Shown here: positions 1 through 64,000 of the stretch, in pieces
Position numbering within the stretch: the stretch's first letter is position 1
Layout: each line of letters starts with the position of its first letter
Assembly: GCF_017348835.2 (NCBI RefSeq)
Contig: NZ_CP071375.1
Reading direction: 5' to 3' (one strand)
DNA: 64,000 nucleotides
Origin: Escherichia coli
Lineage (GTDB): Bacteria > Pseudomonadota > Gammaproteobacteria > Enterobacterales > Enterobacteriaceae
Made by a program: the position numbers and the translations under genes
Notes under the pieces: generated by a model
Database searches by the model: none
Told to the model about the DNA's origin: nothing
What the model saw: the letters and a program-made list of their open reading frames with translations, nothing else

Positions 1-158
1 CCGTCGCTAATGCCTGACACAATGCCAAAAGTATCGAACACAGTCATCGGCGTGAGATAGGCCAGACCCATCATTACCACCTGCCACAATTTCAGTGATT
101 TTCGCAGACGGGTTTTGCCGGGTTGCGCAGCAATATTCAGTGGTGAATTAATAGCCAT
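1..158 (-). CDS. puuP: putrescine importer PuuP, N-terminal fragment (gene continues beyond window start)
   Basis: Minus-strand ATG at 158-156; translation [53 protein letters not shown] recognised as PuuP N-terminus. Confidence 0.8.
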
Positions 159-460
159 AATTGCTGCCTCCCCTGCGTAATAAGGTTTGCGGTCGTGTCG
201 ACCTGAAATCAAACCTGTTTAGCAAGGGAAGCAAAGGGGGCGGAGTCCAGTCAGTAGCAGGAGGGGCGCATACGCAACCTCCCTCGCCATGCGGGGATTT
301 AATCATCGGCATCATCTCATTTCCTCGTCACAGTCTTAATCGTTAACGGAAGCCCGTTGCCGCCTGCGCTCCATAACGCGACATCCGGGAAATGTCTGGA
401 TTACCAGCAAATGTCAGGCCTGGCTCCGCTCAGGCCGATGAAACAACCCCGCAAGGGGTA

Positions 461-1879
461 CTATGCGTTTTTCAACATCCACTCAATTTCTGTTTCTGTG
501 ATGAGGCGCTCAAACTGCAACAGCTCATCATTTTTACAGGCGTGATAGACATGGCAAAACCGTTCGCCTAAATAGCGGCGCAGGTGATCATTCTCGATAA
601 ACTCACCCAGGGCATCGCTCTGGCGAATCGGGAAGGGTAAGCCATCCTGTTCCAGCCCGTTGCCTTCGACTTCTTCCTGCAACGGCAGCTCGTTATCAAG
701 ACCGTGCAAAATACCGGCAAAAATCGCTGCCATCACCAGATATGGGTTGGCATCGGCACCCGCCACGCGATATTCCACGCGGTGATTATGGCGATCGCCG
801 CATGGAATACGCAGGGCGACGGTGCGGTTGTTATGGCCCCACGACGCCTGCGTCGGTACATACATCCCCGGCTGGAAGCGGCGATACGAGTTCACGTTTG
901 GTGCCAGCAACGCCATTGATGACGGCATCAGATCGATCATTCCGGCGAGCATTTTTTTCAGCAGCGGCGAATCTTCGCCTTCCGCGTCAGAAAGCACGTT
1001 CTCGCCACGATTATTTTGCATACTGATATGGATATGCATCCCGCTGCCCGCGTGCTCTTCATACGGCTTCGCCATAAAAGTGGCGTGCATCTTATGCTTT
1101 TCTGCCATCAGACGCACCAGGCGTTTTAGTGCCAGCGCATCATCGCAGGCTTCCAGCACGTTATCGGTATGGTAAAGATTGATTTCAAACTGACCCGGCG
1201 AGGCCTCAGCGACCGCGCCATCTGCCGGAATCAGCTGTAACTGCGCCAGTTCATCAATATCATTGAGCACGTCGGCGAAGTGATTGAGGTTATCAACGGA
1301 GTAAACCTGGCTTTGTGTATTGCGGTCATCGGTGCCGGGCGCGCAGGGCGGTTGCAGATACCCTTCAGCGTCACGCTGGCGATCCAGTAAATAGAACTCC
1401 AGCTCTACCGCTACGACCGGAAACAATCCGCGCTGGCGCAGCTGCTGCCACAGGCGGTTAAGAACGTTCCGCGGCTCAACGTCAAAGGGAGCGCCATCTT
1501 CATCGACCATGGTCAGGAGCATCTGACCGATAAACTCTGGATCGGCGGCAGAAGGGGTTAAGGAACCGAGAACAGGAACACAGGTACGATCCGGCTCGCC
1601 CATTTCCTGACCCAGACCTGCTTCTTCTACTACGTTGCCCAGAATATCCATTGCAAACACCGAGGCCGGGAAATAACATCCTTTCTCGAGCTTCTTCAGG
1701 CTTGAAACAGGAATACGTTTTCCACGGAAGCAACCATTCAAATCGGTAAGTAAAACATCAACATATTGCGTATTCGGGTAGCGCTCCAGGTAGCGTTTCA
1801 CTTCCTGCGTAAAGGCGCTACCCCGCCTCTCTTCTGACTGCTGAACAAAGTTCTCTACTTCAACGATATTGGTTTCCAT
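461..1879 (-). CDS. puuA: gamma-glutamylputrescine synthetase (glutamine synthetase family)
   Basis: 472-aa product from METNIVEVENF inside the 498-aa ORF-track frame; ATG at 1879. Confidence 0.95.
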   Translation of the reverse strand: METNIVEVENFVQQSEERRGSAFTQEVKRYLERYPNTQYVDVLLTDLNGCFRGKRIPVSSLKKLEKGCYFPASVFAMDILGNVVEEAGLGQEMGEPDRTCVPVLGSLTPSAADPEFIGQMLLTMVDEDGAPFDVEPRNVLNRLWQQLRQRGLFPVVAVELEFYLLDRQRDAEGYLQPPCAPGTDDRNTQSQVYSVDNLNHFADVLNDIDELAQLQLIPADGAVAEASPGQFEINLYHTDNVLEACDDALALKRLVRLMAEKHKMHATFMAKPYEEHAGSGMHIHISMQNNRGENVLSDAEGEDSPLLKKMLAGMIDLMPSSMALLAPNVNSYRRFQPGMYVPTQASWGHNNRTVALRIPCGDRHNHRVEYRVAGADANPYLVMAAIFAGILHGLDNELPLQEEVEGNGLEQDGLPFPIRQSDALGEFIENDHLRRYLGERFCHVYHACKNDELLQFERLITETEIEWMLKNA

Positions 1880-2090
1880 GATTCTTCGCCTTTGGTTTGT
1901 TTTCCGCTCGTTATCAAAGCGTAAAATATAATGACCACCATTCGAATCTGTATGCAAACTAAATGTTTGTCAAATGTTAAATTGAGTTTGCAAAAATGAA
2001 AATCCACTGCTAGATTGAAAAAATATTGAACATAAAGGTCATTTAAACCGCAGTAATGGCGATAATTTAGTCCACTTAGTGAGATTGAGC
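1880..2090. promoter_or_regulatory. divergent puuA / puuD promoter-operator region with repeated AAAATAT-ATGA-CA-like motifs (putative PuuR sites)
   Basis: AT-rich divergent intergenic region; motif copies near 1921-1935 and 2020-2032. Confidence 0.45.
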
Positions 2091-2855
2091 ATGGAAAATA
2101 TAATGAACAATCCGGTTATCGGTGTCGTAATGTGCAGGAACAGGCTTAAGGGGCATGCGACCCAGACTCTGCAAGAAAAGTACCTGAATGCCATCATCCA
2201 TGCAGGCGGCTTGCCAATTGCGTTACCACATGCGCTGGCGGAACCGTCCTTACTTGAACAACTTTTGCCGAAACTCGATGGCATTTATCTTCCTGGTAGT
2301 CCCAGCAATGTGCAGCCGCACCTATATGGTGAAAACGGCGATGAGCCTGACGCCGATCCCGGGCGTGATCTTCTGAGCATGGCGTTAATTAATGCCGCAC
2401 TCGAAAGGCGCATCCCCATTTTCGCCATCTGCCGGGGGTTACAGGAACTGGTGGTGGCAACCGGTGGTTCGTTGCATCGCAAGCTGTGCGAACAGCCTGA
2501 ATTGCTGGAACATCGGGAAGATCCCGAACTGCCGGTGGAACAGCAATATGCGCCGTCGCACGAAGTTCAGGTTGAAGAGGGGGGATTACTGTCTGCATTG
2601 TTACCTGAATGTAGCAACTTTTGGGTAAACTCTCTGCATGGACAAGGGGCGAAGGTCGTTAGCCCGCAGTTGCGTGTTGAAGCTCGCTCGCCGGATGGCC
2701 TGGTTGAGGCGGTGAGCGTCATCAATCATCCTTTCGCGCTGGGCGTACAGTGGCACCCGGAATGGAACAGTAGCGAGTACGCGCTTTCGCGTATATTGTT
2801 CGAGGGCTTTATCACCGCTTGTCAGCACCATATCGCTGAAAAACAGCGACTCTGA
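2091..2855 (+). CDS. puuD: gamma-glutamyl-gamma-aminobutyrate hydrolase
   Basis: 254-aa product starting MENIMNNPVIGVVM; class-I glutamine amidotransferase-like. Confidence 0.95.
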   Translation: MENIMNNPVIGVVMCRNRLKGHATQTLQEKYLNAIIHAGGLPIALPHALAEPSLLEQLLPKLDGIYLPGSPSNVQPHLYGENGDEPDADPGRDLLSMALINAALERRIPIFAICRGLQELVVATGGSLHRKLCEQPELLEHREDPELPVEQQYAPSHEVQVEEGGLLSALLPECSNFWVNSLHGQGAKVVSPQLRVEARSPDGLVEAVSVINHPFALGVQWHPEWNSSEYALSRILFEGFITACQHHIAEKQRL

Positions 2856-2881
2856 CCACTACAGTTTAAGGAAATGCAAAT

Positions 2882-3439
2882 ATGAGTGATGAGGGACTGG
2901 CGCCAGGAAAACGCTTGTCGGAAATCCGCCAGCAGCAGGGGCTTTCACAACGTCGTGCCGCCGAACTCTCCGGGCTGACTCACAGTGCTATCAGTACGAT
3001 AGAACAGGATAAAGTCAGCCCTGCCATCAGTACGCTGCAAAAGCTGCTGAAGGTGTATGGTCTGTCACTCTCGGAATTCTTTTCCGAGCCGGAAAAACCT
3101 GATGAGCCGCAGGTCGTCATTAATCAGGACGATTTAATTGAGATGGGCAGTCAGGGTGTGTCAATGAAGCTGGTTCATAACGGTAACCCGAATCGCACGC
3201 TGGCGATGATCTTTGAAACGTACCAGCCTGGCACAACCACTGGGGAAAGAATTAAGCATCAGGGTGAGGAAATAGGCACTGTACTGGAAGGTGAAATTGT
3301 TCTGACGATTAATGGTCAGGATTACCACCTCGTCGCGGGGCAAAGTTATGCCATTAATACCGGCATCCCGCACAGTTTCAGTAATACGTCGGCAGGTATT
3401 TGCCGAATTATCAGCGCCCATACGCCCACCACGTTTTAA
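2882..3439 (+). CDS. puuR: HTH-type repressor of the puu operon
   Basis: 185 aa, N-terminal HTH plus C-terminal cupin, sequence recognised. Confidence 0.95.
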   Translation: MSDEGLAPGKRLSEIRQQQGLSQRRAAELSGLTHSAISTIEQDKVSPAISTLQKLLKVYGLSLSEFFSEPEKPDEPQVVINQDDLIEMGSQGVSMKLVHNGNPNRTLAMIFETYQPGTTTGERIKHQGEEIGTVLEGEIVLTINGQDYHLVAGQSYAINTGIPHSFSNTSAGICRIISAHTPTTF

Positions 3440-3588
3440 TCTTTTTGTTCTGTAAGCCGGGTAAGCGCAATGCGCCCGGCAATCCATAAAGAATGTCGCC
3501 AGAAATAAACGGGCATACGGCCCGGGGATCTCTGCGCCCCGACGTTCACAAACTGCATATATCTGATAGACGTGAAACAGGAGTCATA

Positions 3589-5076
3589 ATGAATTTTCAT
3601 CATCTGGCTTACTGGCAGGATAAAGCGTTAAGTCTCGCCATTGAAACCCGCTTATTTATTAACGGTGAATATACTGCTGCGGCGGAAAATGAAACCTTTG
3701 AAACCGTTGATCCGGTCACCCAGGCACCGCTGGCGAAAATTGCCCGCGGCAAGAGCGTCGATATCGACCGTGCGGTGAGCGCAGCACGCGGCGTATTTGA
3801 ACGCGGCGACTGGTCACTCTCTTCTCCGGCTAAACGTAAAGCGGTACTGAATAAACTCGCCGATTTAATGGAAGCCAACGCCGAAGAGCTGGCACTGCTG
3901 GAAACTCTCGACACCGGCAAACCGATTCGTCACAGTCTGCGTGATGATATTCCCGGCGCGGCGCGCGCCATTCGCTGGTACGCCGAAGCGATCGACAAAG
4001 TGTATGGCGAAGTGGCGACCACCAGTAGCCATGAGCTGGCGATGATCGTGCGTGAACCGGTCGGCGTAATTGCCGCCATTGTACCGTGGAACTTCCCGCT
4101 GCTGCTGACCTGCTGGAAGCTTGGCCCGGCGCTGGCAGCAGGGAACAGCGTTGTCCTGAAACCGTCTGAAAAATCACCGCTCAGTGCGATTCGTCTCGCC
4201 GGGCTGGCTAAAGAGGCAGGCTTGCCGGATGGTGTGTTGAACGTGGTGACGGGTTTTGGTCATGAAGCGGGGCAGGCGCTGTCGCGTCATAACGATATCG
4301 ATGCCATCGCCTTTACCGGTTCAACCCGTACCGGGAAACAGCTGCTGAAAGATGCGGGCGACAGCAACATGAAACGCGTCTGGCTGGAAGCGGGCGGCAA
4401 AAGCGCCAACATCGTTTTCGCTGACTGCCCGGATTTGCAACAGGCGGCAAGCGCCACCGCAGCAGGCATCTTCTACAACCAGGGTCAGGTGTGCATCGCC
4501 GGAACGCGCCTGTTGCTGGAAGAGAGCATAGCTGATGAATTCTTAGCCCTGTTAAAACAGCAGGCGCAAAACTGGCAGCCGGGCCATCCACTTGATCCCG
4601 CAACCACCATGGGCACCTTAATCGACTGCGCCCACGCCGACTCGGTCCATAGCTTTATTCGGGAAGGCGAAAGCAAAGGGCAACTGTTGTTGGATGGCCG
4701 TAACGCCGGGCTGGCTGCCGCCATCGGCCCGACCATCTTTGTGGATGTAGACCCGAATGCGTCCTTAAGCCGCGAAGAGATTTTCGGTCCGGTGCTGGTT
4801 GTCACGCGTTTCACATCAGAAGAACAGGCGCTACAGCTTGCCAACGACAGCCAGTACGGCCTTGGCGCGGCGGTATGGACGCGCGACCTCTCCCGCGCGC
4901 ACCGCCTGAGCCGACGCCTGAAAGCCGGTTCCGTCTTCGTCAATAACTACAACGACGGCGATATGACCGTGCCGTTTGGCGGCTATAAGCAGAGCGGCAA
5001 CGGTCGCGACAAATCCCTGCATGCCCTTGAAAAATTCACCGAACTGAAAACCATCTGGATAAGCCTGGAGGCCTGA
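3589..5076 (+). CDS. puuC: gamma-glutamyl-gamma-aminobutyraldehyde dehydrogenase
   Basis: 495-aa aldehyde dehydrogenase starting MNFHHLAYWQDK; ATG at 3589. Confidence 0.95.
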   Translation: MNFHHLAYWQDKALSLAIETRLFINGEYTAAAENETFETVDPVTQAPLAKIARGKSVDIDRAVSAARGVFERGDWSLSSPAKRKAVLNKLADLMEANAEELALLETLDTGKPIRHSLRDDIPGAARAIRWYAEAIDKVYGEVATTSSHELAMIVREPVGVIAAIVPWNFPLLLTCWKLGPALAAGNSVVLKPSEKSPLSAIRLAGLAKEAGLPDGVLNVVTGFGHEAGQALSRHNDIDAIAFTGSTRTGKQLLKDAGDSNMKRVWLEAGGKSANIVFADCPDLQQAASATAAGIFYNQGQVCIAGTRLLLEESIADEFLALLKQQAQNWQPGHPLDPATTMGTLIDCAHADSVHSFIREGESKGQLLLDGRNAGLAAAIGPTIFVDVDPNASLSREEIFGPVLVVTRFTSEEQALQLANDSQYGLGAAVWTRDLSRAHRLSRRLKAGSVFVNNYNDGDMTVPFGGYKQSGNGRDKSLHALEKFTELKTIWISLEA

Positions 5077-5077
5077 A

Positions 5078-6358
5078 ATGACCGAACATACCAGCAGTTA
5101 CTACGCCGCCAGTGCGAATAAATACGCGCCATTCGACACGCTGAATGAGTCAATTTCCTGCGACGTTTGCGTGGTTGGCGGCGGCTATACCGGGCTGTCT
5201 TCCGCGCTACATCTGGCGGAAGCGGGCTTTGACGTAGTGGTTCTCGAAGCCTCACGCATCGGCTTTGGCGCCAGCGGACGCAACGGCGGGCAGCTTGTAA
5301 ACTCCTACAGCCGCGACATCGACGTGATCGAAAAAAGCTACGGCATGGACACCGCCCGTATGCTCGGCAGCATGATGTTCGAGGGTGGCGAGATCATCCG
5401 CGAACGTATCAAACGCTATCAGATTGACTGCGACTACCGCCCCGGCGGCCTGTTTGTGGCGATGAATGATAAACAGCTCGCCACACTCGAAGAGCAGAAA
5501 GAGAACTGGGAACGCTACGGCAATAAACAGCTGGAGCTGCTGGACGCCAACGCCATTCGCCGCGAGGTCGCCAGCGATCGCTACACTGGTGCGCTGCTGG
5601 ATCACAGCGGCGGGCATATTCACCCGCTGAACCTCGCCATTGGTGAAGCCGATGCCATTCGTCTCAACGGCGGACGTGTGTATGAGCTTTCTGAGGTGAC
5701 GCAGATCCAGCACACCACGCCCGCCGTGGTGCGTACTACCAAAGGCCAGGTGACGGCGAAGTATGTGATTGTCGCCGGGAATGCGTACCTGGGCGATAAA
5801 GTGGAGCCGGAACTGGCGAAGCGTAGTATGCCGTGCGGCACGCAGGTGATCACCACTGAGCGGCTGTCAGAAGATTTAGCCCGTTCGCTGATCCCGAAAA
5901 ACTACTGTGTGGAAGACTGTAACTATCTGCTTGATTACTACCGTCTTACCGCCGACAACCGTTTGCTGTACGGCGGCGGCGTGGTGTACGGCGCCCGCGA
6001 CCCGGATGACGTTGAGCGTCTTGTGGTGCCGAAACTGCTGAAAACCTTCCCGCAGCTGAAGGGCGTGAAAATTGATTACCGCTGGACGGGCAACTTCCTG
6101 CTGACCCTGTCACGGATGCCGCAGTTCGGTCGCCTCGATACCAACATCTATTACATGCAGGGTTACAGCGGCCACGGCGTCACCTGTACCCACCTCGCCG
6201 GGCGTCTGATTGCCGAACTGCTGCGCGGCGACGCCGAACGTTTCGATGCCTTCGCCAATCTGCCGCATTACCCGTTCCCCGGCGGGCGCACGCTGCGCGT
6301 ACCGTTTACCGCGATGGGCGCGGCTTATTACAGCCTGCGCGATCGTCTGGGCGTTTAA
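5078..6358 (+). CDS. puuB: gamma-glutamylputrescine oxidase (FAD-dependent)
   Basis: 426 aa, N-terminal GGGYTG dinucleotide-binding motif. Confidence 0.95.
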   Translation: MTEHTSSYYAASANKYAPFDTLNESISCDVCVVGGGYTGLSSALHLAEAGFDVVVLEASRIGFGASGRNGGQLVNSYSRDIDVIEKSYGMDTARMLGSMMFEGGEIIRERIKRYQIDCDYRPGGLFVAMNDKQLATLEEQKENWERYGNKQLELLDANAIRREVASDRYTGALLDHSGGHIHPLNLAIGEADAIRLNGGRVYELSEVTQIQHTTPAVVRTTKGQVTAKYVIVAGNAYLGDKVEPELAKRSMPCGTQVITTERLSEDLARSLIPKNYCVEDCNYLLDYYRLTADNRLLYGGGVVYGARDPDDVERLVVPKLLKTFPQLKGVKIDYRWTGNFLLTLSRMPQFGRLDTNIYYMQGYSGHGVTCTHLAGRLIAELLRGDAERFDAFANLPHYPFPGGRTLRVPFTAMGAAYYSLRDRLGV

Positions 6359-6395
6359 TTTCCGATTAACAGTGAAGAGTCAAAAGGTGTGAAAC

Positions 6396-7661
6396 ATGAG
6401 CAACAATGAATTCCATCAGCGTCGTCTTTCTGCCACCCCGCGCGGGGTTGGCGTGATGTGTAACTTCTTCGCCCAGTCGGCTGAAAACGCCACGCTGAAG
6501 GATGTTGAGGGCAACGAGTACATCGATTTCGCCGCAGGCATTGCGGTGCTGAATACCGGACATCGCCACCCTGATCTGGTCGCGGCGGTAGAGCAGCAAC
6601 TGCAACAGTTTACCCACACCGCGTACCAGATTGTGCCGTATGAAAGCTACGTCACCCTGGCGGAGAAAATCAACGCCCTTGCCCCGGTGAGCGGGCAGGC
6701 TAAAACTGCGTTCTTCACCACCGGCGCGGAAGCGGTGGAAAACGCGGTGAAAATCGCCCGCGCCCATACCGGACGCCCTGGTGTGATTGCGTTTAGCGGC
6801 GGCTTCCACGGTCGTACGTATATGACTATGGCGTTAACTGGAAAGGTCGCGCCGTACAAAATCGGCTTCGGCCCGTTCCCTGGTTCGGTGTATCACGTAC
6901 CTTATCCGTCAGATTTACACGGCATTTCAACACAGGACTCCCTCGACGCCATCGAACGCTTGTTTAAATCAGACATCGAAGCGAAGCAGGTCGCGGCGAT
7001 TATTTTCGAACCGGTGCAGGGCGAGGGCGGTTTCAACGTTGCACCCAAAGAGCTGGTTGCCGCCATTCGCCGCCTGTGCGACGAGCACGGTATTGTGATG
7101 ATTGCTGATGAAGTGCAAAGCGGCTTTGCGCGTACCGGTAAGCTGTTTGCCATGGATCATTACGCCGATAAGCCGGATTTAATGACGATGGCGAAAAGCC
7201 TCGCGGGCGGGATGCCGCTTTCGGGCGTGGTCGGTAACGCGAATATTATGGACGCACCTGCGCCGGGCGGGCTTGGCGGCACCTACGCCGGTAACCCGCT
7301 GGCGGTGGCTGCCGCGCACGCGGTGCTCAACATTATCGACAAAGAATCACTCTGCGAACGCGCGAATCAACTGGGCCAGCGTCTGACAAACACGCTGATT
7401 GATGCCAAAGAAAGCGTTCCGGCCATCGCGGCGGTACGCGGTCTGGGGTCTATGATTGCGGCAGAGTTTAACGATCCGCAAACGGGCGAGCCGTCAGCGG
7501 CGATTGCACAGAAAATCCAGCAACGCGCGCTGGCGCAGGGACTGCTTCTACTGACCTGTGGCGCATACGGCAACGTGATTCGTTTCCTGTATCCGCTGAC
7601 CATCCCGGATGCGCAATTCGATGCGGCAATGAAAATTTTGCAGGATGCGCTGAGAGATTAA
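6396..7661 (+). CDS. puuE: 4-aminobutyrate aminotransferase
   Basis: 421-aa class-III PLP aminotransferase. Confidence 0.95.
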   Translation: MSNNEFHQRRLSATPRGVGVMCNFFAQSAENATLKDVEGNEYIDFAAGIAVLNTGHRHPDLVAAVEQQLQQFTHTAYQIVPYESYVTLAEKINALAPVSGQAKTAFFTTGAEAVENAVKIARAHTGRPGVIAFSGGFHGRTYMTMALTGKVAPYKIGFGPFPGSVYHVPYPSDLHGISTQDSLDAIERLFKSDIEAKQVAAIIFEPVQGEGGFNVAPKELVAAIRRLCDEHGIVMIADEVQSGFARTGKLFAMDHYADKPDLMTMAKSLAGGMPLSGVVGNANIMDAPAPGGLGGTYAGNPLAVAAAHAVLNIIDKESLCERANQLGQRLTNTLIDAKESVPAIAAVRGLGSMIAAEFNDPQTGEPSAAIAQKIQQRALAQGLLLLTCGAYGNVIRFLYPLTIPDAQFDAAMKILQDALRD

Positions 7662-7688
7662 TACGCAGAAGCAGGGGCAACGCAATAA

Positions 7689-7772
7689 TGCCTGATACGC
7701 TGCGCTTATCAGACCTGCAAACGACGTATTGATTATGTATGCCGGATAAGGCGTTCACGCCGCATCCGGCAA
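7689..7772. repeat. REP (repetitive extragenic palindrome) cluster
   Basis: GCCTGATACGCTGCGCTTATCAG and GCCGGATAAGGCG...CGCATCCGGCA units between convergent puuE and pspF. Confidence 0.6.
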
Positions 7773-7791
7773 GTTGTATTGCCCAACTTCG

Positions 7792-8769
7792 CTAAATCTG
7801 GTGCTTTTTCAACAACGCGCGGAACTGATGATAGGTTAACCCCAGTAATTCAGCCGCGCGCTTCTGGTTATATTTCCCTTGTTGCAAACTGAGTTGCAGC
7901 AACTCTTTTTCCTGCTGCATCTGAAACTCACGTAAATCCAGCGGCAGCGTCGGAAGCGAGGTGGTTTCTGAAACGGCGATGGCTTCTTCAGGTGGACGCC
8001 GTTTAAAGGGATCAATAATGATGTCATCAAGCGGATAATCGCTGGTGCCGTGGCGATACACTGAACGTTCCACCACGTTTTTCAATTCACGAATATTTCC
8101 CGGCCAGCGATAATTCAGCAATGTTTCTCTGGCGTGTTCGGTAAAACCCGGGAACAGAGGCAGCTTGATTTCCCGACACATCTGGATGGCAAAGTGTTCT
8201 GCCATTAACATAATGTCGCTTTCGCGTTCGCGTAGTGGCGGCAGTTGTACAACATCAAAAGCCAGCCGGTCGAGAAGGTCAGCGCGAAAAGTACCTTCAT
8301 TGACCATCGCCGGGAGATCGGCATTCGTCGCGCATACCAACCGCACATTCACCTGCAACGGCTGGCTGCCGCCAACGCGCTCCAGTTCACCGTACTCAAT
8401 CACGCGCAATAATTTTTCCTGCACCATCATCGGTGCTGTAGCGAGTTCATCAAGAAATAGCGTACCGCCGTCGGCACGTTCAAATCTCCCTGGATGACGT
8501 TTTTGCGCACCGGTAAACGCCCCCGCTTCGTGACCAAACAGTTCGGAATCCAGCAGATTTTCATTTAACGCCGCGCAGTTAAGGGAAATAAACGGCCCTT
8601 GCCAACGGGAGGAGAGATAATGCAGGCGGCTGGCGATCAGCTCTTTACCGGTGCCGCGTTCGCCGATGATGAGCACCGGTTTGTCCAGCGGTGCGAGATG
8701 CGAAACCTGTTCCAGCACTTCGAGAAAGCTGTTCGCCTCACCAAGTAAATTATCTTTGTATTCTGCCAT
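7792..8769 (-). CDS. pspF: sigma54-dependent activator of the psp operon
   Basis: 325 aa from MAEYKDN; AAA+ sigma54-interaction domain (GERGTGKE, GAFTGA) and C-terminal HTH. Confidence 0.95.
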   Translation of the reverse strand: MAEYKDNLLGEANSFLEVLEQVSHLAPLDKPVLIIGERGTGKELIASRLHYLSSRWQGPFISLNCAALNENLLDSELFGHEAGAFTGAQKRHPGRFERADGGTLFLDELATAPMMVQEKLLRVIEYGELERVGGSQPLQVNVRLVCATNADLPAMVNEGTFRADLLDRLAFDVVQLPPLRERESDIMLMAEHFAIQMCREIKLPLFPGFTEHARETLLNYRWPGNIRELKNVVERSVYRHGTSDYPLDDIIIDPFKRRPPEEAIAVSETTSLPTLPLDLREFQMQQEKELLQLSLQQGKYNQKRAAELLGLTYHQFRALLKKHQI

Positions 8770-8863
8770 GATGAAATTCGCCACTTGTTAGTGTAATTCG
8801 CTAATTCATCCTGGCATGTTGCTGTTGATTCTTCAATCAGATCTTTATAAATCAAAAAGATAA

Positions 8864-9604
<741 letters not shown>

Positions 9605-9613
9605 TAACATCCA

Positions 9614-9635
9614 GGCGGCGTCCGAAAGCGCCGCC
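9614..9635 (+). other. intercistronic stem-loop between pspA and pspB (GGCGGCG-loop-CGCCGCC), no T-tract
   Basis: Inverted repeat read directly in the sequence; may act as a partial terminator or mRNA stabiliser. Confidence 0.4.
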
Positions 9636-9657
9636 GCTCATCGTCTAAGGAGTACTT

Positions 9658-9882
9658 ATGAGCGCGCTATTTCTGGCTATTCCATTAACCATTTTTGTGC
9701 TGTTTGTTTTACCGATCTGGTTATGGCTGCATTACAGCAATCGTTCTGGTCGCAGTGAATTGTCGCAAAGTGAGCAGCAGCGATTAGCGCAACTGGCTGA
9801 TGAAGCAAAACGGATGCGCGAACGTATTCAGGCGCTGGAATCTATTCTTGATGCAGAACATCCGAACTGGAGGGATCGCTAA
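9658..9882 (+). CDS. pspB: phage shock protein B
   Basis: 74 aa, single transmembrane segment. Confidence 0.95.
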   Translation: MSALFLAIPLTIFVLFVLPIWLWLHYSNRSGRSELSQSEQQRLAQLADEAKRMRERIQALESILDAEHPNWRDR

Positions 9883-10241
9883 TGGCGGGCATTAATCTCA
9901 ATAAAAAATTATGGCGTATTCCACAGCAGGGCATGGTCCGTGGCGTCTGCGCCGGGATTGCCAACTATTTTGATGTACCGGTAAAACTGGTGCGTATCCT
10001 GGTGGTGCTGTCGATTTTCTTCGGTCTGGCGCTGTTTACCCTGGTTGCTTACATCATTTTGTCATTTGCGCTTGATCCAATGCCGGACAACATGGCCTTT
10101 GGTGAGCAGCTACCTTCCAGCAGTGAATTGCTGGATGAAGTCGACCGTGAACTGGCGGCAAGTGAAACGCGTTTACGCGAGATGGAACGTTATGTCACTT
10201 CCGATACATTCACGTTACGTAGCCGTTTCCGTCAACTGTGA
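9882..10241 (+). CDS. pspC: phage shock protein C
   Basis: 119 aa, start overlaps pspB stop. Confidence 0.95.
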
Positions 10242-10249
10242 GGAAAGTT

Positions 10250-10471
10250 ATGAATACTCGCTGGCAACAGGCCGGGCAAAAGGTGAAGCCTGGTTTCAAA
10301 TTAGCAGGCAAGCTGGTACTTCTTACCGCACTGCGCTATGGCCCGGCGGGTGTGGCGGGCTGGGCGATAAAATCAGTTGCTCGCCGACCGCTGAAAATGT
10401 TGCTGGCTGTGGCGCTGGAACCGCTGTTAAGTCGGGCTGCCAATAAACTGGCACAGCGTTATAAAAGGTGA
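10250..10471 (+). CDS. pspD: phage shock protein D
   Basis: 73 aa from [10 protein letters not shown]. Confidence 0.9.
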
Positions 10472-10545
10472 GGGGAGTTTCGCAAAAATTGTTAAATCTC
10501 AGGCCTATAATGGATGGCAATTTTCATCCATAGAAGGACGCTTAC

Positions 10546-10860
10546 ATGTTTAAAAAAGGCTTACTTGCTCTGGCACTGGTGTTTTCACTGCCCGTTTTCG
10601 CCGCTGAACACTGGATCGATGTTCGTGTTCCAGAGCAGTATCAGCAAGAGCACGTTCAGGGGGCCATCAATATTCCCCTGAAGGAAGTGAAAGAGCGCAT
10701 TGCCACCGCCGTTCCGGATAAAAACGACACCGTGAAAGTGTATTGCAATGCCGGACGCCAGTCCGGGCAGGCAAAAGAGATCCTTAGCGAGATGGGATAT
10801 ACCCACGTTGAGAACGCCGGTGGCCTGAAAGACATCGCAATGCCGAAGGTCAAAGGTTAA
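10546..10860 (+). CDS. pspE: thiosulfate sulfurtransferase (rhodanese), periplasmic
   Basis: 104 aa with signal peptide and rhodanese active-site region CNAGRQS. Confidence 0.95.
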   Translation: MFKKGLLALALVFSLPVFAAEHWIDVRVPEQYQQEHVQGAINIPLKEVKERIATAVPDKNDTVKVYCNAGRQSGQAKEILSEMGYTHVENAGGLKDIAMPKVKG

Positions 10861-10875
10861 AAGAATTCACCATGA

Positions 10876-10899
10876 GCGGCGCTTATGCGCCGTTTTTTT
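10876..10899 (+). terminator. Rho-independent terminator after pspE
   Basis: GCGGCGC-TTAT-GCGCCG hairpin followed by a T7 run. Confidence 0.65.
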
Positions 10900-11070
10900 C
10901 TGTCACACCTTATTTACATCCCCATAGATTATTTGCGTCAGCTCACAAATACGCTTTTTCCCTGGTGAAAAATGATTTCCTGCGTGACTAAAACCCTTGT
11001 GCTCAATTGACAGTTTATTTTCTGCGGAGTAGTCTCTCGTTTCATGGGACCGCTACCACGGAAAGGCAAC

Positions 11071-12750
11071 ATGAAACAGAAAATTACGGATTACCTGGAC
11101 GAAATCTACGGTGGAACATTTACCGCAACTCATTTACAGAAACTTGTAACGCGTCTTGAGAGTGCGAAACGATTAATTACACAGCGACGTAAAAAACACT
11201 GGGATGAAAGTGACGTCGTGTTAATTACCTATGCCGATCAATTTCACAGTAATGATTTAAAACCACTACCCATATTTAATCAGTTCTACCATCAATGGCT
11301 GCAAAGCATTTTTTCACATGTTCATTTATTACCTTTTTACCCATGGTCATCTGATGATGGATTTTCGGTAATTGATTATCATCAGGTCTCCAGTGAAGCG
11401 GGGGAGTGGCAGGATATTCAGCAGCTCGGTGAATGCAGTCATTTAATGTTTGATTTTGTCTGCAACCATATGTCGGCAAAAAGTGAATGGTTTAAAAACT
11501 ATTTGCAACAGCTTCCGGGTTTTGAAGATTTCTTTATTGCGGTTGATCCGAAAACCGATCTCAGTGCCGTCACCCGTCCGCGTGCGTTACCGCTATTAAC
11601 GCCGTTTCAAATGGATGATAATTCCACGCGCCATTTATGGACCACCTTTAGCGACGATCAAATTGACCTCAATTACCGTAGCCCTGAAGTGTTGCTGGCG
11701 ATGGTGGATGTATTGCTGTGCTACCTGGAAAAGGGCGCAGAATATGTCCGTCTGGATGCCGTTGGCTTTATGTGGAAAGAGCCGGGAACAAGCTGCATCC
11801 ATCTGGAAAAAACACATCTGATTATCAAACTGTTACGGTCGATTATTGATGACATCGCGCCAGGTACGGTGATTATTACTGAGACGAATGTTCCGCATAA
11901 AGATAACATTGCTTACTTTGGCGAAGGCGATGACGAAGCGCATATGGTGTACCAGTTCTCGCTGCCGCCGCTGGTGTTACATGCGGTGCAAAAACAGAAC
12001 GTCGAGGCGCTGTGCCAGTGGGCGCAAAGTCTGAGCTTGCCCTCCGGTAAAACGACCTGGTTTAACTTCCTCGCCTCTCACGATGGCATCGGGCTGAACC
12101 CACTGCGGGGCTTGTTACCAGAAAGCGAAATATTAGCGCTGGTCGAGGCATTACAGCAGGAAGGTGCATTAGTAAACTGGAAAAATAATCCCGACGGTAC
12201 GCGCAGTCCCTATGAAATAAATGTCACCTATATGGATGCGTTAAGCCGCCGCGAGAGTAGCGATGAAGAACGTTGCGCCAGGTTTATCCTTGCCCATGCG
12301 ATTTTGTTAAGTTTCCCCGGTGTGCCAGCGATATATATTCAAAGTATTCTGGGCTCGCGTAATGATTACGCAGGTGTCGAAAAACTCGGATATAACCGTG
12401 CGATTAACCGTAAAAAATATCACAGTGAAGAGATAACACGAGAACTGAACGATGAAGCTACATTAAGGCATGCGGTATATCATGAGTTGTCGCGTTTAAT
12501 TACACTTCGTCGCAGCCATAACGAGTTTCATCCGGATAATAATTTTACCATCGATACGGTTAATTCATCCGTAATGCGTATTCAAAGAAGTAACGCTGAT
12601 GGTAATTGTCTGACTGGATTGTTTAATGTCAGTAAAAATATTCAGCATGTAAATATTACTGATCTGCATGGTCGGGATCTGATTAGTGAAGTTGATATAT
12701 TGGGTAATGAAATAACGCTGCGCCCCTGGCAGGTTATGTGGATTAAATAA
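11071..12750 (+). CDS. ycjM: glucosylglycerate phosphorylase (GH13_18 sucrose-phosphorylase-like)
   Basis: 559 aa from MKQKITDYLDEIYGG. Confidence 0.9.
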   Translation: MKQKITDYLDEIYGGTFTATHLQKLVTRLESAKRLITQRRKKHWDESDVVLITYADQFHSNDLKPLPIFNQFYHQWLQSIFSHVHLLPFYPWSSDDGFSVIDYHQVSSEAGEWQDIQQLGECSHLMFDFVCNHMSAKSEWFKNYLQQLPGFEDFFIAVDPKTDLSAVTRPRALPLLTPFQMDDNSTRHLWTTFSDDQIDLNYRSPEVLLAMVDVLLCYLEKGAEYVRLDAVGFMWKEPGTSCIHLEKTHLIIKLLRSIIDDIAPGTVIITETNVPHKDNIAYFGEGDDEAHMVYQFSLPPLVLHAVQKQNVEALCQWAQSLSLPSGKTTWFNFLASHDGIGLNPLRGLLPESEILALVEALQQEGALVNWKNNPDGTRSPYEINVTYMDALSRRESSDEERCARFILAHAILLSFPGVPAIYIQSILGSRNDYAGVEKLGYNRAINRKKYHSEEITRELNDEATLRHAVYHELSRLITLRRSHNEFHPDNNFTIDTVNSSVMRIQRSNADGNCLTGLFNVSKNIQHVNITDLHGRDLISEVDILGNEITLRPWQVMWIK

Positions 12751-12763
12751 AAAGGAACATCTC

Positions 12764-14056
12764 ATGATTAAATCAAAAATCGTGCTGTTATCAGCACTGG
12801 TTTCCTGCGCCCTGATTTCAGGCTGTAAAGAAGAAAATAAAACCCATGTATCCATCGAATTTATGCATTCTTCGGTGGAGCAGGAGCGTCAGGCAGTTAT
12901 CAGTAAATTGATTGCCCGTTTTGAAAAAGAAAACCCGGGCATCACCGTTAAACAAGTGCCAGTGGAAGAAGATGCCTATAACACCAAAGTCATCACCCTT
13001 TCACGTAGCGGCTCGCTGCCGGAAGTGATCGAAACCAGCCATGACTACGCCAAAGTTATGGACAAAGAGCAGCTTATCGATCGTAAAGCGGTTGCCACGG
13101 TCATCAGCAACGTTGGTGAAGGCGCGTTTTACGATGGCGTACTGCGTATTGTGCGCACCGAAGATGGGAGTGCCTGGACCGGTGTTCCTGTCAGCGCCTG
13201 GATTGGCGGCATCTGGTATCGCAAAGATGTGCTGGCAAAAGCCGGGCTGGAGGAGCCGAAAAACTGGCAGCAGCTGCTGGACGTTGCACAGAAACTGAAT
13301 GACCCGGCGAATAAAAAATACGGTATTGCGCTGCCTACAGCAGAAAGCGTGTTGACGGAACAATCCTTCTCCCAGTTTGCGTTATCCAACCAGGCCAACG
13401 TCTTTAACTCTGAAGGCAAAATCACCCTTGATACACCAGAGATGATGCAGGCGCTGACTTATTACCGCGACCTTGCCGCCAACACCATGCCGGGTTCTAA
13501 CGATATCATGGAAGTGAAAGACGCCTTTATGAACGGCACCGCGCCGATGGCGATTTACTCCACCTATATCCTTCCGGCTGTAATTAAAGAAGGCGACCCG
13601 AAAAACGTCGGTTTCGTGGTGCCAACCGAGAAAAACTCTGCGGTCTACGGCATGTTGACCTCGCTGACTATTACCGCCGGGCAAAAGACCGAAGAGACGG
13701 AAGCGGCGGAAAAATTTGTCACCTTTATGGAACAGGCGGACAACATTGCCGACTGGGTGATGATGTCGCCAGGCGCGGCGCTGCCAGTGAACAAAGCGGT
13801 GGTGACTACCGCCACCTGGAAAGACAACGACGTTATTAAGGCGCTGGGTGAACTACCGAATCAGCTAATCGGTGAACTGCCTAATATTCAGGTCTTTGGC
13901 GCAGTAGGGGATAAAAACTTTACCCGCATGGGCGATGTGACGGGTTCTGGTGTGGTGAGCTCCATGGTGCATAACGTCACCGTGGGTAAAGCCGATCTCC
14001 CTGGCACGCTACAAGCGAGCCAGAAAAAGTTGGATGAACTGATCGAACAGCACTAA
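12764..14056 (+). CDS. ycjN: ABC transporter periplasmic sugar-binding protein
   Basis: 430 aa with lipoprotein-type signal peptide. Confidence 0.9.
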   Translation: MIKSKIVLLSALVSCALISGCKEENKTHVSIEFMHSSVEQERQAVISKLIARFEKENPGITVKQVPVEEDAYNTKVITLSRSGSLPEVIETSHDYAKVMDKEQLIDRKAVATVISNVGEGAFYDGVLRIVRTEDGSAWTGVPVSAWIGGIWYRKDVLAKAGLEEPKNWQQLLDVAQKLNDPANKKYGIALPTAESVLTEQSFSQFALSNQANVFNSEGKITLDTPEMMQALTYYRDLAANTMPGSNDIMEVKDAFMNGTAPMAIYSTYILPAVIKEGDPKNVGFVVPTEKNSAVYGMLTSLTITAGQKTEETEAAEKFVTFMEQADNIADWVMMSPGAALPVNKAVVTTATWKDNDVIKALGELPNQLIGELPNIQVFGAVGDKNFTRMGDVTGSGVVSSMVHNVTVGKADLPGTLQASQKKLDELIEQH

Positions 14057-14076
14057 ACCCAGGACAGGAATCCGCA

Positions 14077-14958
14077 ATGAACAGGCTTTTTTCAGGTCGT
14101 TCCGATATGCCGTTTGCGCTGCTGCTTCTCGCGCCCAGCTTATTACTGCTGGGCGGTCTGGTGGCGTGGCCGATGGTGTCGAATATCGAAATCAGTTTTT
14201 TACGTCTGCCGCTCAATCCCAACATCGAGTCAACGTTTGTTGGGGTGAGTAACTATGTGCGCATTCTCTCCGATCCCGGCTTCTGGCACTCGCTGTGGAT
14301 GACGGTCTGGTATACGGCGCTGGTGGTGGCGGGCAGCACCGTGCTCGGGCTGGCCGTGGCGATGTTTTTCAACCGCGAGTTCCGCCTGCGCAAAACCGCG
14401 CGTTCGCTGGTGATCCTCTCCTACGTAACGCCGTCCATTTCGCTGGTGTTTGCCTGGAAATACATGTTCAACAACGGCTACGGCATTGTGAACTACCTCG
14501 GCGTCGATCTTCTGCATCTCTATGAGCAGGCACCGCTGTGGTTCGATAATCCGGGCAGTAGCTTTGTGCTGGTGGTGCTGTTCGCCATCTGGCGCTACTT
14601 CCCGTATGCCTTTATCTCGTTTCTGGCGATTTTGCAGACCATCGACAAATCGCTGTACGAAGCGGCAGAGATGGATGGCGCTAATGCCTGGCAGCGGTTT
14701 CGCATCGTCACGCTGCCCGCAATTATGCCGGTCCTGGCGACGGTGGTGACTCTGCGCACCATCTGGATGTTTTACATGTTCGCTGATGTTTATCTGCTGA
14801 CAACCAAGGTCGATATTCTCGGTGTCTATCTCTACAAAACCGCCTTTGCCTTTAATGACTTAGGGAAAGCGGCGGCGATCTCGGTGGTGCTCTTCATCAT
14901 TATTTTCGCTGTCATTCTGCTGACCAGGAAACGGGTGAACCTCAATGGCAACAAATAA
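14077..14958 (+). CDS. ycjO: ABC transporter permease
   Basis: 293 aa, MalF-type permease. Confidence 0.9.
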   Translation: MNRLFSGRSDMPFALLLLAPSLLLLGGLVAWPMVSNIEISFLRLPLNPNIESTFVGVSNYVRILSDPGFWHSLWMTVWYTALVVAGSTVLGLAVAMFFNREFRLRKTARSLVILSYVTPSISLVFAWKYMFNNGYGIVNYLGVDLLHLYEQAPLWFDNPGSSFVLVVLFAIWRYFPYAFISFLAILQTIDKSLYEAAEMDGANAWQRFRIVTLPAIMPVLATVVTLRTIWMFYMFADVYLLTTKVDILGVYLYKTAFAFNDLGKAAAISVVLFIIIFAVILLTRKRVNLNGNK

Positions 14959-15787
14959 ACGCACACTCAGTCGTATCGGATTTTACTGCGGGCTGGCGCT
15001 GTTTCTCATCATCACGCTGTTTCCGTTTTTTGTGATGCTGATGACCTCGTTCAAGAGCGCAAAAGAGGCGATCTCGCTGCATCCTACGCTGCTGCCGCAA
15101 CAGTGGACGCTGGAGCATTACGTCGACATTTTTAACCCGGTGATATTCCCGTTTGTCGACTATTTCCGTAACAGCATGGTGGTGTCGGTAGTTTCATCCG
15201 TGGTGGCGGTATTTCTCGGCATTCTCGGGGCTTACGCGCTTTCCCGCCTGCGCTTTAAAGGGCGGATGACCATCAACGCCAGCTTTTACACGGTATACAT
15301 GTTCTCCGGCATTTTGCTGGTGGTGCCGCTGTTCAAAATCATCACCGCGCTTGGCATTTACGACACCGAGATGGCGCTGATCATTACCATGGTGACGCAA
15401 ACCCTGCCCACCGCCGTGTTTATGCTGAAAAGCTACTTCGACACCATCCCTGATGAGATCGAAGAAGCGGCGATGATGGATGGCCTCAACCGTCTGCAAA
15501 TTATCTTCCGTATCACCGTGCCCCTGGCGATGTCCGGGCTGATATCGGTGTTCGTCTACTGCTTTATGGTGGCGTGGAACGACTATCTGTTTGCGTCGAT
15601 TTTCCTCTCCAGCGCCAGCAATTTCACCTTACCAGTGGGCCTGAACGCGCTGTTCAGTACGCCTGATTACATCTGGGGACGCATGATGGCGGCCTCGCTG
15701 GTGACCGCATTGCCGGTGGTGATTATGTATGCGCTTTCGGAACGTTTTATTAAGAGTGGTTTGACCGCCGGTGGCGTGAAGGGCTAA
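14945..15787 (+). CDS. ycjP: ABC transporter permease
   Basis: 280 aa, MalG-type permease; start overlaps ycjO. Confidence 0.9.
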   Translation: MATNKRTLSRIGFYCGLALFLIITLFPFFVMLMTSFKSAKEAISLHPTLLPQQWTLEHYVDIFNPVIFPFVDYFRNSMVVSVVSSVVAVFLGILGAYALSRLRFKGRMTINASFYTVYMFSGILLVVPLFKIITALGIYDTEMALIITMVTQTLPTAVFMLKSYFDTIPDEIEEAAMMDGLNRLQIIFRITVPLAMSGLISVFVYCFMVAWNDYLFASIFLSSASNFTLPVGLNALFSTPDYIWGRMMAASLVTALPVVIMYALSERFIKSGLTAGGVKG

Positions 15788-15817
15788 AGCGGCCAGTTTA
15801 TTGACAAGGAGTTTTAA

Positions 15818-16813
15818 ATGAAAAAGTTAGTAGCCACGGCACCGCGCGTAGCGGCGCTGGTTGAGTATGAAGACAGGGCGATTTTAGCCAATGAAGTGAA
15901 GATCCGCGTGCGTTTCGGCGCGCCGAAGCACGGGACGGAAGTGGTCGATTTCCGCGCCGCCAGCCCGTTTATCGATGAAGACTTTAACGGTGAATGGCAG
16001 ATGTTCACCCCGCGCCCGGCAGATGCGCCGCGCGGCATTGAGTTTGGCAAATTCCAGCTTGGCAACATGGTGGTTGGCGACATTATCGAATGCGGCAGCG
16101 CCGTTACCGATTACGCGGTGGGCGACAGCGTATGCGGCTACGGCCCGCTTTCCGAAACGGTCATCATTAACGCGGTGAATAACTACAAGCTGCGCAAAAT
16201 GCCGAAAGGCAGTTCGTGGAAAAACGCCGTCTGCTACGACCCGGCGCAGTTTGCCATGAGCGGCGTGCGCGATGCCAACGTGCGCGTAGGGGATTTTGTG
16301 GTGGTGGTAGGGCTTGGCGCGATTGGTCAAATTGCCATCCAACTGGCGAAACGCGCTGGCGCGTCTGTGGTGATTGGCGTCGATCCTATCGCCCATCGCT
16401 GTGATATTGCCCGTCGCCACGGCGCGGATTTCTGCCTTAACCCCATCGGCACTGACGTAGGGAAAGAGATCAAAACGCTGACCGGCAAGCAGGGTGCCGA
16501 TGTGATTATCGAAACCAGCGGCTACGCCGACGCGCTGCAATCGGCACTGCGCGGCCTGGCTTACGGCGGCACCATCTCCTATGTCGCGTTTGCCAAACCG
16601 TTTGCCGAAGGTTTCAACCTCGGACGCGAAGCGCATTTCAATAACGCCAAAATTGTCTTCTCCCGCGCGTGCAGCGAACCGAACCCGGATTATCCGCGCT
16701 GGAGCCGTAAGCGTATTGAAGAAACCTGCTGGGAACTGCTGATGAACGGTTATCTCAATTGTGAAGATTTAATCGACCCGGTGGTGACCTTTGCTAACAG
16801 CCCGGAAAGCTAA
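15818..16813 (+). CDS. ycjQ: zinc-type dehydrogenase YcjQ (D-guloside 3-dehydrogenase), ending 19 codons early at an in-frame TAA
   Basis: 331-aa ORF; the same frame continues in-frame after the TAA at 16811-16813 for 18 codons (MQYVDQHPEQSIKMGVTF) to a second stop at 16868-16870, giving the 350 aa I recall for the K-12 protein. Confidence 0.85.
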   Translation: MKKLVATAPRVAALVEYEDRAILANEVKIRVRFGAPKHGTEVVDFRAASPFIDEDFNGEWQMFTPRPADAPRGIEFGKFQLGNMVVGDIIECGSAVTDYAVGDSVCGYGPLSETVIINAVNNYKLRKMPKGSSWKNAVCYDPAQFAMSGVRDANVRVGDFVVVVGLGAIGQIAIQLAKRAGASVVIGVDPIAHRCDIARRHGADFCLNPIGTDVGKEIKTLTGKQGADVIIETSGYADALQSALRGLAYGGTISYVAFAKPFAEGFNLGREAHFNNAKIVFSRACSEPNPDYPRWSRKRIEETCWELLMNGYLNCEDLIDPVVTFANSPES

Positions 16814-16888
16814 ATGCAGTACGTTGACCAGCATCCGGAACAGAGCATCAAAATGGGCGTTACGTTTTAATTCAAAGGAATGAAAAAA

Positions 16889-17677
16889 ATGAAAATCGGC
16901 ACACAGAATCAGGCGTTCTTTCCGGAAAACATTCTAGAGAAATTTCGTTATATCAAAGAGATGGGCTTCGATGGTTTTGAAATCGACGGCAAACTGCTGG
17001 TCAACAACATCGAAGAAGTGAAAGCGGCGATCAAAGAAACTGGTTTACCGGTGACCACCGCCTGCGGTGGCTATAACGGCTGGATTGGCGACTTTATCGA
17101 AGAGCGTCGTCTTAATGGCTTAAAGCAGATAGAGCGCATTCTCGAAGCGCTGGCAGAAGTGGGCGGTAAAGGTATCGTCGTTCCGGCAGCGTGGGGCATG
17201 TTTACCTTCCGCTTACCGCCGATGACTTCACCGCGCAGCCTGGACGGCGACCGTAAAATGGTGAGCGATTCCCTGCGCGTACTGGAACAGGTAGCCGCGC
17301 GTACCGGAACCGTGGTGTATCTCGAACCGTTAAACCGTTATCAGGATCACATGATCAACACCCTCGCCGATGCCCGCCGTTACATCGTCGAAAACGATCT
17401 TAAACATGTGCAGATTATCGGCGATTTCTATCACATGAATATCGAAGAAGATAACCTGGCGCAGGCGCTGCATGACAACCGCGACCTGCTCGGTCATGTG
17501 CATATTGCCGATAACCATCGTTATCAGCCGGGCAGCGGCACCCTGGATTTCCACGCGCTGTTTGAACAACTGCGCGCCGATAATTATCAGGGCTATGTGG
17601 TGTATGAAGGGCGCATTCGGGCAGAAGATCCTGCCCAGGCGTACCGTGATTCTTTGGCCTGGTTGCGTACCTGCTAA
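16889..17677 (+). CDS. ycjR: sugar epimerase, xylose isomerase-like TIM barrel (3-dehydro-D-guloside 4-epimerase)
   Basis: 262 aa from MKIGTQNQAFF. Confidence 0.9.
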   Translation: MKIGTQNQAFFPENILEKFRYIKEMGFDGFEIDGKLLVNNIEEVKAAIKETGLPVTTACGGYNGWIGDFIEERRLNGLKQIERILEALAEVGGKGIVVPAAWGMFTFRLPPMTSPRSLDGDRKMVSDSLRVLEQVAARTGTVVYLEPLNRYQDHMINTLADARRYIVENDLKHVQIIGDFYHMNIEEDNLAQALHDNRDLLGHVHIADNHRYQPGSGTLDFHALFEQLRADNYQGYVVYEGRIRAEDPAQAYRDSLAWLRTC

Positions 17678-17686
17678 GAGGTCTTT

Positions 17687-18742
17687 GTGAAAAGTGCAAT
17701 GACAAGCTCTCCGCTGCGGGTCGCGATCATAGGCGCGGGCCAGGTGGCGGATAAAGTTCATGCTTCGTACTACTGCACCCGCAACGATCTGGAACTGGTG
17801 GCTGTCTGTGACAGCCGCCTTTCCCAGGCGCAGGCGCTGGCAGATAAATACGGTAATGCATCCGTGTGGGACGATCCGCAGGCCATGCTGCTGGCGGTGA
17901 AACCTGACGTGGTTAGCGTCTGCTCACCTAACCGTTTTCATTACGAACATACCCTGATGGCACTGGAAGCGGGCTGCCATGTGATGTGCGAAAAACCGCC
18001 CGCCATGACGCCAGAACAGGCGCGGGAAATGTGCGATATCGCGCGCAAACAGGGCAAGGTGCTGGCCTACGACTTTCACCATCGTTTTGCGCTCGATACG
18101 CAACAGCTGCGTGAACAGGTGACCAACGGCGTTTTGGGAGAGATTTACGTTACCACCGCCCGCGCCCTGCGTCGCTGCGGCGTTCCCGGCTGGGGTGTCT
18201 TTACCAATAAAGAACTGCAGGGTGGTGGCCCGCTGATCGACATCGGCATTCATATGCTGGATGCTGCAATGTATGTGCTGGGCTTTCCGGCGGTGAAAAG
18301 CGTGAATGCGCATAGTTTTCAAAAGATCGGCACGCAAAAGAGCTGTGGTCAATTTGGCGAGTGGGATCCGGCAACTTACAGCGTCGAAGATTCGCTGTTT
18401 GGCACCATTGAATTTCATAACGGCGGCATTCTGTGGCTGGAAACGTCATTTGCACTCAACATCCGCGAACAGTCGATTATGAACGTCAGCTTTTGCGGTG
18501 ATAAAGCCGGTGCGACGCTGTTTCCAGCACATATCTACACCGATAACAACGGTGAATTAATGACGCTGATGCAACGGGAAATGGCAGACGACAACCGCCA
18601 TTTGCGCAGCATGGAAGCCTTTATCAATCACGTACAGGGCAAGCCCGTGATGATAGCCGATGCCGAGCAGGGGTACATCATCCAGCAACTGGTGGCGGCG
18701 TTGTATCAATCCGCAGAAACAGGGACGCGTGTGGAATTATGA
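17687..18742 (+). CDS. ycjS: Gfo/Idh/MocA-family NAD-dependent oxidoreductase (D-glucoside 3-dehydrogenase)
   Basis: 351 aa, GTG start, Rossmann motif IIGAGQVA. Confidence 0.9.
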   Translation: MKSAMTSSPLRVAIIGAGQVADKVHASYYCTRNDLELVAVCDSRLSQAQALADKYGNASVWDDPQAMLLAVKPDVVSVCSPNRFHYEHTLMALEAGCHVMCEKPPAMTPEQAREMCDIARKQGKVLAYDFHHRFALDTQQLREQVTNGVLGEIYVTTARALRRCGVPGWGVFTNKELQGGGPLIDIGIHMLDAAMYVLGFPAVKSVNAHSFQKIGTQKSCGQFGEWDPATYSVEDSLFGTIEFHNGGILWLETSFALNIREQSIMNVSFCGDKAGATLFPAHIYTDNNGELMTLMQREMADDNRHLRSMEAFINHVQGKPVMIADAEQGYIIQQLVAALYQSAETGTRVEL

Positions 18743-21006
18743 CCAGGCCAGTAACGTTATCAGAACCCCATTTCAGCCAGCATACCCTGAACAAGTATGC
18801 ATCACTGATGGCGCAGGGGAACGGCTATCTTGGGCTTCGCGCCAGCCATGAAGAAGATTACACGCGCCAGACGCGCGGCATGTATCTGGCGGGGCTGTAT
18901 CATCGGGCGGGTAAAGGTGAAATCAACGAACTGGTGAACCTGCCCGATGTGGTGGGGATGGAGATTGCCATAAATGGTGAGGTTTTCTCATTATCCCGCG
19001 AAGCCTGGCAGCGTGAGCTTGACTTTGCCAGTGGCGAATTACGCCGCAGCGTTGTCTGGCGTACCAGCAACGGCACAGGTTACACCATCGCCAGCCGTCG
19101 CTTTGTTTCGGCAGACCAACTGCCGCTCATTGCGCTGGAAATCACTATTACTCCACTGGACGCCGACGCGTCAGTGCTGATTTCAACAGGCATTGACGCC
19201 ACGCAAACCAATCACGGTCGCCAACATTTCGACGAAACCCAGGTGCGGGTGTTTGGTCAGCATCTGATGCAGGGGATCTACACCACCCAGGATGGACGCA
19301 GTGATGTGGCCATCAGCTGTTGCTGTAAGGTGAGCGGTGATGTGCAGCAATGCTATACCGCCAAAGAGCGCCGTTTGCTGCAACATACCAGCGCGCAACT
19401 TCACGCAGGCGAAACGCTGACGCTGCAAAAACTGGTGTGGATCGACTGGCGGGATGACAGGCAAGCTGCTTTAGACGAGTGGGGCAGTGCGTCGCTTCGC
19501 CAGCTTGAAATGTGTGCGCAGCAGAGTTACGACCAACTTCTTGCAGCATCAACAGAAAACTGGCGTCAGTGGTGGCAGAAACGTCGTATCACGGTAAACG
19601 GCGGCGATGCGCACGATCAGCAAGCGTTAGATTATGCGCTTTATCATCTGCGCATCATGACGCCTGCTCACGACGAGCGCAGCAGTATTGCGGCAAAAGG
19701 CTTAACCGGAGAAGGCTACAAAGGCCACGTTTTCTGGGATACAGAAGTATTTTTGCTACCGTTTCATCTGTTTAGCGATCCGACGGTTGCCCGAAGTTTA
19801 CTGCGTTATCGCTGGCACAACTTGCCAGGCGCGCAGGAGAAAGCGCGACGCAACGGCTGGCAGGGCGCGCTATTTCCGTGGGAGAGCGCACGCAGTGGTG
19901 AAGAAGAGACGCCGGAATTTGCCGCCATTAACATTCGCACCGGGCTGCGGCAAAAAGTGGCCTCGGCGCAGGCTGAACATCATCTGGTCGCCGATATCGC
20001 CTGGGCGGTTATTCAATACTGGCAGACAACGGGGGATGAAAGTTTCATTGCTCATGAAGGCATAGCGCTACTTCTGGAGAGCGCAAAGTTCTGGATTAGC
20101 CGCGCGGTAAGGGTTAACGACCGTCTGGAAATTCATGATGTTATTGGGCCAGACGAATATACCGAACATGTCAATAATAACGCCTTCACCAGCTATATGG
20201 CGTATTACAACGTCCAGCAGGCGCTGAACATCGCTCGTCAATTTGGCTGTAGCGACGTTGCGTTTATCCATCGCGCCGAAATGTTCCTCAAAGAGTTGTG
20301 GCTGCCAGAAACTCAGCCCGACGGCGTTTTGCCGCAGGATGATTCGTTTATGGCTAAGCCGGCGATTAATCTGGCGAAATACAAAGCGGCGGCGGGGAAG
20401 CAAACCATTCTGCTGGATTATTCACGCGCAGAAGTGAACGAGATGCAGATCCTCAAACAAGCTGATGTGGTGATGCTCAATTACATGCTGCCGGAGCAGT
20501 TCTCAGCGGCATCGTGTCTTGCCAATCTGCAATTTTATGAACCGCGCACTATTCACGACTCGTCATTAAGTAAAGCAATCCACGGCATTGTTGCCGCACG
20601 CTGTGGCCTGCTGACCCAAAGTTATCAGTTCTGGCGCGAGGGGACTGAAATCGATCTTGGTGCTGATCCGCATAGTTGTGATGATGGTATCCATGCTGCC
20701 GCAACTGGCGCTATCTGGCTGGGGGCGATTCAGGGTTTTGCCGGGGTGAGCGTGCGTGACGGTGAATTGCATCTAAATCCGGCGTTACCTGAGCAGTGGC
20801 AACAGTTGTCTTTCCCTCTGTTCTGGCAGGGCTGCGAATTACAGGTCACGCTCGACGCGCAGCGTATTGCGATTCGAACTTCTGCGCCCGTTTCACTGCG
20901 TTTGAACGGCCAGCTTATATCCGTGGCTGAAAAATCTGTTTTCTGTTTGGGTGATTATATTTTGCCCTTCAATGGGACCGCTACCACGCATCAGGAGGAT
21001 GAATGA
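18739..21006 (+). CDS. ycjT: kojibiose phosphorylase (GH65)
   Basis: 755 aa. Confidence 0.9.
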
Positions 21007-21662
21007 AACTGCAAGGGGTAATTTTCGATCTGGATGGTGTAATCACCGATACCGCGCATCTGCATTTCCAGGCGTGGCAGCAGATTGCCGCTGAAATTGG
21101 CATCAGCATTGATGCGCAGTTTAACGAATCCCTAAAAGGGATTAGCCGCGATGAGTCTCTGCGGCGCATTCTGCAATACGGGGGCAAAGAGGGCGACTTT
21201 AACTCGCAGGAGCGGGCGCAACTGGCGTATCGCAAAAATCTGCTCTACGTCCACTCACTGCGCGAACTGACGGTTAATGCCGTTCTGCCGGGGATCCGGC
21301 CTTTGCTGGCAGATCTCCGCGCACAGCAGATCCCGGTAGGGCTGGCTTCCGTCTCCCTGAATGCGCCGACGATTTTAGCGGCGCTGGAGCTGCGCGAGTT
21401 TTTCACCTTCTGCGCGGATGCTTCCCAACTTAAAAACTCGAAACCGGATCCGGAAATCTTTCTCGCTGCTTGTGCCGGGCTGGGCGTGCCGCCGCAGGCA
21501 TGTATCGGCATTGAAGATGCGCAGGCGGGCATTGACGCCATTAACGCCAGCGGTATGCGCTCGGTGGGGATCGGCGCGGGCTTAACCGGGGCGCAATTAC
21601 TATTGCCTTCAACGGACTCCCTGACCTGGTCGCGGTTATCGGCCTTCTGGCAAAACGTATAG
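21003..21662 (+). CDS. ycjU: beta-phosphoglucomutase (HAD superfamily)
   Basis: 219 aa with HAD motif I ([10 protein letters not shown]). Confidence 0.9.
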
Positions 21663-21675
21663 CAAAGGAATCAAC

Positions 21676-22758
21676 ATGGCTCAGCTTTCGTTACAACATA
21701 TTCAAAAAATCTACGATAACCAGGTGCATGTGGTGAAGGACTTCAACCTGGAAATTGCCGATAAAGAGTTCATCGTATTTGTCGGCCCGTCGGGCTGCGG
21801 TAAATCGACCACCCTGCGCATGATTGCCGGGCTTGAGGAGATCAGCGGCGGCGATCTGTTGATCGACGGCAAACGAATGAATGACGTTCCAGCCAAAGCA
21901 CGCAATATCGCGATGGTGTTCCAGAACTACGCGTTGTATCCGCATATGACGGTCTACGACAACATGGCGTTTGGCCTGAAGATGCAAAAAATCGCCAAAG
22001 AGGTGATTGATGAGCGGGTGAACTGGGCGGCGCAAATTCTCGGCCTGCGTGAGTACCTGAAACGCAAGCCGGGCGCGCTTTCCGGCGGGCAACGCCAGCG
22101 TGTGGCGCTCGGGCGGGCGATTGTGCGCGAAGCGGGCGTGTTTTTAATGGATGAACCGCTCTCTAACCTTGATGCCAAGCTGCGCGTACAAATGCGCGCA
22201 GAGATCAGCAAGCTGCATCAGAAACTGAACACCACCATGATCTACGTGACCCACGATCAGACCGAAGCGATGACCATGGCGACGCGGATTGTGATTATGA
22301 AAGACGGGATTGTTCAGCAAGTGGGTGCGCCGAAAACCGTTTATAACCAACCCGCGAATATGTTTGTTGCCGGATTTATTGGATCACCAGCGATGAATTT
22401 TATTCGCGGCACGATCGATGGCGATAAATTCGTTACGGAAACGCTTAAATTAACCATTCCCGAAGAGAAATTAGCGGTTCTGAAAACACAGGAAAGTTTG
22501 CATAAGCCCATCGTGATGGGAATACGCCCGGAAGATATTCATCCGGACGCGCAAGAGGAAAATAACATTTCCGCCAAAATTAGCGTGGCAGAATTAACCG
22601 GTGCGGAATTTATGCTCTACACCACGGTTGGGGGGCACGAGTTAGTGGTCCGTGCTGGTGCGTTAAATGATTATCATGCAGGAGAAAATATCACCATTCA
22701 TTTTGATATGACGAAATGTCATTTCTTTGATGCAGAAACGGAAATAGCAATTCGCTAA
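21676..22758 (+). CDS. ycjV: ABC transporter ATP-binding protein (MalK-like), intact
   Basis: 360 aa with Walker A (GPSGCGKST), signature LSGGQRQR and Walker B (FLMDEP). Confidence 0.85.
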   Translation: MAQLSLQHIQKIYDNQVHVVKDFNLEIADKEFIVFVGPSGCGKSTTLRMIAGLEEISGGDLLIDGKRMNDVPAKARNIAMVFQNYALYPHMTVYDNMAFGLKMQKIAKEVIDERVNWAAQILGLREYLKRKPGALSGGQRQRVALGRAIVREAGVFLMDEPLSNLDAKLRVQMRAEISKLHQKLNTTMIYVTHDQTEAMTMATRIVIMKDGIVQQVGAPKTVYNQPANMFVAGFIGSPAMNFIRGTIDGDKFVTETLKLTIPEEKLAVLKTQESLHKPIVMGIRPEDIHPDAQEENNISAKISVAELTGAEFMLYTTVGGHELVVRAGALNDYHAGENITIHFDMTKCHFFDAETEIAIR

Positions 22759-22802
22759 ATACAGGGGGAAGGCATTCCCCCAGGATAATACAAGGAACAA
22801 TA

Positions 22803-23708
22803 ATGAAAAAGTTATTACCCTGTACCGCACTGGTGATGTGTGCGGGAATGGCCTGCGCACAGGCCGAGGAAAAGAACGACTGGCACTTTAATATCGGCGC
22901 GATGTACGAAATAGAAAACGTCGAGGGTTATGGCGAAGATATGGATGGGCTGGCGGAGCCTTCTGTCTATTTTAATGCCGCCAACGGGCCGTGGAGAATT
23001 TCTCTGGCCTATTATCAGGAAGGGCCGGTAGATTATAGCGCGGGTAAACGTGGAACGTGGTTTGATCGCCCGGAGCTGGAGGTGCATTATCAGTTCCTCG
23101 AAAGCGATGATTTCAGTTTCGGCCTGACCGGCGGTTTCCGTAATTATGGTTATCACTACGTTGATGAACCGGGTAAAGACACGGCGAATATGCAGCGCTG
23201 GAAAATCGCGCCAGACTGGGATGTGAAACTGACTGACGATTTACGTTTCAACGGTTGGTTGTCGATGTATAAATTTGCCAACGATTTGAACACGACCGGT
23301 TACGCTGATACCCGTGTCGAAACGGAAACAGGTCTGCAATATACCTTCAACGAAACGGTTGCTTTGCGAGTGAACTATTATCTCGAGCGCGGCTTCAATA
23401 TGGACGACAGCCGCAATAACGGTGAGTTTTCCACGCAAGAAATTCGCGCCTATTTGCCGCTGACGCTCGGCAACCACTCAGTGACGCCATATACGCGCAT
23501 TGGGTTGGATCGCTGGAGTAACTGGGACTGGCAGGATGATATAGAACGTGAAGGCCATGATTTTAACCGTGTGGGTTTATTTTACGGTTATGATTTCCAG
23601 AATGGTCTTTCCGTTTCGCTGGAATACGCGTTTGAGTGGCAGGATCACGACGAAGGCGACAGCGATAAATTCCATTATGCAGGTGTCGGCGTAAATTACT
23701 CGTTCTGA
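22803..23708 (+). CDS. ompG: outer membrane porin G
   Basis: 301 aa with signal peptide; beta-barrel sequence recognised. Confidence 0.95.
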   Translation: MKKLLPCTALVMCAGMACAQAEEKNDWHFNIGAMYEIENVEGYGEDMDGLAEPSVYFNAANGPWRISLAYYQEGPVDYSAGKRGTWFDRPELEVHYQFLESDDFSFGLTGGFRNYGYHYVDEPGKDTANMQRWKIAPDWDVKLTDDLRFNGWLSMYKFANDLNTTGYADTRVETETGLQYTFNETVALRVNYYLERGFNMDDSRNNGEFSTQEIRAYLPLTLGNHSVTPYTRIGLDRWSNWDWQDDIEREGHDFNRVGLFYGYDFQNGLSVSLEYAFEWQDHDEGDSDKFHYAGVGVNYSF

Positions 23709-23721
23709 TAATGGGCTAAAT

Positions 23722-23800
23722 TGCCGGATGCGGCGCGAGTACTTTATCCGATCTATAAATGTAGGCCGGATAAGATGCGCTAGCATCGCATCCGGCATTC
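23722..23800. repeat. REP elements
   Basis: GCCGGATGCGGCG and TGTAGGCCGGATAAGATGCGCTAGCATCGCATCCGGCA units between ompG and ycjW. Confidence 0.6.
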
Positions 23801-23818
23801 AGGCAAGGTAGCTGGTAT

Positions 23819-24817
23819 TTATTTCAGCGTCATATGCGTGGCAACGGTAATATTCTGTGGTGACGGTTTTCCAGAAATTAAGCGGAATAATAACTCGCAG
23901 CTTTGTTGACCTAACTCCTGCGTCGGAACATCGATGCCGCCCGGTGCAGGCGTTAAAATAAATGACAGCGTTTCATTGCTATAACCCACCACCGCTAACT
24001 GCTGCGGAATAGCAATATTTTTCTCTGCTGCCGCACGATAAATGCTCATTAATTTCAGGCTGTCAGTGGCAAACACCGCCTCAGGCAACGGTGACTGGCT
24101 TAATAATTCTCTCGCGGCTTGCAGTGCTGTTTCATGGGTATAACCGCCGTCAACAATCCATTCATCACGCACTGCAATATTATGCGCGGACAGACTTTGC
24201 TTATAACCATTTACCCGATCCACTGAAACATGGACATCAAGCGGTGCATGAAGGCAGGCAATGTTTTTATGTCCATTCTCAATTAATGCATCGGTTAGCG
24301 CAATGCTGTCACCAAAATTATCGGTATCGACAGAATAAACATGGGCATATTGACCTTCAACTTTGCCAATCACCACGACAGGAATATCGTATTTATCAAG
24401 TTGGGCAAAAAATGACTCATCCGCTGGCGAACTTAGCATAATAATGCCTTTAATCATTTTCTGCTTAATTGTGCTTTCACATTTTTGTAAGTCTTCTGCC
24501 AGGTTGTGCGACGTTTGTAATATCACGTCGAAACCTTCTTCTTCCGCTTTGGCGGTGATGGCATGTAGAACTTCTGAGAAAAACGGATTACCCGCCGTAG
24601 TTTTGGTCGAACGGGTAGAAATCACCATAATGGCATCAAAACCCGAAGAGGTCAGCGCGCGGGCCAGCTTGTTTGGCTGATACTGTAATTCTTCAATGGC
24701 CCGTAACACTTTTTCGCGCGCTTCCGGGGAGATATTGGTTTGCTTATTCAGCACGCGTGATACGGTGGATTTTGATACGCCTGCAACCCTGGCAATATCA
24801 TAAATAGTAGGGGACAT
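23819..24817 (-). CDS. ycjW: LacI-family transcriptional regulator
   Basis: 332 aa with N-terminal HTH ([19 protein letters not shown]). Confidence 0.9.
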
Positions 24818-24971
24818 AGGTCAGGAACTCCGTCCGAACGTGAATGCTGCACATCTTATGGAGTTCGCCCGTCGATGACAACACGGGCAGTTGATAATCA
24901 ATGGTCTGGCCCCCACATTCATATCCTTACGAACGATTTTTTTCTGGTCTTCAGAGCAGCACAGGACAGCA

Positions 24972-26369
24972 ATGAAGCGACTTAAAAATGAACTCAATGC
25001 GCTGGTGAATCGGGGTGTCGACAGACATCTGCGCCTCGCTGTAACCGGACTTAGCCGCAGCGGCAAAACAGCGTTTATCACCGCGATGGTTAATCAGTTG
25101 CTTAATATTCATGCCGGAGCACGCTTGCCGCTGTTAAGTGCGGTGCGTGAAGAGCGCCTGCTGGGCGTAAAACGCATTCCCCAGCGTGACTTTGGCATTC
25201 CGCGCTTCACCTATGATGAAGGGCTGGCGCAGTTATATGGCGATCCACCCGCCTGGCCAACGCCAACGCGCGGCGTCAGTGAAATCCGCCTGGCGCTACG
25301 TTTTAAATCGAATGATTCGCTGCTACGCCACTTTAAGGATACCTCCACGCTGTATCTGGAGATTGTGGATTACCCCGGCGAATGGTTGCTCGACCTGCCG
25401 ATGCTGGCGCAGGATTACTTAAGCTGGTCGCGCCAGATGACGGGCTTACTCAATGGTCAGCGCGGCGAATGGTCGGCGAAATGGCAAATGATGTGCGAAG
25501 GGCTGGACCCGCTAGCGCCTGCCGACGAAAACCGGCTGGCAGACATTGCCGCCGCGTGGACCGATTATCTCCACCACTGTAAACAGCAGGGGCTGCACTT
25601 TATTCAGCCAGGGCGCTTTGTCTTGCCGGGAGATATGGCAGGTGCGCCCGCGCTGCAATTCTTCCCGTGGCCGGATGTCGATGCCTGGGGCGAGTCCAAA
25701 CTCGCGCAGGCCGATAAGCATACCAATGCCGGAATGCTGCGCGAGCGGTTTAATTATTACTGCGAGAAGGTGGTGAAGGGGTTCTATAAGAACCATTTTC
25801 TGCGCTTTGACCGCCAGATTGTGCTGGTGGATTGCCTGCAACCTCTCAACAGTGGGCCACAGGCATTTAATGATATGCGTCTGGCGCTGACGCAGCTGAT
25901 GCAAAGTTTTCACTACGGGCAGCGAACCCTGTTCCGGCGTTTGTTTTCGCCGGTTATCGATAAGCTATTGTTTGCTGCCACTAAAGCAGACCATGTGACC
26001 ATCGATCAGCACGCTAATATGGTTTCATTACTGCAACAACTGATTCAGGATGCCTGGCAAAATGCGGCGTTCGAAGGGATCAGCATGGACTGCCTGGGGC
26101 TGGCGTCAGTTCAGGCGACCACCAGCGGCATTATTGATGTTAACGGTGAGAAAATCCCGGCGCTGCGTGGTAATCGACTTAGCGATGGCGCACCGCTCAC
26201 TGTTTATCCTGGCGAAGTTCCCGCACGTTTGCCTGGTCAGGCGTTCTGGGATAAGCAAGGCTTCCAGTTTGAGGCATTTCGTCCGCAGGTGATGGATGTC
26301 GACAAACCGCTGCCGCATATTCGTCTTGATGCCGCGCTGGAATTTTTAATAGGAGATAAATTGCGATGA
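24972..26369 (+). CDS. ycjX: conserved P-loop NTPase YcjX
   Basis: 465 aa from [15 protein letters not shown] with Walker A GLSRSGKT. Confidence 0.9.
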
Positions 26370-27427
26370 CCGAACCGTTAAAACCACGTATTGATTTCGA
26401 CGGTCCGCTGGAGGTCGATCAGAATCCAAAATTCAGGGCGCAGCAGACCTTTGACGAAAATCAGGCGCAAAATTTTGCCCCGGCCACGCTCGATGAAGCG
26501 CCTGAAGAAGAGGGGCAAGTTGAAGCGGTAATGGATGCAGCGTTACGTCCGAAACGCAGCCTGTGGCGCAAAATGGTGATGGGCGGGCTGGCTCTGTTTG
26601 GCGCAAGCGTTGTCGGGCAGGGTGTACAGTGGACAATGAATGCCTGGCAAACTCAGGACTGGGTGGCGCTGGGTGGATGTGCCGCTGGGGCATTGATTAT
26701 CGGCGCTGGCGTAGGTTCTGTGGTAACAGAGTGGCGGCGCTTATGGCGCTTGCGACAGCGCGCCCATGAACGCGACGAAGCGCGCGATTTGTTGCACAGC
26801 CACGGCACGGGCAAAGGCCGCGCATTTTGCGAAAAACTGGCGCAGCAGGCGGGTATTGATCAGTCGCATCCGGCGCTACAACGCTGGTATGCCTCAATCC
26901 ATGAAACGCAAAACGACCGTGAAGTGGTCAGCCTGTATGCGCATTTGGTCCAGCCAGTTTTAGATGCCCAGGCGCGGCGCGAAATCAGCCGTTCGGCGGC
27001 GGAATCAACGTTGATGATTGCGGTCAGCCCGCTGGCGTTGGTCGATATGGCGTTTATCGCCTGGCGCAATCTGCGTTTAATTAATCGCATCGCCACGCTG
27101 TATGGCATTGAACTGGGATATTACAGCCGTTTGCACCTGTTCAAGCTGGTATTGCTGAATATCGCTTTCGCCGGAGCCAGCGAACTGGTGCGCGAAGTGG
27201 GGATGGACTGGATGTCGCAAGATCTCGCTGCTCGTTTGTCTACCCGCGCAGCTCAGGGGATTGGTGCAGGACTTCTGACGGCACGACTCGGGATTAAAGC
27301 TATGGAGCTTTGCCGCCCGCTGCCGTGGATTGACGATGACAAACCTCGCCTTGGGGATTTCCGTCGTCAGCTTATCGGTCAGGTGAAAGAAACGCTGCAA
27401 AAAGGCAAAACGCCCAGCGAAAAATAA
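26366..27427 (+). CDS. ycjF: UPF0283 inner membrane protein
   Basis: 353 aa; start overlaps ycjX stop. Confidence 0.9.
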
Positions 27428-27486
27428 TGCAATATCGGGTGCTGACCGGATATCTTTACGCCGAAGTGCCCGTTTTTCCGTCTTTG

Positions 27487-27504
27487 TGTCAATGATTGTT
27501 GACA
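27487..27504. promoter_or_regulatory. TyrR box (autoregulatory) in the tyrR promoter
   Basis: Perfect palindrome TGTCAA-TGATTG-TTGACA, about 70 bp upstream of the tyrR start. Confidence 0.6.
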
Positions 27505-27574
27505 GAAACCTTCCTGCTATCCAAATAGTGTCATATCATCATATTAATTGTTCTTTTTTCAGGTGAAGGTTCCC

Positions 27575-29116
27575 ATGCGTCTGGAAGTCTTTTGTGAAGA
27601 CCGACTCGGTCTGACCCGCGAATTACTCGATCTACTCGTGCTAAGAGGCATTGATTTACGCGGTATTGAGATTGATCCCATTGGGCGAATCTACCTCAAT
27701 TTTGCTGAACTGGAGTTTGAGAGCTTCAGCAGTCTGATGGCCGAAATACGCCGTATTGCTGGTGTTACCGATGTGCGTACTGTCCCGTGGATGCCTTCTG
27801 AACGTGAGCATCTGGCGTTGAGCGCGTTACTGGAGGCGTTGCCTGAACCTGTGCTCTCTGTCGATATGAAAAGCAAAGTGGATATGGCAAACCCGGCGAG
27901 CTGTCAGCTTTTTGGGCAAAAATTGGATCGCCTGCGCAACCATACCGCCGCACAATTGATTAACGGCTTTAATTTTTTACGCTGGCTGGAAAGCGAACCG
28001 CAAGATTCCCATAACGAGCATGTCGTTATTAATGGGCAGAATTTCCTGATGGAGATTACGCCTGTTTATCTTCAGGATGAAAATGATCAACACGTCCTGA
28101 CCGGTGCGGTGGTGATGTTGCGATCAACGATTCGTATGGGCCGTCAGTTGCAAAATGTCGCCGCCCAGGACGTCAGCGCCTTTAGTCAAATTGTCGCCGT
28201 CAGCCCGAAAATGAAGCATGTTGTCGAACAGGCGCAGAAACTGGCGATGCTAAGCGCGCCGCTGCTGATTACGGGTGACACAGGTACAGGTAAAGATCTC
28301 TTTGCCTACGCCTGTCACCAGGCAAGCCCCAGAGCGGGCAAACCTTACCTGGCGCTGAATTGCGCGTCTATACCAGAAGATGCGGTCGAGAGTGAACTGT
28401 TTGGTCATGCTCCGGAAGGGAAGAAAGGGTTCTTTGAGCAGGCGAACGGTGGTTCGGTGCTGTTGGATGAAATAGGGGAAATGTCACCACGGATGCAGGC
28501 GAAATTACTGCGTTTCCTTAATGATGGCACTTTCCGTCGGGTTGGCGAAGACCATGAGGTGCATGTCGATGTGCGGGTGATTTGCGCTACGCAGAAGAAT
28601 CTGGTCGAACTGGTGCAAAAAGGCATGTTCCGTGAAGATCTCTATTATCGTCTGAACGTGTTGACGCTCAATCTGCCGCCGCTACGTGACTGTCCGCAGG
28701 ACATCATGCCGTTAACTGAGCTGTTCGTCGCCCGCTTTGCCGACGAGCAGGGCGTGCCGCGTCCGAAACTGGCCGCTGACCTGAATACTGTACTTACACG
28801 TTATGCGTGGCCGGGAAATGTGCGGCAGTTAAAGAACGCTATCTATCGCGCACTGACACAACTGGACGGTTATGAGCTGCGTCCACAGGATATTTTGTTG
28901 CCGGATTATGACGCCGCAACGGTAGCCGTGGGCGAAGATGCGATGGAAGGTTCGCTGGACGAAATCACCAGCCGTTTTGAACGCTCGGTATTAACCCAGC
29001 TTTATCGCAATTATCCCAGCACGCGCAAACTGGCAAAACGTCTCGGCGTTTCACATACCGCGATTGCCAATAAGTTGCGGGAATATGGTCTGAGTCAGAA
29101 GAAGAACGAAGAGTAA
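27575..29116 (+). CDS. tyrR: sigma54-interaction-domain regulator of aromatic amino acid genes
   Basis: 513 aa from MRLEVFCEDRLG with ACT/PAS, AAA+ (GDTGTGKD) and C-terminal HTH. Confidence 0.95.
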   Translation: MRLEVFCEDRLGLTRELLDLLVLRGIDLRGIEIDPIGRIYLNFAELEFESFSSLMAEIRRIAGVTDVRTVPWMPSEREHLALSALLEALPEPVLSVDMKSKVDMANPASCQLFGQKLDRLRNHTAAQLINGFNFLRWLESEPQDSHNEHVVINGQNFLMEITPVYLQDENDQHVLTGAVVMLRSTIRMGRQLQNVAAQDVSAFSQIVAVSPKMKHVVEQAQKLAMLSAPLLITGDTGTGKDLFAYACHQASPRAGKPYLALNCASIPEDAVESELFGHAPEGKKGFFEQANGGSVLLDEIGEMSPRMQAKLLRFLNDGTFRRVGEDHEVHVDVRVICATQKNLVELVQKGMFREDLYYRLNVLTLNLPPLRDCPQDIMPLTELFVARFADEQGVPRPKLAADLNTVLTRYAWPGNVRQLKNAIYRALTQLDGYELRPQDILLPDYDAATVAVGEDAMEGSLDEITSRFERSVLTQLYRNYPSTRKLAKRLGVSHTAIANKLREYGLSQKKNEE

Positions 29117-29121
29117 GCGCG

Positions 29122-29156
29122 AATATGCCTGATGGTGCAACACCATCAGGCATATT
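29122..29156. terminator. bidirectional terminator hairpin between convergent tyrR and tpx
   Basis: 16-bp perfect inverted repeat AATATGCCTGATGGTG-CAA-CACCATCAGGCATATT. Confidence 0.6.
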
Positions 29157-29159
29157 AAC

Positions 29160-29666
29160 TTATGCTTTCAGTACAGCCAGAGCTGCTTCGTAATCCGGCT
29201 CGGTGGTGATTTCATCCACCAGCTGGCTGAAAATCACATTGTCATTTTCATCAATAACCACAACGGCACGCGCTGCCAGACCTTTCAGTGGGCCATCAGC
29301 AATTGCCACACCGTAGGCTTGCAGGAATTCAGCGTTACGGAAAGTGGAGAGGGTGATAACGTTGTTCAGACCTTCTGCGCCGCAGAAACGAGACTGGGCG
29401 AACGGCAGATCGGCAGAGATACACAGCACAACGGTGTTGTCGATCTCGGTTGCCAGTTGGTTAAACTTACGTACTGATGCGGCGCAAACACCGGTATCAA
29501 TACTCGGGAAAATGTTCAGCACTTTGCGTTTACCCGCAAACTGACCGAGGGTGACGTCAGACAGATCTTTTGCCACGAGAGTAAAAGTCTGCGCTTTGCT
29601 ACCCGCCTGCGGGATGGAATTGGCGACTGTAACCGGGTTGCCCTGGAAATGAACGGTTTGTGACAT
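29160..29666 (-). CDS. tpx: thiol peroxidase
   Basis: 168 aa, sequence recognised. Confidence 0.95.
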
Positions 29667-29774
29667 GATTATCTTTCCTGTTTACATATAGTTAACGTCA
29701 CACCTAGTTTATGCTAACTGTCAATAACACAGCAAACGCTATTTGCGCTTAATCCGCAGACCACCGCGACAACA

Positions 29775-30724
<950 letters not shown>

Positions 30725-30750
<26 letters not shown>

Positions 30751-31453
30751 GATGCCAGCGCAGCAAGTTTGCCATCGCAAAGATATATTTTTCGCTGGCT
30801 TCGTCGGAGGAGATGGGCGGAAACTCTGCGGTGATGCAATGCAAGTTGAGATCTGCACACCAACTGCCGAAAGAGCCAGGCGTTTCATAACCGACGCTGG
30901 TTACCAGAGGCAATTCAAACGCCTGGGCCAGCCATTCGCCTAATTCGCTGTGTCTGGGATCTTCAATACAAGCCAGTGGATCGTGGAATGAGACCACCCA
31001 GGCAGGTTGAATGCGGTGTATAAGCTGGCACAGCGCCTGGGTTTCAGGTTCGGAGCCAGGTTTGTCACCTGTCAGTAATACGACATCACGTTCTTCAGCG
31101 GCGCTGTTCCAGCGATAAACCGTTTCACCTTCCTTCCAGTTCGCCGCCGGAAAGTTTCTGTTTAAATCCACACCATTAGCATTGGCCCGTAACCCCAGCT
31201 GGCAGCCGTCAGGATTCACACACAGCACCACATGATGGCGGCGCAAAGAAGGTGTCAAAGTCCGCAGAGCACAGGAGAGCGTGACGACCGAAGAGTTTTC
31301 ATCACCGTGAGTGCCAGCCAGAATCAAACCACTTTCGCGACTGGCTGCAGGGGCAGGAAACCAGATTAACGGCGCGCCCAATAATGAACGTCCGTAATGT
31401 TCTGTTCCGGGCGGAAATGCGCCGCGTTCGGCGCGTGGGCGGGTTACGGTCAT
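30725..31453 (-). CDS. mpaA: murein peptide amidase A (zinc carboxypeptidase family)
   Basis: 242 aa from MTVTRPRAERG; 3' end overlaps ycjG. Confidence 0.9.
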
Positions 31454-31743
31454 GATCGTCTCTGGTTCAGGAAGTATTACAGGCAGTGTTGTGCAAATTT
31501 TGCGGATTATCAAATCCTTTTCTTCAACGCTATGTCATCGATCTTGTATCACCTTTTTGCCGGAAGTTGTTTGTATTTTCATTGATGTGCAGATATTAGA
31601 ATTGTCGTAATGTTATATACATGGCGTATTTTATTCTTATTGGTTCTACACATGTTAATCGCATCTGATTGATCAGTTCACCTTAATAAGTTTAATAAAT
31701 CGTACTGCACATAGTACAGTACGATGGTAGCTATATAATTGAT

Positions 31744-32382
31744 TTACATGAAGAATGGCTTATCGCCATCAGTCCCGGGTTGATTGATGCCTATATTCTC
31801 ACCAATGTGTTTCTCAGGTTTATCGATGATATCTGTAATTAATGCTGCGACACTCTTACGTGATACGATCGTACCTTTGAATGGTTCATTGCGTGAGGTA
31901 AGCTCATAATCAATAATATCTTCATCCGTCAGCCAGGCAGGGCGAAGAATTGTATATTCCAGTCCAGAAGCCTCAATTGCATCCGCAGCCCTGCGGAATG
32001 GTTTTAGGGGTTCACCAATAACTGCATTATTCCATTCGCCAAATTTTCCTGGAACTTCATCATAAATGCCGAGGGAAAGAACAAAGATCAGACGTTTAAC
32101 ATCACAGGCTTTCATCGCAGCGATCACTGAATTTGCCTGAATATCTAAATCTTCCCCCGTAAGGTTGGCATACACAATATCCTGTCCCTGCATGGCCTGC
32201 TTCAGTGCTGCATGATTCAGTACATCCCCCATAATAATCTGGCTATTAGTTGGATAGGGTTTGTGTATTTTTGCTGGCTGACGAGCAAATAAAGTTTGTT
32301 TAATGGTTTGTTTATCTGCCAGTTGATTAATCACATGGCGGGCTATCTGACCGCCAGCACCAAGAATGAGTACTTTTTTCAT
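31744..32382 (-). CDS. NAD(P)H-binding protein (NmrA/atypical SDR-like), apparently intact
   Basis: 212 aa from MKKVLILGAGGQIARHV (Rossmann motif); possibly the intact counterpart of the K-12 ymjC remnant. Confidence 0.7.
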   Translation of the reverse strand: MKKVLILGAGGQIARHVINQLADKQTIKQTLFARQPAKIHKPYPTNSQIIMGDVLNHAALKQAMQGQDIVYANLTGEDLDIQANSVIAAMKACDVKRLIFVLSLGIYDEVPGKFGEWNNAVIGEPLKPFRRAADAIEASGLEYTILRPAWLTDEDIIDYELTSRNEPFKGTIVSRKSVAALITDIIDKPEKHIGENIGINQPGTDGDKPFFM

Positions 32383-32399
32383 AATATTTCTCATGAAAC

Positions 32400-33330
32400 T
32401 TATCCCAGATGGGTGTTGAAAAAAGGAATAACTTTTTCCAGCGCCTCCTGAACTGCTTCCGGTTTGTCATACAGTTCATAATGTGAGAAATCGGGTAACG
32501 AAACTAACTGACGATCCTGCGAAACCATCGCCCGGCCATAGACTTCCAGTCCATCACGATAAGCACCGAAGGCACCGACTTTTTCACCAACTACTACCAT
32601 CACCGGCTGAGTCAGTAACACTTCAGTAAATGCGAAGGCATCCCAGGCCAGCGTTTTCTGTGCATGTGAGAACAACATTTTTGTCGCACCTCCCGGTTGT
32701 TGCCCGCGTGGTGTTTTATAGTAGTCAGTTGCTTCATAAACATCGCGTTCGGTCAGTCCATGGGCTTTTGCTGCATCCAGGCTGGCGGGAAGTAATTCGT
32801 TGATCTGTAATTCTCCACCACGAGCCTCTTTGGTTCGTTGCGACGCCATTGCATTCAATGCGCCAATCGGATCGTAATTGCTGAAACCTTCCCGAAAAAG
32901 ACGCCCGATATTAACACCCGTAATACTCACTACAGCTTTAATTCGTTTTTCTGTCAGCGCGGCATTAATGGCATAGCCCCCCCCCACACACACCCAGCAC
33001 GCCAATGCGTTCAGCATCAACATATGGCAGAGTTACTGCATAATCGATAACACGGCTAATATCCTCTACGCGCTGTGTCGGATCTTCTATCCAACGAGGC
33101 TCCCCACCAGATTCTCCCTGGAAACTGGCGTCATAAGCGAGAACGACATAGCCTTTTTCAGCCAATGCCTTGCCATAGATATTGCCAGACGTCTGCTCCT
33201 TACAACTGCCAAAAGGATGGACGCTGATAATCGCCGGATACTGTTTTGACTCATCAAAATTTGGTGGAAACTGAATATTGGCAGCAATATGCCAGGCCAT
33301 ATCACTATTGCGGATTTGAATATGTTTCAT
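32400..33330 (-). pseudogene. dienelactone-hydrolase-like alpha/beta hydrolase, paralog of ycjY, disrupted by a frameshift in a C9 homopolymer
   Basis: Two overlapping ORFs (32965-33330 and 32400-33023) each cover half of the fold; frames switch in the C9 run at 32977-32985 (G9 on the coding strand) at the GVCGGGG-Y nucleophile motif; paralog ycjY reads GICAGAGY there. Confidence 0.75.
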
Positions 33331-34250
33331 TACAGAGTTTCCTCAAAGAACGGAGCTAATACTGAAATTGCTTCAGCCACATAGGCTTTGCCGTCATAAA
33401 GATCCATATGGTTTGCGCCTTCAACAATGTGATAGCGTTTATCCTGGCTTGATGCCCGATCGTACAGATCGTCACTCATCCATTTGCTCCCTGCCTGGCT
33501 GCCCGCCACAATCTGCATCGGCTGAGTCAGGTACACTTCCGCCATATGGTAAGCATCATAGGTAATAATCTGGTTAAGGCTGCGCAAAGTAGCGTAACCC
33601 GGTGCTGTTGGATACTGCGCGCGAGGGGTGTGGTAATACTCCCAGGCCTGACGCAGTTCTTCGTTCGGCGCATCGGACTCCTTCATTGGTGCCAGTGGCA
33701 TAATGGCGTATTCTCCGCTGCTAATATCGCTGGTTCTGGCGTTTGAACCCGCTTCAACGTATGGCAGGGCATCAATAGATTTCACATTGTTTTCCCAACC
33801 ATTACGGAACATCGAACCAATATTGACCGCACTAACGGTACCGATGGCCTTGATGCGGCGATCCTGAATTGCAGCATTGGCTGTATATCCTGCACCGGCA
33901 CAAATTCCCATCGCACCAATTCGGGTATTGTCGACATAAGAAAGCGTTGTCAGGTAATCAATCACGGCACTGACGTCTTCAGTACGAATGTATGGGTTTT
34001 CTAACTGACGCGGCTCGCCGCCGCTTTCACCTTGATAAGATGCGTCATAAGCAATAGTGACAAATCCCTTTTCCGCCAGTTTTTCGGCATAGGTTCCGGC
34101 CGTTTGCTCTTTAACGCCCCCACCAGGGTGAGATACCACAATTGCCGGATACTGACGGGTTTCATCAAATTTTGGAGGGAAATAGATCACTGCAGACAAA
34201 GAGATGGTTGGATTATTGCTGTTAGTGAAGCTGACTTTATTATTCATCAT
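33330..34250 (-). CDS. ycjY: alpha/beta hydrolase (dienelactone hydrolase / S9-like non-peptidase homolog)
   Basis: 306 aa from MMNNKVSFTNSNN; stop overlaps the start of the downstream paralog (TAATG). Confidence 0.8.
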   Translation of the reverse strand: MMNNKVSFTNSNNPTISLSAVIYFPPKFDETRQYPAIVVSHPGGGVKEQTAGTYAEKLAEKGFVTIAYDASYQGESGGEPRQLENPYIRTEDVSAVIDYLTTLSYVDNTRIGAMGICAGAGYTANAAIQDRRIKAIGTVSAVNIGSMFRNGWENNVKSIDALPYVEAGSNARTSDISSGEYAIMPLAPMKESDAPNEELRQAWEYYHTPRAQYPTAPGYATLRSLNQIITYDAYHMAEVYLTQPMQIVAGSQAGSKWMSDDLYDRASSQDKRYHIVEGANHMDLYDGKAYVAEAISVLAPFFEETL

Positions 34251-34387
34251 TCCGTTCCTCATGGAGTTGTCGGTTCGTTTTAACGGTTGGTGATATCACT
34301 ATAGATATTGATCATTAAGTTGATTAGACCCAAAATCATGATTAGACCTATCATTTAAATGATTAATAGATTGTATGGAGATACTGA

Positions 34388-35287
34388 ATGAAGCGTGAAG
34401 AAATCGCTGATCTGATGGCGTTTGTCGTCGTTGCAGAGGAGCGTAGCTTCACTCGCGCTGCAGCCCGCCTGAGCATGGCGCAGTCAGCTTTAAGCCAGAT
34501 AGTGCGCCGTATAGAAGAACGATTGGGATTGCGGCTTCTGACGCGAACTACGCGCAGCGTTGTACCAACTGAAGCGGGCGAGCATCTTTTGTCTGTTCTT
34601 GGCCCTATGTTGCATGACATAGATTCTGCCCTGACATCCCTGAGCGATCTGCAGAACCGCCCATCCGGGACAATACGTATTACTACTGTAGAACATGCAG
34701 CAAAAACGATATTGTTACCAGCAATGCGCACATTCCTGAAATCGCATCCTGAAATTGATATCCAGCTTACCATTGATTATGGTTTGACCGATGTCGTTTC
34801 TGAACGTTTTGATGCAGGCGTCCGTCTGGGTGGGGAGATGGATAAAGATATGATCGCCATTCGAATCGGGCCAGATATACCAATGGCTATTGTTGGCTCA
34901 CCGGATTATTTTTCTCGCCGAAGTGTTCCAACGTCAGTGTCACAATTAATAGATCATCAGGCAATTAATTTGTACCTTCCCACATCGGGTACAGCAAATC
35001 GCTGGAGATTAATACGCGGTGGACGTGAAGTTCGTGTTCGCATGGAAGGTCAGCTTTTACTGAATACGATAGACCTGATCATTGATGCTGCAATTGATGG
35101 GCATGGATTGGCGTATCTACCTTATGATCAGGTTGAGCGGGCTATTAAAGAAAAAAAACTGATACGTGTTCTGGATAAATTCACACCAGATTTACCCGGT
35201 TATCACCTGTACTATCCACACCGTCGACATGCTGGCTCGGCATTCTCATTATTTATAGATAGGCTGAAGTATAAAGGTGCTGTTTAG
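34388..35287 (+). CDS. pgrR: LysR-family regulator of peptidoglycan degradation
   Basis: 299 aa with LysR HTH. Confidence 0.9.
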   Translation: MKREEIADLMAFVVVAEERSFTRAAARLSMAQSALSQIVRRIEERLGLRLLTRTTRSVVPTEAGEHLLSVLGPMLHDIDSALTSLSDLQNRPSGTIRITTVEHAAKTILLPAMRTFLKSHPEIDIQLTIDYGLTDVVSERFDAGVRLGGEMDKDMIAIRIGPDIPMAIVGSPDYFSRRSVPTSVSQLIDHQAINLYLPTSGTANRWRLIRGGREVRVRMEGQLLLNTIDLIIDAAIDGHGLAYLPYDQVERAIKEKKLIRVLDKFTPDLPGYHLYYPHRRHAGSAFSLFIDRLKYKGAV

Positions 35288-35623
35288 CACTACTTGCTGA
35301 TACATTAATTTAATTCTTCTCTTAACGTATTCTCAGTTCCTTTCAACGTTTTGGTTATTTTTTATTCTTCGTACAATGGCGACAGATGCTGATTATGATA
35401 CCGAAAACTGGTTTGAACGTGCGAAGCCCGAACGTAGTGTTCGGTGTTCTATGTGCTTTGCCGCATTTTGGCGTCTATTATTTACACTAAATCTAATTTA
35501 ATATATTGATACATAAAACATTTTATGCTTCCTGTGTCACTTTTTTGATGGAAGTTGTTTGCATTTCTTTAAGGCGAAACAAATAATTACGCATCAATTT
35601 TAATGTCGGTTAGAGGGAAACTT

Positions 35624-37237
35624 ATGAAGCACTCTGTTTCAGTCACGTGTTGTGCGCTGTTGGTCAGCAGCATTTCTCTTTCGTATGCTGCAGAAGTTCC
35701 GAGCGGCACAGTACTGGCAGAGAAGCAGGAGCTGGTGCGCCACATTAAAGATGAGCCTGCGTCGCTGGATCCCGCTAAAGCCGTGGGCCTGCCAGAGATT
35801 CAGGTCATTCGCGATCTGTTTGAAGGACTGGTGAATCAGAACGAGAAAGGGGAGATTGTCCCCGGCGTTGCGACTCAGTGGAAAAGTAATGACAACCGTA
35901 TCTGGACTTTTACCCTGCGCGATAACGCAAAATGGGCGGATGGCACACCGGTAACGGCGCAAGATTTTGTCTACAGCTGGCAGCGTCTGGTGGACCCGAA
36001 AACGCTATCGCCATTTGCATGGTTTGCCGCGCTGGCGGGAATCAACAACGCACAGGCGATTATTGATGGTAAAGCTACGCCTGACCAGCTTGGCGTCACC
36101 GCAGTTGATGCCCATACTTTGAAAATTCAGCTTGATAAACCGTTGCCGTGGTTTGTGAATTTAACCGCTAACTTTGCCTTCTTCCCGGTGCAAAAAGCCA
36201 ACGTAGAAAGCGGTAAAGAGTGGACGAAACCCGGAAATCTGATCGGCAATGGCGCTTATGTTCTTAAAGAGCGCGTAGTCAATGAAAAACTGGTCGTGGT
36301 ACCGAATACCCATTATTGGGATAACGCCAAAACGGTACTGCAAAAAGTGACCTTCCTGCCAATTAATCAGGAATCCGCAGCCACTAAGCGTTACCTCGCG
36401 GGGGATATTGATATCACCGAATCCTTCCCGAAAAATATGTATCAGAAGCTGTTGAAGGATATTCCGGGGCAGGTTTATACGCCGCCGCAGCTCGGGACCT
36501 ATTATTATGCGTTTAACACGCAAAAAGGGCCGACGGCAGATCAGCGCGTTCGTCTGGCATTAAGTATGACGATAGATCGCCGCCTGATGACCGAAAAAGT
36601 ATTAGGGACGGGCGAAAAGCCAGCGTGGCATTTTACACCAGATGTTACCGCCGGATTTACGCCGGAACCTTCGCCGTTTGAACAAATGAGTCAGGAAGAA
36701 CTGAATGCGCAGGCAAAAACTTTGTTGAGCGCAGCTGGTTATGGTCCGCAAAAACCGCTGAAGCTGACGCTTTTGTATAACACTTCAGAAAACCATCAAA
36801 AAATTGCGATTGCTGTAGCATCGATGTGGAAAAAGAACCTTGGCGTAGATGTTAAATTGCAAAATCAGGAATGGAAAACCTATATCGATAGCCGTAACAC
36901 CGGCAATTTTGATGTTATCCGCGCCTCATGGGTGGGGGATTATAATGAACCCTCCACGTTCCTGACATTATTAACGTCAACGCATTCAGGAAATATTTCA
37001 CGCTTTAACAATCCGGCATACGACAAAGTTCTGGCCCAGGCATCGACGGAAAATACCGTTAAAGCGCGTAATGCCGATTACAACGCGGCAGAAAAAATCC
37101 TCATGGAGCAAGCACCGATTGCACCAATTTATCAATATACCAATGGACGATTAATCAAACCGTGGCTGAAAGGTTATCCCATTAATAACCCTGAAGATGT
37201 GGCGTACAGTCGGACTATGTATATTGTGAAGCATTGA
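35624..37237 (+). CDS. mppA: murein tripeptide periplasmic binding protein
   Basis: 537 aa from MKHSVSVTCCALL with signal peptide. Confidence 0.95.
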   Translation: MKHSVSVTCCALLVSSISLSYAAEVPSGTVLAEKQELVRHIKDEPASLDPAKAVGLPEIQVIRDLFEGLVNQNEKGEIVPGVATQWKSNDNRIWTFTLRDNAKWADGTPVTAQDFVYSWQRLVDPKTLSPFAWFAALAGINNAQAIIDGKATPDQLGVTAVDAHTLKIQLDKPLPWFVNLTANFAFFPVQKANVESGKEWTKPGNLIGNGAYVLKERVVNEKLVVVPNTHYWDNAKTVLQKVTFLPINQESAATKRYLAGDIDITESFPKNMYQKLLKDIPGQVYTPPQLGTYYYAFNTQKGPTADQRVRLALSMTIDRRLMTEKVLGTGEKPAWHFTPDVTAGFTPEPSPFEQMSQEELNAQAKTLLSAAGYGPQKPLKLTLLYNTSENHQKIAIAVASMWKKNLGVDVKLQNQEWKTYIDSRNTGNFDVIRASWVGDYNEPSTFLTLLTSTHSGNISRFNNPAYDKVLAQASTENTVKARNADYNAAEKILMEQAPIAPIYQYTNGRLIKPWLKGYPINNPEDVAYSRTMYIVKH

Positions 37238-37287
37238 TGTGATGGGAACTGGCGTTACCCTTGTGGATAACGCCAGTGATGTCTGAT

Positions 37288-38319
37288 TTAGCGACCCTGT
37301 TCCGGCGGTGTAATGTTATCCATATACAGCGTCTGGCTGGGGAAGGCAAAGTCCGCGCCGTGTGACTGTACAATATCGATAATCTTCAAATAAACGTCTT
37401 GCTGTGCAGCAAGCCACTCAGCCCATACCGTGGTTTTGGTAAAGCAATAAACCATAATATTCAATGACGAGTCAGCAAACTGGTTGAAATAAACCAGTAA
37501 GGTTTGTCGCTGGTCGATGGCCGGGTGATTTTTCAGCATCTCACGTACGGCTTCGACGATAACGCCCACTTTTGCCGCATCCTCATAACGTAAACCAATG
37601 GTCGTGGTAATGCGGCGGTTGGTCATTCGTCCTGGGTTTTCTACGCTGATCGACGAAAACAGCGAGTTCGGTACGTACAATGGACGATTATCAAAGGTCG
37701 TAATTTTGGTAATTCGCCAGCCAATTTCCGCTACTGTACCTTCGATATTTCTGTCCGGTGAACGGATCCAGTCGCCAATACTGAAAGGACGGTCGAAATA
37801 GAGCATGATCCCGGAAAAGAAATTACTCAGAATATCTTTACCGGCCATACCGACAGCCAGACCACCAATACCACCAAAGGTCAGCAAGCCAGAAAGGCTC
37901 ATGCCGAAATGTTCGCCATAAAGCAGAACAAGCACCACAATAATGGTGATTTTGATAATGCGCGACATAATCCGCGCACTGGTGATATCGCGACCTTTTT
38001 TAATCTGCTGTTTTTCAAACTGATTAATCAGCAAAAATAGCTTAATCGTCAGAATAACCGCAATCAGGGACGTACAGATAAAATCGATAACGCCTGGGGT
38101 GATAAATTTGAGTTTATAGTTTTCTATAACATAATTAATAATGCTACCAACAGCACTGATAATTATGGTGTAGATTAAAAATTGCACCGCATGGAATAAA
38201 AAACCTTTTCTTTTACGATTTCCGCGGCGAAACCAAAAGCTCATCAGAATCAATGCTGCGCAGCTACCGAAAATAATGACCAGATTAAGCGCATTATTTG
38301 TAAACAGTTCAGCGATCAT
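37288..38319 (-). CDS. ynaI: low-conductance mechanosensitive channel (MscS family)
   Basis: 343 aa. Confidence 0.9.
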
Positions 38320-38562
38320 TGTTTTATCAGGCTCCTCCAGATAATTGTCGTCATGCCGGAAACCCCTGGCGGGGCTATTTTACCGCGACAATTCATTCAG
38401 ATCATCAATAGTCAGGGAAGGAAGTAGCAACATTAGCTAACTAATCAATGCGTTGATTGTAAATCCAGCTAAGAGGTGAGGTTTTCAGAGCAGACAACGG
38501 TGAAATGTCATGGTATTGTTACGTTTAGGTAACAAGAAATTTGTCTGCACAAGGATTACATT

Positions 38563-38820
38563 ATGATTATGGCGAAACTGAAGTCAGCGAAAGGGAAGAA
38601 ATTTCTCTTTGGTTTGTTGGCGGTTTTCATTATTGCGGCGTCGGTTGTGACTCGCGCGACTATCGGCGGCGTTATAGAACAGTACAATATTCCGCTGTCT
38701 GAGTGGACGACATCAATGTATGTGATTCAGTCATCGATGATTTTTGTTTATAGCCTGGTCTTTACTGTGTTGCTGGCAATCCCGTTGGGAATTTATTTCC
38801 TTGGCGGCGAAGAGCAGTAA
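38563..38820 (+). CDS. ynaJ: small inner membrane protein (DUF2534)
   Basis: 85 aa with two predicted transmembrane segments. Confidence 0.85.
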   Translation: MIMAKLKSAKGKKFLFGLLAVFIIAASVVTRATIGGVIEQYNIPLSEWTTSMYVIQSSMIFVYSLVFTVLLAIPLGIYFLGGEEQ

Positions 38821-38830
38821 GTAAAAAATA

Positions 38831-38848
38831 GGCCCGATAACTCGGGCC
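38831..38848. terminator. bidirectional terminator hairpin between convergent ynaJ and uspE
   Basis: GGCCCG-ATAACT-CGGGCC flanked by A/T runs. Confidence 0.55.
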
Positions 38849-38869
38849 TTGTCAGTTATTGAAGAGTCG

Positions 38870-39820
38870 TTAATCGTCTTCTTCGTCATCCAGTTCAACG
38901 GGTGTCTGATACTGGTCAGGTTTAATGACCAACAGATCGCAGCGAAGATGATCAATCACCTGTTCCGCCGTGTTGCCGAGGAATGCTGCTGAAATACCGG
39001 TGCGTCCTACCGTGCCCAGAACCACAATCCCCGCCTGTAAGTGCTCCGCCAAATCAGGAATCACCTCTTCTGGCAGACCTTTTTCTACGTGCGTCATGTT
39101 TTCATTAATGCCGAATTTCTGCCGCAGAGCTTTCATTGCCAGCAAATGTTGCCCACGAATGGCATCGTTATAAACGCTCGGATCAAATTCCGGCAGTTCA
39201 ATCGCGATATTAATTGGCGTTACTGGGTAAGCGCCAACCAGATGAACTTCGGTATGGTTGACTTGTTCTGCCAGTTCGATCGTCTCTTTGACCAGTTTTT
39301 CATTGAGTGCATTATGATACGGCTCTTCACTGGCGAGATTCACCGCCACCAGCGCCTTACCTCCTTCCGGCCACGGCTGGTCTTTCACCATCCACACCGG
39401 GCTTGGGCATTTGCGTAACAGATGCCAGTCCGTTGGCGTAAAAATCACCGCTTCCAGACGGTCATGTTGGTGCGCCATTTTTAGCACCAAATCGTGCCCG
39501 CCGCTGATCACTTCCTGAATGATGGCTTCGAAAGGACGGTTATGCCAGACCACTTTAATTTCAATGGGAACGCCAGCATTGAGATAATATTTTGCTTGCT
39601 CGTGGATCCAGGCTGTACGCTGGCTGATGACGCCCTGACGCATAGCGGTACGTTCGTCCGGGGAGAGCAGGGTGGTCATTTCGTATGAGAAGTCATAGAT
39701 CGGCAAAAAGGCTTTAATTTTGCCACCAATCCGTTGATGTAAATAAACAGCTCGCCGCAATGCTGGTTGGTCGTCCTGGTTAGGATCGATAACAACGAGC
39801 ATGTTCTGATACATAGCCAT
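38870..39820 (-). CDS. uspE: universal stress protein E (tandem Usp domains)
   Basis: 316 aa from [15 protein letters not shown]. Confidence 0.95.
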
Positions 39821-39971
39821 ACAGGGTCTCCTTACAACAACTGTCAACGCAGTTTGTAATTAAAAGATTAACCCATATCTGGTGAATGAAACAGTGATGA
39901 ACCTTCTGCCAGATCAATAAATCAGAAAAATTTAATGATATGACAGAAGGATAGTGAGTTATGCGGAAAAA

Positions 39972-40724
39972 TCAGGCAACGTTACGCGTATGACCAGCAA
40001 GCTGGGCCAGCGCATCGTTATTTTCGATGGTGATGTATTTACCTTTGACTGCCAGCATGCCGCTTTTCTGGAAGCGACCCAGCAGACGGCTGATGGTTTC
40101 TACCGTCAGGCCCAGATAGTTACCGATATCGCCACGAGTCATCGTCAGGCGGAATTCACGAGGGGAGAAGCCGCGTTGGGCAAAACGACGGGACAGGTTG
40201 TAGATGAATGCAGCCAGACGTTCCTCGGCATTTTTCTTCGACAACAGCAGGATCATGTCCTGATCGCCTTTGATTTCACCGCTCATCAGACGCATCATCT
40301 GCTGACGCAGATTCGGCATTTTACCGGACAAATCGTCCAGCGTTTCGAACGGGATTTCACATACCATCGAGGTTTCCAGCGCCTGCGCGAAGCTCGGGTG
40401 ATGGCCGCTGCCGATGGCGTCAAATCCCACCAGGTCGCCTGCTAAATGGAAACCAGTGATTTGCTCGTCGCCTTGCTCAGTGATGGTATAACTTTTAATC
40501 GTACCGGAGCGGATGGCATAAAGCGATTTAAGTTCATCACCAGCCTTAAACAGCGTCTGGCCTTTCTGAATAGGCTTCTTCCGCTCAATGATATTATCAA
40601 GCTGATCAAGCTCATGTTCGTTGAGTGTGAACGGGATGCAAAGCTGGCTGATGCTGCAATCCTGGCAATGGATAGCACAACCGCCAGACTGAATGCGCCG
40701 TATAATTCGCTTTTCCGGGATCAT
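39972..40724 (-). CDS. fnr: fumarate/nitrate reduction global regulator (CRP/FNR family)
   Basis: 250 aa from [29 protein letters not shown] with the N-terminal Cys cluster. Confidence 0.97.
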
Positions 40725-40743
40725 AGGTCTGCTCAAGCCGTAA

Positions 40744-40757
40744 TTGATATTTGTCAA
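40744..40757. promoter_or_regulatory. FNR-box-like site in the fnr promoter region (autoregulation)
   Basis: TTGAT-ATTT-GTCAA, close to the TTGAT-N4-ATCAA consensus, immediately upstream of the fnr start. Confidence 0.5.
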
Positions 40758-40918
40758 TTTTAACATCTTTTTAGGGAGCAAGTAAGTCTAAGCAAACCTT
40801 AACAGCAGAGAATTCCGATATTAGATGTAAATATATGTCTATCTATTTGAAAAACCTTAAGTTGTTAAGGGTGACTTTACATAAAAGTGTGAACAAGCTG
40901 GCACAAATTGTTTAATGT

Positions 40919-41434
40919 TTACAGCAAAAGATAACCTTCGTGGCGCAATAACCACTCTTTTCGCTGAACTCCGCCTGCATATCCGGTCATGGTGCCGTTT
41001 CGGCCAATAACCCGATGGCAAGGTACGACGATGCTGATGGGATTCGATCCGTTTGCCGCACCAACGGCACGCGCCGCGCCAGGGCGGCCCAATTGTTCAG
41101 CCAGTTGGCCGTAATGCATTACCTGCCCGCAGGGGATAGTGCGTAGTGTTTTCCAGACTTCGCGCTGAAATGGCGTCCCCCCTGTGGCAGTGGGAAGCGT
41201 ATCAATAATGCTAAGATTACCGGCAAAATAATCACGAAGCTTGTCGCTTAAACCGCCTGGGTTGGTGGCAGAAATGCGCTCATAGCCTTCTTTGCGATAA
41301 TGGATGTCCAGCAACTGCACCATGCGTTCGCTGTACTCTTCCCATTCAACCGCCCGCAGGCGAAATTGCTCATCGCAAATCACCCATAGTGGACCCAGTG
41401 GTGTGGCAATTTTTTCTTCAAGTAATCTCAGCAT
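40919..41434 (-). CDS. ogt: O6-methylguanine-DNA methyltransferase
   Basis: 171 aa with PCHRV active-site motif. Confidence 0.95.
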
Positions 41435-41444
41435 CCGTTCTCTC

Positions 41445-42971
41445 TTAAGACAAACGTGGGTAAATACCCGGACCTATCGGCAGGCCCACAAGATACCACG
41501 CCAGCAACATTAGCAGCCATACCACCAAAAAGATAAGCGGATAGGGAAAGACTAACGAATAGTAAGTACCCAGTTTCGCGTCTGGTTTGTAGCGTTGCAG
41601 GAATCCAAGAAACAGTGGAACAAAAGGAGATACTAGCGCTAAAGGCAATACGGATGAGTCGGCAATACGAAAGAGGATTTGCGCAAATGCCGGGTGAAAG
41701 CCAAGTAGCATAAACATTGGTACGAAAATGGGGGCCAGAATCGACCAGATTGCGGAACCGCTGGCGATAAACATGCATAAGAAAGAGGAAAGCAACGCCA
41801 GACCGACAAACGCCGGGATGCCGCTAAGCCCTGAACTTTCCAGTATATCGGTCAGCCCCACGGCGATGAATTTCCCCATGTTGCTCCAGTTAAACATGGC
41901 GACAAACTGGGCGAGGGGAAAAACCATCACGATAAATCCCGCCATCTCTTTCATCGGTTCAATCATTAAATGCGGTAAATCCGCCTGACGTCGAATTGTG
42001 CGGGTAGCGATGCCATAAGCCAGCGAGACCACAAAGAAAAAAAGAATGATCAGTGGCACGATACCTTTAATAAAGGGTGATGGCATCACGGTGTGATTAA
42101 TCGGATCGCGCAATATCCCGTTTTCCGGGATCACCATCAGCGCAATCGCAGCAATAAAAAGTAGCGATACGACACCTGCTATGCGTAAACCAAAACGCTG
42201 ACTTTCGGTCAATGTCTGCAGTTTCTCATCGCTGTTTCCCTGCCATTGACCTAACCGTGGCTCGATGATTTTGTCGGTTATCAGGCCGCCAACAATCGTC
42301 AGTACGACTACGGAGCTGGCCATAAAATACCAGTTATCAATTACACTGACGTGCATTTGCGGATTGAACGCAGCCGCCGCTTCCGTGCTGATCCCCGACA
42401 GCAACACGTCGGTTGTGACAATCAGTAAATTAGCCGTAAAGCCGCAACCTACGCCTGCAATGGCAGCCAGTAAACCTGCAACTGGATGCCTGCCCACCGC
42501 CAGAAAAATCAGCGCACCCATCGGTGGCATGATCACTAACGCCGCATCGGAAGAAATGTGGCTGAAAAAAGCAATAAACAGCACCATATAACTGGCGTAG
42601 CGGGCATTAACATGCGATGCCATTTTAACCATTAGTGCTGGCAGTAAGCCGACGCGCTCCGCCAGACCGGCACCTAAAACCAGCGCCAGGATCGCACCAA
42701 GTGGAGCAAAACCGCTAAAGTTTTTAATAACATTGGGTAAAAACCAGTGTAATCCTTCCACACTGAGCAGGTTTTTCACCACCACCGGCGTACCATCGGT
42801 CGGGTTTTTCGCACTGACGCCAAAGGCCGACAAAATTGCCGTCGTCACCATGAGTACGATAATCAAATAGATAAAGAGCAAAAAAGGATGGAGAACCTTG
42901 TTACCAATTCTTTCGACCCAGCCATAGAGCTTCCCGGATTGGGAGGACGACGGTATGGATGACATACTCAT
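41445..42971 (-). CDS. abgT: p-aminobenzoyl-glutamate transporter
   Basis: 508 aa polytopic membrane protein from [11 protein letters not shown]. Confidence 0.9.
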
Positions 42972-43007
42972 GGGCATTCCTCGGTTGTTGTGTTTGCGTT
43001 GTTGTTG

Positions 43008-44453
43008 TTATTTTAAAGGTGACGGTGTCACGTTTTTCGGGATAGGGCAGTGATACGGTTGCGTGTCCGTAACTTGCTGATGCTCTTGTTGGCATTCTTG
43101 CAATAGCCCTGAATCAAGGAAGAGATTGACTGTGGTTGCTGCCATAGTTTTCGCCGCCAGCAGCATTCCTTTATGAGCAATAGATGTTCGCCCCTGGCTA
43201 ACCAGTTGCCACGTATGTAGGGGTGTACCGACGGCAAAACAGGGGCTGAAACACTGGGCAACAGGCAGTTTCCAACTGACGTCGCCGACATCAGTCGATG
43301 CCGCAAGCACGTTATCGGTGGCGGCATATGGAGCGACTTCATTCGCCAGTACCGTTTCACGATGACGTAGTGCAAAAACCTTGCCGTTTTCGCCACCGGT
43401 TGCGGCGATATTATTCAGACTGTTTTGCCGATCGTTGGAGGTGAGCGTAGCCTGAATTTGTTTCGCAAAAGCCAGTTCTTCGGAGTTCCATTCCGGGGTA
43501 CCAAAATGGGATAGGGCCTGGTACATGGCATTTTCTAAGGTGCGATTCGGGAGATAACTGGAACAGGCTTTGTCGAAGCGGCATTCAACCGTGGTTTCGG
43601 TCATCAATGCCGCACCTTCGGCGATTTTGGCGACCCGATCATAAATATGCTGCACGTCGGTCATTTCGGGGGCGCGGATAAGATAAAGCACTTCTGCCTG
43701 CGCCTGGACCACGTTGGGCGAGATCCCGCCGCTATTTGTGATGGCATAGTGTACGCGCGCTTTTTCAATAATATGTTCGTTGAGGAAGTTGGTGCCAGTG
43801 GTCATCAACGTTACGGCATCAAGGGCGCTGCGTCCCAAATGAGGGGAATTCGCGGCATGTGCTGCGATCCCTTTAAAGCGCCATGATGCCTGAATGTTTG
43901 CCAGCGTGCGGGTATTGAACATACCGGCAAAGGCTTCCGGGTGCCAGGTGAGTGCCGCATCCACATCATCAAATACCCCCTCGCGGACCATGAACGTTTT
44001 ACCCGAGCCGCCTTCTTCGCCAGGACAACCATAAAAGCGCACTGTGCCGCCTTGCCCATATTGTTCCAGCCATTTCTTGACGGCTATTGCAGCGGCAAAG
44101 GCGGCGGTTCCCAGCAAATTGTGTCCGCAACCATGACCATTTTCACCGGGCGTCGCGGATGTAGGTTGCGCGCATCCAGCTTGCTGACTTAAACCTGCCA
44201 GGGCGTCATATTCTCCAAGCAGGGCGATAACCGGTTTGCCTTGACCAAACGAAGCAATAAAGGCATTTGGGATATTGCCTACGTTGCGGGTAACGGTGAA
44301 GCCTGCAGATTCCAGCGCCGAAGCCAGATGCTCCGCTGACCAGAACTCTTCAAAACGTGTTTCTGGATGATCCCAGATTTGATCGGCAATATCGGTATAA
44401 CGTTGGCGATCGGCTTCAATCGCATCGTCGATAAAACGATAGATTTCCTGCAT
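43008..44453 (-). CDS. abgB: p-aminobenzoyl-glutamate hydrolase subunit B (M20 peptidase family)
   Basis: 481 aa. Confidence 0.9.
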   Translation of the reverse strand: MQEIYRFIDDAIEADRQRYTDIADQIWDHPETRFEEFWSAEHLASALESAGFTVTRNVGNIPNAFIASFGQGKPVIALLGEYDALAGLSQQAGCAQPTSATPGENGHGCGHNLLGTAAFAAAIAVKKWLEQYGQGGTVRFYGCPGEEGGSGKTFMVREGVFDDVDAALTWHPEAFAGMFNTRTLANIQASWRFKGIAAHAANSPHLGRSALDAVTLMTTGTNFLNEHIIEKARVHYAITNSGGISPNVVQAQAEVLYLIRAPEMTDVQHIYDRVAKIAEGAALMTETTVECRFDKACSSYLPNRTLENAMYQALSHFGTPEWNSEELAFAKQIQATLTSNDRQNSLNNIAATGGENGKVFALRHRETVLANEVAPYAATDNVLAASTDVGDVSWKLPVAQCFSPCFAVGTPLHTWQLVSQGRTSIAHKGMLLAAKTMAATTVNLFLDSGLLQECQQEHQQVTDTQPYHCPIPKNVTPSPLK

Positions 44454-45763
44454 CAGATACCTCGCGTCCAGGGAAAATTGAGCGCGGTGCGCGCCAGCGT
44501 TTCGACGGCAATAGCGAGAACCTGCTCGTCAAAATCGAATTTTTCGTTGTGATGACCTGCCGCCAGCTGTGTGCCAAACACCATGTAGGAGGCTTGCCCT
44601 TGATGTTGCTGCACGCGGGCCATCATTAATGTGGCATCTTCGGAACCCGCAGGCGCTTCGACACGTTCAATGGCCTGATTGACCCCCGCGACCTGAGCCG
44701 CCTGACTTTGCAACCATGCGACCCATTGCGGCGAAGGAGAACTGGCGGTAGCTGCACCCATCAGACGAGTTTCAACGCCGACACCATACATGGTTGCTGC
44801 GCCCTGAATCGCTTGTTGTGCACGATCAAAAACATATTGATTAATGACGTCGCTGGCCCCGCGTGTTTCCACTTTCAGCAACGCCGAGGCAGGAACAACG
44901 TTACGACCGCTTCCTGCCTGCATAACGCCCACGTTTACTCTGGAAGCTCCTTCGCTGTGCGGGGCGATTGCATGCAGTGCAAGAGTGGCTTGTGCTGCCG
45001 CCAACAAGGCATTGTGACCGTCTTCTGGTTTTGCGCCTGCGTGAGCGGCGGTACCGGTGAAGTGCGCGTCAAATTTGGTGGTTGCCATAAAATTATCACT
45101 GCCGCACACCACGGTGCCCGCAGGTACGCCAGTGCCAATGTGCGCGGCAGTAAAATAATCAACATCATCTACGACACCTGCATCGACCATCGCCCGCGCG
45201 CCACGCGTACCTTCCTCTGCAGGCTGAAAAATCAGTTTGATGACGCCATGTAGTCCGGACTCGAATTGTTTAAGGGTATGCGCCAGCCCAAGCCCAATGG
45301 CGGTATGCCCATCATGACCACAGGCATGCATCATTCCGGCGTTACATGACGCAAAACCGTCGCGGTAGGGGCGATGGCTGACATCCTGCTCTTCACTGAG
45401 ATCCAGCGCGTCCATATCGACACGGAAAGCCATCACCGGACCGGGGCGACCGGTATCCAGGGTGGCGACGATACCCGTGAAACCACCTTCAAAAGCCGCA
45501 ATCCATTGTGCTAGCGCACCCTGTTGCCGAGCGCGCTCGAATTCGCGTTGTAGAGTGAGTTCATCAGGAAGTCCCATCCGGCTACTTTCATTAACTACTT
45601 CGCGGCCCAGCGCCAGTGAATAGCCGAGCTGCTGCAATTCTTCCGCAACAAGGGTGGCAGTGCGGAATTCCACCCAGCCAGACTCTGCATAGTGATGAAA
45701 ATCACGTCGCCAGTGCGATAATTTTGGGGCAAGCGAATTAACAAATTGATTCAAAGACTCCAT
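44453..45763 (-). CDS. abgA: p-aminobenzoyl-glutamate hydrolase subunit A (M20 family)
   Basis: 436 aa from MESLNQFVNSL. Confidence 0.9.
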   Translation of the reverse strand: MESLNQFVNSLAPKLSHWRRDFHHYAESGWVEFRTATLVAEELQQLGYSLALGREVVNESSRMGLPDELTLQREFERARQQGALAQWIAAFEGGFTGIVATLDTGRPGPVMAFRVDMDALDLSEEQDVSHRPYRDGFASCNAGMMHACGHDGHTAIGLGLAHTLKQFESGLHGVIKLIFQPAEEGTRGARAMVDAGVVDDVDYFTAAHIGTGVPAGTVVCGSDNFMATTKFDAHFTGTAAHAGAKPEDGHNALLAAAQATLALHAIAPHSEGASRVNVGVMQAGSGRNVVPASALLKVETRGASDVINQYVFDRAQQAIQGAATMYGVGVETRLMGAATASSPSPQWVAWLQSQAAQVAGVNQAIERVEAPAGSEDATLMMARVQQHQGQASYMVFGTQLAAGHHNEKFDFDEQVLAIAVETLARTALNFPWTRGI

Positions 45764-45938
45764 AACCTTTCCCGTCATCAGTAAAAAGTGTGACCCGGTT
45801 CACGTAGCGATAGTTTTTACTTATCACTAACTGATTTTTCACAGTTTTAACCGTTCATAAATTACCCTGACACAATCATCTGCATTAAAGTAGATGCCAG
45901 TTTCTTTGGTCTGATAAATAACGGTTATCGGTGGCGTC

Positions 45939-46847
45939 ATGGCTTTTCAGGTAAAAATTCATCAAATTCGGGCTTTTGTTGAAGTGGCTCGTCAGGGCAG
46001 CATTCGCGGAGCGAGCCGAATGTTGAATATGTCGCAACCGGCACTGAGTAAATCTATTCAGGAGCTGGAAGAAGGGTTAGCGGCGCAACTCTTTTTTCGC
46101 CGTAGTAAAGGCGTGACGTTAACTGATGCCGGTGAAAGTTTTTATCAGCACGCCAGTCTTATTCTTGAAGAGCTGCGCGCAGCCCAAGAGGATATTCGCC
46201 AACGACAAGGGCAACTGGCAGGGCAGATTAATATCGGCATGGGGGCCAGTATTTCCCGCAGTCTGATGCCAGCTGTCATATCTCGTTTTCATCAGCAGCA
46301 TCCGCAGGTAAAAGTACGCATTATGGAAGGGCAACTGGTGTCGATGATTAATGAATTGCGTCAGGGAGAATTGGATTTCACCATCAATACCTATTATCAG
46401 GGACCGTACGACCACGAATTTACTTTTGAGAAATTACTGGAAAAGCAATTCGCGATCTTTTGCCGCCCGGGACACCCCGCCATTGGTGCCCGTTCGATCA
46501 AACAGTTACTGGATTACAGCTGGACAATGCCGACGCCACACGGCAGCTACTACAAACAGTTGAGTGAATTGCTTGACGATCAGGCGCAAACGCCACAGGT
46601 CGGTGTAGTCTGCGAGACGTTCTCAGCCTGTATCAGTCTGGTGGCAAAAAGCGATTTTCTCAGCATACTGCCTGAAGAAATGGGCTGCGATCCCTTGCAC
46701 GGACAGGGGCTGGTGATGTTGCCGGTTAGCGAAATTTTACCGAAAGCGGCCTATTATTTGATTCAGCGGCGTGATAGTCGCCAGACACCACTGACCGCGT
46801 CATTAATCACGCAATTCCGGCGAGAATGCGGCTATCTGCAAAGTTAA
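45939..46847 (+). CDS. abgR: LysR-family regulator of the abg operon
   Basis: 302 aa, divergent from abgA. Confidence 0.9.
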   Translation: MAFQVKIHQIRAFVEVARQGSIRGASRMLNMSQPALSKSIQELEEGLAAQLFFRRSKGVTLTDAGESFYQHASLILEELRAAQEDIRQRQGQLAGQINIGMGASISRSLMPAVISRFHQQHPQVKVRIMEGQLVSMINELRQGELDFTINTYYQGPYDHEFTFEKLLEKQFAIFCRPGHPAIGARSIKQLLDYSWTMPTPHGSYYKQLSELLDDQAQTPQVGVVCETFSACISLVAKSDFLSILPEEMGCDPLHGQGLVMLPVSEILPKAAYYLIQRRDSRQTPLTASLITQFRRECGYLQS

Positions 46848-46854
46848 AACTGCA

Positions 46855-46949
46855 TAAAAAAATAGAGTCTGTCGACATCCGCCAGACTCTACAGTACACA
46901 CAGCAGTGCATCCGCGTCTTAAATCCGGCATTGTCTCCTCTGCGCCGGT
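46855..46949 (-). ncRNA. mcaS: small regulatory RNA McaS (IsrA)
   Basis: Minus-strand sequence ACCGGCGCAGAGGAGACAATGCCGGATTTAAGACGCGGATGCACTGCTGTGTGTACTGTAGAGTCTGGCGGATGTCGACAGACTCTATTTTTTT recognised; ends in a terminator hairpin plus U-run. Confidence 0.85.
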
Positions 46950-47176
46950 GACTGTGTTATAACGGTTTTAACCTTTAGTTGCCAATTTTCTTCAGTGACA
47001 GATTTCACGAAAATATAAGTTACATTATTAATATCGTGAATGAATAATCATGCATAAGCATTTTGCTTAAAATATCGGCAATATTTGGAACTTATTACTG
47101 GAATTTTGGGTAATACGTTGTTGGACCGACCCGGTCTGGTTATCATATCGCGCTCTTAATTGCGGGAGGATGTAAC

Positions 47177-47740
47177 ATGAACCTTGACGACAAATCGCTG
47201 TTTCTTGACGCCATGGAAGATGTCCAGCCGCTGAAACGTGCTACCGATGTCCACTGGCATCCAACGCGTAACCAACGTGCGCCGCAGCGTATCGACACGC
47301 TGCAGCTTGATAATTTCCTCACCACCGGATTTCTCGACATCATCCCACTAAGTCAGCCGCTGGAGTTTCGGCGGGAAGGGTTGCAACATGGGGTGCTGGA
47401 TAAGCTGCGCAGTGGTAAATATCCGCAACAGGCGAGCCTGAATCTTTTGCGCCAGCCGGTGGAAGAGTGCCGCAAAATGGTGTTCAGTTTTATTCAACAA
47501 GCCCTGGCGGATGGTTTGCGTAACGTGCTGATTATTCATGGTAAAGGGCGGGATGATAAATCGCATGCCAATATTGTCCGCAGCTATGTGGCGCGCTGGC
47601 TGACCGAATTTGATGATGTTCAGGCATATTGCACCGCGCTACCGCATCATGGCGGCAGCGGGGCGTGTTACGTCGCACTACGTAAAACGGCGCAGGCGAA
47701 GCAAGAAAACTGGGAGCGCCACGCTAAGCGCAGTCGTTGA
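47177..47740 (+). CDS. smrA: Smr-domain DNA endonuclease
   Basis: 187 aa, sequence recognised. Confidence 0.9.
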   Translation: MNLDDKSLFLDAMEDVQPLKRATDVHWHPTRNQRAPQRIDTLQLDNFLTTGFLDIIPLSQPLEFRREGLQHGVLDKLRSGKYPQQASLNLLRQPVEECRKMVFSFIQQALADGLRNVLIIHGKGRDDKSHANIVRSYVARWLTEFDDVQAYCTALPHHGGSGACYVALRKTAQAKQENWERHAKRSR

Positions 47741-47760
47741 TCTCGAGACGCATCCGCGGC

Positions 47761-48993
47761 TTATGCCGCCAGCACGCGGTTGCGTCCATCATTTTTCGCC
47801 CGATACAAAGCATCATCAACGCGTTTAAACAGTTCATCGATGCTTTCATTTCCTTCGTGATGCGCCACACCAATGCTGACGGTAAAGCGTGGTAAGCCCG
47901 AAATACTCACTTTTGCCACGCTTACGCGGATAGTTTCAGCCAGCGAAAGCGCGGTATCCAGTGGGGTTCTTGGTAGCAATAAGACAAACTCTTCGCCTCC
48001 CCAACGAAACACCAAATCGCCTTTGCGAGCGCAACTTTCGAGGGTGCGGGCGAGGGCGCATAACACCTCATCACCTTTAGAATGCCCATAGAGATCGTTA
48101 ATGTGTTTAAAACGATCGGTGTCGATGAGCAACAAGCTGTAATCCTGAGCGATGGCGAGATGCTGCATTTGGCCTGGTTCCGTAATGTGATAAAACTGTC
48201 GCCGATTCAGTAATCCGGTCATCGCGTCATGGTGAGCAGCATGTTCCAGCTGCTCCTCCAGCCGTTTTTGCTCAGTAATATCATGCACAATACATAACAT
48301 GAGCTTGTCGCCATAAATTTCAATCGGTCCGGCATAGGTCTGCACATGACGAGTAGATCCATCCGCCAGTTTATGAATAAAATTCAAAGGTTTATGACCG
48401 CCGGGTAAATGCGAAATTTCATGCATGATAGGCATGACGCGACGCCCGAGCATATTTATTTCCCAGGTATGTTTCTGGCACATCGTTTCATGGTTATAAC
48501 CATAGAAATTGAGCGCGGCGAGGTTAGCATCGACGATTTGTCCATCTCGTGACGGGTCAATCAACAACATTGGTGCAGAGTTAGTCAGAAAAAAGCGCGC
48601 ATAAAAACCTTGTTTTTTGCGCTGATAATTTGCCGAGCGACTGGCTTTTAAACCCAGCGTTGCCGGCGCTTCGATACCTTCGAAAATAATCACCGGTTCT
48701 GTTTCTGTCAGCTCTCGCAAAACAAGCCGACAGCTTAATGCTGTTTCCTCTTCTTTACTTTGAACAGTGAGGATTTCGATAATATCGTGTTGGTTTTGCA
48801 GATCGGAGAGGTATTTCGGCAGTTCTTTTTGTGAGGAGACGGAATAGGGACCGGTTCGTAGCTGACTAAACGTGAGGTCTTGCATCAACAGTCGCGCCGC
48901 GCTATTGGCATAAATTAACTGTTCCTCAAAGGGCGAAACGATCCAGACAGGACTGGTGAGTAAGTCCAGGGTATTGAAGTTGTGCGTAATCAT
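47761..48993 (-). CDS. dgcM: diguanylate cyclase (PAS-PAS-GGDEF)
   Basis: 410 aa from MITHNFNTLDLL with GGEEF motif. Confidence 0.9.
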   Translation of the reverse strand: MITHNFNTLDLLTSPVWIVSPFEEQLIYANSAARLLMQDLTFSQLRTGPYSVSSQKELPKYLSDLQNQHDIIEILTVQSKEEETALSCRLVLRELTETEPVIIFEGIEAPATLGLKASRSANYQRKKQGFYARFFLTNSAPMLLIDPSRDGQIVDANLAALNFYGYNHETMCQKHTWEINMLGRRVMPIMHEISHLPGGHKPLNFIHKLADGSTRHVQTYAGPIEIYGDKLMLCIVHDITEQKRLEEQLEHAAHHDAMTGLLNRRQFYHITEPGQMQHLAIAQDYSLLLIDTDRFKHINDLYGHSKGDEVLCALARTLESCARKGDLVFRWGGEEFVLLLPRTPLDTALSLAETIRVSVAKVSISGLPRFTVSIGVAHHEGNESIDELFKRVDDALYRAKNDGRNRVLAA

Positions 48994-49226
48994 TGAGATC
49001 CCATTATTTTTATCAATTTTTGTTGCTATCCGATCGCAAAAAAGCCACGTCATATGATCAGATAATTCTGATAATGATAGACGCTATTTAACACTTCACA
49101 CGGTTTGTATACGGAAAAGCATTTTGCTTTTTGTATTCAATTTAGACAGAATTTTATTAATCATTTCAGGGTAATGGGGTGATGAGATGTTGCGTAACAG
49201 GGCCAGAAGGCTAGACTACAAAATAA

Positions 49227-50231
<1,005 letters not shown>

Positions 50232-50277
50232 CAAAAGCAATTTTTCCGGCTGTCTGTATACAAAAACGCCGCAAAGT

Positions 50278-50291
50278 TTGAGCGAAGTCAA
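50278..50291 (+). promoter_or_regulatory. FNR activator site for fnrS (class II position)
   Basis: TTGAG-CGAA-GTCAA centred about 42 bp upstream of the fnrS 5' end. Confidence 0.55.
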
Positions 50292-50326
50292 TAAACTCTC
50301 TACCCATTCAGGGCAATATCTCTCTT

Positions 50327-50448
50327 GCAGGTGAATGCAACGTCAAGCGATGGGCGTTGCGCTCCATATTGTCTTACTTCCTTTTTTGAATTACTGCATA
50401 GCACAATTGATTCGTACGACGCCGACTTTGATGAGTCGGCTTTTTTTT
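50327..50448 (+). ncRNA. fnrS: FNR-regulated small RNA FnrS
   Basis: Sequence GCAGGTGAATGCAACGTCAAGCGATGGGCGTTGCGCTCCATATTGTC...GACGCCGACTTTGATGAGTCGGCTTTTTTTT recognised, with intrinsic terminator. Confidence 0.85.
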
Positions 50449-50505
50449 GCCTGTTATTTATCAGCGTCTACCCTTTAAGAGTCCACCCAATGACCGGAGG
50501 GAAAT

Positions 50506-50679
50506 ATGACGACACTTATTTATTTGCAAATTCCTGTCCCTGAACCGATTCCTGGCGATCCTGTTCCAGTGCCCGATCCGATCCCTCGCCCGCAACCCAT
50601 GCCTGACCCACCACCCGATGAAGAACCGATTAAATTGTCGCATCGTGAGCGTAGATCTGCGAGGATACGCGCCTGCTAA
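50506..50679 (+). CDS. small proline-rich protein (57 aa), hypothetical
   Basis: ATG with GGAGG 5 nt upstream; MTTLIYLQIPVPEPIPGDPVPVPDPIPRPQPMPDPPPDEEPIKLSHRERRSARIRAC; below the ORF-track length cutoff. Confidence 0.4.
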   Translation: MTTLIYLQIPVPEPIPGDPVPVPDPIPRPQPMPDPPPDEEPIKLSHRERRSARIRAC

Positions 50680-50708
50680 CTTTGCGTCGATGACCACGAG
50701 AATAGATT

Positions 50709-52082
50709 GTGACCGCTTTTTCTACCCTGAATGTTTTGCCTCCCGCCCAACTCACGAACCTTAATGAGTTGGGTTATTTAACCATGACGCCGGTGCAGGC
50801 CGCCGCGCTTCCGGCGATCCTTGCCGGAAAAGATGTTCGCGTGCAGGCGAAAACCGGCAGCGGCAAAACGGCGGCTTTTGGCCTCGGCTTGTTACAGCAA
50901 ATTGATGCGTCGCTATTTCAAACCCAGGCTTTAGTGCTGTGTCCTACGCGTGAACTGGCGGATCAGGTGGCAGGTGAATTGCGTCGGCTGGCGCGTTTTC
51001 TGCCAAATACCAAAATTTTGACGTTGTGCGGTGGTCAACCGTTCGGTATGCAGCGTGATTCGTTGCAACATGCGCCGCATATTATCGTGGCAACGCCGGG
51101 GCGTTTGCTGGATCACCTGCAAAAAGGCACGGTATCACTGGATGCGTTGAATACGCTGGTGATGGATGAGGCCGACCGCATGCTGGATATGGGATTTAGC
51201 GATGCCATTGATGATGTCATCCGTTTTGCGCCAGCATCTCGACAGACGCTTCTGTTTTCGGCAACCTGGCCGGAAGCCATCGCCGCAATCAGCGGACGAG
51301 TGCAACGCGATCCTTTGGCGATTGAAATTGACTCAACAGATGCTTTGCCACCCATTGAACAACAATTTTATGAGACATCCAGTAAAGGCAAAATTCCTCT
51401 GTTGCAACGGTTATTAAGCTTGCATCAGCCATCCTCTTGTGTGGTGTTTTGCAATACCAAAAAAGATTGCCAGGCTGTCTGCGACGCGCTGAATGAAGTA
51501 GGGCAAAGTGCATTGTCGTTACACGGCGATCTGGAGCAACGCGATCGCGATCAGACCCTGGTACGTTTTGCTAACGGTAGCGCCCGTGTACTGGTTGCGA
51601 CTGATGTTGCTGCGCGTGGTATGGATATTAAATCGCTTGAGCTGGTGGTGAACTTTGAGCTGGCGTGGGACCCTGAAGTTCATGTACATCGCATCGGTCG
51701 TACAGCTCGTGCAGGAAATAGCGGTCTGGCGATCAGTTTCTGTGCTCCGGAAGAAGCACAGCGGGCCAATATCATTTCTGACATGTTGCAGATAAAACTT
51801 AACTGGCAAACGCCGCCAGCTAATAGTTCCATTGTGACGCTGGAAGCAGAAATGGCAACGTTGTGTATCGATGGCGGAAAAAAAGCCAAAATGCGCCCGG
51901 GTGATGTATTAGGTGCACTGACAGGAGATATCGGGCTTGATGGCGCAGATATTGGCAAAATCGCCGTGCATCCGGCGCATGTCTATGTCGCGGTCCGTCA
52001 GGCTGTTGCTCATAAAGCATGGAAACAGTTACAGGGCGGGAAGATTAAAGGAAAAACGTGCCGGGTGCGGTTATTAAAATAA
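50709..52082 (+). CDS. dbpA: ATP-dependent DEAD-box RNA helicase (23S rRNA-specific)
   Basis: 457 aa, GTG start, DEAD motif (MDEAD), sequence recognised. Confidence 0.95.
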   Translation: MTAFSTLNVLPPAQLTNLNELGYLTMTPVQAAALPAILAGKDVRVQAKTGSGKTAAFGLGLLQQIDASLFQTQALVLCPTRELADQVAGELRRLARFLPNTKILTLCGGQPFGMQRDSLQHAPHIIVATPGRLLDHLQKGTVSLDALNTLVMDEADRMLDMGFSDAIDDVIRFAPASRQTLLFSATWPEAIAAISGRVQRDPLAIEIDSTDALPPIEQQFYETSSKGKIPLLQRLLSLHQPSSCVVFCNTKKDCQAVCDALNEVGQSALSLHGDLEQRDRDQTLVRFANGSARVLVATDVAARGMDIKSLELVVNFELAWDPEVHVHRIGRTARAGNSGLAISFCAPEEAQRANIISDMLQIKLNWQTPPANSSIVTLEAEMATLCIDGGKKAKMRPGDVLGALTGDIGLDGADIGKIAVHPAHVYVAVRQAVAHKAWKQLQGGKIKGKTCRVRLLK

Positions 52083-52095
52083 TGAAATGTTGAAT

Positions 52096-52170
52096 TGCCG
52101 GGTGCAAGAGTAAACATCTGATTCGGGATTGCCGGATGCGACGCTGGCCGCGTCTTATCCGGCCTCCATA
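52096..52170. repeat. REP elements
   Basis: GCCGGATGCGACGCTGGCCGCGTCTTATCCGGCC-type palindromic units between dbpA and ttcA. Confidence 0.6.
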
Positions 52171-52210
52171 AGAGTAGCCCGATACGCTTGCGCATCGGGC
52201 GCCATCCTGG

Positions 52211-53146
52211 TTATTTCACTTCAACCACATTCAGCCGTAACTCATCCAACTGATTTTCATCTTCTTCTGGCTGCCAGCCCGCCGGTTGTAGTGGGATCTC
52301 TTCGCGATCAAACGCCAGATCACCCCCGTTAACCACTTCAGAACCGTGGGTGATGCCTTTGAAATCGAACAGGTTGGTATCGCACAGATGCGACGGCACC
52401 ACATTCTGCATCGCGCTGAACATCGTCTCGATACGCCCCGGATAACGTTTATCCCAGTCACGCAACATGTCAGCAATCACCTGACGTTGCAGGTTAGGCT
52501 GTGAACCGCACAGGTTGCACGGAATAATCGGGAACGCTTTTGCATCGGCAAATCGCTGAATATCTTTCTCGCGGCAGTAGGCCAGCGGACGAATAACGAT
52601 ATGTTTGCCATCATCGCTCATCAGTTTCGGAGGCATACCTTTCATCTTGCCGCCGTAGAACATATTTAAGAACAACGTTTGCAGGATATCGTCACGATGG
52701 TGGCCCAACGCGATCTTCGTCGCCCCCAGTTCCGTTGCGGTACGATAAAGAATACCGCGACGTAGCCGAGAACACAGTGAGCAAGTGGTTTTGCCCTCTG
52801 GAATCTTCTCTTTCACGATACCGTAAGTGTTCTCTTCAACAATCTTGTACTCAACGCCCAGCTTTTCAAGATACTCGGGCAGAACGTGTTCCGGGAAGCC
52901 CGGTTGCTTTTGATCGAGGTTAACAGCCACCAGCGAAAAATTGATTGGCGCGCTTTGCTGCAAATTGCGCAGAATCTCCAGCATGGTATAGCTGTCTTTA
53001 CCCCCGGAGAGGCAAACCATGATGCGATCGCCTTCTTCAATCATATTGAAGTCAGCAATGGCTTCGCCCACGTTACGACGCAGACGTTTTTGTAATTTGT
53101 TCAGGTTGTATTGTTCTTTCTTTGTAATTTGTTGATTTTCTTGCAT
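52211..53146 (-). CDS. ttcA: tRNA-cytidine(32) 2-sulfurtransferase
   Basis: 311 aa with PP-loop SGGKDS and CxxC motifs; 5' end abuts the prophage integrase. Confidence 0.95.
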
Positions 53147-53197
53147 TATTTCAGTTCTCTGGTACTAAATGGGGCAAATTGGGGGCAAACTTTGCAA

Positions 53198-54433
53198 CTA
53201 CGATAACCGCGCATTCAACATGGCTATCTGTTCGTCGTTCATGTCATCAATCCACATACCGTAAATTTCATACACCATCTGCGCAGTTTCATGCCCCATT
53301 TGGCTGGCTATAAATGCCGGGTTCGCTCCTGCCGTCAACAGCCAGCAGGCAAAAGTATGTCGCGTATGGTACGGATTACGGCGGCGAATACCAGCACGTT
53401 TTACTGCTGCATTCCACCTTGCCCCCAAACTGCTTACCGAGTAATAAGGTTTTTGTTTTCCGTTACACACCCTGGGCATGAAAACAAAATGCAGTTTTTG
53501 CTTTTCGGTTCTGCCGTACTCCCGATGATAAAAGGTGATTTCGCTTTTGCGATGATGCCCGGTCAGTTTGTATTGCTCCTTCAGTGCTTCAAGAGCAGGC
53601 TGCAGTAGTGTTACTGTTCGGATCCCGGCATTTGTTTTTGGGGGACCGAACATATCAAGTATCGTCAGGTTTCTTCTGACATTCACTATTCCCTTTTCGA
53701 GATCCACATCCTCCCACGCCAGAGCTGCCAGTTCCCCGTGACGAAGTCCTGAGTAAACGGCAAATTTCCACAAGTTCTGGCTCTGTCCTTTTTCACTTTC
53801 CATTAATGCATTGAATTCTGTTTTAGATAACGGATCAGGCTTTATTCTGTTTCGCTGTAATTTTTTTACTCCTTCAAATGGTTTGGTTGATATAAATCCC
53901 GACTGATACGCAAAACGCAACAGCGAACAGAGCAGGGCGATATAGTTATCAACTGTGCGCACGGTTCTTCCTTTTTTGTTGGATCTTGGATTATCCAGGT
54001 AAAGCGTTTCTCCATGCAGCAGTTCATTCCGGTAGTTTAAGATATCGCTATAACGAATATGTGATATCGGGGTACTTTCACAAATTATTATTCTGAGTGT
54101 TTTTAATTGTGATTTCGTTTTCTTCATTGTGTTTGTTGTTAACTCTGTCTCTTTAATTTTTGTCCAGATATCACAAAGCTCTCCGAACGTTTTTATGACT
54201 CTCGTTGTCACCATTTTTGCCCCAGTGCTGGACTGGGGAAAACGTCTTAAATACTCAAATTCACCGGAGTTTATTTCATGAACTATCAGCGCTCTTAAAT
54301 TTCCGGCCTTTTTAATATTACTGTTTGTAATCTCCCAGCCTTTTAATGTTTCCCGACATCGTTTTCCTCGAAACATGAACCAGATGCGAATGTATCTACC
54401 TCTAATCTCGACACCTGTTGGTAATTTAGACAT
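53198..54433 (-). CDS. intR: Rac-type prophage integrase (tyrosine recombinase)
   Basis: 411 aa, sequence recognised; ends 51 bp from the ttcA start. Confidence 0.9.
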   Translation of the reverse strand: MSKLPTGVEIRGRYIRIWFMFRGKRCRETLKGWEITNSNIKKAGNLRALIVHEINSGEFEYLRRFPQSSTGAKMVTTRVIKTFGELCDIWTKIKETELTTNTMKKTKSQLKTLRIIICESTPISHIRYSDILNYRNELLHGETLYLDNPRSNKKGRTVRTVDNYIALLCSLLRFAYQSGFISTKPFEGVKKLQRNRIKPDPLSKTEFNALMESEKGQSQNLWKFAVYSGLRHGELAALAWEDVDLEKGIVNVRRNLTILDMFGPPKTNAGIRTVTLLQPALEALKEQYKLTGHHRKSEITFYHREYGRTEKQKLHFVFMPRVCNGKQKPYYSVSSLGARWNAAVKRAGIRRRNPYHTRHTFACWLLTAGANPAFIASQMGHETAQMVYEIYGMWIDDMNDEQIAMLNARLS

Positions 54434-54434
54434 A

Positions 54435-54650
54435 TCATGAGTCTTTGATAAACTGATTTATCTTTGGATAGTTGTACCAGATAATCCCTCGTTTGCTGTC
54501 TGGCTTACCTAAAGGAGATACTCGTTTGAAGTGGAAGCCCTCCACCCAACAGTTCTGGCGGTATGCTTCAATTTGTCTGGCCCCCAGACCAGTGCGAAGC
54601 ATCAGGCCGTATTCAACCATCCACTCTTCATTAAAGATTACTTGTGCCAT
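54435..54650 (-). CDS. xisR: prophage excisionase-like protein
   Basis: 71 aa from [15 protein letters not shown], immediately upstream of intR. Confidence 0.75.
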
Positions 54651-54728
54651 CGCATCACCTCTGGCCGGCGCCAATGTTAGACTGAAATTGACGCCCGATG
54701 TTGATTATTAATAATCAGCTATGAAGTT

Positions 54729-54938
54729 TTAATTTGAATACAATGCAATTCTCGAGGACTGAAGTTTCTCGCAATTAAAATTTATCAGTTTTACTTTCTG
54801 CTCTCTGGAAACGCCTGCTTCTTTTTTACCTGAGAGCATTTTTTCGCATTCTGATTTCGTTAGTTTAGATTTTGAATATCTTGTCCAGTTAGTAGGAGTG
54901 CCACCTTCCTTTTCAATAGTGGCGGTAATTTTATACAT
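54729..54938 (-). CDS. ydaC: Rac prophage small protein YdaC (DUF1187)
   Basis: 69 aa from MYKITATIEKEGG. Confidence 0.75.
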   Translation of the reverse strand: MYKITATIEKEGGTPTNWTRYSKSKLTKSECEKMLSGKKEAGVSREQKVKLINFNCEKLQSSRIALYSN

Positions 54939-55009
54939 GAACACCTCCATTATTATTTCCAGTGGTTTGAACCGCCCCGGGTTTCCTGGAGAGTGTTTTA
55001 TCTGTGAAC

Positions 55010-55897
55010 TCAGGCTGCCAGATCATTATTTCCGATGGAAGCATAATAAGCTTTTTCTGCTTCTGCCGGAGGAATATGGCCCAGCCTTTCCAGCAATCGT
55101 CGATTGTTATACCAGTCCACCCACGTGAGTGTGGCCAGTTCCACTTCTGTCCGGTTTTTCCAGCTCTTACGGTGTATTACCTCCGCTTTGTAAAGACCAT
55201 TGATGCTCTCAGCCATCGCGTTGTCATACGAGTCGCCAGTACTCCCTGTTGATGCCAGTAATCCGGCTTCCTTAAGCCGCTGCGTGTAGGCCAGCGATAC
55301 ATACTGAGAACCTTTATCACTGTGATGGATTGTGCCGGACGGCCGACGGGCCCACAACGCCTGCTCCAGTGCATCCAGCACGAATGTTGTTTCCATGGAT
55401 GATGAGACCTGCCATCCCACGATGTATCCGGCGAACACATCAATGATGAACGCCACATAAACGAAGCCCTGCCATGTGCTTACCCAGGTAAAATCAGCCA
55501 CCCACAACTGGTCTGGACGTTCTGCCACGAACTGACGGTTTACGCGGTCGCATGCGGCAACGGCTTTCCGGCTGACGGTAGTGCGGACCTTTTTACCCCG
55601 GAGAACACCGGCAAGTCCCATAACTGCCATGAGACGTGCCACAGTGCATCTGGCCACTCTGATACCTTCCCGTAACAACTGACGCCAGACTTTACGCACA
55701 CCGTATACCTGGTGATTTTCATCGTATACGCGCTGTATCTCTTTCTTCAGCCAGTCATCGTGCTGCGCACGGGCACTGCGTTTATCCGGATGATGTCGCT
55801 GTTGCTGACAATGGTAATACGTTGACGGGGCAATATGCAGTTCGCTGCATACCGGTCCGACCCCGTACTGCTCACGCAGCTTATCCAGCAGTGGCAT
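55010..55897 (-). CDS. IS3-family transposase OrfB (DDE integrase domain)
   Basis: 295-aa frame with rve-type catalytic region; start overlaps the orfA stop (TAATG) next to an A-rich slippery stretch. Confidence 0.9.
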   Translation of the reverse strand: MPLLDKLREQYGVGPVCSELHIAPSTYYHCQQQRHHPDKRSARAQHDDWLKKEIQRVYDENHQVYGVRKVWRQLLREGIRVARCTVARLMAVMGLAGVLRGKKVRTTVSRKAVAACDRVNRQFVAERPDQLWVADFTWVSTWQGFVYVAFIIDVFAGYIVGWQVSSSMETTFVLDALEQALWARRPSGTIHHSDKGSQYVSLAYTQRLKEAGLLASTGSTGDSYDNAMAESINGLYKAEVIHRKSWKNRTEVELATLTWVDWYNNRRLLERLGHIPPAEAEKAYYASIGNNDLAA

Positions 55898-56223
55898 TAT
55901 TTTTTCCAGAGGCGGTCGAACTCCGCCTTCGCAAAATAAGCGGAAGCCTGGCGAAGGATATCGTTACTGCGGCGCAGTTCACGATTTTCACGTTCCAGCT
56001 CTTTCAGACGCTGACGTTCAGCGGTGGTGAGTCCACCATCACCACTCCCGGTATCCCGCTCATGCTGGCGAACCCAGACACGCAGAGTCTCCGGCGTACA
56101 GCCAATCTTTGGGGCAATGGAACAAATTGCCGCCCACTGTGAGTCATATTCATCCTGACTTTCCAGAACCATACGAATCGCCCGCTGACGGACTTCGGGG
56201 GAAAAACGAGTATTTTTAGTCAT
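55897..56223 (-). CDS. IS3-family transposase OrfA (HTH)
   Basis: 108 aa [42 protein letters not shown]... recognised as IS629/IS1203-type OrfA. Confidence 0.9.
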
Positions 56224-56277
56224 CCTGTTTACCTCTTTCTCAGGGAGTTTAGTCTCCAGGATTTCCGGGGCGGTTCA

Positions 56278-56438
56278 GTTCGTTTATTCCATCTTTCGAG
56301 TGCTTCTTTTTCACTTCCACCATAACCGGTTCGGGATTCGCATCCGTTACACTTCGCTCGGTAATATCCTGAAATGGCTTTCACCGTTACTGATGGACAA
56401 CCACAAAATGGACATGGTTTAACATTGTCATATCTCAT
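56278..56438 (-). pseudogene. ralR: restriction-alleviation protein RalR (Lar), 3' end interrupted by the IS element
   Basis: Frame MRYDNVKPCPFCGCPSVTVKAISGYYRAKCNGCESRTGYGGSEKEALERWNKR runs into the IS terminal repeat, after which 15 IS-encoded codons follow. Confidence 0.75.
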
Positions 56439-56494
56439 AATTTTTCTCATAAAAAATATTTCAAGTTGGCGGTGCATTACACCGCCAGGCTGAA

Positions 56495-57304
56495 TTATTC
56501 CTCTGAATTATCGATTACACTGTATTCCCCGGTTAATACAGAGGAATCTGCAGGATCGATTGTCAGTGGTTCCTTTTCATCCATTGATACTGCACGCTGG
56601 ATCTCAATTGATACGGGCAGATATTTGAACAGGCGACGAATAGCCGTTTTCTTTGCCATTTCTTCCCAGTGAGTTACCCACGGCCCGTTATTACCAGCTT
56701 TACTCAGGCTGCGCACCAGCTCAATCTGTTTGCGCGTCATAACTTCAAACTGAGTACCTCCGTCTTTCAGTCTTGCGACAGCATAGACGTGGGTAACCGG
56801 GGCATCTTCGTTTTCTCCCGGGCGGTGTATTAACTTTTCATCAAGGCCAAATTCGAAGCTAAACTCGTCACCTTCACGGACAACACGGGCTGACAGGCTG
56901 GCGATTTGACCAGAACGGCGAGCCAGATCAATCATGCCGCGATAGCCAATGATTAGCTGAACGTTCTTTTTACCGCTCTTTTCGTTTTTATTACCAAAAG
57001 GCAGTAAATATGCATGACCGAGGGCGCTACCTGGCTCAAGTCCGAGCTGTGAACACTGTACGATCGCACTGACAAAACTCATAGTGTCACAGTTTCCTAA
57101 CGCCGGAACTTTACGAATTTCTGTGGTGGCGATACGGATCATACGTTCAGCCGTCATATGGCGTGGAAGAGCTGCTGCCAGTTGCTCTTTCATTGATGGC
57201 TGGTTAATAAAACTAATCACGTCGCTATTTTTAACTGCTGCTGGTGCACGGTTTCCCTGAGTTTTTTGCAGATCGGCTTTTGCGATTGGTGGTTGCTTAG
57301 TCAT
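56495..57304 (-). CDS. recT: recombinase RecT (single-strand annealing protein)
   Basis: 269 aa from [18 protein letters not shown], sequence recognised. Confidence 0.95.
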
Positions 57305-58436
57305 TTGCATATTCCTTAGCCCAGCGGGGCAGTGATAATGTCTTAATAGCTGGCCATTCATCGGTATTCAGGCAGTCAGACAGGGTTCGCAGATTGCGGT
57401 GATATTCCTGTTGACCTGCCAGTTTTGCTTCTTCGCCCATCATGAAAATTTCAACCGGATAACGTCCGCATTCAATAGTTGTGCTGGCAACCAGAAAAAC
57501 GAAAGTTGGCTGCACTCCAAACTGTGCTTCATAACCGTCACTGTAGAATGCATCCTGAACGTGATAGCGGTAGTCGTAATAAGCGGTTTTGAATCGTTGA
57601 ATATCCGCCGTAGTTTTCACGTCCATGATCCAGTGAAATTCAGGGATAATTTTGTCCGGACGGCACCGACACAAAATTCCTGTTTCAGGATCTTCCCAGT
57701 AAATTGATGATTCAGCGTGTCCGGCGCTTTCAACAAGCCATTGCCCCAGCGGCAAAGCCATAACGCTTTGATACATGAGTTCAATTTTCCGGCCTTCTTC
57801 CGCAGTGATAACCGTTTTTCCTGTGCTTGCGCATTCCATCAGAAACGCTTTCTCTTCTTCTTTTCCGGCGTTTGTACGGCGGTTAAATTCAGGTGCTACG
57901 ATAAAGCGGTTACTGAATTCTTCCGGTTCAAGTACCCGGCAGTGGAAAGCAGTTCCTAAATCGAGCGTTTTTGTCTTTGTGGTGTCCACGGGGGCATTTT
58001 TACGCCACAAATATAGTGCCGGAGTATCAGCAATGTCATCGAGCTGAGACTTACTGATACCGGGACCCGCGTGGTAATTCTCATTCGAAATTCCGTAATA
58101 AATACCTGGCTCTATGTCTTCTACGATTACGGGATCTGCGACTTCGCCAGTTTCATCACTGCAATCGCGATGCGGATCGCTGCCAGCATTCTCATTGTGC
58201 GGATGTTCAGCGCCTTCCATTTCCTCCGGATCATTTTCCTTAGCTTCAACCTGACTCTCTTCATCGAATGTTTCCTGGTATGTTGCGTCGCCCATCACCG
58301 CACCACAGTCAGGGCAGTTATCCCCGCCAGTCTGGCCGCAGGCATTGCAGGCTATTTCCGGTTCCTGTTGCACTACTGGCTCAGGTTGATTCATATCTGG
58401 GCTGGTTTTTTCCGTTTCTGGCTGGTTCTGGTACAC
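57297..58436 (-). CDS. recE: exonuclease VIII RecE, C-terminal nuclease portion only (5'-truncated)
   Basis: 379-aa frame ending ...[11 protein letters not shown] and overlapping the recT start; K-12 RecE is 866 aa; frame open upstream only to a stop at 58521-58523; first start-like codon is GTG. Confidence 0.8.
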
Positions 58437-58474
58437 ACAATCGCGAGTCTGGATCCCCTTACCTGGCTGACACC

Positions 58475-59227
58475 ATGCATTTGTCAGCAGAGGAGCATGG
58501 TGCGTATTTGTTGCTGATGTTCAATTACTGGCAAACAGGAAAGCCAATACCTAAAAACAGGCTGGCAAAAATTGCCCGTCTGACTAACGAGCGATGGGCT
58601 GATGTTGAACCATCCTTGCAGGAGTTTTTTTGCGATAACGGCGAGGAATGGGTGCATCTTCGGATTGAGGAAGATCTGGCATCAGTCAGGGAAAAATTAA
58701 CCAAAAAATCAGCCGCAGGAAAAGCATCTGTTCAGGCCAGAAGAAGCAGAAAGGAAGCAGATGTTCAAACAAAACAAGAGAGAAATTTAACAGGTGTTCA
58801 AACAGATGTTGAAGTGGTGTTTGAACATGATGTCAACACAAAGGCAACTAATAAAGATACAGATAAAGATCTAAAAACAGATCCCCCCCTAAATCCCCCC
58901 CGGGGGAATCGAGGTGTCAAAAAGTTTGACCCTCTGGATATTGCTTTGCCGAACTGGATTTCTGTCTCGCTTTGGCGTGAGTGGGTTGAATTTCGCCAGG
59001 CATTGCGAAAACCGATTCGAACGGAGCAGGGCGCTAACGGGGCGATACGGGAGCTGGAAAAATTCCGCCAGCAGGGTTTTTCACCTGAGCAGGTGATTCG
59101 ACACAGCATCGCCAATGAATACCAGGGCTTGTTCGCGCCAAAAGGTGTTCGACCTGAGACGTTACTCCGACAGGTTAACACCGTCTCGTTACCGGATAGT
59201 GCGATCCCGCCAGGCTTCAGGGGGTAA
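58475..59227 (+). CDS. ydaU: prophage replication protein, DUF1376 plus DnaT-like C-terminal domain (YdaU-like)
   Basis: 250 aa from [19 protein letters not shown]; upstream in-frame residues (SPYLADT) still look like DUF1376, suggesting the true N-terminus is missing. Confidence 0.6.
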
Positions 59228-59233
59228 CTGACC

Positions 59234-59980
59234 ATGAAAAATATTGCGGCAGGCGGCATTCTTGAACGTATCCGCAGACTGGCCCCGCCACATGTAACCG
59301 CCCCATTCAAAACGGTAGCGGAGTGGCGCGAGTGGCAACTTTCCGAAGGCCAGAAACGTTGTGAGGAGATCAACCGTCAGAATCGTCAGTTGCGGGTGGA
59401 AAAAATTCTGAATCGCTCCGGCATCCAGCCGTTGCACCGCAAATGCTCGTTTTCGAATTACCAGGTGCAGAACGAAGGGCAGCGATACGCGTTGAGTCAG
59501 GCGAAATCCATCGCTGATGAACTGATGACCGGGTGTACAAATTTTGCGTTCAGCGGAAAACCTGGTACCGGAAAAAACCATCTGGCGGCGGCTATCGGGA
59601 ATCGCCTGCTGAAAGATGGCCAGACAGTGATTGTGGTTACCGTGGCTGATGTCATGAGTGCCCTACACGCCAGCTATGACGACGGGCAATCAGGCGAAAA
59701 ATTTTTGCGGGAACTGTGCCAAGTGGATCTGCTGGTTCTTGATGAAATTGGCATTCAGCGCGAGACAAAAAACGAGCAGGTGGTGCTGCACCAGATTGTT
59801 GATCGCCGGACAGCGTCGATGCGCAGCGTGGGGATGCTGACAAACCTGAATTATGAGGCCATGAAAACATTGCTCGGCGAGAGGATTATGGATCGCATGA
59901 CCATGAACGGCGGGCGATGGGTGAATTTTAACTGGGAGAGCTGGCGTCCGAATGTCGTCCAGCCAGGAATTGCGAAGTAA
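59234..59980 (+). CDS. ydaV: DnaC-like replication protein (helicase loader homolog)
   Basis: 248 aa, colinear with DnaC as I recall it ([17 protein letters not shown], Walker [26 protein letters not shown]). Confidence 0.85.
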
Positions 59981-60002
59981 TTTTTACCGGGAGAAAAATT
60001 TA

Positions 60003-60764
60003 ATGGAGACTGTTTTTGACGCACTGAAAGCAATGGGAAAAGCTACATCCATAGAACTTGCTGCGCGACTTGATATCAGCCGTGAAGAAGTGCTGAACGA
60101 ACTATGGGAACTGAAAAAGGCTGGTTTCGTTGATAAAAGCGCGTACACCTGGCGTGTGGCTGATAACAACGTTCAGCAGGAACAGCCAGCGCCGGCAGAA
60201 CTGCCGGAAGAAACTACCACGGCAACAGTCGCGAAAATTTCAGAGAGCGATTTAACTGCGACGATTGAACAACGTGGTCCACTAACTGCGGATGAACTGG
60301 CTACGTTGTTCGGTACCACATCCCGCAAAGTGGCTTCAACGCTGGCAATGGCAATCAGCAAAGCTCGTCTGATTCGCGTTAATCAGAACGGTAAATTTCG
60401 TTACTGCATGCCGGGCGGTAATTTACCAGCAGAGCCGAAAGCTGCATCGGTAGCGGAAACAGATGGTAAAGCCTTTCCTCAGCTAGCCGGTGTTGCGTTA
60501 CCAGTACAGGAAGCTGCAACACAGGAAGATATTAAAACAGAAACTGTGGCGGACATTGTGCAGTCGTTGCCATCGTTTACTGAAACGCAAGCGGATAACC
60601 TGATTTTACCATCGCTGCATATGGCAAACCGTGAACTGCGTCGGGCGAAAAATCATGTCCAGAAGTGGGAGCGAGTCTGCGCCGCGCTGCGGGAGCTGAA
60701 CAAGCACCGGGATATTGTTCGACAGATTACTGATTCTTCCCGCCGTGTTGTATCGGAAAAGTGA
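60003..60764 (+). CDS. hypothetical prophage protein with two winged-helix-like segments
   Basis: 253 aa from [45 protein letters not shown]; ATG at 60003 with GGGAGA RBS; the longer ORF-track start at 59952 overlaps ydaV. Confidence 0.6.
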
Positions 60765-60779
60765 TTGCCGGAGGCGCTT

Positions 60780-61211
60780 ATGGCAAAAGTATTTACACAA
60801 GAAGAGCGGGAAAAAATTAAAGGGCAGGTTGTTGAACTAGTACGCCGGAGTGGGCGCGAGACGTTACGGCAACTGGAAGCCAAGACAGGTGCGACAAGAT
60901 ATCTGATGAGCGTTCTCGCCAGAGAGCTGGTTGCCAGTGGCGATGTATACAACTCTGGTTACGGGTTATTCCCGTCTGAACAGGCTCGTAAGGACTGGCA
61001 AAATGCCCGCAAAAAACTATCTAGGGCAAAGGTGAAGAAACCATCTGTGGTTGATCCGGACCTTATCTGGTCATTACCAGACGGAGAAATACGCCGCTAC
61101 GACAGGCGTCTGAACATAATCTGTCGCGAGTGCCGGAAGAGCGAAGTTATGCAGCGTGTGCTGGCGTTTTATCAGAATGGTTTTCGAGAGAGGCTTGGAG
61201 ATCAGGGATGA
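60780..61211 (+). CDS. hypothetical prophage protein
   Basis: 143 aa from MAKVFTQEEREKIKGQVVELVRR; GGAGG RBS 5-6 nt upstream of the ATG at 60780. Confidence 0.55.
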   Translation: MAKVFTQEEREKIKGQVVELVRRSGRETLRQLEAKTGATRYLMSVLARELVASGDVYNSGYGLFPSEQARKDWQNARKKLSRAKVKKPSVVDPDLIWSLPDGEIRRYDRRLNIICRECRKSEVMQRVLAFYQNGFRERLGDQG

Positions 61212-61404
61212 ATAGAACGATGAAGGATGGAAGCTACATATTCTCGGTACTAAGATTTATTTTTCTGACACAAAATGACCATTTGGCGTTACATAATCCC
61301 AAAAAAACGTATCAAAAATCTCAAAATGCGTTACGATTAGAGAGTATTTTGATTCTGCGTGCTCATTTTTTGATTGCTGTGGCTTTTTGTTGTGGGAGTG
61401 TTGA

Positions 61405-62559
61405 ATGGATTATTTATCAGAAGTGTTAAAAATCATTGAAGGTGCAACAAAGGCAAATGCTTCGATGGCTAGTAATTATGCTGGGTTGCTGGCAGATAAG
61501 CTCGAACAAAAAGGGGAGGTCAAGCAAGCCAGAATGATAAGAGAAAGGTTGCTTAGAGCTCCCCAGGCGTTGGCAGGAGCTCAAAGGGCTGGAGGTGGGA
61601 TATCTCTGGGCTCATTACCGGTAGATATTGATAGTCGACTCAACACTGTTGATGTCAGTTATCCTAAATTAGACAGTTCAGAGATTTTTCTGCCTGCAGC
61701 AATCAGTACCCGTGTTGAAGAGTTTATCACTAATGTTCAACGTTATGATGAGTTTGTTAAAGCTGATGCAGCATTGCCGAGTCGTATGCTCGTGTATGGA
61801 AAGCCAGGAACAGGTAAGACTATGTTATCTAAGTACATCGCTACCCGCTTAGATTTTCCACTTCTTACAGTGCGTTGCGATACTTTGATTAGTAGTTTAT
61901 TGGGACAAACCAGCAAAAATCTTAGACAGGTTTTCGATTATGTAATGCAGAGGCCATCAGTGCTTTTTTTAGACGAATTTGATGCTTTAGCTGGAGCAAG
62001 AGGTAATGAGAGAGATATAGGTGAGCTTCAGCGAGTTGTCATTTCACTATTGCAGAATATGGATGCGGCATCAGAGGATACGGTAATTATTGCCTCAACT
62101 AACCATGAGCAACTTCTGGATCCTGCAATCTGGAGGCGATTTAGCTTCAGAATTCCAATGCCTCTGCCTGACATACATCAGAGAGAGTTAATTTGGAAAA
62201 ATCGTTTAAAGAATATGATATGTAGCGATCTAGATTTAAGTGATTTATCAAGAAAATCGGAAGGATTATCCGGAGCAATAATTGAACAGGTGAGCTTGGA
62301 TGCACGTAGGGATGCAGTTATTGAAGGTGCAAGTGTGATAAATCACCACAAATTGTATAGGCGTTTGTATCTTGCTCAATCGCTTATGGAAGGTGTAAAT
62401 TTAAGCACTTACGAAGATGAAATTCGTTGGTTACGTTCTAAAGATAAAAAATTATTTTCTATCAGAGTTCTTGCTAATTTGTACAAACTTACATCAAGAG
62501 TAATTTCAAACATTCTGAAGGAGTCAGGAGCATATGAGCAGAAGGGGTACACAGTTTAG
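61405..62559 (+). CDS. classic-clade AAA ATPase with ~125-aa N-terminal extension; first gene of the ATPase-protease cassette
   Basis: 384 aa; Walker A GKPGTGKT (61798-61821), Walker B VLFLDEFD (D190/E191 at 61972-61977), sensor-1 IIASTN, arginine-finger region DPAIWRRF; GGGAG RBS; AT-rich. Confidence 0.85.
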   Translation: MDYLSEVLKIIEGATKANASMASNYAGLLADKLEQKGEVKQARMIRERLLRAPQALAGAQRAGGGISLGSLPVDIDSRLNTVDVSYPKLDSSEIFLPAAISTRVEEFITNVQRYDEFVKADAALPSRMLVYGKPGTGKTMLSKYIATRLDFPLLTVRCDTLISSLLGQTSKNLRQVFDYVMQRPSVLFLDEFDALAGARGNERDIGELQRVVISLLQNMDAASEDTVIIASTNHEQLLDPAIWRRFSFRIPMPLPDIHQRELIWKNRLKNMICSDLDLSDLSRKSEGLSGAIIEQVSLDARRDAVIEGASVINHHKLYRRLYLAQSLMEGVNLSTYEDEIRWLRSKDKKLFSIRVLANLYKLTSRVISNILKESGAYEQKGYTV

Positions 62560-64000
62560 TAACGCAAAAGTTACAAACCCAACGTTAAGAATCCCTTTTT
62601 CCAGTAGTGACTTGGGTGCAATAGTAAACGCTGGCGGTGGGGCAAAGGTATTGGTTGATGTAACAGCCGAATATAGACAAGGGCTAGTAAGAAATTTAAC
62701 AACCAGTAAACATTATTTAGAATCCAAACTTTCAGAGTACCCTGGAAGCTTGGGTACTTTGGTTTTCAAATTAAGAGACCAGGGAATAGCCAAAACGCAT
62801 AGGCCGAACAAAATTGCTCAAGAGGCTGGATTGCAAAATGCCGGTCATGCCAAAATAGATGAAATGTTGGTTGCTGCTCATGCCGGCTGTTTTGACGTAT
62901 TAGAGTCAGTCATTTTAAATCGGAATATTAAAGCGATTTTGGCTAATCTAAGCGCGATTGAGCGCATTGAACCTTGGGATGAGAATAGGAAGGTTCCGGG
63001 AGGCACTGATGGTTTGTTTGAATCATCAAACATCCTTGTACGACTATTTGAGTACACAGGTGAAGATGCAACTTACAACAACTATGAAAACGTTATTTCT
63101 ATATTAGAACAATACGGAGTTAAATATGATGAAATTAGACAAAAATGTGGTCTTCCCTTATTAAGGATAATGGATTTATCCCCAAGTGATAGATATATAT
63201 TAGACATTCTCATTGATTACCCGGGTATAAGAACGTTAATTCCAGAACCAAAATATTCAGCATTCCCGGTTAGTGTAAGTGATTCTGTTGGCATTGAAAC
63301 AAATAGCTTTCCCGTACCATCAGAAGAATTACCCATTGTTGCTGTATTTGACACTGGGGTAAGCCCCATCGCGGCAACAATTACTCCTTGGGTAGTGAGT
63401 AGGGAAACATACGTAATTCCTCCTGATACGAGTTATGAACATGGGACTATGGTGTCTTCATTGATATCAGGCGCTCATTTTTTAAATGACAATCATCCAT
63501 GGATTCCTGATACAAAATCTAAAATCCATGATGTTTGTGCTTTAGATGAAAATGGATCTTATATATCAGATTTAATTCTGAGGCTAGCAGATGCTGTAAA
63601 TAAAAGACCAGATATAAAAGTCTGGAATTTGTCTTTGGGAGGCGGACCATGTAATGAGCAGATGTTTAGTGATTTTGCGATGGAGTTAGATCGGCTCAGC
63701 GATAAATTTGGTATTTTGTTTGTAGTTGCTGCAGGTAATTATGTAGATGAACCTATACGTACATGGCCAAATCCTGATCCGCTTGGAGGTGCTGATTTAA
63801 TTTCCTCTCCTGGAGAGTCAGTCCGAGCACTAACAGTTGGTTCAGTTTCTCATATGGAAGCTAATGATGCTTTAAGTGAAATTGGAACACCGACACCATA
63901 TACTCGTCGTGGCCCTGGTCCTGTATTTACTCCAAAGCCAGATATAATCCATGCTGGCGGTGGGGTTCATAGACCTTGGAATGTAGGAGCAAGCAGTTTA
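62534..64000 (+). CDS. subtilisin-like (S8) serine peptidase, partial (runs off window end); second gene of the cassette
   Basis: ATG at 62534 overlaps the ATPase 3' end by 26 nt; catalytic Asp in VAVFDTG (63350-63352), His in YEHGTMVSS (63440-63442), S8 motifs VWNLSLGG and VVAAGN (Asn at 63737-63739); catalytic Ser expected beyond 64000; ~270 aa precede the catalytic core. Confidence 0.8.
   Translation, partial: MSRRGTQFSNAKVTNPTLRIPFSSSDLGAIVNAGGGAKVLVDVTAEYRQGLVRNLTTSKHYLESKLSEYPGSLGTLVFKLRDQGIAKTHRPNKIAQEAGLQNAGHAKIDEMLVAAHAGCFDVLESVILNRNIKAILANLSAIERIEPWDENRKVPGGTDGLFESSNILVRLFEYTGEDATYNNYENVISILEQYGVKYDEIRQKCGLPLLRIMDLSPSDRYILDILIDYPGIRTLIPEPKYSAFPVSVSDSVGIETNSFPVPSEELPIVAVFDTGVSPIAATITPWVVSRETYVIPPDTSYEHGTMVSSLISGAHFLNDNHPWIPDTKSKIHDVCALDENGSYISDLILRLADAVNKRPDIKVWNLSLGGGPCNEQMFSDFAMELDRLSDKFGILFVVAAGNYVDEPIRTWPNPDPLGGADLISSPGESVRALTVGSVSHMEANDALSEIGTPTPYTRRGPGPVFTPKPDIIHAGGGVHRPWNVGASSL

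Follow-up and report, generated by a model that had tools for sequence, protein, structure and literature searches.

The IetAS system, which serves defence and plasmid stability, is widespread and has been validated, and its protease component raises a simple question: a cytoplasmic subtilase toxin must be silenced somehow, and the N-terminal third of IetS is the obvious candidate for this task. We address this question with the copy of ietS found at the end of a 64,000-nucleotide stretch of Escherichia coli DNA (contig NZ_CP071375.1; hereafter, the window).

The ietAS locus

The window carries, on the plus strand, ietA (also named iteA; 61405–62559), encoding the AAA+ ATPase and antitoxin partner, and directly downstream ietS (iteS; 62534–64000), encoding the S8 toxin protease. 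The pair is located in a Rac-type prophage. In addition to its RefSeq annotation, the ietA product scores 526.6 bits against the NCBIfam equivalog IteA (NF042959, cut-off 510) and 474 bits against the PADLOC IetA model. Translation of ietS starts at an ATG at 62534, with an AGGAG 5 nt upstream and a 26-nt overlap with the end of ietA, stop codon included. The frame is open for 489 codons up to the window end and runs past it; an identical E. coli record provides the complete gene of 754 codons. The gene is identical (100%) to annotated iteS and 99–100% identical across 77 E. coli genomes. Full-length IetS scores 1042.8 bits against the IteS equivalog (NF042956, cut-off 900), with residues 15–752 aligning end to end to profile positions 1–747 of 747, and 996.7 bits against the PADLOC IetS model (PDLC02197). 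These assignments, together with ietA directly upstream, bear out the first-pass annotation, which had referred to ietS-like proteins and to an ATPase. An IetA homologue is also found immediately 5′ of IetS in 67 out of 67 IMG/VR loci having upstream DNA. The protein is IetS/IteS, an already-known S8 toxin protease with no gene-level difference from IetS, and the gene is ordinary annotated prophage cargo that reveals no new system.

The S8 catalytic domain begins at 63338 and extends to the window end at 64000 on the plus strand (Pfam Peptidase_S8 at residues 268–544, E 9e-26). The catalytic residues D273 (codon 63350–63352), H303, N402 and S505 are intact and invariant in the homologue alignments; the first three are encoded within the window, and S505, which lies past its end, was taken from the identical record.

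IetS is said to have been first described on pTiC58, in a 2009 paper. The phage protection and the IetA-neutralised toxicity come from the literature on homologues of the pair found in the window: Gao et al. 2020, cited in PMC13069673, reported a defence role, defence depends on the protease activity of IetS, and no clone of a mutated ietA can be obtained, which indicates that active IetA neutralises IetS (PMC13069673). Defence is abortive and triggered by the expression of a single phage gene (bioRxiv 10.1101/2022.08.27.505566); as of April 2026, how IetAS works had yet to be explained (PMC13069673).

A family-specific N-terminal module and its predicted architecture

The N-terminal module (residues 1–268, 62534–63337, plus strand) lies ahead of the VAVFDTG motif, which begins at residue 269. 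The first-pass annotation had counted about 270 residues before this motif, in good agreement with the 268 found here; its range, 62534–63340, corresponds to ietS codons 1–269. Pfam recognises only Peptidase_S8 in IetS, leaving residues 1–267 without a match even at E ≤ 10, and the N-terminal region of 80 homologues is likewise devoid of any Pfam domain. Since residues 1 to about 260 are covered by the NCBIfam, PADLOC and PHROG family profiles and the region is conserved in 188 full-length homologues, the module is real coding sequence and not a chance reading frame. The opposite strand of the region contains no ORF of at least 60 aa.

Homologues were gathered by a full-length search and an exhaustive search of representatives, a word-index search with the module alone having returned only 3 fragments. 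Against 1.84 billion representatives, the module profile yields 298 matches, every one at a protein N-terminus, in proteins of 722–800 aa when complete. Its matches are confined to the N-terminal ends of IetS models in PADLOC and to one PHROG of unknown function in PHROGs, while profile searches of the PDB with two alignments return noise only. Taken together, the searches of Pfam, NCBIfam, PADLOC, PHROGs and PDB detect no known domain in residues 1–268 besides IetS itself. A structure search of AFDB50 gives 260 matches at E ≤ 1e-3, the best 50 of which are S8 peptidases of about 750–800 aa, shorter fragments or short unnamed proteins (TMq 0.53–0.77, identity 14–45%). Residues 1–268 are a family-specific N-terminal module of IetS. 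We found neither a structure nor a domain-level study of IetS in the literature searched, residues 1–268 included; the domain-level description of this region is what the present analysis adds to the known protein.

Structural features were derived from AlphaFold2 models of full-length IetS and of the module, with secondary structure assigned by DSSP. The N-terminal region is predicted with a pLDDT of 88.8 and the full-length model is compact (pTM 0.82). According to these models, the module runs from a loose, conserved segment bearing a Gly-rich loop through a long helix and a pair of ferredoxin-like domains to a variable linker. In this respect the first-pass annotation needs revision: no domain is recognisable in the sequence of the region, but two are apparent in its structure as predicted with high confidence.

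More specifically, and with all features on the plus strand, the module opens with a basic, variable and disordered tip (residues 1–14, 62534–62575), conserved neither in length nor in sequence, with pLDDT below 50 at residues 1–8 of the full-length model and 1–5 of the module model. The conserved segment that follows (residues 15–44, 62576–62665, pLDDT 59–75) carries the pattern N-P-x-x-x-[IV]-P-F..D-L and the Gly-rich loop G33–G36/K38, as read from column frequencies in the 188 full-length homologues (P16.91, D26.89, G34.91, K38.80). Residues 16–29 form beta bridges only in the full-length model, in which the catalytic and C-terminal domains are present. Next, a long helix (residues 45–68, 62666–62737) is assigned in both models with a pLDDT of 90–98 and contains R48, conserved at.96.

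The predicted ferredoxin-like domain 1 (residues 73–147, 62750–62974) is built from strand 74–80, a loop with a short helix, helix 92–97, strands 101–105 and 110–115, helix 119–141 and strand 142–147. Its b1-a1 connection is the loop A86-K87-T88-H89-R90-P91 (62789–62806), with the family motif A-K-[ST]-H-R-P (frequencies in the 188 full-length homologues: A 1.00, K 1.00, S+T 1.00, H.95, R.98, P.99); A86 and K87 are unchanged in homologues down to 26% identity. In composition, the loop consists of basic residues followed by a proline. Domain 2 (residues 166–237, 63029–63244), also ferredoxin-like by prediction and placed at the position of a propeptide, contains strand 166–171, helix 177–193, strands 198–201 and 209–213, helix 217–228 and strand 232–237. 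In the same 188 homologues F172 of domain 2 is 100% conserved, and G104, R48, R90 and P91 are each conserved in at least 96%. In invariance, the A-K-S/T-H-R-P loop and F172 equal the catalytic triad. Finally, a tail and a variable Pro-rich linker (residues 238–268, 63245–63337) lead into the strand VAVFDTG; P239 (.88), an aromatic residue at position 241 (.73) and P267 (.95) are retained, and the linker is the least conserved stretch of IetS (.31), with pLDDT below 50 at residues 246–251. A beta strand or bridges at residues 240–242 appear in the full-length model and are absent from the module model.

Whether domains 1 and 2 arose by internal duplication was also considered: an hhalign comparison of the two units gives a non-significant E of 0.09, and no homology is therefore claimed between them. 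The ferredoxin-like fold also raises the option of an ACT-like allosteric role, in which a small-molecule ligand (a nucleotide, an amino acid or an alarmone), bound at the b1-a1 loop of one or both units, would gate the protease. The similarity of the units to ACT/RAM-type regulatory domains is limited to the fold, the sequence motif differs and Pfam ACT has no match in 80 IetS members; we regard this role as improbable.

Divergence within the family and the question of specificity

The N-terminal module evolves faster than any other part of IetS: its identity to the query is 45%, against 63% for the S8 domain and 66% for the C-terminal region. Within the module, variability is highest in domain 2 and the linker. 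The first-pass annotation had singled out this region as the likely seat of sensing or specificity. Such a phage-sensor domain would bind the phage trigger protein directly and thereby activate the protease, and both the rapid divergence and the triggering of IetAS by a single phage gene (bioRxiv 10.1101/2022.08.27.505566) agree with it. The same can be said of the E. coli alleles: compared with 10 others, the window allele has 4 out of 4 amino-acid differences within the module, albeit in a very small sample (chance about 0.016, uncorrected for multiple looks). Non-synonymous to synonymous sites among near-identical E. coli alleles, too few to carry any conclusion, are 7:5 in the module and 7:10 elsewhere.

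Rapid divergence is, however, also a property of propeptides, which evolve faster than their catalytic domains. Furthermore, divergence of the module tracks that of the catalytic domain (r 0.946, residual sd 0.04, 17,578 pairwise comparisons) and no outlier pair combines a similar core with a swapped module, so that the idea of a shuffled specificity cassette is rejected. Homologues of 26% identity, which must face different phages, still share the most conserved elements unchanged, and the literature is silent both on the sensing component and on whether sensing is direct or indirect (bioRxiv 10.1101/2022.08.27.505566). Our analysis found no support for a sensor role of the module, and we consider it unlikely.

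Family-wide invariance of the best-conserved elements, as judged from the alignments, speaks for a partner that stays constant and not for phage triggers that vary. In a mirror-tree analysis of 53 unique IMG/VR operons, every region of IetS correlates with IetA at r 0.94–0.965, and partial correlations with IetA in the same 53 operons do not single out the module. A constant partner would also suit a domain that recruits substrates or drives oligomerisation, that is, an exosite choosing the toxin targets or a platform that assembles IetS with the IetA hexamer, without any inhibitory role. The invariant surface motif, the co-descent with IetA over the full length of the protein and the compact full-length model (pTM 0.82) all fit such a function. 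Yet it leaves unexplained how a cytoplasmic protease of a broad family stays harmless and why the second unit sits exactly at the prodomain position, and no target is known; we accordingly give this explanation little weight.

Likeness to subtilase propeptides and a possible latch

A beta-alpha-beta-beta-alpha-beta fold of about 70–80 residues, directly N-terminal to the S8 domain, is predicted in IetS as domain 2, and the top structural matches of the modelled N-terminal region include subtilase prodomains and I9 inhibitors. The distance from the first strand of domain 2 to D273 is 107 residues, and the equivalent spacing in pro-subtilisin BPN′ is about 100 residues. In Foldseek, the full-length model aligns over 446–594 columns with pro-enzymes as compared to 308–328 columns with mature subtilisins, and TMt is 0.67 for unautoprocessed pro-subtilisin E (355 aa) versus 0.63–0.74 for mature enzymes of about 270 aa; the alignment lengths and the TMt of pro-subtilisin E imply that the extra 80 residues superpose in the same frame. 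From these alignment lengths and the TM arithmetic, domain 2 is predicted to stand in place of a classical I9-type propeptide. It shares its fold, its position and its spacing before the catalytic Asp with the N-propeptides and I9 inhibitors of subtilases (pro-subtilisin, Tk-SP ProN, the PCSK9 prodomain, POIA1). Unlike these systems, IetS lacks a signal peptide and a detectable sequence relation, and carries, ahead of the propeptide-like unit, a conserved N-terminal segment, a long helix and a further ferredoxin-like domain.

At the sequence level, no relation of the module to I9 or other propeptides is detected by Pfam, hhalign or PDB profile search: Inhibitor_I9 (PF05922) has no match at E ≤ 10 in IetS nor in any of 80 homologues (0/80), and hhalign of the units against prodomain sequences of subtilisin BPN′ and E gives E values of 0.11 and 0.31, out of register. 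Likewise, Kyte-Doolittle profiles reveal no hydrophobic signal or transmembrane segment in IetS, with maxima of 1.41 (15-residue mean, first 60 aa) and 1.48 (19-residue mean, whole protein). The first-pass annotation had noted the absence of both a signal peptide and a propeptide-like sequence, and both observations stand, as neither a confident I9 match nor a signal peptide was found.

These results also bear on an ordinary secreted-subtilase leader, namely a signal peptide and a standard I9 propeptide removed after export, an arrangement with which only the general S8 membership and the prodomain-like fold of domain 2 agree. Since there is no export signal at all, this reading is refuted; in addition, no I9 HMM matches, the region spans 268 residues in two domains instead of about 77, and IetS acts as a toxin in the cytoplasm, where an ATPase neutralises it (PMC13069673). 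We retain practically no probability for it.

Two known enzymes offer instructive comparisons. The best full-length structural match of the IetS model is Tk-SP of Thermococcus kodakarensis (PDB 3afg, ProN-Tk-SP; E 2e-22, 585 columns, TMt 0.60), which also ranks first among the PDB sequence matches of the catalytic domain. Like IetS, Tk-SP consists of a pro-like unit, the S8 domain and a beta-rich C-domain (in Tk-SP, a C-terminal beta-jelly roll), but it is secreted, only 16–17% identical, and without the second N-terminal domain, the A-K-S-H-R-P motif and an ATPase partner. The intracellular subtilisins (ISP) of Bacillus are cytoplasmic and blocked by a short N-terminal extension of about 18 residues. 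By analogy, ISP and IetS may both be cytoplasmic subtilases in need of an internal N-terminal block, and R-I-P-F at residues 19–22 of IetS resembles the LIPY/F motif of ISP, a likeness that we take to be putative. Among PDB sequences, an ISP chain (7y6m_C) matches weakly. ISP differ from IetS in having this short extension instead of a 268-residue two-domain module, and in lacking an ATPase partner.

Because IetS has no signal peptide, a mechanism of latency is needed in the cytoplasm. We propose that the module serves as an intrinsic pro-region, or latch, holding cytoplasmic IetS latent under the control of the IetA ATPase, a proposal which in our judgement stands an even chance of being right. 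Starting from what is established here, namely which protein this is, how the module is distributed and conserved and which fold it is predicted to adopt, we infer docking, inhibition, a link to IetA and release as follows. The module would assist folding of the catalytic domain and then remain attached as a latch under which the cytoplasmic protease stays latent. Domain 2 would dock onto the catalytic domain, with either the tail (238–244), the N-terminal segment (15–29) or the A-K-S/T-H-R-P loop of domain 1 placed inside the substrate cleft or close to it. In the predicted models, the longer alignments to pro-enzymes and the strand at 240–242 seen only at full length are consistent with docking of domain 2 and with the tail in the cleft. 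Domain 1 and its invariant loop may form the constant interface, most plausibly where IetA, as antitoxin, keeps the latch closed. A phage-induced failure of this control would free the protease and result in cell death. A more specific version, which we put forward as speculative and rather unlikely to hold in full, is a zymogen latch of two domains that is unique to this family: the loop would serve as an uncleavable pseudo-substrate or as the IetA docking site, IetA would hold the latch shut at the expense of ATP, and the latch would open once a phage product disables or distracts IetA.

The question now posed for the N-terminal module is whether it is a prodomain-like latch or a sensor. Domain boundaries are now set for truncations (1–14, 15–70, 73–147, 166–237 and 238–268) and invariant residues are named as mutation targets (K87, R90, F172, R48 and G104). 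If true, a latch gated by IetA would make IetAS a case in which a subtilase zymogen gated by an ATPase serves as an immune trigger, and would explain the mechanism of this system.

The ietS gene and its prophage setting

The ietS reading frame starts with an ATG at window position 62534, with AGGAG 5 nt 5' of it, and stays open for 489 codons up to the window end. Chromosomal DNA in 77 of 5,426 complete Escherichia coli genomes matches 61200-64000 at 99-100% identity, and those 77 genomes annotate iteA (anti-phage ATPase; ietA, 61405..62559, + strand) and iteS (S8 family anti-phage peptidase; ietS). In strain PE164 the complete ietS encodes 754 residues, with the VAVFDTG motif from residue 269 and catalytic residues D273, H303, N402 (oxyanion) and S505. 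Against the NCBIfam IteS equivalog (cut-off 900 bits), full-length IetS reaches 1042.8 bits, with residues 15-752 spanning the entire profile, and the upstream protein reaches 526.6 bits against the IteA equivalog (cut-off 510 bits); the PADLOC scores are 997 bits for IetS and 474 bits for IetA. As a defence gene, ietS was already known and annotated. The system was first found on pTiC58, with IetS as toxin and IetA as antitoxin; defence requires protease activity, cloning of mutated ietA was not possible, and the anti-phage mechanism was stated in April 2026 to 'remain unknown' (PMC13069673). Abortive infection is the mode of action of a Bacillus homologue, which is toxic upon expression of one phage gene (bioRxiv 10.1101/2022.08.27.505566); a homologue from mycoplasma, 757 aa in length, shows the behaviour of a toxin-antitoxin pair (PMC8562856). 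We found no account of which domains make up the N-terminal region in the literature searched, and no IetS structure by sequence search of the PDB.

The operon is carried by a defective prophage of Rac type that lies at ttcA and has the gene order intR, xisR, rcbA, IS3 insertion, ralR, recT, recE fragment, replication genes, ietAS, and nin/Q-like and lysis genes. Within positions 55010-61211 of the window, annotated with the help of the outside sequence records L001 and L082, the IS3 element carries a programmed frameshift and lies between rcbA and ralR (about 55010-56223). Only a C-terminal fragment of recE is present (57297-58436); it adjoins a ydaU-like replication gene, and the immunity/kil region has therefore apparently been deleted. 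GC content is about 0.50 in the replication genes and 0.37-0.43 over ietAS (window 61000-64000), a drop that would be expected of acquired DNA, and the operon looks like foreign cargo placed between the replication and nin/Q-like modules. The ietA stop and ietS start overlap by 26 nt (62534-62559), and in all 67 IMG/VR loci having upstream DNA the IetA gene ends -14 to +37 nt from where the IetS profile match begins, which suggests that antitoxin and toxin are tightly coupled in translation.

An N-terminal module confined to IetS

The first-pass annotation rightly placed about 270 residues ahead of VAVFDTG, and its positions for them hold as well. Pfam identifies only Peptidase_S8 in IetS (268-544), and for this N-module (residues 1-268; 62534-63337, + strand) it returns no match over residues 1-267 in the query or in 80 of 80 homologues. 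The earlier reading that signal peptide and subtilisin propeptide-like sequences are missing also holds: neither a signal peptide nor a membrane segment was found in IetS, and Inhibitor_I9 is absent by Pfam from the query and the 80 homologues. A standard secreted-subtilase leader was rejected, since Pfam and sequence inspection found neither of these marks.

With the N-module alone as query, the only matches were to N-terminal ends, those of five IetS models in PADLOC and of one PHROG of unknown function; profile searches of the PDB with two alignments of the N-module gave noise only. A profile search of 1.84 billion representative proteins matched 298, always starting at the protein N-terminus, the complete ones being 722-800 aa long. 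Because every complete IetS among 80 IMG/VR loci also has the N-module, with IetA upstream in 67 of 67, we conclude that it is a constant and exclusive part of IetS. Separately, IetS-like ORFs on two IMG/VR contigs, L048 (2137-3903) and L070 (3914-5887), start at family-profile positions 178 and 154, lack the first ferredoxin-like unit described below and have no detected IetA upstream. These two ORFs may represent copies that have decayed or been truncated.

Predicted fold and conservation

Structure prediction, proposed earlier as a check on this region, was run with AlphaFold2 on full-length IetS (30 sequences; pLDDT 78.6, pTM 0.82) and on residues 1-268 (40 diverse sequences; pLDDT 88.8 overall and about 88-98 over residues 41-240). 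Both models agree on a disordered tip (1-14), a lower-confidence conserved segment and Gly-rich loop (15-44), a long helix (45-68), a ferredoxin-like beta-alpha-beta-beta-alpha-beta unit (unit 1, 73-147) with A-K-T-H-R-P in its b1-a1 connection, two short helices (150-163), a second such unit (unit 2, 166-237) and a poorly ordered linker (238-267). Beta bridges by residues 16-29 and 240-242 occur in the full-length model only, so the probable pairing partner of these segments is the catalytic or the C-terminal domain. The Gly-rich loop consists of G33-G36 and then K38 (window 62630-62647). Conservation is.91 at G34 and.80 at K38; the loop is modelled at pLDDT <50 and is not a canonical P-loop. 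The C-terminal 209 residues (546-754; L001 8970-9596, past the window end) are beta-rich and the best conserved part of the protein (0.73), with no Pfam domain; together with the Tk-SP match described below, this suggests a beta-jelly-roll-like domain.

In the close family the N-module is the most divergent part of IetS (mean identity to the query 45%, versus 63% for S8 and 66% for the C-terminal region). Conservation scores are 0.68 for unit 1 (70-150), 0.70 for the catalytic domain, 0.47 for unit 2 (166-245) and 0.31 for the linker; unit 1 is thus conserved to the same degree as the catalytic domain. Across 188 full-length homologues, reaching down to about 26% identity, A86, K87, S/T88 and F172 each have a frequency of 1.00, followed by P91 (0.99), R90 (0.98), G104 (0.97), R48 (0.96), H89 (0.95) and S140 (0.95). 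The A-K-T-H-R-P loop (86-91, window 62789-62806) and F172 (63047-63049) are as strict as the catalytic triad, in an N-module that falls to about 20% identity around them. The predicted units and the invariant positions led us to reject a featureless spacer. From its conservation, we infer that the invariant basic loop of unit 1 must have a partner shared by the entire family.

Pairwise N-module identity follows catalytic-domain identity (r 0.946, residual sd 0.04), and no pairs with a similar core and a swapped N-module were found among these comparisons. A direct sensor role, as the first-pass annotation suggested, is possible for the variable parts of the N-module, but neither this divergence in step with the catalytic domain nor the invariance of the key motif lends it specific support. 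The earlier observation stands, its interpretation only in part. All four amino-acid differences between the window allele and all 10 IMG/VR E. coli alleles (T17M, N129H, Y194H and S218N; 62582, 62918, 63113 and 63185) fall in the N-module, in a small sample, and five shared synonymous differences are scattered over the gene.

Structural relatives and a candidate pro-region

Sequence profiles link neither unit 1 to unit 2 (E 0.09) nor either unit to a subtilisin prodomain. Structural comparison returned prodomains (ProN-Tk-SP 6.7, pro-kumamolisin 6.7, Alp1 propeptide 6.5, PCSK9 prodomain 6.2), ribosomal S6/S10-type proteins and ACT-type regulatory domains (AHAS small subunit 7.7, Rel ACT 7.0). 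An ACT-like ligand-binding role for unit 1 is a second live alternative; Pfam finds no ACT match in the query or 80 homologues. With the full-length model, Tk-SP heads the PDB matches in Foldseek (ProN-Tk-SP, E 2e-22, 585 columns), and alignments to pro-enzymes (446-594 columns) exceed those to mature subtilisins (308-328) by about 120-270 columns. The TM-score to unautoprocessed pro-subtilisin E (0.67 over 355 residues) is too high to be explained by the mature part, which gives 0.63-0.74 over about 270 residues. Judging by these Foldseek summary numbers, unit 2 would lie roughly at the prodomain site in the model.

Against AFDB50, the N-module gave 260 Foldseek matches (E<=1e-3). The 50 best come from Proteobacteria, Bacillus, Clostridium, Planctomycetes and other groups; each is an S8 peptidase of about 750-800 aa, a shorter fragment or a short unnamed protein. 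Their TMq of 0.53-0.77 at 14-45% identity indicates that the predicted fold is common to the whole IetS family. Five AFDB50 proteins of 242-292 aa that are not marked as fragments (F9P854, A0A7V6X252, A0A1C6HAX5, A0A4R2RG50 and A0A9E6MWQ4) match the whole N-module (TMq 0.6-0.7) and have no protease domain; two more short matches, of 226 and 247 aa, carry the fragment mark. Such proteins might come from ietS genes that are split or frameshifted, or be N-modules that exist on their own.

The best-supported reading is that the N-module is a retained two-domain pro-region. Unit 2 would be the structural counterpart of the I9 propeptide, a folding helper and inhibitor in classical subtilases, and might likewise dock on and inhibit the protease; unlike in those enzymes, a further ferredoxin-like unit, with an invariant basic loop, lies ahead of it. 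Since IetS is a cytoplasmic toxin that needs an active ATPase to be neutralised, the simplest model would have the pro-region act as a latch held closed by IetA, which would open when infection disturbs IetA. A mirror-tree test for coupling of the N-module to IetA was uninformative. That IetS is an ATPase-gated subtilase zymogen in which the loop is a pseudo-substrate or docks IetA strikes us as rather unlikely. Our domain-level description and the invariant motif add modestly to what is known of this defence gene, and they allow direct tests of how IetS is held latent.
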